A DNA stretch of 64,000 nt from an uncultured Acidimicrobiia bacterium (GTDB lineage Bacteria; Actinomycetota; Acidimicrobiia; Acidimicrobiales; AC-14), in NCBI GenBank assembly GCA_963836205.1, contig CAWIIV010000012.1, forward strand, positions 96,001 to 160,000, read 5' to 3'. Below are positions 1-64,000 of this stretch, piece by piece (position 1 is the first letter of the stretch; the number at the start of each line of letters is the position of its first letter). The position numbers were made by a program, and so were the translations under genes. The notes under the pieces were generated by a model, which was given only the letters and a program-made list of their open reading frames with translations, had not been told where the DNA came from and did no database searches.

Positions 1-864
1 ATTGCCGACGCTGGCTGCGCCTGCGGCCGGGACTGCGACAGCCCGGCCAAGCACCCCCTCACCCACCGTGGTGTGCATGACGCCAGCACCGACCCCGTGC
101 GCATCCGCCGCTGGTGGCACCGCTGGCCGGCGGCCAACATCGGCGTCGCCACCGGGGCTGCATCCGGCTTCGCGGTGGTCGACGTCGATCCTGACTCCGG
201 TGGCCGCCGCTCGCTGGCGAAGGTTCGGGCGGCGGGCAGGGAGCTGCCCCCGACGCGCATGGCCTTCAGCGGCGGCGGCGGCTTCCACCTGTTTTACCGG
301 CTGGACCAGGCGACGACTGTCGGCAACACCGTCGGGCGCCTCCCCGGCATCGCCGAACCCCTGCCGGGGATCGACCTGCGGGGCGAGGGCGGCTATGTGG
401 TCGTGGCGCCCAGCCGCCACGCCAGCGGGCGCCACTACCGCTGGTCGCGTCGAGCCGTCGACATGGCCGCCCTGCCGCCGTGGCTGTGGCAGCCGCCCCC
501 GCCCGCCGCCGTCCAGGTCCTGGCCCGGAGCCGGCTGAATTGGACCAGCGCCTACGGTGCGGGGGCCATGGCCGACGAGGTCGACGCCGTGTGCCGCCTC
601 GTCGTGGGGCAACGCAACGACGGGCTGAACCGAGCCGCCTTTCGTCTCGGCCAACTGGTGGGCGGAGGCGAGCTCGCCGCCGATCTGGTGCACGACGAGC
701 TTCTGGCCGCCGGGCTGTCGACAGGGCTCGGCGAGCGGGAGGCGGTCCGCACGATCCACAGCGGACTCCGGGCCGGCGAGCGGTCACCACGGCGGGCTCC
801 CGACGCAGCGGCTGACGCACCTTCTCCTCTGCGATCTGCGTCGATTGGAGGGTCCAATGGCTGA
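1..864 (+). CDS. Bifunctional DNA primase/polymerase (Prim-Pol), 5' end outside the window
   Basis: Frame 1 is open from base 1: CACGRDCDSPAKHP..GVHDASTD, NIGVATG, VVDVD, GGGFHLFY, GIDLRGEGGYVVVAPS, plus C-terminal GQRNDGLNRAAFRLG. Confidence 0.9.
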   Translation: MADAGCACGRDCDSPAKHPLTHRGVHDASTDPVRIRRWWHRWPAANIGVATGAASGFAVVDVDPDSGGRRSLAKVRAAGRELPPTRMAFSGGGGFHLFYRLDQATTVGNTVGRLPGIAEPLPGIDLRGEGGYVVVAPSRHASGRHYRWSRRAVDMAALPPWLWQPPPPAAVQVLARSRLNWTSAYGAGAMADEVDAVCRLVVGQRNDGLNRAAFRLGQLVGGGELAADLVHDELLAAGLSTGLGEREAVRTIHSGLRAGERSPRRAPDAAADAPSPLRSASIGGSNG

Positions 865-1171
865 CCAACACGCGGGGCTCTGGCTCGACGTCGCCGGCGC
901 CGCGGCCTACCTCGGTGTCAGCGAAGCCTTCGTCCGCCGAATCGTGCTCGAGCGTCGGGTCCGCTACTTCAAGGTCGGCAAGCTCCTCCGTTTCCGCCCT
1001 TCAGATCTCGACGCCTTCGTGGAAGTGGGCCGCTGTGACCCGGTCAGCCCGCGCTCCCACGCCCGGTCTCCTCAGCGGAGGGCTGGCGTCGGTACTACGA
1101 CACCGCGCCGAACCGCCGCGGACAAGCTCAGGACAGTTCCCGAGCAGCGAGGCACGTCCGCCGGGCCCTGA
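857..1171 (+). CDS. Excisionase-like HTH DNA-binding protein
   Basis: WLDVAGAAAYLGVSEAFVRRIV..KVGKLLRFRPSDLDAF; ATG 857 follows GGAGG and overlaps the Prim-Pol stop. Confidence 0.85.
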   Translation: MADQHAGLWLDVAGAAAYLGVSEAFVRRIVLERRVRYFKVGKLLRFRPSDLDAFVEVGRCDPVSPRSHARSPQRRAGVGTTTPRRTAADKLRTVPEQRGTSAGP

Positions 1172-1242
1172 TACCGGGATCAGACCGCAGCCGGGGTGCC
1201 ACGTGCCGTGCCGCTTGACGAACGAATTCTCAGCGACGTTGG

Positions 1243-1348
1243 TGACGTGTTCGACCTCGACCCCACGCTCGGTCAACAAATCGTCGCGAATGGACAGGCC
1301 TAGGCGCAGGTACCAGACGACGGCCAGGGTGATGACCTCGGGCGGGGC
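1243..1348 (-). pseudogene. IS6-family transposase N-terminal remnant
   Basis: PPEVITLAVVWYLRLGLSIRDDLLTERGVEVEHVT resembles the IS6 N-terminus; no DDE domain follows. Confidence 0.7.
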
Positions 1349-1408
1349 GGAGCTCTGCACGGGCGGAGACTGCGTCCCCTGCTGGGCGATGGATCTTGCG
1401 ACCGCCAG

Positions 1409-2438
1409 TCACGACCCGGCGGCGGCCAGCCGGACCAGGGGATTCGGGAGGTCGGCCTCGGTGAGGCTGTCGAGGATTCGATATCGCCCCGACGTCCGTT
1501 GCCAGGCGAGCCCGCCCTCGATCCAGTCGTGCAGGGTCCGGATGTACCGGGTGGCGTCGGCCCGGGTTTCGTTATGGAGACCGAGCTCCTCGTAACAGGT
1601 CGGGAGCTCGTCCTCGAGCCCTGTGATCTGTTCGATGAGGGACCGAAAGATCTCTCCGGCCTCGTCGGCGGCGTCCTGCAGAGTGCCACCGCGTTCGTAG
1701 AGCAGCGCGAGAACCGTGTTGTTGCGGACTCCGTGGACCAGGTCGGCCTCGAGGCCGAGGAGATCGTTGCCGACCGTGATCGCGTCGCTCACCGCGTTCT
1801 GCACACCGATCATCCGGCGGTCGGCGAGGAGGGCGTCCGGCAGTGCGTACCGACCGGCGAGCTCCCCGAGAGCGAAGCCGAACCGGGGGGCGGCGTTGTC
1901 CCGGCGGAGCAGGATCGAGCTGGCGACATCGTTCATGTATCGCCGCGAGCGAAGCGCCGCCTCGTCCTCGCAGCCGCGGTGGTAGTCGGTGAGGGTTCGC
2001 AGGAATCGGCGTTGCCAGGACGTCGAACTTCGCGCCGCCGTCCGCCTCCACAGGTCGCCAAAGGCGGCTGCGAGAGGAGTATCGGCGTGCTGCGGCCCGT
2101 GGTCACCGATCCCGAGCCAGGTGCGCACCGTCCAGAGCACCCGCTGGAACTCGTCGCGGTCGCACCACGCTCCCAGCGCCTCCAGGTAGTCATCGAAGAT
2201 GAAGGCGGTCGTCATCCCAGCCGACGAGGATGCGCAGCTCCGGCAGCGCTGCCTCCGGGTAGCAGCGGGCCGTCTGCTCGCCGAACCTGTGGGCGTCGTA
2301 GTGGGCCGCCGCCTTCTCGCTGGTCACGAGTCCGAACCGGCGCATGAAGGTGCGGCACTCCTGCTCCGCCTCATCAACGAGCGGGTTGATGCGGCTGGGG
2401 AACGGGGTGTTCAGCTCCGGGAGGGTGACGATTCCCAT
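1409..2438 (-). CDS. Class I terpene synthase, split by one frameshift near 2216
   Basis: ORF 2190-2438 (PFPSRINP, TARCYP) joins ORF 1409-2215 (FIFDDYLE, LLRRDNA, NDLLGLEAD, WQRTSGRY) if one G in TGGGATG is removed; about 342 aa. Confidence 0.85.
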
Positions 2439-2450
2439 GTTGTCAAGCCG

Positions 2451-3797
2451 TCACGGCCGTGCCTGGATGACCATGTCCAACGGTTGAGGCATCAGGGTGG
2501 CCCGCGGCGGGGCCTGGGTCGCCTGGTCTGGGACAGGGCGGAGCTGCCACCGGCCGGCGATGGCGGCGAGTGTGATCATGGCCTCGGTCATACCGAACTG
2601 GTCCCCGATGCACTTCCGACTGCCGGCGCCGAAGGGGATCAGCGAGCCGCGCTGGATGCCGTCGGCATGCTCCGGGAGCCACCGGTCGGGATCGAAGCGC
2701 TCGGGATCGCCGAACAACCGGGCGTCCCGATGAACCAGGTACGGACTGAAGACGATCATCGTGCCGGCCGCGACGGGGTGGCCGCCCAGCTCGCTGTCCT
2801 CGGTCGTGGTCCGGGTCAGGACCCAGATTGGCGGGTAGAGCCGGAGGACTTCGGTGATGGTACGCCGGGTGTAGTCGAGCCTGGCGAGATCCTCCGTGCC
2901 GGGAATACCACCCCGAAGCTCCCTGTCGATCTCATCGTGCAACTGGCGTTCGACGTCGGGATGGCGGCTGAGGAGGTACATCGTCCAGCTCAGCAGGTTG
3001 GAGGTCGTCTCGGTGCAGGCAGCCAGAAAGGTGACGACTTGGTCGTGGATCTCCTGATCGGTCAGTCCCTGTCCGCTCTGGTCGTCCCGAGTGGCGACGA
3101 GAAGGGACAGCAGATCTCCATGGTCGACGCCCGACGCCCGGTAGTCCCGGACGATGTCGTCGATGACGGCATGGACGCGCCCGACCGCCTGCTTGAAGGC
3201 GCGGTTGGCGGGGGTGGGAAGGGCCTGGAGGAACACGAGACAGGCGACGAAGCGCTTGAACGCACCCTCCGAGAAGATCGGCATCGACCGCTGGATCTCG
3301 GTCTCGGCGTCACGCCCGAGCTCGGTGGAGCAAAGCGTCCGGGCCCCCACTCGCAAGGTGAGGTGGTCCATCGTCGCCTTGACGTCGAGGGTCTGGCCGG
3401 GACGCCACGATGCGACGACCGACCCGATCTCCTCCTGCATCAACGCCACGTAGCCCGGGATTCGGGAGCGGTGGAAGGCCGGTTGCAGGAGCGCTCGTTG
3501 GCGCCGGTGCTCCCGCCAATCGCAGGTGACGAGGCTGTTCCCGAGGACGACGCGGGCGATGTCGAAGAGCCGCCCGCCCTTGTCGTAGACCTTCGGGCTC
3601 GCCAGGACCTCCTGCACCAGGTCGGGGTGACACGTCACGTACGCCCACTGGGGGCCGAGCCGAATCTCGACGAGATCGGCGCACGACCGGAGGGAGGTGA
3701 GGAAGTCCAGCGGCCGGCGCCGGAACTGCAGGGCATGGCCCACCATCGGACGTGCCCCGGGAGCGACTCCCGCCGTAAATGAGCTCGCAGTTGCCAT
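2451..3797 (-). CDS. Cytochrome P450, CYP183/CYP170-like (terpene tailoring)
   Basis: APGARPMVGHA N-terminus, I-helix AACTETT, EVLR (ExxR), PERFDPDRW, heme motif FGAGSRKCIG; ends 12 bp upstream of the terpene synthase. Confidence 0.92.
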   Translation of the reverse strand: MATASSFTAGVAPGARPMVGHALQFRRRPLDFLTSLRSCADLVEIRLGPQWAYVTCHPDLVQEVLASPKVYDKGGRLFDIARVVLGNSLVTCDWREHRRQRALLQPAFHRSRIPGYVALMQEEIGSVVASWRPGQTLDVKATMDHLTLRVGARTLCSTELGRDAETEIQRSMPIFSEGAFKRFVACLVFLQALPTPANRAFKQAVGRVHAVIDDIVRDYRASGVDHGDLLSLLVATRDDQSGQGLTDQEIHDQVVTFLAACTETTSNLLSWTMYLLSRHPDVERQLHDEIDRELRGGIPGTEDLARLDYTRRTITEVLRLYPPIWVLTRTTTEDSELGGHPVAAGTMIVFSPYLVHRDARLFGDPERFDPDRWLPEHADGIQRGSLIPFGAGSRKCIGDQFGMTEAMITLAAIAGRWQLRPVPDQATQAPPRATLMPQPLDMVIQARP

Positions 3798-4338
3798 ATC
3801 AGGTCGCCTATCCACGATTCGCTCGTGCCCTGTCACCACCCTACAGAGGTGGGTGTCCCTCTGCCGCGGTTTACACCCGCCGACATGCGTGGTCACCCAC
3901 CGGGCGGCTCACCCGGAACAGCACGGCTACTCGACCCCTCAACGTCGCCGTGCTGTCCCGCGGGCGTGGACCCGGCCTGCCGGGCCGCGCCCGGCTGGCG
4001 AGCCGTGACCGGTCCTGACCGGGCGTTGGGCTCAGGCTGGTCGCACGACCGACATCCTGGACGCGTACTCGGCCAACAGCTTGTTCAGCACGTGCCACGA
4101 CAGGTCGGATTAGGTCCTGAAGGTCCTCTTGTCGTGGGAGATCTCGTCGACATGATCGAAGTCGTTACGGCCGCCGGGCTGGGCGGGCTTGTCGAGAGCT
4201 GGCGGACCGAGGTCACGACATGCGGGGTGATCCACCACGTCGTCCTGGGGATTCCAAGGTTTCATCCCGAAAATGCGTTCTTCGGATGGCCGTTTGTCGA
4301 CGAACCCCAATTGCATATCAAGAGGTGGTTGCCCACAT

Positions 4339-5307
4339 CTACCGAGGAAGGATCACGGACAGAAGACCGGCTGTCAAGGGAGCTAAGATAGCGACGCCCG
4401 ACTGGAATTGCTCCGCCGGCCTGATCCCGAGCCGCAGGAGCGTCACGAGATTTTCTCGTCCGGAGTACCAGTCTGCAGTCGGCTCGGTCTTCGGCACAGG
4501 ATAGCGTTTGCCGACGAATGCCTCACCAACCGACTCAAGCCTGACGTAGACAGGCACGTAGATCAGTGCTACGAGAGCCGTGAAGAGCAGCCCGTACAAA
4601 ACCACTGCTATTGACGGAAACTCAATAGGGACCTCGAACCTTTTGCCCCAAGCGATCACTGCATTGCGCTGCGCACCTGCGGCTAGGGTAACGGCCGCGA
4701 CGATCGCCCCGAGAACGGCGAGCAGGCGCTGCAGGACCGAGCGAAGATGCATGAGGTGTACGACGATCCGGGCGTCAAGGCCGGACCATTTATCCGTCGT
4801 TTGTTCGACGGCGATGCCCACACGGTGCAGCGCCGCGGCAACCGACCAAATGCCAATGATCGGGGGTCCAGCGGCGAGGAACCCCAGGATGGTCAATAAC
4901 TGGATCCGTGAGGCGTAAGGGTCGAGTACCGCAGGCCGCCAAGAGGAGGCGTTCAACCCAAGACTCCCGGCTACGACGATCGCCAATCCGAGGTGGAGCG
5001 CTAAGAGCTTTCCGCGAGGAACTCTGTACCCGGCCCAGATCCGCCGCAGCGCGGACAGCGAAATAGGAAACAGCACGGCCCAGAGCGCGGACTGTGCGGC
5101 AATCATCGTAGCCCACACCCCGAATTCGGGAACATCGCGCAACGAGTTCCCCCGGTCAGGCACCGAGTTGACCGTCGCGTAGCCGATGATAAGGCCCACG
5201 AAGGTAAGGGCCAACGCCATCGCCGCGTCGCGTGGCGCGGCTGGGAGGCGGAGCTCCGGATCACCCAACTCGCCAAGGTCAGGCGACCCGCCGACATGCT
5301 CCGACAC
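4339..5307 (-). CDS. Multi-pass membrane protein of unknown function
   Basis: 322-aa ORF with about 6-7 hydrophobic segments; codons appear less GC-rich than in core genes. Confidence 0.7.
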   Translation of the reverse strand: MSEHVGGSPDLGELGDPELRLPAAPRDAAMALALTFVGLIIGYATVNSVPDRGNSLRDVPEFGVWATMIAAQSALWAVLFPISLSALRRIWAGYRVPRGKLLALHLGLAIVVAGSLGLNASSWRPAVLDPYASRIQLLTILGFLAAGPPIIGIWSVAAALHRVGIAVEQTTDKWSGLDARIVVHLMHLRSVLQRLLAVLGAIVAAVTLAAGAQRNAVIAWGKRFEVPIEFPSIAVVLYGLLFTALVALIYVPVYVRLESVGEAFVGKRYPVPKTEPTADWYSGRENLVTLLRLGIRPAEQFQSGVAILAPLTAGLLSVILPR

Positions 5308-5342
5308 TTGAGAAGTATGGGGCCGGCGTCAAGAACGTCGCG

Positions 5343-5485
5343 CTGACGACCGAGGAGATCATGGTTTGACCCGGCAGTCGTGACGATGGCCGTCGGGACT
5401 TGGTCGACAGCAACCTGCTCCTGGATGTGCTGACGGAGGCCGACGCCAGGCTCGGGTGTCGGCGAACGCGCTGGCGCAGGCCGGG
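5343..5485 (+). pseudogene. Degenerate VapBC toxin-antitoxin remnant
   Basis: LTTEEIM (AbrB-type antitoxin C-terminus) followed by a broken PIN N-terminus VDSNLLLDVLTE..SANALAQA. Confidence 0.55.
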
Positions 5486-5520
5486 CAATCGGATCGCCCC
5501 GCTGCGATGCCCACCACACG

Positions 5521-7917
5521 GTGCGGACCGCGAACGGATTCCCTCGCGGTCCCATGCATCGTCGTATCGAAGGGCTTACTCTTCTTTCTGTGGCGGCGGC
5601 CGACGGTCCATCCCGTGACGGGGACGACGCGTCCGAGGACGCGCCGTTCACTCTCCTGGGCGACCAGCCTTACGAGTTGGACCGGGATCCCCTGGGTTTC
5701 GACGCCCTCGTCAGCGACCTTGCCGACCTTGTACTCGAATCCCGGGGCTCGACCCCGTTCACGTTGGGGCTGGACGCAGGTTGGGGAATGGGCAAGAGCT
5801 CGCTTATGCGGAAGCTCCGCTCCACGCTGGACGGCTACGACAATGTCACGACCGTGTGGTTCAACGCATGGACCTCCGAGGGCAACAGTGTGCTGGAGGG
5901 GCTCATCAAGTCGGTGCTCGACAGGATCGATCCGAACATCCTGCGCCGCAGCCTCCGCCGGCAGCATCTCGTTCGGGGTTTCCGGCTCACAGTGACCGTT
6001 GTCGCTAGCGTGCTTCGACTCGGGAATCTCGTCGACCGGATCTGGGAGCGGATCTCGATCGACCCTCGCGCCCGCAATGAAATGGCCGAGCTGATGAAAC
6101 TCGCCATGTCAGACTGGATGGCCCGAAGCCGGCAGCCGCAGGGCCGGGTGCTCGTCGTGTTCGTCGATGATCTCGACCGCTGCTCGCCTGCCAGCGTGTT
6201 CCAGGTGTTCGAGGCAATTAAGCTATACCTGGACACGAGCGGATTCGTTTTCGTCCTCGGATATGACTCGTCCATAATCTCGGAGGCCATCCTCGAGGAG
6301 AAGAAGTACAGCAAGCAGATTACGAGCCGGGACTACCTCGAGAAGATCATTCAAATCGGCTACCGAATCCCTATCGCCGACGACGAACATGCCAAGGCTC
6401 TGGTTGAGGAATACCTCGACTCCTCGAACACCTCCCACCTCTTCGATGATTCACTTAAGGCACTCGTAGTCGATCGCAACGACCGGAATCCGCGACGAAT
6501 AAAGCGGTTTATCAACGGCTTCATCCTGCAGTACGGCCTAGACCGGGACTGGGCGGAGCTTGGGGCCGCGAATCTGGTCAAGGTCGAGATTCTGCGCGTC
6601 TACTTTCCCGACTTCGCCCGATTGCTGGGAGGTTCGGGTCCGGCCGACACAATCACCGAGTTCTTGGAATACGTCGAGACGAGAACCTTCCTGAGGCAGG
6701 AGCTCCAAACGGAAGGGCCGAGGTGGGGCCGGGTCAGTGAGGTCTTGGCCTCCCACCACGTCGCAATCGGTCCCGATGGCGAAACGCCGCGGTCCCACCG
6801 CGACCTCCTCCATGCGCTCGAGCAAGAACTGCCCGAAGCCTTTCCGGCCGCTGTTCAGGACGCGAACTTCGTAGCCCTGCTCCAGAGCTTTCCACCCGAG
6901 GCCGATAGGGGTCGGCTCCGCGAGAAGCTCGAGGGCCGGTACGTCCCCCTGTTCAGGCCATCGAGGCTGGTACTGCGGACCGATGGCGGGGGCGACGCGA
7001 AGGAGTTCAACTTTGCCGGGGTGAAACTGCTGTGGATCGACGACAAGCCAGAGCGCAACGCTGCGTTAGCGGCGGCAATCGAGCAGTTCGGCGGCGAGGT
7101 CCACTCCGTGGGCGACTTCGAGGGCGCCGCCGAGTTGCTCCGTTCGGGCGGTGCGATCGACGTGGTGATCGCGGAGATGTCGGGGCGCGGTAGCAACGAT
7201 GCCGGCCTTGGGCTCGTGGGCCGGCTTCAGGAGGAGCGGCTCTTCCGCTGCGCCCTCGTCTTCTATACCGCCCGCGTAACGCCCGCGCGACGTGACGCCG
7301 CTGCAAAGCTGGGCGCGCTCGGGGTCACCAACGATCCGTCGCAGCTGCTTACCCTGCTGACTCGGGCTTTGGCTGCGCCATTGGCCACTGAGTCGCCCGT
7401 CCCTGCGGAGAAGGTGCGCCGGGGACGGAGTCGCACGAGTGCACACCTCCCCAGGGTGTACATCAGCTATCGCCGGGAGGATTCCTCGGGATACGCCGGT
7501 CGCCTCTACGACCAGTTGGCCTCACGAGCTCAACGAGGGACGGTCTTCCGCGACGTGGACTCAATTGCACCCGGCGTCGACTTTTCCCAGGCTGTGAGGA
7601 GCGCCGTGCTGGAAGCGGACGCGCTGGTCGTCGTGATTGGCTTGTCCTGGCTCGACGGGACCGATGGGTCGGGACGACGTCGGCTGGACAATCCCGACGA
7701 CTTCATTCGCCTTGACATCGCCGCGGCGTTGACCTCCAACATGCTTGTGATCCCAGTCCTGGTTGAAGGAGCGGCCATGCCCAGGCCGGATGAGCTTCCG
7801 ACGAATATCAGTGATCTGGCCAGACGTAACGCGGTCGAGCTCTCCGACGAGCGCTGGACATATGACGTCGACCGTCTGGTCGACGTACTCGAAAACTTCG
7901 CGGAGAGGACCGCGTGA
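5521..7917 (+). CDS. KAP-family P-loop NTPase + receiver-like domain + TIR domain fusion
   Basis: Walker A GWGMGKS, Walker B VFVDDLDRC, YLEKIIQ, NPRRIKRF; REC-like LLWIDD; TIR VYISYRREDS..VFRD; start may be GTG 5590. Confidence 0.88.
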   Translation: MRTANGFPRGPMHRRIEGLTLLSVAAADGPSRDGDDASEDAPFTLLGDQPYELDRDPLGFDALVSDLADLVLESRGSTPFTLGLDAGWGMGKSSLMRKLRSTLDGYDNVTTVWFNAWTSEGNSVLEGLIKSVLDRIDPNILRRSLRRQHLVRGFRLTVTVVASVLRLGNLVDRIWERISIDPRARNEMAELMKLAMSDWMARSRQPQGRVLVVFVDDLDRCSPASVFQVFEAIKLYLDTSGFVFVLGYDSSIISEAILEEKKYSKQITSRDYLEKIIQIGYRIPIADDEHAKALVEEYLDSSNTSHLFDDSLKALVVDRNDRNPRRIKRFINGFILQYGLDRDWAELGAANLVKVEILRVYFPDFARLLGGSGPADTITEFLEYVETRTFLRQELQTEGPRWGRVSEVLASHHVAIGPDGETPRSHRDLLHALEQELPEAFPAAVQDANFVALLQSFPPEADRGRLREKLEGRYVPLFRPSRLVLRTDGGGDAKEFNFAGVKLLWIDDKPERNAALAAAIEQFGGEVHSVGDFEGAAELLRSGGAIDVVIAEMSGRGSNDAGLGLVGRLQEERLFRCALVFYTARVTPARRDAAAKLGALGVTNDPSQLLTLLTRALAAPLATESPVPAEKVRRGRSRTSAHLPRVYISYRREDSSGYAGRLYDQLASRAQRGTVFRDVDSIAPGVDFSQAVRSAVLEADALVVVIGLSWLDGTDGSGRRRLDNPDDFIRLDIAAALTSNMLVIPVLVEGAAMPRPDELPTNISDLARRNAVELSDERWTYDVDRLVDVLENFAERTA

Positions 7918-8074
7918 ACGAGACGGCCATCGATCTTGCCGCCCAGACGGAACCGAGCCTCGCCAGGGTCGTTCGAGAATGTGAGTGGTGCCCAAGCCAC
8001 CGGTCACCACTCACCCCGCACCCGTGTCGATCGCTGCCGGGCGATCGCATCCCCACAGGTGTCCGGCGCTCAGA

Positions 8075-8096
8075 AAATCCGCAACAAATCCGCAAC
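8075..8096 (+). repeat. 11-bp tandem repeat AAATCCGCAAC x2 (putative integrase arm site)
   Basis: Exact tandem copies about 105 bp inside the att site. Confidence 0.5.
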
Positions 8097-8200
8097 ATGA
8101 TTGCGCGTGACAGAGCGCAACAGAGAGCAAGAGGGTGGACCAGAAACTGCCCCTCACCAGGACTTTCGCAGAACGGGCCAAGTCAGAGACGTGCGTCCCG

Positions 8201-8249
8201 GCTGCCTTCTAAGCAGCGGGTCGCAGGTTCGAGTCCTGCCGGGGGCGCC
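8201..8249 (+). mobile_element. 3' half of tRNA-Arg(TCT), the attR-type end of an integrative element
   Basis: GCTGC-CTTCTAA-GCAGC anticodon arm, T arm GCAGG-TTCGAGT-CCTGC and acceptor 3' strand; no 5' acceptor strand or D arm. Confidence 0.85.
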
Positions 8250-8329
8250 GGTGGAAGTCCAGGTCAGACTCCCATGCCTTGCTGCCGCGAGCATGTGACG
8301 GCCGGACGACACCGAAGAGATCCCCGCTC

Positions 8330-8560
8330 CGGAGCGCTACTCGCCTGCCGGTCAGAGTGACGAAGTGGCCCAGCGCAGCCTGAGCCTGGCTCGCCGGCAG
8401 CTGCAGATCCTCGACGATGCCCTGGCGGACAGGCGGGCGAGCGAGCCTCATGACGACGAGCGCTTCGCCTGCCCGAAAGGCGGCGAGGGCCTCGCGGGAG
8501 GAGGCCGCTCCCGCTTGGTCCGCGTCAGCGCCCCGTCCGACATTGATGCGTGCCGGTCCG
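8330..8560 (-). pseudogene. Serine resolvase/invertase remnant
   Basis: Across frames: RINVGRG/LTRTKRERP/REALAAFRAGEALVVMRLAR/GIVEDL, similar to an actinobacterial resolvase catalytic domain. Confidence 0.5.
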
Positions 8561-8705
8561 ATGAACGGAAAGGCCGCGGGGAAGTCCACGCCGAGCCGGG
8601 CTCGATCATCTCCCGCACGGGGTTCCGCCCCGTTGCGGCGGTATTCTCGTGACAACCGAACGCGAGGGCATACAGCGTCCCTCGTGACATACGAGAGGCA
8701 AACGT

Positions 8706-10756
8706 ATGCGGCGGACTCATGTGGGTGGCCTGTCATTCGTCGTTCTGTCTTGCCTGTCGGCCTCCGGGATGAGTCTCGCCGGGGCCCAGGTCGGCGGCGG
8801 GACACCCATACCGAATGCAGCCGGAGCGACCGCCACCGACGCGGTGAGATTCCGGCACGAGTTCGGACTCGAGGCGACTCCCGAGCACGTCCTGGCGGTC
8901 GCCAGGGGCCAGCGGGGCCCGACCACGGCGGAGTACGGACTTCCGCTGACGTCGGCCGAAGCGGCGAAGATCGCGACCCAGACACGGATCGATGGTCGCC
9001 TGGGCGCCGCCCAGCTGAGCCTGGCCGATGAGCTGAAGGGCCGCTTCGAGGGCCTTTGGATCGACCACGCCGCGGGAGGCATCGTCCATGTGGCCGTGAC
9101 GGGCGATCCCGCCACCGCGGGCGGAGAGACGCTGCGGGCGCTGCGGGGCCCGACCCAGGTGGTCGTGTCGTCGGCGCCGGTCACCCTCGACCAGCTCAAG
9201 GCCACGCAGGCCCGAGTCTCCACCGGCACCAGCCGGGTCACCACCGCCACGGTCGTCCAGTCCTACATCGACGTCCGCACGGCCGAGGTCGTCGTCGGAG
9301 TCGACCGCGAGCCGGAGAAGGCGAGGGACGAGATCCGGCTCCTGGCGGCCAGCGATCGGGTGCGGACGGTCAGGGTTCCGGCCCCCGGGCCCCTCGACCG
9401 GTCCACCAACTTCCCGCCCGTGAAGGCGGGACTGCAGATCAACTCCCCGACCGCGCGGTGCACTTCCAGCATCGGGACCCACATCCAGGCCCAGCGCTTC
9501 GTGCTCACCGCCGGCCACTGCGAGACCTCCGGCCCGGGGGCGACCGGCTCCGCATGGAGTGTCGGTTCGTTCGCCGCCTTCGGGACCATGGTCGGCAACA
9601 ACTTCGTGAACGGCACCAACGCCGACGCCGCCGCCATCACCGTGTCGGCGGGCGACTCGGGTGGCGTGTCGTGCGTCTACCACAGCGACGGCGACTGTCG
9701 CCGCGCCATCGGGTACATCGACCCCGTGATCGGCCAACTGGTGTGCTTCTCGGGCTCCAGTACGAACGGGATCGGTTGCGGGACGGTTGTCTCGACCACG
9801 TTCTCGGGGACCTACACCGGCCAGGGGGTGTCGTTCAACAACCTCCACCTGGCCACCGCCTGCCCCATCCCGGGGGACAGCGGCTCGCCGGTGTTCTCGA
9901 CCGAGGGTTCCCTCGATGTCTCCCACGGCATCCTGTCGGGCGTGGCCCAGGGGGGCGACGGCGGTTGCCAGATGACCTACTCGCCCTGGAGCCAGATCTC
10001 CTTCGCGCTCGGGCTGCGCCCCGAATGGACATCGGTCGGACGGGACTCGATCGGGGTGCACCGGCCCTCGGCGGTCAGCTTCTACCTCACCGACAGCCTG
10101 GGATCGGGAGCACCCACCGAATACGTGGCGTCCTTCGGCCTGAGCACCGACATCGCCGTGAGCGGAGACTGGGACGCCGACGGCCGGGACTCGATCGGGA
10201 TCTTCCGCCCGTCGGAAGGGCGCTTCTACCTCTCCAACTCTCGCTCCGGCGGCCCTCCGGCCAACTACGCGGTGCTGTTCGGCGCGGGGTCGGACATCCC
10301 GGTCACTGGCGACTGGGACGGCGACGGCCGCGACAGTGTGGGCGTCTTCCGTCCGTCGACCGCCCACTTCTACCTGACCAACAGCTTCGCCGCCGCCGCC
10401 CCGACGAACTACGACGTCCTGCTCGGGGATCGGGCGATCGGCCAGTGGCCGGTGACTGGGACGGCAACGGCTTGTCGTCGCCCGGGATCTTCCGTCCGTC
10501 CGAGGCTCGCTTCTACATGACCAACTCGGTGGCCGCCTTCCCCGCGACCCACTACCAGGTGTACTTCGGCATCGGCAGCGACACGCCGGTGGCGGGGGAC
10601 TGGGAGGGGGACGGGCGCTCGTCGCCCGGGGTGTACCGGTCGAATATCGACCGGTACTACCTCACCAACAGCTTCGCCCCGGCGGCGCCGGCCCATTACA
10701 ACGTGCCCTTCGGCGGCGGCAGCGACGTTCCGCTCGTCGGCACCTGGGACGGCTGA
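8706..10756 (+). CDS. Secreted S1 (alpha-lytic/streptogrisin-like) serine protease with C-terminal GDWDGDG repeats; frameshift near 10430
   Basis: Signal peptide, prodomain, TAGHC, DAA, GDSGS; repeats continue in a second frame to TGA 10756. Confidence 0.85.
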
Positions 10757-10908
10757 CTGCAGCCCTCACCGGTCTTCGTCGAACGGTGCCTCCGGCGGCG
10801 CGGCCCGCTCCGGCCACCCAGGTGGTCACGCCCTTGACGATCGTGTTTCCTTATCCTTGATGGTTGGTTGCGCACCGGAGGGATCTGCCTCGACCAAAGG
10901 GGGTCGTA

Positions 10909-12129
10909 GTGAACGTCCGACTCAGGCACTTCGCACGTCGTGGGATCGGGATCGCCACCGTGGCGGTGATGCTGGCCGCCTGCGGCAGCGACTCCGATGA
11001 CGACTCCGCCACGACGGACACCACGACGGGTGGCGGGACGGCGGTCAACATCACCGCATCCTCGTTCACCAGCGATTTCTCGGCCATGGCCCAGCTCAAG
11101 GACCTGGCCGCCCGGGGCGAGGGGATGATCGCCGTCCTCCTGCCCGACACCACCACGTCGGCCCGGTACGAGTCGTTCGACCGTCCCTACCTCACCCGGG
11201 CCTTCGAGGCGGCCGGGCTCTCGTCGAGCGACTTCAAGATCGACAACGCCCAGGGCAGCGCCAGCACCATGCAGACCCAGGCCGAGGCGGCCATCACCCA
11301 GGGAGCCAGCGTCCTGCTCGTCGACGCGCTCGACTCGGGCAGCGGCGCCGCCATCGAGGCCAACGCCGCCTCCAAGGGCGTGAAGGTCATCGACTACGAC
11401 CGGCTGACCAAGGGCGGGTCGTCCGACCGGGTCTACGTCAGCTTCGACAACGTCAAGGTCGGCCAGCTCATCGGCCAGGGCGAGATCGACTGCATCTCGG
11501 CGTGGAACGTCGCCAACCCCAACGTCCTCATCATGAACGGCGACCCCACCGACAACAACGCCAGCCAGTTCGCCGAGGGCTACAACGGCGTGCTCAAGCC
11601 CCTCTTCGACAACGGCACCTACGTCAAGGTCGCCGAGCCCCCGGGCACGTGGACCCCGTCGGTGGCGGCCACCACCTTCCAGCAGCAGCTGACGGCCCAC
11701 CCTGCGACCAACGCCGTCGTCACGCCGAACGACGACAACGCCAACGCCGTCATCGCCGTCCTTCAGTCGCAGAACGTGCCGGCCAAGACCTTCCCCACCA
11801 CCGGCCAGGACGCATCCCTCAGCGGGCTGCAGAACATCCTCAAGGGCTACCAGTGCGGGACGGTCTACAAGCCGATCTACCTGGAGGCCCAGGCCGCAGC
11901 CGCGGTCGCCATCTACCTGCGGGCCGGTGAGACCCCACCTGCCGCCCTCACCAACGGCACCACCGAGGACTCCGACGCCGGCACCGACGTCCCCTCGGTG
12001 CTCCTGGCCCCGGTGTGGGTCACCGCCGAGAACATGGCCTCCACCGTGGTCGAGGACGGGGCGGTCAAGGTGTCCGACCTCTGCATCAGCGAGCTGACCG
12101 CCGCCTGCACCGCTGCCGGCATCAGCTAG
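10909..12129 (+). CDS. Sugar ABC transporter substrate-binding lipoprotein (XylF/ChvE-like)
   Basis: Lipobox LAAC, YDRL, VSFDN, GDPTDNNA, TGQDA. Confidence 0.9.
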   Translation: MNVRLRHFARRGIGIATVAVMLAACGSDSDDDSATTDTTTGGGTAVNITASSFTSDFSAMAQLKDLAARGEGMIAVLLPDTTTSARYESFDRPYLTRAFEAAGLSSSDFKIDNAQGSASTMQTQAEAAITQGASVLLVDALDSGSGAAIEANAASKGVKVIDYDRLTKGGSSDRVYVSFDNVKVGQLIGQGEIDCISAWNVANPNVLIMNGDPTDNNASQFAEGYNGVLKPLFDNGTYVKVAEPPGTWTPSVAATTFQQQLTAHPATNAVVTPNDDNANAVIAVLQSQNVPAKTFPTTGQDASLSGLQNILKGYQCGTVYKPIYLEAQAAAAVAIYLRAGETPPAALTNGTTEDSDAGTDVPSVLLAPVWVTAENMASTVVEDGAVKVSDLCISELTAACTAAGIS

Positions 12130-12133
12130 CGCG

Positions 12134-12940
12134 GTGACGACGGACGTCGTTCCCGAAGCAGCGCCCCCGGCCCCCGCCGGTGCCGGGGGACCGCTGCTCC
12201 AGCTCCAGGGCCTGCAGAAGCACTTCGGGGCCGTCCAGGCCCTCACCGACGTCACCCTCGACGTGCCTGCGGGCCAGGTCACGGCCCTGGTCGGCGACAA
12301 CGGGGCCGGCAAGTCGGTGCTCATCAAATGCATCTCGGGCATCCACAGCCCGGATGGCGGCCAGATCCTGTGGGAGGGGAGGCCGGTCCAGCTCAAGAGC
12401 CCGCGGGACGCGGCCGCGCTCGGGATCGAGACCGTCCACCAGGACCTGGCCCTGTGCGACAACCTCGACATCGTCCAGAACATGTTCCTCGGCCGGGAGA
12501 AGGTGCGGCACCTGGCCCTGGCCGAGGAGGACATGGAGAAGGCGGCGGGGGCCACCCTGAGCAGCCTGGCGGTGACCACCGTGCGCTCCATCCGCCAGCC
12601 GGTGGCGTCGCTCTCGGGGGGCCAGCGCCAGTCGGTGGCCATCGCCAAGGCCGTGCTGTGGAACTCGAAGCTGGTGATCATGGACGAGCCCACCGCGGCC
12701 CTCGGCGTGGCCCAGACGGCGATGGTGCTCGGCCTCGTCCGGCGGCTGGCCGACCGGGGGCTGGCGGTGATGATCGTGTCCCACAACATGAACGACGTGT
12801 TCGAGGTGGCCGACCGGATCGCGGTGCTCCGCCTGGGGAAGATGGTGGCAGTCAGGGCCGCGGCCGAGCTCGACCGGCAGATCGTGGTCGACCTCATGAC
12901 CAGCGGCGTGTCGACCCGGAGCAACGGGGGTGGCGGGTGA
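12134..12940 (+). CDS. Sugar ABC transporter ATP-binding protein
   Basis: GDNGAGKS, LSGGQRQ, MDEPTAALG. Confidence 0.92.
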   Translation: MTTDVVPEAAPPAPAGAGGPLLQLQGLQKHFGAVQALTDVTLDVPAGQVTALVGDNGAGKSVLIKCISGIHSPDGGQILWEGRPVQLKSPRDAAALGIETVHQDLALCDNLDIVQNMFLGREKVRHLALAEEDMEKAAGATLSSLAVTTVRSIRQPVASLSGGQRQSVAIAKAVLWNSKLVIMDEPTAALGVAQTAMVLGLVRRLADRGLAVMIVSHNMNDVFEVADRIAVLRLGKMVAVRAAAELDRQIVVDLMTSGVSTRSNGGGG

Positions 12941-14250
12941 CCAAGGTCGAGGGGCCCGAGTCGGCCGACGGCGTGGTCGCGGTGGAGGCCGAGGAGGAGC
13001 TGTCGGAGGCGGCCGCCACCCAGTCCGACCTGGCCGTCGCCCCCGAGATCCTGGCCAACTCCCTGGGCGAGTACCTGCGGGCGGCGCTGGCCCGGGTGAA
13101 GGCGGGCGATGCCGGCGTGCTGCCGGTGGTGGCCGGGCTCATCCTCATCTCGGCTCTGTTCCAGACCCTCAACTCCAACTTCCTCACCTCCGGAAACATG
13201 GTCAACCTCCTGATCCAGGGGGCGGCCTACATGCTCCTGGCCATGGGGATGGTGTTCCCGCTGCTGCTGGGCGAGATCGACCTGTCCATCGGGTTCGTCA
13301 GCGGCATCGGCGGGGTCGTCATGGCCGAGCTGGTCCGGCAGTCGATGGGCTGGCCCTGGTGGGCGGCCGTCGTCGTCGCCCTCCTCGTCTGCGCCGCCAT
13401 CGGCGCCGTCCAGGGGACGATCATCACCCGCCTGGGCCTGCCCGCCTTCGTCGTCACCCTGGCCGGCCTTCTCGGCTGGCAGGGCGTGATGCTCATAATC
13501 CTCGGCACCGGCGGATCGCTGCCCATCAACGACAAGGTCATCAACAACCTGGCCAGTGGCAGCCTCACGCCGGCGGCGGGGTGGATCGTCATCCTGGGGA
13601 TCGTCACCGTCTTCGCGGCCCGGATGTGGGTGCGCGACCGGCGCCGGCGGGAGAGCGGCCTGGTGACGCCGCCGGCCAGCGTGACGTTGCTGAAGATCGG
13701 CGCCGCCTACCTGGCCGGCATCGCGGTGGTGGTCGTGTGCAACGCCGACCGGGGCCGGCTGGTGCCGATCAGGGGGCTGCCGTGGGTGGTGCTGATCGTG
13801 CTCGGCGTGCTCACCATGTGGACCCTGCTCCTGGGACGGACCACGTTCGGCCGCTACATCTACGCCATCGGCGGCAACCCCGAGGCGGCCCGCCGGGCCG
13901 GCGTGAACCTGGCCTGGATCCGGACGCTCGCCTTCACCCTGGCGTCGTTCACCGCCGGCATCGCGGGCATCGTCTACGCCTCCCGGCTGCGGTCGGTGTC
14001 GACGTCGTTGGACGGGGGAACCCTCGTGCTCTACGCGGTGGCCGCCGCCGTCATCGGTGGGACGAGCCTGTTCGGGGGCCGGGGCAAGGCCATCCACGCC
14101 GTGCTCGGGGGGCTGGTGATCGCTGCCATCGACAACGGGATGGGCCTCCAGGGGTACAGCGCGGCCAGCAAGTACGTGGTGACCGCCCTCGTCCTGCTGG
14201 CCGCGGTCACCATCGACGCCGTCGCCCGCCGGGGCCGCACTGCCCGCTGA
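12937..14250 (+). CDS. Sugar ABC transporter permease
   Basis: GEIDLSIG, FGRYIYAIGGNPEAA, VIGGTSLFGG; GTGA overlap with the ATPase. Confidence 0.9.
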   Translation: MTKVEGPESADGVVAVEAEEELSEAAATQSDLAVAPEILANSLGEYLRAALARVKAGDAGVLPVVAGLILISALFQTLNSNFLTSGNMVNLLIQGAAYMLLAMGMVFPLLLGEIDLSIGFVSGIGGVVMAELVRQSMGWPWWAAVVVALLVCAAIGAVQGTIITRLGLPAFVVTLAGLLGWQGVMLIILGTGGSLPINDKVINNLASGSLTPAAGWIVILGIVTVFAARMWVRDRRRRESGLVTPPASVTLLKIGAAYLAGIAVVVVCNADRGRLVPIRGLPWVVLIVLGVLTMWTLLLGRTTFGRYIYAIGGNPEAARRAGVNLAWIRTLAFTLASFTAGIAGIVYASRLRSVSTSLDGGTLVLYAVAAAVIGGTSLFGGRGKAIHAVLGGLVIAAIDNGMGLQGYSAASKYVVTALVLLAAVTIDAVARRGRTAR

Positions 14251-14260
14251 CGGCGAGCCC

Positions 14261-15325
14261 GAGCCCGTCCGGGTCGCGCTCGTCGGCTACGGGTTCGCGG
14301 GGGAGACGTTCCACGCCCCGTTCATCGAGGCGGTCGGTGGTCTGGAGCTGGCCGCCGTCGTCACGTCCGACCCGGCCCGGCAAGCCCGGGCGGCGGCGGC
14401 CCATCCCCGGGCGACGTTGCTCCCGAACGCCGACGAGCTGTTGGCCGCGGCCGGCGGACTCGGCGTCGGGTTGGTCGTGGTGGCCGCACCGAACCGGGCC
14501 CACGTCCCCGTCGCCCGGGCGGCCCTCGCCGCGGGGCTGGCCGTGGTGGTCGACAAGCCCCTCGCCCCGACCGCGGCCGAGGGGTGGGACCTGGTGGCTG
14601 AGGCCGAGCGGCGGGGACTGCTGCTGACGGTGTTCCACAACCGCCGGTGGGACGGCGACTTCCTCACCGTCCGCCGCCTGGTCGACTCGGGGGCGCTGGG
14701 GGAGGTGTGGCGGTTCGAGTCCCGGTTCGAGCGCTGGCGGCCGGAGCGGCCGGCGGACGCCTGGCGGGAGCGAGCCGACCCTGGTGAGGGCGGCGGGATC
14801 CTCCTCGACCTGGGCAGCCACCTCGTGGACCAGGCGCTCGTGCTGCTCGGACCGCCGACCTCGGCGTACGCCGAGGTGGCCCGCCGGCGACCGGGGGCCG
14901 AGGTCGACGACGACGTGTTCGTGGCCCTCGAGCACGGTGGGGGAGCGTGGTCGCACCTGTGGGCGAGCTCGGTGGCGCCCCGGGCCGCCCCCCGATTCCG
15001 AGTCCTCGGGTCGGTCGCCGGCTACGAGGTGTGGGGCATGGACCCCCAGGAGGAGGCGCTCAAGCGGGGCGAGCATCCCGGCGGGCCCGGCTGGGGGGCG
15101 CCGGCGCCCGAGCGACGGGGGACGCTCGGGGCCGGGGACCAGACGGTGGCGGTGCCGACCGAGGCCGGTGACTACGGCCGTTTCTACGAGAGCGTGGTGG
15201 CATCGCTCCGCTCCGGTGGGCCGCCGCCGGTCGACCCCCGGGACGCGGTCCGCACGCTGGAGGTGCTCGACGCCGCCCGGCGGAGCGCGGCGACGGGTCA
15301 GACGGTCACGCTCGATTCCCGGTAG
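14261..15325 (+). CDS. Gfo/Idh/MocA oxidoreductase (start uncertain)
   Basis: VALVGYGFAG, VDKP, FHNRRWDGDF, DLGSHLVDQ. Confidence 0.85.
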   Translation, partial: EPVRVALVGYGFAGETFHAPFIEAVGGLELAAVVTSDPARQARAAAAHPRATLLPNADELLAAAGGLGVGLVVVAAPNRAHVPVARAALAAGLAVVVDKPLAPTAAEGWDLVAEAERRGLLLTVFHNRRWDGDFLTVRRLVDSGALGEVWRFESRFERWRPERPADAWRERADPGEGGGILLDLGSHLVDQALVLLGPPTSAYAEVARRRPGAEVDDDVFVALEHGGGAWSHLWASSVAPRAAPRFRVLGSVAGYEVWGMDPQEEALKRGEHPGGPGWGAPAPERRGTLGAGDQTVAVPTEAGDYGRFYESVVASLRSGGPPPVDPRDAVRTLEVLDAARRSAATGQTVTLDSR

Positions 15326-15502
15326 GCGGGTGGGGGCCGGTGCCGGGAGGACCGAGGTCGAGGCTGGATGGGTTTGGGTCTGGGAGACTTCCGCTGCTCT
15401 CCGCTGGGGTGAGCAATCTGAACGTTGGGTAACGCGCAAGTGCCGTACTGGCACGACGAGGCTGTCTCGATCCGTGCCGTTCCTGGCCAAGGAGGTCCAC
15501 TG

Positions 15503-17179
15503 ATGACACCACTCGGGGCGCCCATCGGATCCAGACTGGGTCGACGGGTCGGGCGAGGTGCCCGCCTGGTCGTGATCCTGGCGGCCGTCGCCATGCTCGC
15601 CGCGGCCTGCGGCTCCGACGACGACACGTCGACGGGCGCGTCAGGGGGCGAGGAGTCTGGCGGTGTGTTCCGAATCCCGATCGGCGAGCCGAGGGCGATC
15701 GACCCCTTCAACGCCCGCGAGTCCGAGGGCCTCGACGTCGCCCGCTCGATCTTCGTGGGCCTGGTCACCTTCGACGGCAACGCCGAGCTGAAGATGCTCC
15801 CCGGCGTGGCCGAGACGTGGGAGCCCAACGACGCCTGTACCCAGTGGACCTTCCATCTCCGTGACAGCCAGTTCTCCAACGGCGAGCCCGTCGACGCGGC
15901 CGCCTTCATCCGGGGCTGGACCCGCTCGGCCGACGCCAAGTCGGCCTCCCAGGTGTCCTATCACCTGGCCGGCATCGAGGGTTACGACGCGCTCCACGGC
16001 GACCCCCAGACCTCCACCACCTTCTCCGGCCTGTCCGCCCCCGACGCCAAGACCCTCGTCGTGCGCCTGAGCTCGCCCGACTGCGAGTTCGACAAGAAGA
16101 CGCTCGTGTCGCCGATGAGCCCGGTGCCGACGGTGGCGGGCGCGGCCGACAACCAGGTGTTCAACGAGGCGCCCATCGGCAACGGGCCGTTCATGATGAA
16201 GCCCGGCACCAAGTGGGAGCACAACCAGAGCATCACCCTCGTCCGCAACGACACCTACTTCGGGCCCAAGCCGTTCCTCGACCAGATCGACTTCACCATC
16301 TTCCCGGCCGAGGGCCGCCTCGAGGCCGAGTACCGCGCCTTCACCGCGGGCGAGGCCGACTTCGCCCGCATCCCGCCCACCCTCTTCCGCCAGGCCAAGG
16401 CCACCTATGAGCCCCAGGGCTCGTTCTTCCAGTTCGAGGGCTTCGGCATCAACTACCTGGTGGCCAACAACGCCGATGGCCCCATGGCCAACCCCGACGC
16501 CCGCAAGGCGGTGTCGATGGCCCTCGACCGTGCCGCCATCGCCGAGGGGGTGTACCAGGGGTCGTTGTCCCCGGCCAGCGCCCTGCTCTCGCCCCCCTTC
16601 GGGGAGTTCTTCCAGGACGGGGTGTGCGGCGAGTCCTGCACGTTCGACGAGGCCAAGGCCAAGGAGGCGGCGGCCAGGGGTGGCCTCACCGCCGGCACCC
16701 ACATCCGGCTTCTCTACAACAACGACGGCGGCCACGAGGCATTCGTGCAGGCAGTGCAGGACCAGCTGCAACGGACGCTGGGTGTGGTGGTCGATCTCGA
16801 AGGCGTGCCCTTCGCCGAGAGCCTGACCAAGCAGGACGAGGGTGCATTCGATCTGGCCCGGTCGGCGTGGACGGCCGACTACCCCACGCCCGACGCCACC
16901 CTCTACCCGTTGCTGTACAGCACCTCGGCCGACAACCAGGGCAAGTACTCGAACACCACTGTCGACGACCTGGTGGTGACGGCCCGGGCCACCAAGGACG
17001 CGGCGGCGCGCCTGAGCCAGCTGAAGGAGGCCGAGAAGATCGCCATCGGCACCGACCTGGGCAAGATCCCGATGTTCTACCGGACCCAGTACCGGGTCTT
17101 CGACTCCGACAAGTGGACCGGCGTCGACGTCGACTACACCGAGACGGCCACCTTCGCCACCATCCGGCTGAAGTCCTGA
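15503..17179 (+). CDS. oppA: Peptide ABC transporter substrate-binding lipoprotein
   Basis: AAGGAGG RBS, lipobox LAAAC, PIGNGPF, WTADYP. Confidence 0.88.
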   Translation: MTPLGAPIGSRLGRRVGRGARLVVILAAVAMLAAACGSDDDTSTGASGGEESGGVFRIPIGEPRAIDPFNARESEGLDVARSIFVGLVTFDGNAELKMLPGVAETWEPNDACTQWTFHLRDSQFSNGEPVDAAAFIRGWTRSADAKSASQVSYHLAGIEGYDALHGDPQTSTTFSGLSAPDAKTLVVRLSSPDCEFDKKTLVSPMSPVPTVAGAADNQVFNEAPIGNGPFMMKPGTKWEHNQSITLVRNDTYFGPKPFLDQIDFTIFPAEGRLEAEYRAFTAGEADFARIPPTLFRQAKATYEPQGSFFQFEGFGINYLVANNADGPMANPDARKAVSMALDRAAIAEGVYQGSLSPASALLSPPFGEFFQDGVCGESCTFDEAKAKEAAARGGLTAGTHIRLLYNNDGGHEAFVQAVQDQLQRTLGVVVDLEGVPFAESLTKQDEGAFDLARSAWTADYPTPDATLYPLLYSTSADNQGKYSNTTVDDLVVTARATKDAAARLSQLKEAEKIAIGTDLGKIPMFYRTQYRVFDSDKWTGVDVDYTETATFATIRLKS

Positions 17180-17198
17180 CCCGGAGGGTCCACGAGCG

Positions 17199-18128
17199 AT
17201 GACGAGGTATGTCGTCCGGCGAATGCTGCAGATGATGCTGGTCCTGTTCGGGGCCAGCATCGTCCTCTTCGTCTGCCTGTTCGTCGTCCCCGGCGACCCC
17301 ATCTCCACCCAGCAGGGCGAGGGTCGCCGGATCGACTCGTCCACCCGCCAGGTCCTGGAGCGTCGGTACCACCTCGACCAGCCGCTGCCGACGCAGTACG
17401 TGCACTACGTCGGCCGGCTGGTCCAGGGCGACATGGGCGAGTCGTACACCTACCGGCGGTCGGTGAACGAGATCCTGGGCCAGAAGCTGGGCAACACCGT
17501 CAAGCTGGGACTGGCCGCCATCGCCCTGGAGATCGCCATCGGGGTGGTGGCGGGGGTGATCGCGGCCGTCTTCCGGTATTCGTTCCTCGACGTCCTGGTG
17601 ACCCTCTCCACCACCCTCGCCATCGGGTTCCCCACGTTCGTGATCGGCCTCGCCCTGCAGCAGGGATTCGCCATCAAATGGGGCCTCCTCCCACTCCAGG
17701 GGGCCAACGGGGGGCTGCGGTCGCTCATCCTGCCCGCCCTCACACTGGCGTCGGTCGACGCCGCCCTGGTCGCTCGCCTCATGCGGGGCTCGATGCTCGA
17801 GGTGCTGCGGGCCGACTACATCCGGACGGCCATGGCCAAGGGGCTGTCGAAGCGGGTCGTGCTCCTCAAGCACGCCCTGCGCAACTCGATCATCCCCGTG
17901 CTGACCTACCTCGGGATCACCTTTGGCACCCTGCTCGGCGGGGCCGTCATCACCGAGACCATCTTCAACTGGGACGGCGTGGGGCTGGCCCTGGTGGGGG
18001 CCATCCAGACCCAGGACAACCCCATCGTGCTCGGCGTGGTCACCTACGGCGTGGGCGTGTTCGTCCTGGTGAACCTGCTCGTCGACCTGTCGTACGCGGT
18101 GCTCGACCCGCGGATTCGGTTGTCGTAG
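17199..18128 (+). CDS. oppB: Peptide ABC transporter permease
   Basis: DYIRTAMAKGL..KHALRNS, LDPRIR. Confidence 0.9.
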   Translation: MTRYVVRRMLQMMLVLFGASIVLFVCLFVVPGDPISTQQGEGRRIDSSTRQVLERRYHLDQPLPTQYVHYVGRLVQGDMGESYTYRRSVNEILGQKLGNTVKLGLAAIALEIAIGVVAGVIAAVFRYSFLDVLVTLSTTLAIGFPTFVIGLALQQGFAIKWGLLPLQGANGGLRSLILPALTLASVDAALVARLMRGSMLEVLRADYIRTAMAKGLSKRVVLLKHALRNSIIPVLTYLGITFGTLLGGAVITETIFNWDGVGLALVGAIQTQDNPIVLGVVTYGVGVFVLVNLLVDLSYAVLDPRIRLS

Positions 18129-18131
18129 GCG

Positions 18132-19091
18132 ATGTCGAACACTGCTCTTCCGCCCACGGTCGGTCCCTCCGGCGTCGGGGAGGTCACCCTGGAGGCGGGC
18201 GCCGGCGGGTTCGGCGCGGCCGAGTCCCAGGCCACCGCCCTCGGCATCCGGGTCCAGACCCAGTTCGGCGACATCCGGCGGCGGTTCTTCCGCAACAAGC
18301 TGGCGGTGGTCGGACTGGGGATGGTGGCCGTCGTGTTCGCCGCCGCCGTGCTCGCCCCCCTGCTGGCGCCCTTCGACCCCAAGGCCCAGGACCTGGCCAA
18401 CACACTCGGCTCCCCGTCGTCGGCCCACTGGCTGGGCACGGACGAGCTCGGGCGCGACGTGCTGAGCCGGATCCTCTACGGCACCCGGATCGCGGTGGTC
18501 GTGGGCCTGGCCACCATCCTGCTGGCCCTGGTCATCGGGGTGGTTCTGGGGGCGCTGTCGGGCTACCTGGGCGGGGCGTGGGACGCCGTCATCATGCGCG
18601 TCGCCGACGTGTTCTTCGCCTTCCCCCTTCTCATCGGCGCCATCGTGATCGTGCTGGTGGTGGGCCGGGGCCTCACGCCGGTGGTCCTCGCCCTGGGGAT
18701 CTTCAGCTGGGCCACAGTCGCCCGCCTGCTGCGCAGCTCGATCCTGTCGGTGCGGGAGAGCGAGTACGTGGAAGCGGCCCGGTCGCTGGGCGCCAGCCGG
18801 TTCCGGATCGTCACCCGCCACGTCCTGCCCAACTCGATGGCGCCGGTGCTCGTCTTCGCCATGGTGAGCGTGGCCACCGCCATCGTGGCCGAGGCGTCCC
18901 TCAGCTACCTGGGCGTCGGTCTGCCCCCCGACGTCCCCGACTGGGGGAACATGATCTCGGCCGGGAAGGACTACTTCGGGTTCAAGGACTTCCTGTGGTT
19001 CTTCCCGAGCCTGGCGGTGGTGTTCACGGTTCTCGGGTTCGTGTTCGTGGGCGACGGGCTCCGAGACGCCCTCGATCCGCGGCTGCGGTGA
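18132..19091 (+). CDS. oppC: Peptide ABC transporter permease
   Basis: [32 protein letters not shown]. Confidence 0.9.
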
Positions 19092-20152
19092 GCCTCGATA
19101 CCGCCGCCGCCGCCGGCGGGGCCGGCGGGGCCGGTGCCGGCGAGCCGCTGCTGCAGGTGGACGACCTGCGGGTCCACTTCCACACCGACGGCGGCGTGGT
19201 CAAGGCGGTCGACGGCGTGAGCTGGTCGGTCGGCCGGGGCGAGACGCTGGGCATCGTGGGCGAGTCGGGGTCGGGCAAGTCGGTGTCGGCCCTGGCCGTC
19301 ATGGGCCTGGTGCCCGTCCCGCCCGGGAGGTTCGAGTCGGGGCGGATCGTGTTCGGCGGCCGCGACCTGCTGACCACGGGGGAGAAGGAGCTGCGGGCCA
19401 TCCGGGGCAAGGAGATCTCGATGATCTTCCAGGACCCGCTCACGTCGCTCAACCCCGTCTTCAAGATCGGCCACCAGATCGCGGAGGTCATCCAGGCCCA
19501 CGAGAAGGTGGGTCGGGTGGCGGCCCGGCGGCGGGCGGTGGAGCTGCTGGGCGAGGTCGGCATCCCCAACCCGGCCCAACGGGCCCAGGAGTACCCCCAC
19601 CAGTTCTCGGGCGGGATGCGCCAGCGGGCGCTGATCGCCATGGCTCTGGCCCTCGACCCGGCCGTGCTGCTGGCCGACGAGCCCACGACGGCCCTCGACG
19701 TCACCGTCCAGGCCCAGATCATGGACCTGCTCCTGCGTCTACAGGCGCAGCGGGGCACGGCGGTGGTGCTCATCACCCACGACCTGGGGCTGGTGGCCGG
19801 CCATGCCGACCGGGTGGTGGTGATGTACGCGGGCCGGGTGGCGGAGACGGCCGGCGTCGACGACCTCTACTACCGCCCCCGCCACGCCTACACCCTGGGC
19901 CTGTTGTCGAGCCTGGCCCGGCTCGACCGGCGTCGCTCCGAGCGGCTGCGGCCGATCGTGGGCCAGCCGCCGAGCCTCATCCGGGTGCCGCCGGGATGCG
20001 CGTTCCATCCCCGCTGCCCGTTCGCCACCGACGTCTGCCGCCAGGACCGGCCCGAGCTGTCGGCCCAGGCCGACGCCGGGGCCGGCCACTTCGCCGCCTG
20101 CCACCACGCCGACGAGGTGGCCCAGGCGCCGGCGGCGGTGGTGGCGACGTGA
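19088..20152 (+). CDS. oppD: Peptide ABC transporter ATPase
   Basis: [17 protein letters not shown]-terminal GCAFHPRC. Confidence 0.9.
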
Positions 20153-21267
20153 GTACCGCCGAGACGGCCGAGACGGTCGTGCCCGCGGCCGCGGCCGAGT
20201 CGGTGGCTGTGCCCGCGCCGGCCGGGGCCGGGGCCGGAAAGGGGGAGGCGGAGGCCACGGGCGGGCCGCTGCTGGAGGTCGTCGACCTGGTCAAGCACTT
20301 CCCCGTCCGGGCCGGGATCGTGTTCAAGCACTCCATCGGGTCGGTGAAGGCGGTCGACGGGGTCTCCTTCGCCATCCGCCGCGGGCAGACGTTCGCGGTG
20401 GTGGGCGAGAGCGGGTGCGGGAAGTCGACCACCGCCCGGGCGATCCTCCGCCTGCTCGAGCCGACCTCGGGGTCGGTGCGCTTCGACGGGGAGGATGTGA
20501 CGGGTGCCGGGCCCAGCCGGATGCGCCACCTGCGGCGGGAGATGCAGATGATCTTCCAGGACCCCTACGCCAGCCTGAATCCGAGGATGACCGTCCGCAC
20601 CATCCTGGGCGAGCCGTTCAAGATCCACGGCCTGCCCGAGGAGGGACGGGTCGACGAGCTGCTGTCGTTGGTGGGCCTCTCGCCCGAGCACGCCCGCCGC
20701 TACCCCCACGAGTTCTCCGGCGGCCAGCGCCAGCGGGTGGGCATCGCCCGGGCCCTCGCCCTCGATCCCAAGCTGGTGGTGTGCGACGAGCCGGTGTCCG
20801 CCCTCGACGTGTCCATCCGGGCCCAGGTCCTCAACCTGCTGGAGGACCTTCAGGACCAGCTCGGGTTGACGTACCTGTTCATCGCCCACGACCTGAGCGT
20901 CGTCCGCCACATCGCCGACGAGGTGGCGGTGATGTACCTGGGCGCCATCGTCGAGGTTGCCGGGCGGGACGAGCTGTTCGAGCAGGCCTCACACCCCTAC
21001 ACCCAGGCCCTCATCTCGTCGGTGCCGGTGCCCGACCCCATCCGGGAGCGCAGCCGCAAGCGGATCCTCGTCACCGGCGACCCGCCCAGCCCGGTCAACC
21101 CGCCGAGCGGGTGCCGGTTCCGGACCCGCTGTCCCAAGTTCGCCGACGAGCTGTCGGAGGGCGAGCGCCAACGGTGCGTCGACGAGCGCCCCGCCCTCGT
21201 GGTGCGGGACGGGAGCGCCGGCCATCCGTCGGCCTGCCACTACGCCGAGGCCCGCAAGCTGGTGTAG
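20149..21267 (+). CDS. oppF: Peptide ABC transporter ATPase
   Basis: [27 protein letters not shown]. Confidence 0.9.
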
Positions 21268-21331
21268 CGGACCGGAGCCGCCCTCCCGCGGCCGTGGCCG
21301 TCTACTGTGCGCCGGGACTCTACGGGAGGTC

Positions 21332-22666
21332 ACGACCACGGCCAGCCGCCACATCGGTGTTTCCATCTCGGGGGGCGGGCACCGGGCCAGCCTGTTCGGC
21401 CTGGGCGCACTCATCTACCTTGTCGACGCGGGGAAGGGACCCGAGATCTCCTGCGTCTCGTCGGTGTCGGGCGGCTCCATCACCAACGGCTGGGTGGGAC
21501 TCAAGACCGACCTTTACGTGGCCGCGTCGGGCGACTTCCGCTCCGACATCGCCCCGCTGGCCAGGGCGGTCTCCACCGGGGGCACCCTGTGGCGGGCCCC
21601 GCTGACCTGGGCCTATCTGATCCTGATGGGCGCGATCCTGGCGTTGGCAACGGTGCTGTGCTTCCCCCTCGAGGGGGTGGCGGCACTGGCGGTGTGGCTG
21701 GTGGCGTTGGTGGTGGTCGGGTGGCTGGCCCGGCAGCGGGCGCTGGTGGCGGCCCACGCCTTCGACCAGGTTCTGTTCCACGGCGCCGAGCTGGGCCGGC
21801 TGAACCCCAACACCGACCACGTCATCTGCGCCTGCGATCTCCAGTCGGCGGAGGACGTGTACTTCTCCGGACGCTTTGTCCACTCCTACCGGCTGGGCTG
21901 GGGCGTGCCGGGCGACCTGCGCCTGTCGCGGGCCGTCCAGGCCTCGGCCTGCCTGCCGGGTGCCTTCGCCCCGGTGGTGCTGCCGATCGAGCGCCACCGC
22001 TTCTCGCTGGCGGGGGCGGGCGACGAGCCGCTCACCCGCATGCTCCTCACCGACGGCGGCGTCTACGACAACATGGCCACCGAGTGGCCGCTCAACCTGC
22101 GCAGCCGGGCCCGCTCGGGCGCGGCACCCGAGCCGCCGCCCCACGAGGTCGACGAGGTGGTGGTGGTGAACGGCTCGGCCGGTGGCGACGTGACCACTCG
22201 CAGGTCGGTCACCGTGCCCGTGCTGGGCGAGATCACGTCGCTGCTGGCGGTGAAGGACGTCCTGTACGACCAGACCACGGCCGTGCGCCGGCGCCTGCTC
22301 GACGTCCGCTACCGGGCCACCCGGGCCGGGATTCGCGACGACAACGTCCGTCTCGCGGGGGGGACGGTGCAGATCGACCGCTCGCCGTACGAACTGCCCC
22401 GCACCTTCCTCTCCGGGGGCGACGACCTCGCCCGGCGGGCGAAGGCGGCCCTCGAGCGGCTCACCCCTGGCGAGGAGGCGGCGTGGGCCGCCGACGCCGA
22501 TGCCAACCGGCGGGTCAAGACAGCCCTTTCCAAGATCCCGGCCGACCGGGCCGCCCGCATCCTGCGCCAGGCCTACGTGCTGACCATGGTGAACATGCAC
22601 GTGCTCCGGGATTACCCGCTGCTGCCCATCCCGGCCGTCGCCGAGTTCGAGAAACTGGTGGTGTGA
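21332..22666 (+). CDS. Patatin-like phospholipase with two internal hydrophobic helices (start uncertain)
   Basis: SGGGHRA oxyanion loop, SVSGGS nucleophile elbow, TDGGVYDN catalytic Asp; GGAGG is followed by ACG at 21332. Confidence 0.85.
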   Translation, partial: TTTASRHIGVSISGGGHRASLFGLGALIYLVDAGKGPEISCVSSVSGGSITNGWVGLKTDLYVAASGDFRSDIAPLARAVSTGGTLWRAPLTWAYLILMGAILALATVLCFPLEGVAALAVWLVALVVVGWLARQRALVAAHAFDQVLFHGAELGRLNPNTDHVICACDLQSAEDVYFSGRFVHSYRLGWGVPGDLRLSRAVQASACLPGAFAPVVLPIERHRFSLAGAGDEPLTRMLLTDGGVYDNMATEWPLNLRSRARSGAAPEPPPHEVDEVVVVNGSAGGDVTTRRSVTVPVLGEITSLLAVKDVLYDQTTAVRRRLLDVRYRATRAGIRDDNVRLAGGTVQIDRSPYELPRTFLSGGDDLARRAKAALERLTPGEEAAWAADADANRRVKTALSKIPADRAARILRQAYVLTMVNMHVLRDYPLLPIPAVAEFEKLVV

Positions 22667-25616
22667 GCCCGGCCGACGCCGACAGGGATGTCGCCCGGGT
22701 GCTGGCGGGGGTGCTGGCGGCCGGAGGCTTGGGGGTCGACGACGTGTCCGGGGCCGTGGCTGGCGGCCTGCTGGAGGAGGAGATCGGAGTGTCGTCGCGC
22801 TGGATGCCGGGTGAGCTCGGCGGCGACGACCCGACCGGCGTCTACGTGTTCGAGGCCATGCGCCCGGTCGCCCGGTGGACGACCCCGTCCGACGAGCTGG
22901 TGGCCGAGGTGGCCGTGAGGATCGGCGCGGCGAGTGGCCGGCGGTTGGTCAGCCCGGCCCGGGGAGGATGGGGCCGTCCCGTCCTGCGGCTGGCGGTCGG
23001 TGGCCTCGACGACGCGGCCGCGCTTCGTCGCATGGGTTCGGTGGCCGGCCTCCGCCTCGTCCCCCATGTGATGCGGACGGCGCACCGGGTCTCGTGGCGG
23101 TGGCCGCTGCGGGTCGGTGTCCTTGCCGGGCCGAAGGCGACGGAGCACGTCAGCCAGATCACCGGGCACCACGACAACCTCTTCTCCGTAACGATCGTGG
23201 AGCCGTCGTCGGCACCGGTCGAGCTCGAGATCCTCGTCCTTCCCGACGCCGCCGCCGAGGTGCCGGACGGGGTGTGGGCGGCCTGCGTGCTCGTGTCGGG
23301 GGGCGGGGGCGGCGAGGTCGTCCAGCAGGTCGAACGGTTGGACCCGGCCGCGATCGTGATCGCCCAGTCGAGCGACCTGGCCTGGTTCCGCTACCTGATC
23401 GCGGAGCTGTCCCACGACGAGCCCATCGACGTGGCCGTCACCGTGGGCTGCCCGGACGACGTCGTGGTCGTCGCCGACCAGTCCCTCCTCTCCTTGACCA
23501 TGCCGCGGTTCTGGGCCCTGCGATGGATCGAGGAGCTCGACCGACTCGACCCGTCCACCATGGTCGGCGGCACGCCCGTCGGGACCATCGTCGAGGAGAT
23601 GCGGACCCTCGTCGCCGGCGGCAGCTTCCGCTTCGAGAGCGACTCGTCCACCGAATTGTCCGACAAGGTCAGACGGGTGGACCCGGACGGGGTCGGCGAG
23701 CTGACGATCGTTCGCCACCGAGTCGCCATGGCCGAGGCCCTGCCGCCGGACGAGGGGTCCAGCGGGGACGAAGCGACGGCCAACGGCGGCGGTCCCCCGG
23801 CCGGCGAAGGCGACGCCATGGCCGACGGCGGTGATGCGTGGGTCGGCGAGGGCGGCGGTGCCCCACCGGGCGGCGGCGCCCCACCGGGAGGGGGCGCCCC
23901 ACCGGGAGGCGGTGCGCCGGGCGGCGGCGCCCCACCGGGAGAGCGGCGCGCCACCGGGAGGCGGTGCGCCACCGGGAGGCGGCAGGCCGGGCGAGGAGGT
24001 CGATCGGGGCGTCCTCCCGGGCAGCGCCGAAGGCGGCGGCGCCGGCCCGGTGGAGGCCCCGGCACCCGACACCCGCCGGGTGCAGACCCAGTTCGTCGAT
24101 CCCGGCACGAAGAAACCGGTGCCCGACCGGTTCGTGGCCGGTGCCGTCCACCACCTGCGGGTCCGGATCGCAGCCAGGTTGGCGGAGGAGGCGGTGGGGG
24201 CCGACGCACCGTTCGTCAACCCCACGCCGGGACGGGAGGCCGAGCTGCTCGTGGAGGTCATCGCCGGCGACACCCACGCCCGGCGCCAGCTCACCCTCCC
24301 CGCCATCGGCGACTCCAAGTGGACCAGGGTCGTCCCCTTCGTAGTCCCCGCCGACGCGTCCGAGTTCGAGGTGATCGTCCAGATCTGGTTCGCAGGACGG
24401 GTGGTGCAGAGCCTCGTCCTGTCCGGACCGGTCGGCGGGGCCGGGGGCCTCCACCTGAGCGTCGACGCCTCCACCCCCGCGGCCGATGTCCACGACATGA
24501 GCCCGGCCGGCGCCTCCTTCACGATCGTGCCCGGACTCGGGGGCGAGCCCCGGCTCTTCGACCTGGCCCAGGCCAACCTGATCACCTCGGCCGGCATAGC
24601 CCGGGCCGTGGCCGAGGTCCGGTCGGCGCTGCTGGCGGCCTTCCTCGACCCCCCGACCTCGCTGGAAGGCGGCGGCGGGCGTGCTCATCGAGCTGGCCCT
24701 GAGCGGCAGGGATCTCTACCTCCAGCTGCAGGCGGCCACCTACGACGACGCCGAGTGGATCCACGTGTCGTCGTTCGGCGGTGCCGACCTGCCGGTGGAG
24801 CTCGTCTACACCCACCTCGCCCCCGACGATGCCACCGTCCCGGTGTGCCGGCCGGCTCTCGCGGGGGCGTTGGAGTGCGCCGACGACTGTCCCGACAAGG
24901 GCAACTCCGACTGCGTTTGCCCGTTCGGTTTCTGGGCCACCAGCAAGGTGATCGAACGGCGGGCCCACACCGACGGACGCACGAGCCCCACGGCCGGCGC
25001 CCAGCGGTCGGTCCCGATCCTGACCCTGGGTGCGGCCGGGGTGTCGGTGAAGGCCGACGAGGTCGACCCGACGTCGAGCTCTCGCATCCTGACTGCGGTG
25101 GAGTCGGCGGTGGCGGCCGGCGGGTTCCACCGGGTCACGACGTGGGCCGACCTGAAACCGCTGGCCAAGCTCCCGGCCCAGTTGCTCGTCCTCATCACCC
25201 ACACCGTCCCCGGCAACCCGCCGCAGCTCCAGCTCGGAACCGACATCCGTGGCCTTCGCTTCATCGACACGAACTACGTGAACCTGGGGACGCCCCGCGT
25301 CCCGGGGCCGGTGGTGCTGGCCATCGGCTGTGACACCGAGGCCCTGGAGGCGGGTTTCTCCGACTACCCGGGACGGCTGATCGGGGCGGGGGCGGAGGTG
25401 GTGGTGACCGCCATCTCGCCGGTTCCGGGCAAGACGGTGGCCGACTTCGTGGTCCGGTTCTTCGAGGCCCTGCCCGGGTACCTGGCCGCGCCGGGCATCC
25501 ACCGCTTCGGTGAGGTGCTCACCGCCATCCGTCAGCGGACGATCGCCCAGGGCGACGTGCTCGGCCTCGCCCTGGTCGCCGCAGGTGACGCCGACGTCGC
25601 CCTGGTGGGGACCTAA
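22663..25616 (+). CDS. Large protein with a C-terminal CHAT/caspase-like domain; two +1 frameshifts (near 23941 and 24667)
   Basis: Three successive frames join to about 983 aa; LPVELVY, CPFGFW..VIER, LLVLITH (His), AIGCDT (Cys), GAGAEVVVTAISPV, LALVAAGDAD. Confidence 0.72.
23871..23990 (+). repeat. 18-bp tandem repeat encoding GGGAPP (about 7 imperfect copies)
   Basis: GGCGGCGGYGCCCCACCG-like units seen directly. Confidence 0.85.
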
Positions 25617-25622
25617 CGCCCG

Positions 25623-26696
25623 GTGCTCACCGTCGAACTGCTGCCGGCCGGCTACGGCGACGCCGTCCTCGTCACCTACGGCGACCCGGCCACGCCCCAC
25701 CGCCTGCTCGTCGATGGCGGCCAGTCGGGCAGCTTCCCCGCCGTGGCCGCCCGCCTGCGCTCCTTCAACGGGCCCATCGACCTGCTGGTGGTCACCCACG
25801 TCGACACCGATCACGTCGGAGGTGCGGTCCGGCTCCTCGACTCGGGCGCGCTGGCCGCCCGCTTCGGCGGCATCTGGTTCAACGGCTACGTCCACCTCGA
25901 CCGCTTCTCGGGCCTGCTCGGGCCCATCCACGGCGAGCGCCTGACGGACCGGATCGTCAAGCTGGGCCTGCCGTGGAACGAGGGCTGGCCCGATCCGATG
26001 CAGGACGGGATCGGCGGGCCGGTCGTGGTGCGCGACGTCCCCCCGGTGATGGAATTGCCGGGCGGGGCCACCGCCACCGTCCTGTCCCCGACACCCCAGA
26101 AGCTGGCCAGGCTGCTGCGAGTGTGGAAGGAGGTGGTGGAGGCGGCCGGCCTGCGCCCCCGGGTGAAGGCCACCGAGGAGGCGGAGCCGGCGGTGGTGGC
26201 GCCCGGCCTCCTCGGCGGGGTGAGCCTGGCCGACCTGGCCCGACTCCCCACCGGCGCCGACACCGCCGAGGCCAACGGGTCGAGCATCGCCTTCATCTTC
26301 GAGTTCGAGGGGGTCCGGGTCCTCCTCGGGGCCGACGCCCACCCCGACGCCCTCCTCGCCGGGCTCGCCCACCTGGCCGCCGCCGACGGGAAGGTCCGCC
26401 TCGACGCCTGCAAGCTGCCCCACCACGGGAGCAAGGGCAACGTCACCAAGGCCCTGGTCGAGGCCCTCGACTGCCCCCTGTGGTTGGTGTCCACCAACGG
26501 TCGCCGCTTCCACCACCCCGACGACGTCGCCCTGGCCCGGGTGATCTCCGGCGGGCCCGACCGGCGCCTGGTGTGGAACTACCGCAGTGACCGTTTCCAG
26601 GCCTTCACCGCCGACTACCCGCCGGCCACGTCGGGCTACTCGGTCGAGGTCCCCGACGACGGGGTCGAGGGGATCACCGTCCGTCTGGCCGACTGA
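25623..26696 (+). CDS. MBL-fold metallo-hydrolase (ComEC/Rec2-like subgroup)
   Basis: [45 protein letters not shown]. Confidence 0.88.
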
Positions 26697-26806
26697 ACCG
26701 CGCTTTTCCCGGACCGGTCGAATCGGGACGGGCGATGTCGTAGAATGGTTGGCGGTCCGCCCCGTGTTCGCGGCCAGGCGTACCACCATTCGAAAGGCTT
26801 CTTCTC

Positions 26807-28633
<1,827 letters not shown>

Positions 28634-28647
28634 AGCAGAGCGACCGC

Positions 28648-28699
28648 AACCGGTGACGTTTTTGGTGCCCCTGAGCCCCGAACGTGTCACCAGTTCGAG
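28648..28699. repeat. REP-like imperfect palindrome, copy 1
   Basis: AACCGGTGAC...GTCACCAGTT; its reverse complement matches 61491-61542 at 41/52 positions by manual alignment. Confidence 0.75.
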
Positions 28700-28716
28700 A
28701 TGGGCGACCGGGCGAC

Positions 28717-29367
28717 TCAGACCCGTCCGGCCCCGGTCTTGAGCGCCCGCCAGGTGTTCCGGCCGACGAACCCGTCGACATCGAGTCCGCGGGATGCCTG
28801 GTAGGCCCGCACCGCCCCGTCGGTGGCCGAGCCGAAGACCCGGAAGTCGTCGCCGGGCTGTTCGAAGCCGGCCCGGTCGAGGAGCTCCTGGAGGTGGCCG
28901 ACGGCCTCGCCCGTCGAACCCAGGAACAGCATGGGCTCCTCCTGGCCGACAGGGGTGACGGGGGTTTTGGTCACGGGTGACGTGGAAACGGTCTCGTCGA
29001 CCGACTGGCACGCGGGACGGACCGCGGCCACGAACTGCCGGTAGGCGCCCGAGGAGAAGATCGACCAGGGGCTGAACGACCGGCCGTGGCCGCTGATCTC
29101 CCAACCCGCCTCCGCGTTGTGGCCGGGATCGCGATTGGCCAGCTCGTCCCGGACGCCGTCCGTGCCCTTCTCCGTCCGGAGAGAGCGGATCTGGAGCAGG
29201 CCCACGCTCGGGCCCCATGTCTCGTCCTGGAGGCCCGTGTCGCCCACCGCATCGGCGTCGAACCCGCTCTCGCCCTTGGCGATGGCCACGATCGTCACCA
29301 GCGCTTCTCCGCTGAACCCCGCCTTGTGGCAGAAACCGGCGACGTCCTCCGCCGACAGCACGCTCAT
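28717..29367 (-). CDS. Lysozyme-like/transglycosylase domain plus peptidoglycan-binding domain protein
   Basis: AIAKGESG, SVGLLQI, FSPWS; C-terminal GSTGEAV..AVRAYQ..GLDVDGFVG. Confidence 0.8.
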   Translation of the reverse strand: MSVLSAEDVAGFCHKAGFSGEALVTIVAIAKGESGFDADAVGDTGLQDETWGPSVGLLQIRSLRTEKGTDGVRDELANRDPGHNAEAGWEISGHGRSFSPWSIFSSGAYRQFVAAVRPACQSVDETVSTSPVTKTPVTPVGQEEPMLFLGSTGEAVGHLQELLDRAGFEQPGDDFRVFGSATDGAVRAYQASRGLDVDGFVGRNTWRALKTGAGRV

Positions 29368-29527
29368 CTCGTCCTCCCCCGATCGCGTTGGGCGATTCGC
29401 GTCGGCCGCCTGGCGAAGGGGAGTCCGCCGTCTCACCTCCGCCAGGGCGGCCGTACATCAAGGAAGAGTCGGACGGGCGGGCCCTGATACATCCCCCCGC
29501 CGAGAAACCCGGCCCGGGGAGTGTTGC

Positions 29528-30820
29528 CTACCTGCGGCGGCGGCGGGCGCCCATGGTCCGCAAGGTGCGGGTGCGGGCCTGGGTGGCGGTGATCGTCGAG
29601 CCGCCGGAGTCGCCGTCGCCGGCGCCGTCGGTGCCCGTGGCCTCGTCGGGCATGGGCGCCCACTCGGGGGACAGCAGCTCGGACAGGCGGGCGTCGTTGG
29701 AGAACAGCTCGACGACCGGCTGGCGGATGCCGAGGCGGCGGCGCATGCGCTCGCTCTCCAGCTGCTGGTCCCAGAGGAGGAGGCTGACGGCCACGCCGGT
29801 GGCGCCCGCCCGGGCGGTGCGGCCCGAGCGGTGGATGTAGGCGGTGTGGTCCTCGGGCGGGTCGTAGTGCACGACCACCTCGATGCCGTCGACGTCGAGC
29901 CCGCGGGCGGCCACATCGGTTGCGACCAGCACGCCGAGCCCGTCCTCCCGGAAGTCGCGGAGGGCGCGCAGGCGGGCGTTCTGGGCCAGGTCGCCGTGGA
30001 GCACGCCGGCCTTGACACCCTCCCGCCGCAGCTGGAGCTCGAGGCGGTCGGCGCCCCGCTTGGTGCGGCAGAAGAAGAGCGTGCGGCCGGCGCCCTTGGC
30101 GATGGCGGCCGCCACCTTCACCTTGTCGAGCTCGTGGACCTTGAGGAAGCGGTGCTCCATCTGCTCCACCGTCGGCTGCACCGACTCGACTTCATGGCGG
30201 ACCGGGTCGTTGGTGTAGCTGCGCACCAGGCGGTCGATCTCGGAGTCGAGGGTGGCGGAGAAGAGCATGGTCTGGTGCTCGGAGGCGATGCGGTCGAGCA
30301 GCCACACCACCTGGGGCATGAAGCCCATGTCGGCCATTCGGTCGGCCTCGTCGAGGACGAGAACCCGCACGTCGGCCACCGACACGTCGCCCCGCTGGCA
30401 GAGGTCGATGAGGCGGCCGGGGGTGGCGACGACGACGTCGTGGCCCTTGCGGACGGCCTTGATCTGGCGGTCCATCGGGGTGCCCCCGAACACGGCCGTC
30501 ACCGAGCGGTCGGCGGCGTGGCCCAGGGGGATGAGGACGTCGCGCACCTGCACCGCCAGCTCCCGGGTGGGGACGAGGATGAGGCCCGTGGGCCGGCCCG
30601 GCTTGGCCTTGGGGACGGTCATGAGGAGGGGGAGGCCGAAGGCCAGGGTCTTGCCCGACCCGGTCTTGGCCTTGCCGCACACGTCGCGGCCGGTGAGGGC
30701 GTCGGCGATGGTGAGGGCCTGGATGGGCAGGGGAGTGGTGATGCCGGCCGTCTGGAGGGCGGTGACGAGACGGGGCGACACCCCCAGCCCAGCGAACGTG
30801 GGCGCGTCGGAGGTGCTCAT
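29528..30820 (-). CDS. DEAD-box RNA helicase
   Basis: AKTGSGKT, PTRELA, TPGR, DEAD, SAT, ARGLD, HRSGRTAR. Confidence 0.95.
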   Translation of the reverse strand: MSTSDAPTFAGLGVSPRLVTALQTAGITTPLPIQALTIADALTGRDVCGKAKTGSGKTLAFGLPLLMTVPKAKPGRPTGLILVPTRELAVQVRDVLIPLGHAADRSVTAVFGGTPMDRQIKAVRKGHDVVVATPGRLIDLCQRGDVSVADVRVLVLDEADRMADMGFMPQVVWLLDRIASEHQTMLFSATLDSEIDRLVRSYTNDPVRHEVESVQPTVEQMEHRFLKVHELDKVKVAAAIAKGAGRTLFFCRTKRGADRLELQLRREGVKAGVLHGDLAQNARLRALRDFREDGLGVLVATDVAARGLDVDGIEVVVHYDPPEDHTAYIHRSGRTARAGATGVAVSLLLWDQQLESERMRRRLGIRQPVVELFSNDARLSELLSPEWAPMPDEATGTDGAGDGDSGGSTITATQARTRTLRTMGARRRRR

Positions 30821-30989
30821 GGGGTGCGTGGGTGCTCCTGTTCGATGTCTAGGACGGTGGGTCGTCCCGGCATCGCTGGGGACCGCAGGCGGCGGCCAGC
30901 AGGAGGAAGGATGACCCCGGACACGACCCACTAGGCCGCATCCGCCTCCCAGTGTAGCTGGCACCGCCACCCAAGGTGCCCATCCCGAT

Positions 30990-31871
30990 GTGAGTTTCCT
31001 CACGCGAAGTGGTAAGCACCATGGCGTGAGGCGAGTGACCGGTGTCCTCGGCCTGGCGGGGGCCCTCGTTCTATCCGTGCTGCTGGTGGTCCCGACGGGG
31101 GCAGGTGCGTTCACCCCACCCGCCAACCGGTGGGCCCTGCTGATCGGTGTCGACCAGCACCAGGGAGGCACCCGTTCCAACTTCGGGGGCAAGGCCGACG
31201 TCGCCGACATGCGGGAGGCGCTGATCCGCAACGGGTTCCCGGCCGACCACATCCGGACGCTCACCGACGGAGGGGCCAAGGCGGCCGACGTCCGGGCCGG
31301 GCTGGCGTGGCTGGTGGCCAACAGCAACCCGAGCACCTTCTCCGTGTTCTCGTTCTCCGGCCACGTCCTGCAGCGGGGGACCACCGAGTACCTGTGGCCC
31401 AGCGACAACGCCCACATCCCCGACACCGAGCTGGCGGCGTCGTTCAAGGCCATCCAGGGGCGGGCGTGGATCAACATCGCCGGCTGCGAGGCGGCCGGCT
31501 TCGACGAGGGGGTGGCTGGGCCCACCCGCCTGTTCACGGCCGCGTCACAGGCCAACGAGAAGGGCTACGAGCTGCCGTCGGCCAACGCGTCGGTGTTCTC
31601 CATGTACATGGTGCGCCGGGGGATGCTCTCGGGGGAGGCCGACTTCAACCGCGACGGTCGGGTGTCGGTGCAGGAGGGCTTCCGCCTGGCTGCGGAGAAG
31701 GCGCCCGCGTTCACCGCCACCCAGGCCCAGGGTCCGCAGCACCCCTACATCGCCGGCGGCTTCGGCGAGCTCTTCCTCGACGATCCGTTCCCGGTAGGCC
31801 CTCCCGTCGCGCCCGGAGCTCCCGCGGCACCGGCCCAGATCTGCTTCCTGATCTTCTGTCGCCCGGCGTAG
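30990..31871 (+). CDS. Secreted caspase-family (C14-like) peptidase
   Basis: Signal peptide, WALLIGVD, FSGH, AGCEAAG, EF-hand-like DFNRDGRVSVQE. Confidence 0.75.
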   Translation: MSFLTRSGKHHGVRRVTGVLGLAGALVLSVLLVVPTGAGAFTPPANRWALLIGVDQHQGGTRSNFGGKADVADMREALIRNGFPADHIRTLTDGGAKAADVRAGLAWLVANSNPSTFSVFSFSGHVLQRGTTEYLWPSDNAHIPDTELAASFKAIQGRAWINIAGCEAAGFDEGVAGPTRLFTAASQANEKGYELPSANASVFSMYMVRRGMLSGEADFNRDGRVSVQEGFRLAAEKAPAFTATQAQGPQHPYIAGGFGELFLDDPFPVGPPVAPGAPAAPAQICFLIFCRPA

Positions 31872-32010
31872 GGGACGCCGTCGGCGGCTGGTGCCGCGGC
31901 GCCGCCGGTCGGGCCGGTACCATCTACCCGAGGTCGGCGGATCGGATCGGACGCACTTCGTCGGGGGGACGCATGGCGACTTTCGACGGCGGGTGGTCGG
32001 GATGTTGGCG

Positions 32011-41298: not shown

Positions 41299-41447
<149 letters not shown>

Positions 41448-41555
41448 GTCTTGTTCTGTGCCTCTGACCTGGACTTTACGTCTTGGAGGCTCCCCGGACG
41501 ACGAGCCCACCCTTGCTGCCACTACATGCCGCGGTGGGTTTCGAGGAGGCGCTCG

Positions 41556-42480
41556 ATGCCCAAATCAGCGGTCACGGTCGCAAGCGTAAACGACATCCCT
41601 GCTCTGCAACGAGACTTCGAGCGGTCGCAGCGGGCCGCCCGCCGTTCGCCCCGCACGATCCAGACCTACCGGGAGGGCGGTCAGCCAACTCGCCGCGTTC
41701 CTGGAGCGGTCGGGGATGCCGACCGCGGTGACGTCGCTCCGCCGGGAGCACGTCGAGGCCTTCATGGACGAGCTGAACCAACGGACGAAGCCTGCCACCG
41801 CCTCCAACCGCTTCCGAGCGTTGCAGCAGTTCTTCAAGTTCCTCGAGGAGGAAGGTGGAGGTCGAGCGCTCGCCCATGGAGCGGATGCGCCGAACGACGG
41901 TGCCGGTGGAGCCGGTGCCCCTGCTGTCGACGGAGCAGCTCAAGGCATTGCTGGCCGCCTGCGAGGGCAACGACTTCGAGCCCCGGCGGGACACGGCCGT
42001 TGTGTCGGCTCTTCGTCGACACAGGCATGCGCCGGGCCGAGCTGCTCGGGTTGCGGGTGGCCGACATCGACTTTGACCAGGACGTCGCACTGGTAATGGG
42101 AAAGGGCCGCAAGCCGCGGACGTGCCCGTCCGAAAACAAGACCGGTTTGGCGTTGGGCCGGTACCTGCGACTGCGAGGTGGGTCACGCGTTTGCTGCTGA
42201 GGAGGCCCTATGGCTCGGCCGGCGCGGCCCGCTCACCGAGACGGGGCTCACCCAGATGCTGTGGCGCCGGGCCGAGCAGGCCGGGATCGGCAAGATCCAC
42301 CCCCACCAGTTCCGCCACACCTTCGCCCAAACCTGGCTGGCCCAGGGCGGCAACGAGGGCGATCGGGTGCGGCTCACGGGCTGGAGCGGCCGCGACATGC
42401 TGGCCTGCTTCGCCGCGTCGACCGCCGACGAGCGCGCCCGCGAGGCCCATCCAAAGCTCAGTCCGGGCGACCGGCTCTGA
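41556..42480 (+). pseudogene. Tyrosine recombinase/integrase pseudogene
   Basis: SPRTIQTY, DTGMRRAEL, GKGRK and HPHQFRH spread over about 4 frameshifts; catalytic Tyr position reads MLACF. Confidence 0.88.
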
Positions 42481-42524
42481 ACTCCCGGCGACACGATGCC
42501 GACGGGTCGTAGGCTCAATCCGAG

Positions 42525-42893
42525 ATGTCGACCGAGCCCTCCGAGCCAACGGTGGACGAATTGCTCCAGCGCGGTCGGCCTCTGCCTCCGTACGGCGAGA
42601 TGGTGATCGACGATCTCACCGAAGAGGAGGCTGAGGCATTCCTTGACGCCGTCAACGCTGACCAGCCAGCAGTGCCTGACACCGGTTTCGACTACGAGAT
42701 CTGGGTCGACGACCACATGATCGACGACGATGGGAACATCATCGCTCTGGTGAAGCACGCCCGGCCGGGCGTCGATCCGCAGGTTGGCAACGTGTTCATG
42801 GTCGGCGACGGCGAGCAGAAGCCGTTCCCGGCAAGGGTGATCGAGCGCACCCGCCACGGGCTCGTGATCCTTGCCGCCGACCCCGAAAGGTGA
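42525..42893 (+). CDS. Hypothetical protein
   Basis: 122-aa acidic ORF with plausible codon use. Confidence 0.5.
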   Translation: MSTEPSEPTVDELLQRGRPLPPYGEMVIDDLTEEEAEAFLDAVNADQPAVPDTGFDYEIWVDDHMIDDDGNIIALVKHARPGVDPQVGNVFMVGDGEQKPFPARVIERTRHGLVILAADPER

Positions 42894-42976
42894 GCCGTTG
42901 CGATTGCCACGGAACTGCCCACGATCGGATTACAAGCTTGTAGTCTGAGTGGCACCGGATCGACAGGAGTTATGGC

Positions 42977-43627
42977 GTGGCGTACCCAACGCATGTCGCA
43001 GCAGCGCTGAGCGGCGCTTCGCTCCGGCAGTTGCAGTACTGGCGGCAGCGCCGCAACGGCGAACCGCTCCTGGCTCCGGAGGCGCGCTCCGGCGGTCGAG
43101 TCCTCTATTCATTCCGCGACGTGATGGCGTTGCGGACCTTCGTGTACCTGCGCGAGCAACTGCCGCTCCAGCGCATCAGGAAGGCTGTCAGCAACCTGGG
43201 CCACCTCGGCGACGGGGAACACCTGTCCGCCTACCGCTTGTACGTCGCGGGCAGCTCGATCGTGTGGGCGGAGAGCGACGACAAGCTGGTCGACCTGGTC
43301 GAGATGCCCGGCCAGTACAAGCTGGCGGCCGAGATGCGAGATGTCGTCAAGCCGTTCACGAACCTCCAAGGCGCCGAGGTCGTCGACCTCTTGCGGCCAC
43401 GTCAGCGCCTCGAAGTCGATCCCGGCGTCCGCGGGGGATATCCCGTGGTCCTCGACACCCGCATCCCCTACGACATCATCGCGGGATTGGTGGCCGACGG
43501 CGTGCCGCCGGCGGAGGTGGCCTACTTCTATCCGCCGGTCGACGCCGGGGCTGCCGGCGATGCCTTCGACTTCCACCGCTACGTCGAGTCGTTGCGAGGG
43601 CGCGACGCCTCCGTCCCGGTGGCGTGA
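42977..43627 (+). CDS. MerR-like HTH + DUF433 protein (putative antitoxin)
   Basis: LSGASLRQLQYW..YSFRD; VDPGVRGGYPVVLDTRIP. Confidence 0.85.
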   Translation: MAYPTHVAAALSGASLRQLQYWRQRRNGEPLLAPEARSGGRVLYSFRDVMALRTFVYLREQLPLQRIRKAVSNLGHLGDGEHLSAYRLYVAGSSIVWAESDDKLVDLVEMPGQYKLAAEMRDVVKPFTNLQGAEVVDLLRPRQRLEVDPGVRGGYPVVLDTRIPYDIIAGLVADGVPPAEVAYFYPPVDAGAAGDAFDFHRYVESLRGRDASVPVA

Positions 43628-44058
43628 GGATCCTCTGCGACCAGGACGTTCCGGAACCTCTGGTCGAGCCGCTACGCCACCTGCTCCGGGGCGACCACAC
43701 CGTGGAGCACGTCAACCAGCTGCACTGGACGGGCAAGCAGGATCGCTTCGTGTACCCAGACGCCAGAGGGCGTGGCTACGACGTCATCCTGACGAACGAT
43801 GGCAACCAGCTCAACGACGCCGACGAGACGGACGCGATCAGGCGCTCGGGACTGCACCACGTCCGGTACCCTCACCGGCACCGGGGCATGAAGGGGTTGG
43901 CCCTCGCGATGGGCAGCATCCTCGCCGCCATGCCGGGTGTCGTCGAGGAGTTGGGTGTTGCCGATGGCCAACGCCTGGTGCGGATCGCGGCGATCAGCCC
44001 GCACGACCGATTCGATGTGGTCGACCCACGGCGAGACCCGCCCCGGTACTGGCGATGA
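43624..44058 (+). CDS. PIN-like toxin (DUF5615/VapC45-like)
   Basis: RILCDQDVP, GKQD, ILTNDG; GTGA coupling to the DUF433 gene. Confidence 0.75.
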   Translation: MRILCDQDVPEPLVEPLRHLLRGDHTVEHVNQLHWTGKQDRFVYPDARGRGYDVILTNDGNQLNDADETDAIRRSGLHHVRYPHRHRGMKGLALAMGSILAAMPGVVEELGVADGQRLVRIAAISPHDRFDVVDPRRDPPRYWR

Positions 44059-44109
44059 CCCACCGGCCACCGTAAGAGGGCCGTCTCGACGCGGCGCCGT
44101 TTGATCAGC

Positions 44110-44365
44110 GCTGAGTCGGACGCCGCCGTGCTCTGGAAAATCTCAGTGCGAGGGCCGTGAAGTACTCCTACTTGGCCGCCTCCATACGGCGCTGGCGTTC
44201 CGCCGGTGAGAGTCGACGGTCGGGATCGACTTCCCGCTCGAAGCGGGCCAAGAACGCGTCGCTGTCGCCGCCGCCTTCGTCGTCACGCAGGGGTCATGAG
44301 TGGCGTGGAGCTTGTACGCGGCGGCGCGAGCACGAAGGCTCCGGTGGGCGGGCGTCAGGTCGCCG
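44110..44365 (-). pseudogene. Remnant of a small mobile-element protein
   Basis: LTPAHRSLRAR..AFLARFEREVDPDRRLSPAERQRR..*EYFTALAL with a stop and frameshifts; family recognised from memory only. Confidence 0.5.
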
Positions 44366-44982
44366 CCTCGGGCGCTCGGTCCGGTCCCCCCTCGATGCCG
44401 AGCTCACGCCGCCAACTCCGGTTGGATCGCCAGGGCGATCGGAGGTCACGGCCCGGAATCCGGTCCGTCGAGTGCCAGCCCTGGTGATTCGAGGTACTGG
44501 GGACGGGAAGCGTGCCCGCCGCTCTGCCGATGTCGCTCGACCACGCGGATGCGACGTAGCCGATCGCCCCACGGGCGGTGGCGGCGTCACGGCCGGACGG
44601 GTCGATGACCCCGCGGGCGAACCGGGAGTGGCGCCGGATAGAGGGATCTTTGACGATCGATCCGGTTGCGGAGATGATCCAACGACTGCCCCCGGGCGCC
44701 GACGACTCAGCCAACCGTCGCCCTTGAGATCTGATCATGTGAACCGCTTGTTGAATCCCAGCGAGGATTCGCGAGAAAGTCCCTTGGGCACGGCAGGCGG
44801 AAACCACCGACAAGGCTCGACGAATATGCTTGTCCTCAGCGCCCTCGAGTCGATACGACTCGCGAGCGATACGCTGGGCGACCCACGCCGTCTGTCGCTC
44901 TATCCGCAAGAGGCGCAGTGGAATTCGGAAGCATGAGTAGCTTGGCGAGGCCCAAACCGATCGGCGGTGACGTCAGCTATGC

Positions 44983-45942
44983 TTGCCCCACATGTGTGGC
45001 ATTACACAAGAGCCGTTCGAGGAGGTCGTAGCGAAATTCGCGATAGTCGCCGCCGACGGGTCGACCCTCGGCATTCAGATGATGGATCAGACGGCGGGAC
45101 CGGTTCGGGGCAGCCCGATATGGACGTTGGACGCCCTGAGGGCGGCCGTCCCTCCGACGGCCTGGCTCGACTCCGATATTATGCTCTTGGCTAAGACATT
45201 ACGTGTCTACGTCGGCATTGCCGCTCTCCACCTCGGCGGCCTAAGCCGAATTCTCCGAGCTGGGCCGCCAATCGACCTCCACCCTCTTGTCAGTCTCGTG
45301 CGTAGCATTGCAGAAGCCACTGGAAAGGCGTGGTGGCAGGTCGAACCGTGGCTGGATGACGAGGGCGCAGCGGAGACGCTCCAGCCCGAAGAGTGGGAGC
45401 TACGGTCCCGGCCGATTCTGGCCAGGCTCGAGTTGACCCACCTGGACGAACTATGAGCGAGGCGGCGACGCGTAGAGGTCTCGAAGGGACGCTCGAGCAT
45501 GCAGTATGCCGAGGCCGACAAGGCAGTCGCTGCCATGCGCGCCGAACTCGTTCGGCGACATCCGTCGGGCGGCATGCAGCTTTCGGGAAAACGCAATGTT
45601 TGGCGGATCAATGGCGAATGTTTGCCTCCCATCATAGACCTGGTAATCGCTGCCACTGAGTACGCGTACGGTCAGCGCACCCGCGGCTCCGGCATCAATC
45701 CTTACCCGACGTACTCGGGGTTCGCGCACGCAAGCCTTGAGATCGTGTTAGCTCACGCTGGAGTTCGTGACGCCCCTTTATCAATCGCACTCGCCGCCAC
45801 AGACGAGGAGCTTCGTGGCGTTGTTAGTATCGCGATCCGGACATTCGCCGTTGCGTACGAGATCGCGGCGTCGGCGCTCGGAAACGATCTCAGTTCTCTG
45901 CGATCATGGGAAGCGCGGTGGGAAGGGTTGATCCGCGCATGA
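44983..45942 (+). pseudogene. DUF5677/HEPN-like protein interrupted by an in-frame TGA at 45454
   Basis: Two ORFs in the same frame; LVRSIAEA and YPTYSGFAH motifs. Confidence 0.45.
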
Positions 45943-46045
45943 CCGATCGCGAGCCATCTTCCGTATCTGTCCGCATATCGACGTGGGAGGCGTTAGCCTC
46001 CTCCTTTAGGGGTTGAAGTACGGGCGACAAGCGTTTGAATATTCA

Positions 46046-47481
46046 GGCTCTCCTGACCACGATGTGGATCAGGACGCCGCTTTCCAGACCACCCGCTCGT
46101 GCGGCAGCTTGATGTCGATGGGCCCGGCATCGAGCATGACGAGGGCCAGGGCCGCGTCGGCGGAATGGAACCCGTACGCCCTGCGGATGATGAGGCGGAC
46201 CTTGGTGTTGAAGCCCTCCACCCGGCCGTTGGAGATCCCGTGCTCGACGGCGTTGAGGATCATCCCCCGACGCTGGCGCATGGTCTTGGCCACCTTGACG
46301 AACGGCGCCAGCCGCGATCTCTGGGCTCGGGCGCACCACCGGTCGAGAAGCTCGCCCGCCTCGTCGCGGGTGAGGTCGCCGGCCAGGATGGCCCGGAACT
46401 GCTCCTTCATCTCATAGGCCCGCCACATCCGCCCCGGTTGCGTCGGATGCGCTTGAGCTGGGCGGCCTGGGTGGTGGTCAGGTCCTCGGGGTTCTTCAGC
46501 AGGGCCCACCGGGCTCCCTTGAAGTCCTTGGCCCAGCGGTCGTCGGGAAGCCGGCGCAGCTGGTTCCACAGGTCCCGGCGGACCTCGTCGAGAGCGTCGC
46601 CCACCAGGCACACGAGGTGGAACGGATCGGCGCACACGATGGCCTGGGGAGCGTGTCCCTCGGCCTTGACGCTCTTGAGGTAGGCCGGGCCCAGATCCAT
46701 GGAAATGGCGCTGAGCTGGGACGATCGCTCCGGCCCGAGCTCGTCGAAGAAGGCGTCGAGGGTCTTGGCGTCCTTGCCTTTGGCTCCCCAGACGACCCTG
46801 CCCCGGTCGTGGTCGACCACCAGCGTCAGGTAGCGGTGGTGCTTGCGCCAGGAGATCTCGTCGACCCCGATGCGGAACAGGCCGTCGAGGCGATGGTCGT
46901 CGAGCTCGCTCGCCACCACCCGTTCGCAGGCCCGTCCCACCGTCCGCCACGACACCCGGCACAGACGAGCGACCGCCGTGCGGTCCATCCTCGTCGCCAG
47001 CCACGCCAGCAGGTCGTCGAGGTCCCGGGTGAGGTTCGCCCCCGGCCGGGCGAAGGGGACGGCCTCCACCACCACGCCGTGGTCGGGGCAACGAAGACGG
47101 CGCAGGCTGGCCCGGACCTCCAGCCGCCAGGTGCCCAGGTCGAGGTGGCGCCACCACGACGGCGCCGGCCGGGTGTCGTAGCGGAACCGGGTCTTGAACC
47201 CGCAATGGGGGCAGACCAGCCGCCGCCGGCGCAGGGCCACGGTGACGATCACGATCGTGGTCAGGAACTCCACGGCGACGACGTTGACGTCGTCGAGCCG
47301 AAGGAGGCGCTTGAATGCGGTGGTGACGCGCACGGGTTGAGGACCTCCCGGTTCAGGGGTGTGAGAAGTCCGTGAACCTTGGCCCGGCCCGTGCGCGTCA
47401 CGTGGATACCGGAAGACCTGCTCAGCCAGCCACTACACGCCTGCCGGCTCCGATCCCATCCACACTTGGGTCAGGAGAGCC
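46046..47481 (-). mobile_element. ISL3-family insertion sequence (transposase 46069-47333, frameshift near 46430)
   Basis: Inverted repeats GGCTCTCCTGACC, 8-bp target duplication AATATTCA (46038-46045 and 47482-47489), CPHCG zinc finger, IGVDE, SMD, DPFH, SNGRVEG. Confidence 0.95.
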
Positions 47482-47553
47482 AATATTCAGCGGTAGCGAC
47501 GGTGGGCGCATGCATTCGGAAGAATTGACGTCTCCCTCACACCTGGAGTGTTA

Positions 47554-48819
47554 GGGTCCCTGTAGAAACAACTCGCGCGCGGTAGGCTGTCCGTGTGGAG
47601 TTCACCGAGGATGCGCTGGCGGACGCCTTCTCGGTGGTGCTGCCGCACCTCGACGAACGCCAGCGCCGGATCCTGACCGGCGCCATGGCCCGGGCGCTGG
47701 GGCGGGGCGGCGTGGCCGCGGTGGCCCGGGCGGCAGAGATGTCCCGCTCCACGGTGCAGACGGCGGCGAACGAGGTCGATGCCGGGATCGTCCCCTCGGT
47801 CCGGGTTCGTCGCCCGGGCGGGGGCCGCAAGAAGGCGATCGACAAAGGACCCGAACCTGTTGCTCGAGCTCGACGATCTGGTCTCGCCCGACACCCGGGG
47901 CGACCCCATGTCGCCGCTGCGCTGGACGCTCAAGTCGACCCGGGTCCTGGCCGAGGCCTTGCAGGCCAAGGGCTTCGAGATCAGCGCCAGCCTGGTCGGT
48001 CAGCTGTTGCACAAGATGGGCTACTCCCTGCAGGCCACGGCCAAGGTCACCGAGGGAGCCCAGCACCCCGACCGCAACGGCCAGTTCGAGTACCTCAACG
48101 CCCGGGTGAAGGAGTTCCTGGCTGCCGGAGCACCGGTGATCTCGGTCGACACGAAGAAGAAAGAGCTGGTGGGCAGCTACGCCAACGGTGGCCGGGAGTG
48201 GCAGCCCGAAGGTGAGCCGACCCGAGTCGACGTGCATGACTTCCCCGATCCGCAGATGCCCAAGGCCGTCCCCTACGGCGTGTACGACCTCGGTGCCGAC
48301 GAGGGCTGGGTCAACGTGGGCGACGACGGCGACACCGCCAAGTTCGCGGTGGAGTCGATCCGGCGGTGGTGGTATCGCATGGGAAAGCCGCGCTACCCGG
48401 AGGCGAAGAAGCTGCTGATCACCGCCGATGCCGGCGGGTCCAACGGCTACCGGGTACGGGCGTGGAAGACCGAGATGGGCCTCCTGGCGGCCGAGACTGG
48501 TCTCGAGATCACCGTCTGCCACTACCCGCCGGGGACCTCGAAATGGAATCGCATCGAGCACCGGCTGTTCAGCTTCATCACCATGAACTGGAGGGGCAAG
48601 CCTCTCACCACCTACCGGACCATCGTCGAGCTCATCGCCAACACCACCACCAGCAAGGGCCTCACCGTCCAGGCCGACAGGGACGAGGGCTACTACCCCC
48701 GAGGCGTCAAGGTCACCGACGAGCAACTCGCCGCCGTGCCGCTGCGCCCACACGATTGGCATGGCGAATGGAACTACACCGTGGCGACGTCACCGACCAA
48801 GTAGTTCCTACACAGGGCC
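47554..48819 (+). mobile_element. ISAzo13-family insertion sequence (transposase 47595-48804, frameshift near 47845)
   Basis: GDPMSPLRWT, HPDRNGQF, ISVDTKKKELVG, TADAGGSN, PPGTSKWN; imperfect 20-bp inverted repeats flanked by TTA. Confidence 0.92.
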
Positions 48820-48865
48820 TTAGCTTCTTTGGGAGAGGATCATGCCCGGGCCGGCGGCGGCGCGC

Positions 48866-48988
48866 ATGCGGGACCGGCTCGTCCATCACTACTACTTCGA
48901 CATCGACCTCGACGTCCTCTGGAGAACTGTCACGGAGGAGCTACCGGCGCTGCTGGACGTGCTTGCCGAGACGGACAACGAGGGCTGA
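48866..48988 (+). pseudogene. HepT/DUF86 (HEPN RNase) C-terminal fragment
   Basis: MRDRLVHHYYFDIDLDVLWRTVTEELPAL with RxxxxH; not in the supplied ORF track. Confidence 0.75.
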
Positions 48989-49078
48989 CTCCGCTTCTGG
49001 CGCCGATGGTGAGCCGGGTGGAGGCGGGCGGCTCGCAGTATCTACGCTCCTGGCTTTGGGCCCCGGTGCCTGCCGGGC

Positions 49079-49360
49079 GTGGCAGGGGGAGTGGGCTTGG
49101 GAATTCGCGGGGGGACGACGCTGGCGCAGGTCGTGGGCATGGCCGCACACCTGGCGGTCGGGGTTTTCTACCTGGCCATCGGGCTGGTCGTGCCCGGGCT
49201 GGTCATCCCCTTCTTCTGGGCGTTTTGGATCCTGCTGGCCGTGCTGGCGGTGAAGCACCGCCACGATGCGCGGTGGGTCCTGGCCACGCCGGTGGTGGCG
49301 GCGGTTGCGCTCTTCGTGGCGGTGTCGGTGGGGGAGGCAGTCTTCGGCTGGACTGCCTAG
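49079..49360 (+). CDS. Small membrane protein
   Basis: Three hydrophobic segments; start uncertain. Confidence 0.6.
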   Translation: MAGGVGLGIRGGTTLAQVVGMAAHLAVGVFYLAIGLVVPGLVIPFFWAFWILLAVLAVKHRHDARWVLATPVVAAVALFVAVSVGEAVFGWTA

Positions 49361-50022
49361 CCCGCCTTGGGCGTGAGCGGACGGTAGAGGAGCACCCGCC
49401 AGCCGCCGCTGGCCCTGTCCGAGGGGATGAAGTCGGGAAACAGCTTGAGGAAGCGGCATCCCGTGAGGCGCCGGTACATGGCCAGGGCGGGGTCGTGGAG
49501 GAACTCGTCGTCGGCCGGCATGGTGCCCGTCTCCAGGAACCGATCGATCATGCGCCGGGTCTGGGGACGGGCCTTGACCTGGGCGCTCCCGTTGAACGAG
49601 GGCAGTTGTCCGTCGGCCACTGCGTGCCTCAGGCCCACGGCCTCGCCCCGCCCGAAAGCCGATTCGATCAGATCCCGGACGAGGACGACCTGGCGGGCAG
49701 TGGGGAGGACGCCCAGGCTGTAGATGCAGACGGCGTTGGCGTCGGGCGGCACCGGCTGGTGGGAGTGGGCCGTGAACGTCGTCGGGTAGTCCGACGGGTC
49801 CTCGGGCGAGAAGCGGATGAACGAGAACGAGATCTGGCCGACCAGCCGTCCCGCCTCTTCGGGGCTGGTCAGGCGGGCCACCAGCATGTGGTGGCCGAGG
49901 GCGAAGCGGGCCAGCACGGTCTCTCGGCTGGCCTGCAGCTGGGGGTTGAAGGCCTTGACCTCCAACTCCATGATGCGGTCGACGTCGGCCGGCCCCGCGG
50001 CCACGATCTCGTAGTCACTCAT
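49357..50022 (-). CDS. GNAT-like protein
   Basis: ADVDRIMELEVKAF..QASRETVLARF, LVGQI, IYSLGVLP. Confidence 0.6.
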   Translation of the reverse strand: MSDYEIVAAGPADVDRIMELEVKAFNPQLQASRETVLARFALGHHMLVARLTSPEEAGRLVGQISFSFIRFSPEDPSDYPTTFTAHSHQPVPPDANAVCIYSLGVLPTARQVVLVRDLIESAFGRGEAVGLRHAVADGQLPSFNGSAQVKARPQTRRMIDRFLETGTMPADDEFLHDPALAMYRRLTGCRFLKLFPDFIPSDRASGGWRVLLYRPLTPKAG

Positions 50023-50032
50023 TTCGGCTCGC

Positions 50033-51436
50033 TCACACCAGCTCCGACCGGAAGTCCTCGAACTTGCCGCCCTTGCTGCGGGGGACCTCGGCCACGTAGG
50101 TGAACGTCACGTCGAAGCGGTGGCCGAGGGTGGCGGCCAGGTAGCCCCGCATGACGTCCTCCTCGTCCGGCCCGAGGGCGCGGGGGCAGACCAGCAGCAC
50201 CTCGAGCGCGGTGAGACTGCTCTGGATCACCTGGAACTGTTGCAGCGGCGGCAGGTCGGGTCCGCCGGCGGAAGTGAACTCGGCCGGGTCCCGGAGGTTG
50301 GGCCAGCGCTGGTCGCCGTCGGGGAGGGTCAACATGTTGCGCTGGCGGCCGAGCACGCGCGCCAGCACCGGCAGGCCCCGCCCGCACGGGCACGGCTCGC
50401 CCACCTCGGCGAAGTCGCCCAGCTCGTAGCGGAGCAGGGGCGTGGCGAAGTTGTGGAGGGTCGTCACCAGCACCCGTCCCACCTGCCCCGGCGAGCACGG
50501 CCGGCCCTCGTCGTCGACGATCTCCACCAGCAGGTTCTCCGCCTGCACGTGGTAGTGGTCGTGCTCGGGGCACTGGAGGGCGATGTAGCCCACCTCCTGG
50601 CTGGAGTACATGTCGACCAGGGGTACGTCCCAGGCGACCCGGCAGGCGTCCCGGGTCCGGGGCTCCAGGACCTCCCCGAACGTCCGCACTTCGAGCAGCC
50701 CCGGCAGCGCCTCCCCCCGCTCGGAGAAGTGGCGGGCCAGGGCGACCACGTTGGACGGGTAGGTGAGCAGGTACCCGGGTTGCTCCCGGGCCAGCCAGGC
50801 CGCCTGTTCCCGCACCGTGCGGTCGATGTCGAGGGTGGCGGCGGGGCCGGTGCGCAACACGCCGTCGGTGGCCGATCCCCAGTTGGCGGACGTGGCGCCG
50901 TCGACGGGAGGGGCGGCGGCGAGGGTGAACTGACGGACGACGGCCAGCTTGCGGGCGAAGTCCCGCCCGTGCCAGAGGTGGTCGCGGATCGTGAGCGCGG
51001 CCCAGAAGAGCTGGGTGAGGGCGGTACCCACCGTCTGCACCGGGCGCCCGGTGGACCCGGACGTCATCAGCGTGAACTGGGTGCCGTGCGTGGCCGGGAC
51101 GGCACTGCTGCGGACGGCGTCGCCCGCCTCCTGGAGCTCCGATCGGCGGAGGACGGGCATCCGTCCCCACTGCTCGGCGGTCAGCGGCTGGCCCTTCGAC
51201 CAGCCCATCTCCTGCAGTCGGGGCCCGTAGAACGGCACCGTCGCCGCCGCGTGCTCGACGACCGCAGCCAGCTGGCCCAGTTGGTGGCGGTGCATGGCCT
51301 CGGCCGGCCACCACTGCGACTGTTCGAGCTGGTAAAGCAGGCTGAAGACGAGCGCGGGCCGCACGTCGGGGACGACGGGCCAGCCGATCCCGGTCATCGT
51401 CGTCTCGATCGGGGGCACGGCGGGGGCGGGCGTCAC
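50033..51436 (-). CDS. Phenylacetate-CoA ligase (PaaK)-like adenylate-forming enzyme
   Basis: VPFY, TSGSTGRP, YPS, YSSQEVG, PLLRYELGD, CPCGRG, GKF. Confidence 0.85.
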   Translation of the reverse strand: MTPAPAVPPIETTMTGIGWPVVPDVRPALVFSLLYQLEQSQWWPAEAMHRHQLGQLAAVVEHAAATVPFYGPRLQEMGWSKGQPLTAEQWGRMPVLRRSELQEAGDAVRSSAVPATHGTQFTLMTSGSTGRPVQTVGTALTQLFWAALTIRDHLWHGRDFARKLAVVRQFTLAAAPPVDGATSANWGSATDGVLRTGPAATLDIDRTVREQAAWLAREQPGYLLTYPSNVVALARHFSERGEALPGLLEVRTFGEVLEPRTRDACRVAWDVPLVDMYSSQEVGYIALQCPEHDHYHVQAENLLVEIVDDEGRPCSPGQVGRVLVTTLHNFATPLLRYELGDFAEVGEPCPCGRGLPVLARVLGRQRNMLTLPDGDQRWPNLRDPAEFTSAGGPDLPPLQQFQVIQSSLTALEVLLVCPRALGPDEEDVMRGYLAATLGHRFDVTFTYVAEVPRSKGGKFEDFRSELV

Positions 51437-51655
51437 GTCAGGTCGAAGGCGTCGGGGAGGGCAACCGCGGGAGGTTACGTCGGCCGGGGGGACAGAAAAC
51501 ACGTCATTGACCAGGGCGGCGAACGTCTTTACCCTTCCCCGGGACTCGCCAAACCGGGTCCGGCGGGATTTTTTCGGGGGTCCCTCACACCAATGCGTCG
51601 AAGCAAGCTCCGTCCGCCCGGAATCAGGGCCAACGGAATCAGGGCCAGTGGTCGC

Positions 51656-52222
51656 GTGCACTACGAGGTGGCGGCCGTCGCCGCCGTGCTCGGCCTGGCC
51701 GTCTTCGGGCGTCCTCTCCTCGCCGGGGGACAGCCGGCGGACGAGGCCTTCGTCGTCCCTGCCGCCGCGGCCCTGATCGCCTCGCCCGCCCCGCCCCCCG
51801 CGGCACCGGCCGCCGCCCCGTCGCCCCCGGCCGCCGCGCCCGCGATCGACCCTCTCGCCTGGTTCGTCCCCGGGGGTCGCAACGGCGGCACCGAGAACCT
51901 GGCTGCGGCCCTGGCCAACATCGCCCTGGAGGGCAACGCCCCCCTCTACCTCAGCGACGGATGGGGCCGGACGTGGGGCTCGTCGACGTCCGACCACTAC
52001 GGCGGCAACACCACCGCCTGGGCCGCCGACCTGGCCGTGCGGGGAATCCAGCGGCCGACGCCCCAGACGGAGGAGGCGGCCCGGCGGGTGGCGGCCGCCC
52101 TCGGCCAGCCCGGGTGGACCGGTGGCGACCTCAAGGTGACGATCCAGGGCTACCGGTTCCAGGTCCTGTGGAAAGTCGCCGGTCATTTCAACCACGTCCA
52201 CGTCGGCGTCAAGAAGGTCTGA
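51656..52222 (+). CDS. Exported protein with an M15-like zinc peptidase motif
   Basis: N-terminal hydrophobic segment, Pro/Ala linker, SDH..AAD..HFNHVHVG. Confidence 0.55.
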   Translation: MHYEVAAVAAVLGLAVFGRPLLAGGQPADEAFVVPAAAALIASPAPPPAAPAAAPSPPAAAPAIDPLAWFVPGGRNGGTENLAAALANIALEGNAPLYLSDGWGRTWGSSTSDHYGGNTTAWAADLAVRGIQRPTPQTEEAARRVAAALGQPGWTGGDLKVTIQGYRFQVLWKVAGHFNHVHVGVKKV

Positions 52223-52274
52223 GCCCGCCCGGCATCCCTGGGTACCCCGCCGGGCCGCCTACACTTCTAAGCCC

Positions 52275-53645
52275 GTGAAGACCACCGTCGAACCCCTCGA
52301 GGGCAACAAGGTCAAGCTTTCCGTCGAGGTCGACGAGGGCGAGTTCAGCGACGCCATCGACGCCGCCTTCCGAAAGATCGCCCGCCAGGTGCGAATTCCG
52401 GGCTTCCGGCCCGGAAAGGCGCCCCGCCAGATCATCGAGGCCCGGGTCGGGCTCGACGCCGCCCGCCAGGAGGCGCTGAGCGATTCGCTCCCCGGCTTCT
52501 ACGAGCGGGCGCTCAAGGAGAACGACATCGAGGCCATCGCCGCGCCCGACATCGACATCACGTCGGGCCGGGAGTCGGGGCCGATCATGTTCGACGCGGT
52601 GGTCGAGATCATGCCGACGGTGCAGGTGGCGGGCTACCAGGGGCTGAAGGTGGTGCTCCCCGGGTTCACCGTCACCGACGAGAACATCGACGGCAAGCTC
52701 GAGATGATGCGCGACAAGTACGGCGAGCTCGTTCCCGTCGCCCGCGCCGCCCGCGACGGCGACTACGTGTCGATGGACCGCAAGCTCTATCGCCACGACG
52801 AGACGATCATGGCCGCCGAGGACGAGCTCTACCAGGTCGGTTCCAGCACCGCCGGCAACGACCTCGACAGCAACCTGCGGGGCGCCCGGGCGGGCGACAT
52901 CCTCAAGTTCAACGTCGAGCACCCCGACCCCGCCATCGGCGAGGTCACGTTCCAGGTGCTGGTCAAGGAGGTCAAGGAGAAGGTCCTCCCCGAGGTCACC
53001 GACGAGTGGGCCCTCGAAGCGTGGGAGCTCGATTCGGTGGAGGAGCTCCGCAAGGACATCCGCTACCAGCTCGAGGCGGTGAAGAAGGTGGAGAACGCCT
53101 TCGTGATGCGGGGCCGCGTGGTGGAGGCGCTGGTCGAGCTGGTCGACGAGGACATCCCCGAGGCGCTGGTGTCGGCCGAGCTCGAGCACCGCCTGCGGGG
53201 CCTCATCCAGAAGGTCACCAAGGAAGGCCTCGACCTCGGCGCCTGGCTCCAGGCCACCGGCCGCACCCAGGAAGACGTGATCCTCGAGCTGCGCAACGAC
53301 TCGGTGGCCGCGGCCAAGCTCGACCTGGCCCTGAAGGCCATCGCCGAGCTGGAGAACATCGACGTCGACGACGCCGAGATCGACGCCGAGATCGCCCGGC
53401 TGGCCGAGAAGACGGGCAAAAAGGCCGCCGCCATGCGCCGCGACCTCGACGGCGCAGGCAGTTTGCCCGCGGTACGCTCGGATCTCAGGAAGTCAAAGGC
53501 CCTGGAATGGCTGATCGGCCAGACCGAGTACGTCGACGAGGAAGGTCAACCCGTCGACCGCTCGCACCTGTTCCCGCCGGACGCCGAGCCAGACCCCGAG
53601 GCTGACGCCGCGCAGGAAAGCCCAGAAGCGATCGAGGCCCAGTGA
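52275..53645 (+). CDS. tig: Trigger factor
   Basis: [10 protein letters not shown] motif; lies upstream of clpP-clpX. Confidence 0.95.
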
Positions 53646-53670
53646 ACAAGGTCCCAACCGAGAAGGTGCA

Positions 53671-54306
53671 GTGACTCAGCCGATTCTGAACTACCTCGTC
53701 CCCACCGTCATCGAGCAGACGAACCGCGGGGAGCGGGCCTTCGACATCTACTCCCGGCTGCTCAAGGAGCGCATCATCTTCCTGGGCACCCCCATCGACG
53801 ACACCGTGGCCAACCTGATCATGGCCCAGCTGCTGCACCTCGAGTCGGAAGACTCCGACAAGGACATCAACCTCTACATCAACTCGCCGGGCGGCGAGAT
53901 CACCGGGTTGTTCGCCATCTATGACACCATGCAGTTCATCAAGCCCGACATCGCCACCTACTGCATGGGGCAGGCGGCGTCGGCGGCAGCGGTCCTTCTC
54001 GCCGCCGGCACCAAGGGCAAGCGTCACGCCCTGCCGCACTCCCGGATCCTGCTCCACCAGCCGTACAGCGGCGCCGGTGGCCAGGCCTCCGACATCGAGA
54101 TCCAGGCCCGGGAGATCACCCGCATGCGGGAGCTCCTCGAGTCGGTCGTCGCGCACCACACCGGACAAACCCTCGAGCGGGTCAACAAGGACACCGACCG
54201 CGACTTCATCTTGAGCGCGGACGAAGCGAAGGCGTACGGAATCATCGACGAGGTGATCGCGACCCGCGAACTGAACCCAGTTCCCCAGGTCGCGGGCGTC
54301 AGCTAG
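53671..54306 (+). CDS. clpP: ATP-dependent Clp protease proteolytic subunit
   Basis: [28 protein letters not shown]. Confidence 0.97.
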
Positions 54307-54339
54307 AACTGTCAAGCCAGGCTTTAGGGGGTCTTCGGA

Positions 54340-55619
<1,280 letters not shown>

Positions 55620-55623
<4 letters not shown>

Positions 55624-56186
55624 CCCACCGTCTCCCGGTGCAGGAGCGAGCGGAGCCTCGCCAACCGCGGGTACATGCTCGGCCCGCCCAGGGCGACGAG
55701 CAGCTCCTCGATGATCTCGACGTCGAGATCGGGCCGGGCGGTGGCGACGGCGGCCAGGTCGACCCAATCCTTCGGACGGCCGTAGGACAGCTTGAACAGG
55801 CAAAGGTCCTCCGCACCGAGGAAGGGGAGGACGTCGTCGCCCCGCCCGAAGGGCCGTTGGACCCGGCGCCCTTCGATCTCGCGGTAGCGCTCGTCGAGGG
55901 CGGGGAAGACGTCGACCGGGAAGGGATCCTCAGCGTGCTCGAAGCGGATACCGGCGATCGGCGGCTGGTCGTCGGCTGGGCCTTCCTCCGGACGTAGCCC
56001 GAGCCGCGCCAGTGCCTTGACGACCCGATCGAGCGAGGTCGGGGGCAGGAACACATTCACGTCGATGTCGACGGTTCCTCGGGGCTCGGCCACGTAGGCC
56101 AGAGCCAGGGCTCCCCCGAAGGCATGGCTCACGCCGGCCTCGTCGAGGTGCCGGTGGACGGCGATGATGAGGTCGACCAGGCCCAT
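55620..56186 (-). CDS. Nucleotidyltransferase-fold protein (putative toxin)
   Basis: [29 protein letters not shown]. Confidence 0.75.
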
Positions 56187-56199
56187 CAGTTCGGGCCCA

Positions 56200-56550
56200 T
56201 CAGCGGGACCTGACGATCGTCTCGGCCAGGTCGAGCACCGCGTTGATGGCTCGGACGCGCACCGCCATGGGCGTGTCGGGCGTGATGGTGAGGGGCTCCT
56301 TCGGGGGCTCGTCCGTGGGCCCCTCGGGGTCGAAGGCGGGAGGCGGGAACGCGAGGAGGCGGCTCCCGGCGGCGGCGAGCAGCTCGTAGCCACAGCCGGC
56401 CAGGAGCCGGTGGAGGGTCTCTGCGCTCGGCGCCCGCCGGTCGTTCTCGATGGCTGAGATGTTTGCCTGTTCGATCCCGGAGATGGTGGCGAGCTGACTC
56501 TGGGTCAACCCCCGGGAGCTCCGAGCTCGCCGCACGACCGGGCCGTACAT
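56200..56550 (-). CDS. XRE-family HTH protein (putative antitoxin)
   Basis: ARSSRGLTQSQLA..EQANISAIENDRRAPS. Confidence 0.85.
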   Translation of the reverse strand: MYGPVVRRARSSRGLTQSQLATISGIEQANISAIENDRRAPSAETLHRLLAGCGYELLAAAGSRLLAFPPPAFDPEGPTDEPPKEPLTITPDTPMAVRVRAINAVLDLAETIVRSR

Positions 56551-56556
56551 CCCCGA

Positions 56557-56575
56557 ATCATATCGAGAACGATAT
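56557..56575 (-). promoter_or_regulatory. -10 TATGAT overlapped by the palindrome ATATCG-N4-CGATAT (putative operator)
   Basis: Seen directly; the -10 lies 6 nt before ATG 56550, consistent with a leaderless transcript. Confidence 0.55.
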
Positions 56576-56699
56576 CTGCCGGCTGCCGGCTCGCCGGCTG
56601 GCCTCGGAGTGAGAAACGCCCGACCCAGCGGCGAGACGCGGCACCGCCCTCCCGCACGCCGTTGTGCGGAAGGGCGGACGCTGCTCCTGGCGCTGACCC

Positions 56700-57110
56700 T
56701 CAGGCGTCGGTGGTGAGGCTGAGGTAGACGGTCGAGGACTTGTCGCTCATGTTGTTGGCGCACGTCCGGAACACGCCGGGGAAGGCGCCGGGGTTGGTGG
56801 CGGTGGTGATGAACCTGCCGTAGCTCGACACGGGGCTGGCGCCGCTGTTCCCGACCTCGACGAAGCTCGACGAGCCGGTGGTCTTGACCAGGAAGACGAA
56901 CTTCACCTTATGGCCGGACACCACGAAGTCGTTGGCCTGGGCGTTGAGGTAGGCGGTGGTCGGCAGGTCGATGCAGCGGCGGTCGCCGGCGGGGACGGTG
57001 ACGGTGCCGTTCTGGCTGGCGGCGAGGGCCGACTGGGGGGCGAGCACGAGGAGGCTTCCTGCGACGGCAGCGGCGGCGACGAGCTTCTTGATCATGGCCT
57101 GCTTGCTCAT
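56700..57110 (-). CDS. Small secreted protein
   Basis: Signal peptide ending ALA, two Cys; AAAGGA RBS. Confidence 0.75.
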   Translation of the reverse strand: MSKQAMIKKLVAAAAVAGSLLVLAPQSALAASQNGTVTVPAGDRRCIDLPTTAYLNAQANDFVVSGHKVKFVFLVKTTGSSSFVEVGNSGASPVSSYGRFITTATNPGAFPGVFRTCANNMSDKSSTVYLSLTTDA

Positions 57111-57309
57111 GGTTGGGGGTCCTTTCGGGTCCTGGTATCGGCCTTTCCGACACGACCAGCGTTCGCCTTCGCCCTTTCCGGGTCCGTGCCGGGGGATTGC
57201 CGGACAGCCGCCTCCGGGCGTTCCCGCTTGCCAAGGCCTTGCCGGGCCGGGCTTGGGAGAGGGGGGCCACGGGTAGGGTGGGTTCCGAACCGGCCCTAGG
57301 AGGTTGTCT

Positions 57310-57690
57310 ATGCGGAAAGCCGTGAAGTTGTTGATTGTGGGAGGGGTGGTCGGGGCCGCGGTGGTCGCGGTCAAGTCCTTCCGGTCCGAGGAGCAGGTCG
57401 AGAACCTGCCCGCCCAGGCGGCCAAGTCGGCCGGAATGGGTGCCGCCGCCGGCGGTGTTCTCGGACTGCTGTTCGACCTGCGGTCCCGCCGCAAGCAGCG
57501 CAAGCGGGGACGCATCACCAAGGCGATCAGCTCGATCCCCGCCCTGCCGTCGCGGAGCAGCCTGCCCGACCTGCACGATCTCGAGCGGGCCAGCCGCAGG
57601 GCTCGCAAGGCCGCGGTGAAGGCCGCCCACCGGGCCCAGGCCACGGCCGAGCACCTGGCCGACGCCACCCGGGAGAAGCTGGCCAGCTGA
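57310..57690 (+). CDS. Hypothetical membrane-associated protein
   Basis: AGGAGG RBS, two hydrophobic segments. Confidence 0.65.
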   Translation: MRKAVKLLIVGGVVGAAVVAVKSFRSEEQVENLPAQAAKSAGMGAAAGGVLGLLFDLRSRRKQRKRGRITKAISSIPALPSRSSLPDLHDLERASRRARKAAVKAAHRAQATAEHLADATREKLAS

Positions 57691-57741
57691 CCCTGCCTGG
57701 CTGCGCCGCCTACCGTCGGGCGGTGTGAATCCGAGGCCGGC

Positions 57742-59052
57742 ATGAACATCGAGGGCGCCCTCGCCTATCTGGACGCCCACGTCAACCTGGAGCAATCGGT
57801 GAGCCGCCGGGCCGCAGCCCGGCGGCTCGATCGCATGAGGGACCTCGTCGGTCTCATGGGCGACCCCCAGTCGAGCTACCCCGTCATCCACCTCACCGGC
57901 ACCAACGGCAAGGGATCGACGGCGCGGATGCTCACCGCCCTGCTGGTGGAGAAGGGGCTGTCGGTGGGCACCTACACCAGCCCCCACCTGGAGCGCATCA
58001 ACGAGCGCCTGGCGTGGAACGGCGACCCGATCGACAACGGGGCCTTCGCCGAGGTGATCGAGGCGGTGGCGCTGTTGGAGCCCCTCCTCGGCTCGCCGCC
58101 GACCCACTTCGAGATCCTCACCGCCGCCGCCTACCGGTGGTTCGCCGACGTCGCGGTCGACGTGGCCGTGGTGGAGGTTGGCCTCGGCGGGCGGTGGGAC
58201 GCCACCAACGTGGCCGACGGCCAGGTGGCGGCGGTCACCAACGTCAGCCTCGACCACGCCGAGGTCATCGGCCCCGCCCTGTCCGACATCGCCGAGGAGA
58301 AGGCGGGCATCGTCAAGGCGGGCAGCGTGGTGGTCGTGGGCGAGACCGAGCCCGAGCTGGTGGACGCGTTCAACCGGGCCGCGTTCGCCACGTCCGCCGA
58401 GGCGGTGTGGCTGCGGGGACGTGACTTCGACTGCACGGCCAACCACCTGGCTCACGGCGGCCGCCACATCGAGCTGGTCACGCCCGGGGCCCGGTTCCCG
58501 GGGCTGTTCCTGCCTGTGCACGGGGCCTACCAGGGCGAGAACGCGGCCATCGCCCTGGCCGCGGCCGAGGCCTTCTTCGGGGCGCCCCTCGACCCCGACG
58601 TGGTCGCCGACGCCCTCGCCGGGGTGCGGCTGCCGGGCCGGTTGGAGGTCATCAGCCGCGACCCGCTCCTCATCCTCGACGGCGCCCACAACCCGGCCGG
58701 CGCGGCCCGCTCGACGGCCGCCATCGAGGAAGCCTTCGCCGGCCGGGGCGGTCGCATCCTGGTGGTGGGGATGCTGATGGGCCGCGACCCGGTGGAGATG
58801 CTCGAAGCCTTCGACGCGGGATCGGCCCGCCTGGTGGTCACCTGCCCGCCGCCGTCGCCACGCGCCATGCCGGCGGCCGAGGTGGCGGCCGCGGCCATGG
58901 CCCTGGGGACGGACGCGGAGGAGGCGGCGTCGGTGCCGGAGGCAGTCGCCACCGCCCTGGCCCTGGCCAGCCCCGACGAGATGGTGGTCGTCACCGGTTC
59001 CCTCTACGTGGTCGGTGCCGCCCGCGCCGCCCTCACCGGCTCGGCCGCCTGA
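57742..59052 (+). CDS. folC: Folylpolyglutamate/dihydrofolate synthase
   Basis: GTNGKGS, TSPHL, EVGLGGRWDATN, LDGAHN, TGSLY. Confidence 0.96.
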   Translation: MNIEGALAYLDAHVNLEQSVSRRAAARRLDRMRDLVGLMGDPQSSYPVIHLTGTNGKGSTARMLTALLVEKGLSVGTYTSPHLERINERLAWNGDPIDNGAFAEVIEAVALLEPLLGSPPTHFEILTAAAYRWFADVAVDVAVVEVGLGGRWDATNVADGQVAAVTNVSLDHAEVIGPALSDIAEEKAGIVKAGSVVVVGETEPELVDAFNRAAFATSAEAVWLRGRDFDCTANHLAHGGRHIELVTPGARFPGLFLPVHGAYQGENAAIALAAAEAFFGAPLDPDVVADALAGVRLPGRLEVISRDPLLILDGAHNPAGAARSTAAIEEAFAGRGGRILVVGMLMGRDPVEMLEAFDAGSARLVVTCPPPSPRAMPAAEVAAAAMALGTDAEEAASVPEAVATALALASPDEMVVVTGSLYVVGAARAALTGSAA

Positions 59053-59123
59053 CGAGCCTGCCGCCCGACCCGGCCCGGCAGGTGGTCAGGTCCGAACCCC
59101 CCGGCCAAGTAGCCTCTCGGCAG

Positions 59124-59552
59124 ATGGATCGCACCCTGGTCATATGCAAGCCCGACGCCGTAGAGCGCGGACTCGTCGGCCAGATCATCTCCCGGCTCGA
59201 AGCCCGCACCCTCCGCATCGCCGCCGCTGAACTGCGCACGATCGACAAGGCGGTGGCCGCCGAGCACTACGGCGAGCACCAGGGCGAGCCCTTCTACGAG
59301 GATCTGGTGGCCTTCATCACCCGGGGGCCGTCGCTCCTACTGGTGGTCGAGGGGCCTCGCGACACCTACGCAATCGTCCGCACCATGATGGGTGTCACCA
59401 ACCCGGCCAACGCCGCCCCTGGCACCATCCGGGGCGATCTCGCCATCAGCAACACCGAGAACCTGATCCACGGCTCGGATTCCCACGAGTCAGCCGCCCG
59501 CGAGATCGCTCTCTTCTTTCCCGGCCTTGTTCCGGGGGAGTCGGGCGCATAG
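59124..59552 (+). CDS. ndk: Nucleoside diphosphate kinase
   Basis: KPDAV, PGTIRGD, NLIHGSDS. Confidence 0.96.
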   Translation: MDRTLVICKPDAVERGLVGQIISRLEARTLRIAAAELRTIDKAVAAEHYGEHQGEPFYEDLVAFITRGPSLLLVVEGPRDTYAIVRTMMGVTNPANAAPGTIRGDLAISNTENLIHGSDSHESAAREIALFFPGLVPGESGA

Positions 59553-59589
59553 CCTCTAGGCCAACCCCAGGCCAGGCGTGGGAGCCACC

Positions 59590-60627
59590 ATGTCCGACAA
59601 CTTCTTCACCGCGTTTCTCGGTCGCGACATGGCGGTCGACCTCGGGACGGCCAACACGCTCGTGTACATACGCGGGCGTGGCATCGTCCTGAACGAACCG
59701 TCCGTGGTGGCGGTGAACGTGAAGGACGGCCGTCCTCTCGCCGTCGGCCTCGAGGCCAAGCGTATGATCGGCCGCACGCCGGGCCACATCCAGGCCGTCC
59801 GTCCCCTCAAGGACGGGGTGATCAACAACTTCGAGATCACCGAGAAGATGCTGCGCTACTTCATCCACCGGGTGCACCAGCGGCGGTGGGCCAAGCCCCG
59901 CATGGTGATCTGCGTCCCGTCGGGCGTCACCGGGGTGGAGAAGCGGGCGGTGCAGGAGGCGGCCGAGTACGCCGGTGCCCGCAAGACCCCGTTCATCATC
60001 GAGGAGCCCATGGCCGCCGCCATCGGCGCCGGGTTGCCCGTCCACGAGCCCACCGGCAACATGGTGGTCGACATCGGCGGCGGCACCACCGAGGTGGCGG
60101 TCATCTCCCTGGGCGGCATCGTCACCAGCCAGTCGGTCCGCATCGGCGGCGACGAGCTCGACGAGGCGATCATCCAGTTCATCAAGAAGGAGTACAGCCT
60201 CGCCCTCGGGGAGCGCACGGCGGAGGAGATCAAGATCGCCCTCGGCTCCGCCTACGAGCTGGAGGAGGAGCTGCACGCCGAGATTCGTGGCCGCGACCTG
60301 GTGACGGGGCTGCCGAAGACGGTCGTGACCTCCACCGAGGAGATCCGGCGGGCCATCGAGGAGCCGGTGCAGGCCATCGTCGACGCGGTCAAGGTCACCC
60401 TCGACAAGACGCCGCCCGAGCTGGCGGCCGACATCATGGAGCAGGGCATCGTCCTCACCGGCGGAGGGGCGCTGCTGCACGGGCTCGACGTGCGTCTCCA
60501 GACGGAGACGGGCATGCCGATCGTCATCGCCAAGAACCCGCTCTACTCAGTAGCCCTCGGAGCCGGTCAGTGCCTCGAGGAGTTCAACGTCCTGCGGCAG
60601 GTGCTTTCGACGTCCGGCGAGCGGTAG
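59590..60627 (+). CDS. mreB: Rod shape-determining protein MreB
   Basis: DLGTANT, EEPMAAAIG, DIGGGTTE, LTGGGALL. Confidence 0.98.
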   Translation: MSDNFFTAFLGRDMAVDLGTANTLVYIRGRGIVLNEPSVVAVNVKDGRPLAVGLEAKRMIGRTPGHIQAVRPLKDGVINNFEITEKMLRYFIHRVHQRRWAKPRMVICVPSGVTGVEKRAVQEAAEYAGARKTPFIIEEPMAAAIGAGLPVHEPTGNMVVDIGGGTTEVAVISLGGIVTSQSVRIGGDELDEAIIQFIKKEYSLALGERTAEEIKIALGSAYELEEELHAEIRGRDLVTGLPKTVVTSTEEIRRAIEEPVQAIVDAVKVTLDKTPPELAADIMEQGIVLTGGGALLHGLDVRLQTETGMPIVIAKNPLYSVALGAGQCLEEFNVLRQVLSTSGER

Positions 60628-60645
60628 CCCCCGGGGGGAGCACGG

Positions 60646-61503
60646 TTGGCTGTGTACCGGCGTTCGAGGCGCCACCGATACCTCTTGCTCCTCCTCGTCC
60701 TCACCTCGGTCACGGTCATCACCCTCGACTTCCGTGACGACGGCCAGGGGGTGCTGGAGTCGGTCCGCTCCGGGGCCCGCGACGCCTTCGCCCCCGTGCA
60801 GTCGACCGTGGGGAAGCTGTTCTCACCCGTCGGCGACTTCTTCGGGGGGATCACCCGCTACCGGAAGGTCCGGGACGAGAACACCCGCCTGCGCCTGGAG
60901 CTGGAGGAGGCCCGGGGCGAGGCCATCCGGGGCGCCGACGCCGTCCGCGAGCGCCAGCTGCTCAACGCCTTGCAACGGCTGGACTTCGCCGGCGACCTCC
61001 GGGGCGTCACCGCCCGGGTGGTGTCCAACTCGCCGTCGAACTTCCAGCTCACGGTCACCGTCGACCACGGCAGCGAGGACGGGGTGGCCACGGGCATGCC
61101 CGTCGTCACCGCCGCCGGCCTGGTGGGACGCATCGCCGAGGTGTCCAAGGACCGGGCCACCGTCCTCCTCCTCACCGACCCCGCCTCGAGCGTGGGCGTG
61201 CGCCTGGCCGGCACCGGCGACGTCGGCGTCGTCACCGGCTCGGGCCGCCGCGACCTGCTGCCCCTCAGCCTGGTGAGCGTGGAGACGAAGGTGGCCGAGG
61301 GCGAGGCGGTGGTCACCAGTGGCCTCCAACAGGGCCTGTTCCCGCCGCAGATCCCGGTGGGACGGGTGCGGGGGGCCAAGATCACCCCCGGCCAGCTGGA
61401 GCAGGAGGTCACCATCGAGCCCGTGGTCGACCTCGACCGCCTGGAGATCGTCCGCATCCTCATCTGGCAGCCGACCCCGTCGCCCTCCGCCTCGAACCGG
61501 TGA
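60646..61503 (+). CDS. mreC: Rod shape-determining protein MreC
   Basis: TM, coiled coil, GMPVV..GLVGRI, VTSG..FPP; synteny. Confidence 0.93.
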   Translation: MAVYRRSRRHRYLLLLLVLTSVTVITLDFRDDGQGVLESVRSGARDAFAPVQSTVGKLFSPVGDFFGGITRYRKVRDENTRLRLELEEARGEAIRGADAVRERQLLNALQRLDFAGDLRGVTARVVSNSPSNFQLTVTVDHGSEDGVATGMPVVTAAGLVGRIAEVSKDRATVLLLTDPASSVGVRLAGTGDVGVVTGSGRRDLLPLSLVSVETKVAEGEAVVTSGLQQGLFPPQIPVGRVRGAKITPGQLEQEVTIEPVVDLDRLEIVRILIWQPTPSPSASNR

Positions 61504-61542
61504 CACTTTCGGGCGTCAGGGCGCCGAAATTCGTCACCAGTT
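61491..61542. repeat. REP-like imperfect palindrome, copy 2 (contains the mreC stop)
   Basis: AACCGGTGAC...GTCACCAGTT; see copy 1. Confidence 0.75.
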
Positions 61543-61630
61543 GGCGGCGGGCGGACTGACTCGGACCGCCGGAGGCGCCTAGTCTCGCCCGGATGCCCAG
61601 GTCTGCCCCGCCGGCCGCCGCCCCCGAGGG

Positions 61631-62167
61631 ATGACGTCCGATCCCCGGTTCCGGGTGCCGTTGCTGCTGATCTCGGCGTTGGCGCTCCACCTGACCCTCT
61701 TCTCGGTGCTGCGGATCGCCGGCACGGCCCCCGACGTCATGCTCCTGGTGGCGGTGGCGGGGGGCCTGGTGGGAGGTCCGGTACGGGGCGCGCTCCTCGG
61801 CTTCGCCGCCGGCATCGCCATCGACGTCTTCCTGCGCACGCCCATGGGCCTGTCAGCCCTCGTGTTCACCCTGGTCGGCTACGGCGTGGGGGTCGTGTCC
61901 ACCGGTGTCCTCACCCCCTCGTGGTACCTGCCGGTGGTCACCGCCTCCGTCGCCAGCGCGGCCGGTATCGTGATCTACGCGATGGTGGGGGCCATGCTCG
62001 GTGAACCGATGGTCAGCCGGCGGCTGTTCACGATCGTGAGCGTGGTGGCGGTGGGCAACGGCATCCTGGCCGTCCCCGTCATCCGGGCCGTCACGTGGGC
62101 CATGGGCGACGACGGCGGCCTCATCGCCGACGTGCGCGGCCGCCGGTCGCGGGCGGAGTGGATGTGA
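61631..62167 (+). CDS. mreD: Rod shape-determining protein MreD
   Basis: PDVMLL, GFAAG..D, hydrophobic; synteny. Confidence 0.9.
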   Translation: MTSDPRFRVPLLLISALALHLTLFSVLRIAGTAPDVMLLVAVAGGLVGGPVRGALLGFAAGIAIDVFLRTPMGLSALVFTLVGYGVGVVSTGVLTPSWYLPVVTASVASAAGIVIYAMVGAMLGEPMVSRRLFTIVSVVAVGNGILAVPVIRAVTWAMGDDGGLIADVRGRRSRAEWM

Positions 62168-64000
62168 GCGGCGACACCACCCGCCTGCGCATGGGGATCC
62201 TGGGCGTGGTCGTGATCTCCCTGTTCAGCGCCCTCCTGGCCCGGCTGTGGTACCTCCAGGTGCTGTCCGCGCCCACGTACCAGAACGAGGCCCAGCTCAA
62301 CAGCGTGCGGTTCATCTACACCGAGGCGCCCCGGGGCCGGATCCTCGACCGCAACGGCAAGGTCCTGGTGGGCAACCGGGTCGTGCCCACGGTGGTGGTC
62401 GACAAGAGCGAGCTGGGCGACAAGCCCGACGACGTGATCGCCCACCTGGCGGCCCTGGTCAACGTGCCCGCGCCGGTGCTCAAGGAGCGGATCGAGGATC
62501 CCCGCTACAGCCCGTTCAAGCCCATCCCCGTGGTCGACGACGTCCCCAAGGAGACGCTCATCCACATCCGTGAGCACCAGGCCGAGTACCCGGGGGTGCA
62601 GGGGGTGATGCTGACCAAGCGCTTCTACCCCAACGGCAGCCTGGCCGCCCACGTCCTCGGCTACGTGGGCGAGATCAACGACAAGGAGCTCGCCCCCCGC
62701 AAGACCAAGGGCTACCGGCCCGGCGACAGCATCGGGAAGTCGGGCGTCGAGCTGGCCTACGAGGACGACCTGCGGGGCCAGCCGGAGGTGGAGAAACTCG
62801 AGGTCGACGCCCAGGGCCGGGTCCTGCGGACGCTCGGCAAGCAGGCGGCGGTGCAGGGCCACGACGTCCGCCTCACCCTCGACCTCGACCTCCAGGTGGT
62901 GGCCGAGGTGTCGCTCCAGCAATCGATCGCGGCGGCCCAGGCCACCTACGACAACGACTCGGCCAAGCGGTTCATCGCCCCCGCGGGATCGGCGGTGGTG
63001 GTCGACCCCCACGACGGCGCGGTGCTGGCCATGGCGTCGTACCCCACCTACGAGCCCTCGACGTTCGTCGACGGGATCAGCGAGAAGACCTTCGCCGCCC
63101 TCAACGACCCCACCGGCCACTATCCCCTCAACAACCGGGTCACCCAGGGCCTCTATGCGCCGGCGTCGACGTTCAAGCTGGTCACGTCGATCGCGGGCCT
63201 GGAGACCGGCCTGATCACGCCCCAGTACACGGTGAACGACCGGGGCACGTTCACCATCGGCGACCCGCCCACCGTCCTCACCAACGCCTTCAGCGAGGCC
63301 TTCGGGTACGTGAACCTGTCGGCCGCCCTCACCGTGTCGAGCGACGTGTACTTCTACGAGCTCGGGTCGCGTTTCTGCCCGGGGGAGTGCAACAACAAGA
63401 TCCAGGACACGGCCAAGGAACTGGGGATGGCCGACTTCACCGAGGTCGACCTGCCGTTCGAGGCCAGCGGGCGGATTCCCGACCAGCAGACCAAGCGCCG
63501 CCTCCACGAGTCGAACCCGGAGGCATTCCAGGAGCCCGAGTGGTACACGGGCGACAACCTCAACCTCGCCATCGGCCAGGGCGACACCGTGATCACGCCG
63601 TTGCAGCTGGTCAACGCCTACGCCACCCTGGCCAACGGCGGCACCGTCTTCGCGCCCCACGTCGGCGGGTCGATCCTCGACGTGAACGGGGCGGTGGTGC
63701 GCACCGTCGAACCGAGGGTGAACCGCAAGACCGAGATCCCGGCCACCATCCGCGATCCGGTAGTGGCCGGCTTCGAGGGGGCGGTGGCCAACAGCCGGGG
63801 GACGGCCGCGCCCGCGTTCGCCGGCTTCCCGACGTCGCGGTTCCCCATCGCCGGCAAGACGGGAACCGCCCAGGTCAACGGGAAGCAGGACACCGCCCTG
63901 TTCTCCGCCTTCGGGCCCACCAACGACCCCCGGTACGCGGTCACGGTGGTGATCGAGGAGGCCGGCTTCGGCGCGGCCGCCGCCGCACCCGTGGCCCGGG
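62164..64000 (+). CDS. mrdA: Penicillin-binding protein 2, runs off the window end
   Basis: APRGRILDRNG, RFYP, GKSGVE, PASTFK (SxxK), GKTGTAQ; not in the ORF track because there is no stop in the window. Confidence 0.95.
   Translation, partial: MSGDTTRLRMGILGVVVISLFSALLARLWYLQVLSAPTYQNEAQLNSVRFIYTEAPRGRILDRNGKVLVGNRVVPTVVVDKSELGDKPDDVIAHLAALVNVPAPVLKERIEDPRYSPFKPIPVVDDVPKETLIHIREHQAEYPGVQGVMLTKRFYPNGSLAAHVLGYVGEINDKELAPRKTKGYRPGDSIGKSGVELAYEDDLRGQPEVEKLEVDAQGRVLRTLGKQAAVQGHDVRLTLDLDLQVVAEVSLQQSIAAAQATYDNDSAKRFIAPAGSAVVVDPHDGAVLAMASYPTYEPSTFVDGISEKTFAALNDPTGHYPLNNRVTQGLYAPASTFKLVTSIAGLETGLITPQYTVNDRGTFTIGDPPTVLTNAFSEAFGYVNLSAALTVSSDVYFYELGSRFCPGECNNKIQDTAKELGMADFTEVDLPFEASGRIPDQQTKRRLHESNPEAFQEPEWYTGDNLNLAIGQGDTVITPLQLVNAYATLANGGTVFAPHVGGSILDVNGAVVRTVEPRVNRKTEIPATIRDPVVAGFEGAVANSRGTAAPAFAGFPTSRFPIAGKTGTAQVNGKQDTALFSAFGPTNDPRYAVTVVIEEAGFGAAAAAPVAR

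Follow-up and report, generated by a model that had tools for sequence, protein, structure and literature searches.

That death effectors of bacterial immunity are commonly unlocked by proteolysis has been recognised only recently (2025), and to our knowledge few pairs of protease and effector have so far been tested. The patatin CapV of CBASS is a phospholipase that acts as a membrane-degrading death effector. A patatin-like phospholipase is also mentioned in this role in PMC13069673. The described systems closest to the locus considered here are the canu (caspase-nuclease) loci, published in Science in November 2025, in which a caspase-family protease is followed by a downstream gated MBL nuclease (PMC12799240). 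In these loci the CanAB caspase activates the nuclease CanC, which carries dual gating insertions with conserved glycines, and the prototype, KaeCanABC of Klebsiella aerogenes, protects against phage T4. For the related trypsin-MBL modules the same source describes a partner protease that cuts two gating loops at sites carrying isoleucine. An 'MBL clade 2' was likewise published in November 2025, in a preprint whose MBL tree has trypsin, caspase and S8 clades (bioRxiv 10.1101/2025.11.14.688446). The preprint also describes LcHydrolase/LcCaspase, in which a caspase-like protease unlocks a lipase-homologous alpha/beta-hydrolase zymogen by double cleavage.

Our analysis concerns three genes within the window, the whole 64,000-nucleotide stretch of DNA from an uncultured Acidimicrobiia bacterium. 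On balance we regard this locus as probably a canu-type caspase-nuclease abortive-infection module with an added lipase. The ORF list and a GC3 frame plot bear out the first-pass annotation in placing three co-oriented coding regions on the + strand between opp and typA, in the order oppF, patatin, middle gene, MBL, typA (Table 1). The patatin and middle genes share a GTGA overlap (GTG at 22663-22665, TGA at 22664-22666), and a 6-bp gap (25617-25622) separates the end of the middle gene stop at 25616 from the MBL GTG at 25623; both junctions had been described correctly, and the SxSGG/DGG motifs of the patatin, LITH/IGCDT of the protease and HxDxDH of the MBL were all located in the window. 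The patatin had been taken to begin at 21332, which does not hold, as the codon there is ACG rather than a start codon; in-frame ATG, GTG and TTG are absent between the oppF stop and the patatin GGGHR motif, and the sole candidate is a CTG at 21305. The full gene order recurs in five of the seven other same-genus genomes searched. A sixth, G007, retains the middle gene, MBL and typA only, its upstream side being lost to a contig end, and G003 has oppF, patatin and typA without the protease and MBL genes.

Table 1. Features of the cassette and its flanks, in window coordinates.
Feature	Position	Strand	Basis or remark
oppF-like ABC ATPase	20149..21267	+	upstream housekeeping flank; ORF list; 84-87% identical orthologs flank the cassette in same-genus genomes
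Patatin-like phospholipase coding region	21332..22666	+	Pfam PF01734, 32.2 bits vs cutoff 27.7
Patatin oxyanion motif SGGGHR	21368-21385	+	read in window sequence
Patatin nucleophile Ser codon (VSGGS)	21467-21469	+	read in window sequence
Hydrophobic hairpin insertion, patatin residues 88-135	21593..21736	+	Kyte-Doolittle scan; probable membrane anchor
Patatin Asp codon (DGG)	22052-22054	+	read in window sequence
Middle gene piece 1, frame 0	22663..23940	+	N-terminal alpha/beta domain and start of low-complexity linker
18-nt tandem repeat, 7.6 copies, GGGAPP	23850..23983	+	Tandem Repeats Finder; encodes disordered linker
First frame break, one extra base	~23941-23942	+	inside the 18-nt GGGAPP tandem repeat
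Middle gene piece 2, frame 1	23942..24670	+	Ig-like beta-sandwich domain and start of helical region
Second frame break, one extra base in run GGCGGCGGCGGGC	24668..24680	+	sequence, frame plot
Middle gene piece 3, frame 2	24672..25616	+	predicted CHAT/separase-like cysteine protease domain
Conserved Cys cluster of protease	~24837-24920	+	piece 3
Protease His codon (LITH)	25200-25202	+	read in window sequence
Protease Cys codon (IGCDT)	25329-25331	+	read in window sequence
ComEC-like MBL-fold putative pro-nuclease	25623..26696	+	Pfam, PADLOC and NCBIfam matches
MBL metal motif HVDTDH (HxDxDH)	25797-25814	+	read in window sequence
Two candidate cleavage motifs GLLG in MBL	25911-25922, 26205-26216	+	each within a predicted disordered loop
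typA/bipA GTPase	26807..28633	+	downstream housekeeping flank; ORF; 96-99% identical orthologs flank the cassette

A profile search places the middle protein in a large family: 1506 cluster representatives match at E<=1e-3, of which 727 remain at E<=1e-30, mostly of 850-1000 aa; the 15 close homologs found are all unnamed or 'hypothetical protein'. A high-confidence AF2 model of the intact ortholog P0001 (pLDDT 90.1, pTM 0.72) predicts that the C-terminal half adopts a CHAT/separase/caspase fold with a His/Cys dyad, in agreement with the CHAT-like C-terminus proposed in the first-pass annotation. The best Foldseek match of this model is Csx29 TPR-CHAT (E 5.7e-7, probability 1.00), followed in order by DdvA, separase, SAVED-CHAT, gingipain and caspases. 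Over model residues ~426-906 the VIA-align Z scores are 18.9 for Csx29, 17.2 for separase and 16.8 for gingipain; SAVED-CHAT scores 13.5 and MALT1 9.2. The separase alignment covers both the His and Cys motifs, and His770 and Cys812 are invariant in family sets of 64 and of 52 sequences. As in clan CD, the fold is caspase-like and the His precedes the Cys, each following a beta-strand. Pfam CHAT (PF12770) is matched by 13 of the 52 family members at E<=0.01 (best E 1.9e-8), and by one homolog from G016 (E 0.0044), but neither by the window pieces of the middle gene nor by P0001. Against Pfam, NCBIfam and PADLOC the window protease piece gave a single match, to PADLOC BovA (E 0.042, 10.4 bits); this weak likeness to Borvo is confined to the C-terminal piece in the window and does not recur in P0001. 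The model gives the domain order of this ~900-980 aa protease as an N-terminal alpha/beta domain (ortholog residues 1-343), a disordered repeat linker (345-377), an Ig-like all-beta sandwich (387-556, matching piece 2) and the CHAT half; in the alignment with the intact ortholog from G002, piece 1 covers residues 9-356.

This gene, of ~983 codons, is read in three frames, and the two frameshifts that had been noted in it are real in this assembly, each consisting of one extra base. Both appear more likely, from the sequence comparison, to be consensus or assembly errors than real lesions. The alternative is that the cassette in the present genome is a decaying pseudogene locus, in which both breaks are genuine, no protease is produced and the MBL remains permanently locked. 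The density of breaks speaks for this: from a genome-wide rate of ~1 per 8.4 kb (21 junctions over 58,830 aligned residues) about 0.35 would be predicted in the 2.95 kb of the gene, which has two. The second break, moreover, lies in a conserved, structured region that orthologs read across in a single frame, the patatin is without a canonical start codon, and G003 demonstrates that the protease-MBL pair can be lost within the genus. However, breaks of the same kind occur in 19 of 167 orthologous genes of the assembly when compared with G002, so they are pervasive and probably technical; the coding signal is strong in all three pieces (GC3 0.9 and above), which are 55-73% identical to the G002 ortholog and free of internal stops, and the catalytic residues are intact. 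Decay of the locus therefore seems to us possible but rather unlikely. It would concern the state of the locus and not its kind, and is compatible both with a canu-type module plus lipase and with a protease-MBL pair alone.

The third gene encodes an MBL protein that matches Pfam Lactamase_B (E 1.3e-8) and, in PADLOC, a model named LmuA (E 8.6e-56), Avs1a (2.2e-34) and RTasMBL (2.7e-33). It resembles PDB ComEC by sequence as well as by structure, the best Foldseek match being the ComEC MBL domain 9ic4 (E 5.9e-12). In the family alignment the metal ligands and two Leu-Gly pairs, at 99-100 and 197-198, are invariant. The AF2 model (pLDDT 87.8) has only two low-confidence segments, 93-100 and 178-188, and both Leu-Gly pairs fall in or at these. 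The two xxLG sites also co-vary within genomes: 31 of 35 genomes have the same residue at -4 of the two sites (shuffled mean 15.0) and 21 of 35 the same residue at -3 (shuffled mean 9.5), neither value being reached in any of 5000 shuffles, in a test that ignores the relatedness of the genomes. Invariant Leu-Gly loops and co-varying xxLG sites are hallmarks of what would be a protease-gated pro-nuclease. Placement in the defence-associated, protease-gated nuclease group is supported by the database matches, the fold and the two loops with their co-varying motifs, and the earlier proposal that the MBL is an immune component gains from it. The best plasmid MBL matches, 30-37% identical, lie behind C14 caspases or homologs of the middle protein; plasmid records annotated avs1a are only 25-28% identical to the window MBL.

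We compared these genes with the described systems and propose a model for the locus. As in canu, the gene for a caspase-family protease precedes one for a ComEC-like MBL nuclease, two disordered insertions of this nuclease each contain a conserved glycine, and the protease protein carries an Ig-like domain. The window MBL is also 36.6% identical to the MBL of a canu-like caspase-hypothetical-MBL cassette on a Caballeronia plasmid. The differences from canu are that the protease is a 900-aa CHAT/separase-like protein and not a C14/MALT1-like CanA, that its Ig-like domain sits on the N-terminal rather than the C-terminal side of the protease domain, that there is no third small gene between protease and MBL, no CanB-like gene having been identified, and that a patatin gene is added. 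A CanA-like protease was rejected on the position of the Ig-like domain, on the best folds being Csx29 and separase with MALT1 at the Z score given above, and on an hhalign E of 0.19 between the family profile and the C14 caspase (Pfam Peptidase_C14) of a caspase-hypothetical-MBL cassette, this caspase belonging to a look-alike cassette and not being KaeCanA itself. In this model, the MBL DNase would be produced as an inactive proenzyme gated by two disordered loops with invariant Leu-Gly. A trigger would be read by the N-terminal parts of the protease or via oligomerisation, the triggered protease would cut both loops, and the freed nuclease would degrade DNA, halting the infected cell. The patatin would act as a second, membrane-directed effector or an accessory within the same system.

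The trypsin-MBL modules (AVAST type 1 Avs1a/Avs1b, HamMAB Hachiman, Lamassu and DRT) contain a gated MBL pro-nuclease homologous to the window MBL. They rely on a trypsin-like serine protease that is fused to a sensor, STAND, HamA or LmuA; their MBL gene lies upstream of the protease gene and their cut sites carry isoleucine; here the protease is a predicted cysteine protease, the MBL gene lies downstream and the candidate motif is Leu-Gly. Membership in Avs1 was rejected: searches of the middle protein gave no NTPase or trypsin domain match, its fold differs, and the MBL scores 171.8 bits against NCBIfam Avs1a (E 1.9e-50), well below the cutoff of 420. Csx29 TPR-CHAT of the type III-E CRISPR Craspase and SAVED-CHAT, to which the protease half is structurally closest, are His/Cys CHAT proteases that serve defence. 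They differ in that the window holds neither TPR or SAVED domains nor CRISPR or cyclic-nucleotide partner genes, in that their sequence similarity to the window protein is not detectable and in that the protease of our model acts on a nuclease zymogen and not on Csx30 or similar.

Assignment of the first gene to PF01734 is based on a score above the cutoff and on the presence of the GGGxR, GxSxG-like and DGG motifs; the Ser, the Asp and DGGVYDN are invariant across 15 aligned patatins. The hydrophobic hairpin is a probable membrane anchor, which makes the membrane-anchored patatin of the first-pass annotation plausible. A long hydrophobic stretch is clear in the window patatin and in five of 15 other patatins scanned (L035, L037, L038, L039 and L048), short in two (L041 and L043) and absent from the remaining eight. 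This hairpin, together with the flanking opp and typA, sets the protein apart from CapV, and membership in CBASS was rejected since the patatin is without any PADLOC match and its adjacent genes are opp and the protease gene, with no cyclase. It is probably co-transcribed with the protease gene and translationally coupled to it through the GTGA overlap. The patatins showed no motif that consistently corresponds to the xxLG motifs of the MBL, nor any sign of being cut by the protease. Of the earlier suggestion that the protease activates the lipase and/or the MBL, the MBL half agrees with experiments on related systems (PMC12799240). LcHydrolase/LcCaspase sets a precedent for a lipase-homologous hydrolase unlocked by a caspase-like protease, but a patatin has a different fold, and neither a cleavage motif nor a gating loop turned up in the patatin here; any dependence of it on the protease would be pure inference.

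Across 41 protease loci from Actinomycetota, Pseudomonadota, Bacteroidota, Acidobacteriota, Verrucomicrobiota and Gemmatimonadota, 38 have the MBL gene immediately after the protease gene and on the same strand, and 15 have a patatin nearby, in four arrangements; this supports co-occurrence of the homologs. The window patatin subfamily (hhalign E 3.3e-61) also adjoins a C14 caspase-hypothetical-MBL cassette in Sinorhizobium and an S8 peptidase-MBL pair in Paroceanicella; in a Streptomyces plasmid an alpha/beta hydrolase gene occupies the slot held by the patatin in Sinorhizobium. One patatin subfamily thus accompanies protease-MBL pairs of three protease types (CHAT, C14 caspase and S8 subtilisin), a link that is likely new, as it was not found in the main texts of papers on these systems. 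As to the claim of an undescribed system, the protease-MBL core cannot be called undescribed because it matches the canu class and 'MBL clade 2'; the patatin addition, judged from the main texts of the relevant papers, appears to be absent from print.

An unlikely alternative is that the functional system is the two-gene protease-MBL pair, and that the patatin has no part in it, being a lipase that acts alone or a single-gene defence in its own right which happens to share the operon in some lineages. Its absence from 26 of the 41 loci (five of which end upstream at a contig end) would fit this, as would the patatin retained without the pair in G003, the 24 of 28 plasmid records carrying the subfamily (E<=1e-20) that are without an MBL match, and the missing counterpart of the MBL cleavage motifs. 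Conversely, the patatin gene overlaps the protease gene here and, where it follows the MBL gene in L068 and L071, overlaps that by 4 nt, and the subfamily recurs beside three unrelated protease classes in four gene orders. Chance neighbourhood is hard to obtain because the gene family has few copies per genome. We would only tentatively generalise the canu-plus-lipase reading, with some doubt, to modules with a protease-gated nuclease of any protease class, in which a dedicated patatin subfamily would recur as third component.

The defence-island enrichment that had been anticipated was not seen: in this genus the neighbours of the cassette are housekeeping genes, and most Pfam matches among 102 neighbour proteins from 30 other loci are metabolic, with PADLOC models hitting one protein each among the matches listed (25 of 129 families). 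Family members on plasmids adjoin transposases, a PIN-domain gene, TIR-domain and WD40 genes and a caspase gene, and those of Streptomyces adjoin CHAT-NB-ARC-TPR proteins. It is quite improbable that the cassette is not antiviral and would instead serve development, stress or competence as a device for regulated self-destruction or for the processing of DNA, for example through controlled degradation or uptake of DNA in concert with membrane remodelling: vertical retention at the one opp/typA site in six of the seven other genus members searched, the housekeeping and metabolic neighbours and the nearest solved relative of the MBL being a competence nuclease domain would suit it, but the distribution across the class is sporadic (6 of 301 genomes sampled), the plasmid and Streptomyces neighbours and the three defence-system models matched by the MBL argue against it, and KaeCanABC, a relative that has been tested, defends against phage (PMC12799240).

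For annotation, it follows that the three genes should not be named Avs1, CBASS or Borvo, and that the middle gene should not be labelled a pseudogene without read support. The locus adds a large family of ~900-aa CHAT/separase-like proteases without a database name, now with a confident structural model, whose members almost always precede what is predicted to be a gated MBL pro-nuclease. The co-varying xxLG pair within each genome would be a sequence-level signature of dual-site recognition, and predicts the cut sites. If a dedicated patatin subfamily is indeed such a recurrent third component, a single protease switch would lead to a two-pronged execution, with destruction of DNA by the MBL and of the membrane by the lipase, the bacterial equivalent of caspase execution on several substrates; alternatively, it may be the membrane-anchored lipase that senses or tethers and so sets the protease off. 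The large unnamed family of 900-aa CHAT proteins, in which the N-terminal domains are swappable, would then represent a new sensor-protease scaffold. Should the lipase be under the control of the same protease, these modules would be multi-effector executioners, nearer to eukaryotic caspase cascades than currently described.

The trio of patatin, CHAT-like protease and MBL genes between oppF and typA is real and was well observed in the first-pass annotation. Its three co-oriented coding regions, the GTGA overlap, the SGGGHR, VSGGS and DGG motifs of the patatin and the HVDTDH metal motif of the 357-aa MBL-fold protein are all present, and the coordinates and motifs of that annotation are correct except for the patatin start at 21332, where the codon is ACG. 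Between the oppF stop and the first catalytic motif of the patatin (GGGHR; window 21267-21370) we found no in-frame ATG, GTG or TTG, only a single CTG. The starts of patatin orthologs at related loci differ, with a GTG 17 codons 5' of the motif in L039 and likewise only a CTG in L037, and the missing canonical start may reflect either non-canonical initiation or a sequence error. Elsewhere in the window, three stretches of low G+C content (about 0.61-0.65, against 0.70-0.73 elsewhere) yielded no gene by GC3-based calling and no Rfam match, and may be foreign DNA.

Features of the cassette and its surroundings, in window coordinates
Feature	Position	Strand	Remark
Low-G+C stretch	3839-5835		
Low-G+C stretch	7058-8365		
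oppF (opp ABC-transporter operon)	ends 21267		
CTG 5' of the patatin GGGHR motif	21305	+	
Patatin/middle gene overlap	22663-22666	+	GTGA; patatin TGA stop, middle-gene GTG
GGGAPP tandem repeat	23850-23983	+	18-nt unit
Middle gene frames (GC3 frame plot)	0 until ~23940, 1 until ~24670, 2 thereafter	+	
First frame break	~23941	+	one extra base, inside one unit of the GGGAPP repeat
Second frame break	24668-24680	+	one extra base in run GGCGGCGGCGGGC, within conserved helical region
Cysteine cluster	24837-24920	+	P0001 residues 652-676, just before protease core
Middle gene	ends 25616	+	MBL gene starts six bases later
typA	starts 26807		
239-aa protein, lysozyme-like SLT_3 and peptidoglycan-binding domain	28717-29436	-	just 3' of typA; probably a cell-wall hydrolase outside the cassette
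tRNA-Gly(TCC) and tRNA-Pro(TGG), adjacent	41299-41447	-	sole RNA families found in window
Low-G+C stretch	44738-46013		

The middle gene is interrupted twice in the window and forms one open frame in four same-genus genomes; the linker encoded by the repeat around the first break is disordered in the model of the ortholog. Of 223 ORF fragments taken from a 300-kb portion of the relative G002 and compared with the window's own genome, 167 had an ortholog, and 19 of these orthologous genes were split over at least two frames at 21 junctions, or about one break per 8.4 kb. Such pervasive breaks in the assembly indicate consensus errors, and the apparent pseudogenes of a seemingly error-prone assembly are not to be trusted. 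Runs of at least five identical bases lie near 4 of the 21 junctions, against 372 of 2000 random 60-nt windows, and this lack of homopolymer enrichment neither supports nor excludes a sequencing-error origin. Contigs sought in three soil-metagenome runs (word shares 0.11, 0.05 and 0.00) span neither 23941 nor 24668-24680; those sharing words with the middle gene cover, among other stretches, 24353-24570 and 24693-24843. In our view the two breaks are quite probably artefacts. It is rather unlikely that the locus is genuinely broken in this genome, a matter separate from how its function is read: two breaks in 2.95 kb do exceed the genome-wide rate, but breaks of the same kind are found in 19 of the 167 genes compared.

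Searches of Pfam, NCBIfam and PADLOC with the window pieces of the middle protein and with P0001, its intact 906-aa ortholog from G002, returned no match except BovA (E 0.042), and a word-based search found only 15 homologs, each unnamed or labeled 'hypothetical protein'. A profile built from ten of these homologs reached 1506 cluster representatives, 727 of them at E<=1e-30, mostly 850-1000 aa long and aligning from end to end. Every sequence in two alignments of diverse members, one of 64 and one of 52, carries His770 and Cys812 (P0001 numbering; window motifs LITH and IGCDT), and 13 of the 52 have a Pfam CHAT match. The AlphaFold2 model of P0001 from the 64-row alignment (pLDDT 90.1, pTM 0.72) begins with an alpha/beta domain (1-343), which a disordered linker (345-377) joins to a beta-sandwich (387-556); helices and a second alpha/beta domain, ending at residue 906, follow. 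In Foldseek the TPR-CHAT protein Csx29 ranked first (E 5.7e-7), ahead of DdvA, separase, SAVED-CHAT, gingipain and caspases. VIA-align against 48,161 chains gave, over model residues ~426-906, Z scores of 18.9 for Csx29, 17.2 for separase, 16.8 for gingipain and 9.2 for MALT1. The proposal that the C-terminus is CHAT-like is therefore upheld by the fold together with transitive sequence evidence.

Such whole-model searches scarcely probe the N-terminal domain (1-343), which has no match in Pfam, NCBIfam or PADLOC. Its closest protein-atlas clusters are CHAT proteins at 0.87, under the 0.9 mark and so a lead only, and hhalign of this domain against the C-terminal protease domain gave E 0.02 at a probability of 2%. 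In some relatives it is exchanged for other sequence, as would fit a swappable input domain. Cys652 and Cys676 are also invariant in both the 64- and the 52-member alignments; within the cluster that they delimit, no fewer than 90% of members have Cys666, close relatives also keep Cys662, and the cluster may form a metal site.

The PADLOC matches of the MBL protein were a model named LmuA (8.6e-56), Avs1a (2.2e-34) and RTasMBL (2.7e-33), and its closest solved relatives are ComEC nuclease domains, by sequence and also by fold (9ic4, E 5.9e-12). All of the 35 sequences compared share the metal ligands and, within otherwise variable stretches, the Leu-Gly pairs at 99-100 and 197-198. The AlphaFold2 model (pLDDT 87.8, pTM 0.89) contains exactly two low-confidence segments, 93-100 and 178-188, the latter with low values continuing to 200, which puts each Leu-Gly pair within or at a disordered loop. 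The residue pair preceding Leu-Gly varies among genomes and matches between the two sites of one genome, reading GLLG/GLLG in the window and DWLG/DWLG, DVLG/DVLG, xRLG/xRLG and others elsewhere. Position -4 is identical at both sites in 31 of 35 genomes (shuffled mean 15.0) and position -3 in 21 of 35 (shuffled mean 9.5), values that none of 5000 shuffles reached for either position, in a test that is inflated by kinship of the genomes. Even so, this co-variation is the pattern that would be expected if one protease specificity read two sites.

Among 41 loci found by searching genome contigs with conserved peptides of the middle-protein family, the MBL gene lies directly downstream of the protease gene and on the same strand in 38, bearing out the expectation that homologs co-occur; in one further locus (L062) it stands behind a second, shorter homolog on the other strand, and the two weakest matches have none. 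These loci span Acidimicrobiia, other Actinomycetota (Streptomyces, Pseudonocardiaceae and others), Gammaproteobacteria, Bacteroidota, Acidobacteriota, Verrucomicrobiota and Gemmatimonadota. The strongest MBL matches from plasmids (30-37% identity) stand behind either caspase cassette genes or homologs of the middle protein. The former, behind a 'caspase family protein' and a hypothetical protein, occur in Caballeronia, where the caspase family protein matches Peptidase_C14, Sinorhizobium and Streptomyces, and the latter in Mycobacterium sp. JS623 (hhalign E 8.5e-59) and Cupriavidus (E 1.9e-40). Plasmid genes annotated avs1a share 25-28% identity with the window MBL, and the weakest matches are MBLs linked to S8 peptidases.

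The locus had been put forward as a candidate undescribed system, a description that does not hold for its core. The text of PMC12799240 (Science, Nov 2025) describes MBL nucleases that accompany trypsin-like proteases in Hachiman and AVAST as proenzymes opened by the cutting of two gating insertions, and a further nuclease clade downstream of caspase-family proteases in variable 'canu' loci with Ig-like and TPR domains. It also reports that the prototype from Klebsiella aerogenes, KaeCanABC, defends against phage T4 in a manner that depends on the two catalytic sites as well as on the two predicted cut sites, where glycines are conserved, and that CanAB, the protease and its partner, turns CanC into a nuclease in vitro. 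Likewise, bioRxiv 10.1101/2025.11.14.688446, in its main text, divides the MBLs into three clades, whose linked proteases are trypsin, caspase-like and S8, presents the doubly cleaved MBL as a Zn-dependent dsDNA nuclease and includes an alpha/beta-hydrolase zymogen activated by a caspase. On these accounts the protease-MBL core is of a kind already described, and the locus is a variant of what was published in late 2025. The protease differs from that of canu loci: the family profile is unrelated to the C14 caspase of a canABC-like cassette (hhalign E 0.19), CHAT proteins and separase are closest in fold, and the Ig-like domain stands N-terminal to the protease domain. As for other labels, Avs1 was rejected for the locus since the MBL falls below the NCBIfam Avs1a cutoff (171.8 against 420 bits) and the middle protein has no NTPase or trypsin match, and CBASS since the patatin has no PADLOC match and is flanked by opp and the protease gene. 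We would not apply the Borvo label either: the BovA match (10.4 bits) is confined to the C-terminal window piece, with none for P0001.

We consider it reasonably probable that the cassette is a canu-type module. In this model, the CHAT-like protease, once triggered, would cut both Leu-Gly loops of an MBL zymogen, thereby releasing a free DNase, and the patatin would act as an added membrane effector or accessory; we infer these biochemical steps, as well as the trigger and a role in defence. What the analysis itself demonstrates is the anatomy of the locus, its folds, invariant residues and loops, the co-variation of the two sites and the co-occurrence of the genes.

The patatin itself (Pfam PF01734, 32.2 bits against a cutoff of 27.7) has its catalytic motifs intact and a hydrophobic hairpin at residues 88-135. 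One patatin subfamily occurs near the protease-MBL pair in 15 of the 41 loci, five further loci being cut upstream by a contig end; it lies directly upstream in ten, overlaps the MBL 3' end in two, heads a seven-gene array in two and is divergent in one. Two plasmids of Sinorhizobium americanum, one being plasmid B (L082), carry the same subfamily (hhalign E 3.3e-61) divergently beside a C14 caspase-hypothetical-MBL cassette; it also heads a patatin-hypothetical-S8 peptidase-MBL array on the Paroceanicella plasmid pD4M1C (L086), and lies 2.4 kb from an MBL on a Rhizobium plasmid, while a Streptomyces plasmid (L083) carries an alpha/beta hydrolase gene in the place corresponding to the Sinorhizobium patatin. 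It is distinctly unlikely that the patatin is an unrelated neighbour of the pair, as might be argued from its absence in 26 of the 41 loci, its retention alone in the same-genus genome G003, the 24 of 28 plasmid records with this subfamily that have no MBL match, and the lack of an MBL-like motif common to the patatins. Indeed, no xxLG-like cleavage motif was consistent among the 15 patatins; the window patatin and its four examined same-genus counterparts have a P[VL]LG stretch, which L041, L043 and L048 replace with other sequence. Complex prediction of the CHAT half (P0001 560-906) with the G002 patatin scored 0.00 twice, without controls, and is uninformative on binding. We did not find the patatin-CHAT/caspase-MBL association in the literature searched; the word 'patatin' does not occur in the main text of either PMC12799240 or bioRxiv 10.1101/2025.11.14.688446, the supplements of which may list such loci.

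The order oppF-patatin-middle-MBL-typA recurs in five of the seven other same-genus genomes searched; the sixth (G007) shows middle-MBL-typA on a contig cut upstream, and the seventh, G003, has oppF-patatin-typA, without the middle and MBL genes. No cassette genes were found beside typA in three other genera of the family, and an even sampling of 301 genomes across the class gave only six with a match at E<=1e-10, counting that of the window. With this distribution the cassette is an accessory element that is fixed within its genus and only sporadic outside it. In the family, a further genus (G016) has two paralogous copies (L017 and L018), both behind genes for an ABC-2 transporter and a 351-356-aa zinc-ribbon/Ig-like (FixG_C-like) membrane protein; a patatin is present in one copy only, which also has its MBL divided between two frames.

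In the window's genus the flanks are housekeeping genes. The leading Pfam families among 102 neighbour proteins from 30 other loci sampled were CHAT (5), P450 (4), GntR (3) and TPR (3), and PADLOC matched one protein per family among the matches listed (25 of 129 families), these including SoFic, RT/DRT, AbiEi, AbiEii, PD-T4-6, Cas1 and mads. The defence-island context is therefore weak and patchy. A role of the cassette outside defence is, in our judgement, very improbable.

Several surroundings are distinctive in their own right. On the Mycobacterium sp. JS623 plasmid pMYCSM01 (L080), a 798-aa middle-protein homolog and its MBL neighbour two TIR-domain proteins, a caspase family protein and a WD40 protein, in what looks like a conflict island. 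In L052, L057 and L060 (Streptomyces) and in L053, L062 and L067, further large CHAT proteins flank the pair of protease and MBL, namely a 1265-aa CHAT-NB-ARC-TPR protein and one of ~1100 aa with a C-terminal CHAT domain (E 2.6e-31), and the group shares a 260-290-aa unknown protein. Two Gammaproteobacteria MAGs (L040:2685-12716 and L045:2744-12671) contain a seven-gene same-strand array of patatin, 584-aa unknown, second MBL-like protein (424 aa), astacin-like metallopeptidase, 282-aa unknown, CHAT-type protease and MBL, which may represent two protease-MBL pairs in one operon.

What remains of interest in this locus is a large and unnamed family of CHAT-type proteases, the co-varying dual Leu-Gly sites of the MBL, and the presence of a patatin alongside protease-MBL pairs of three protease classes.
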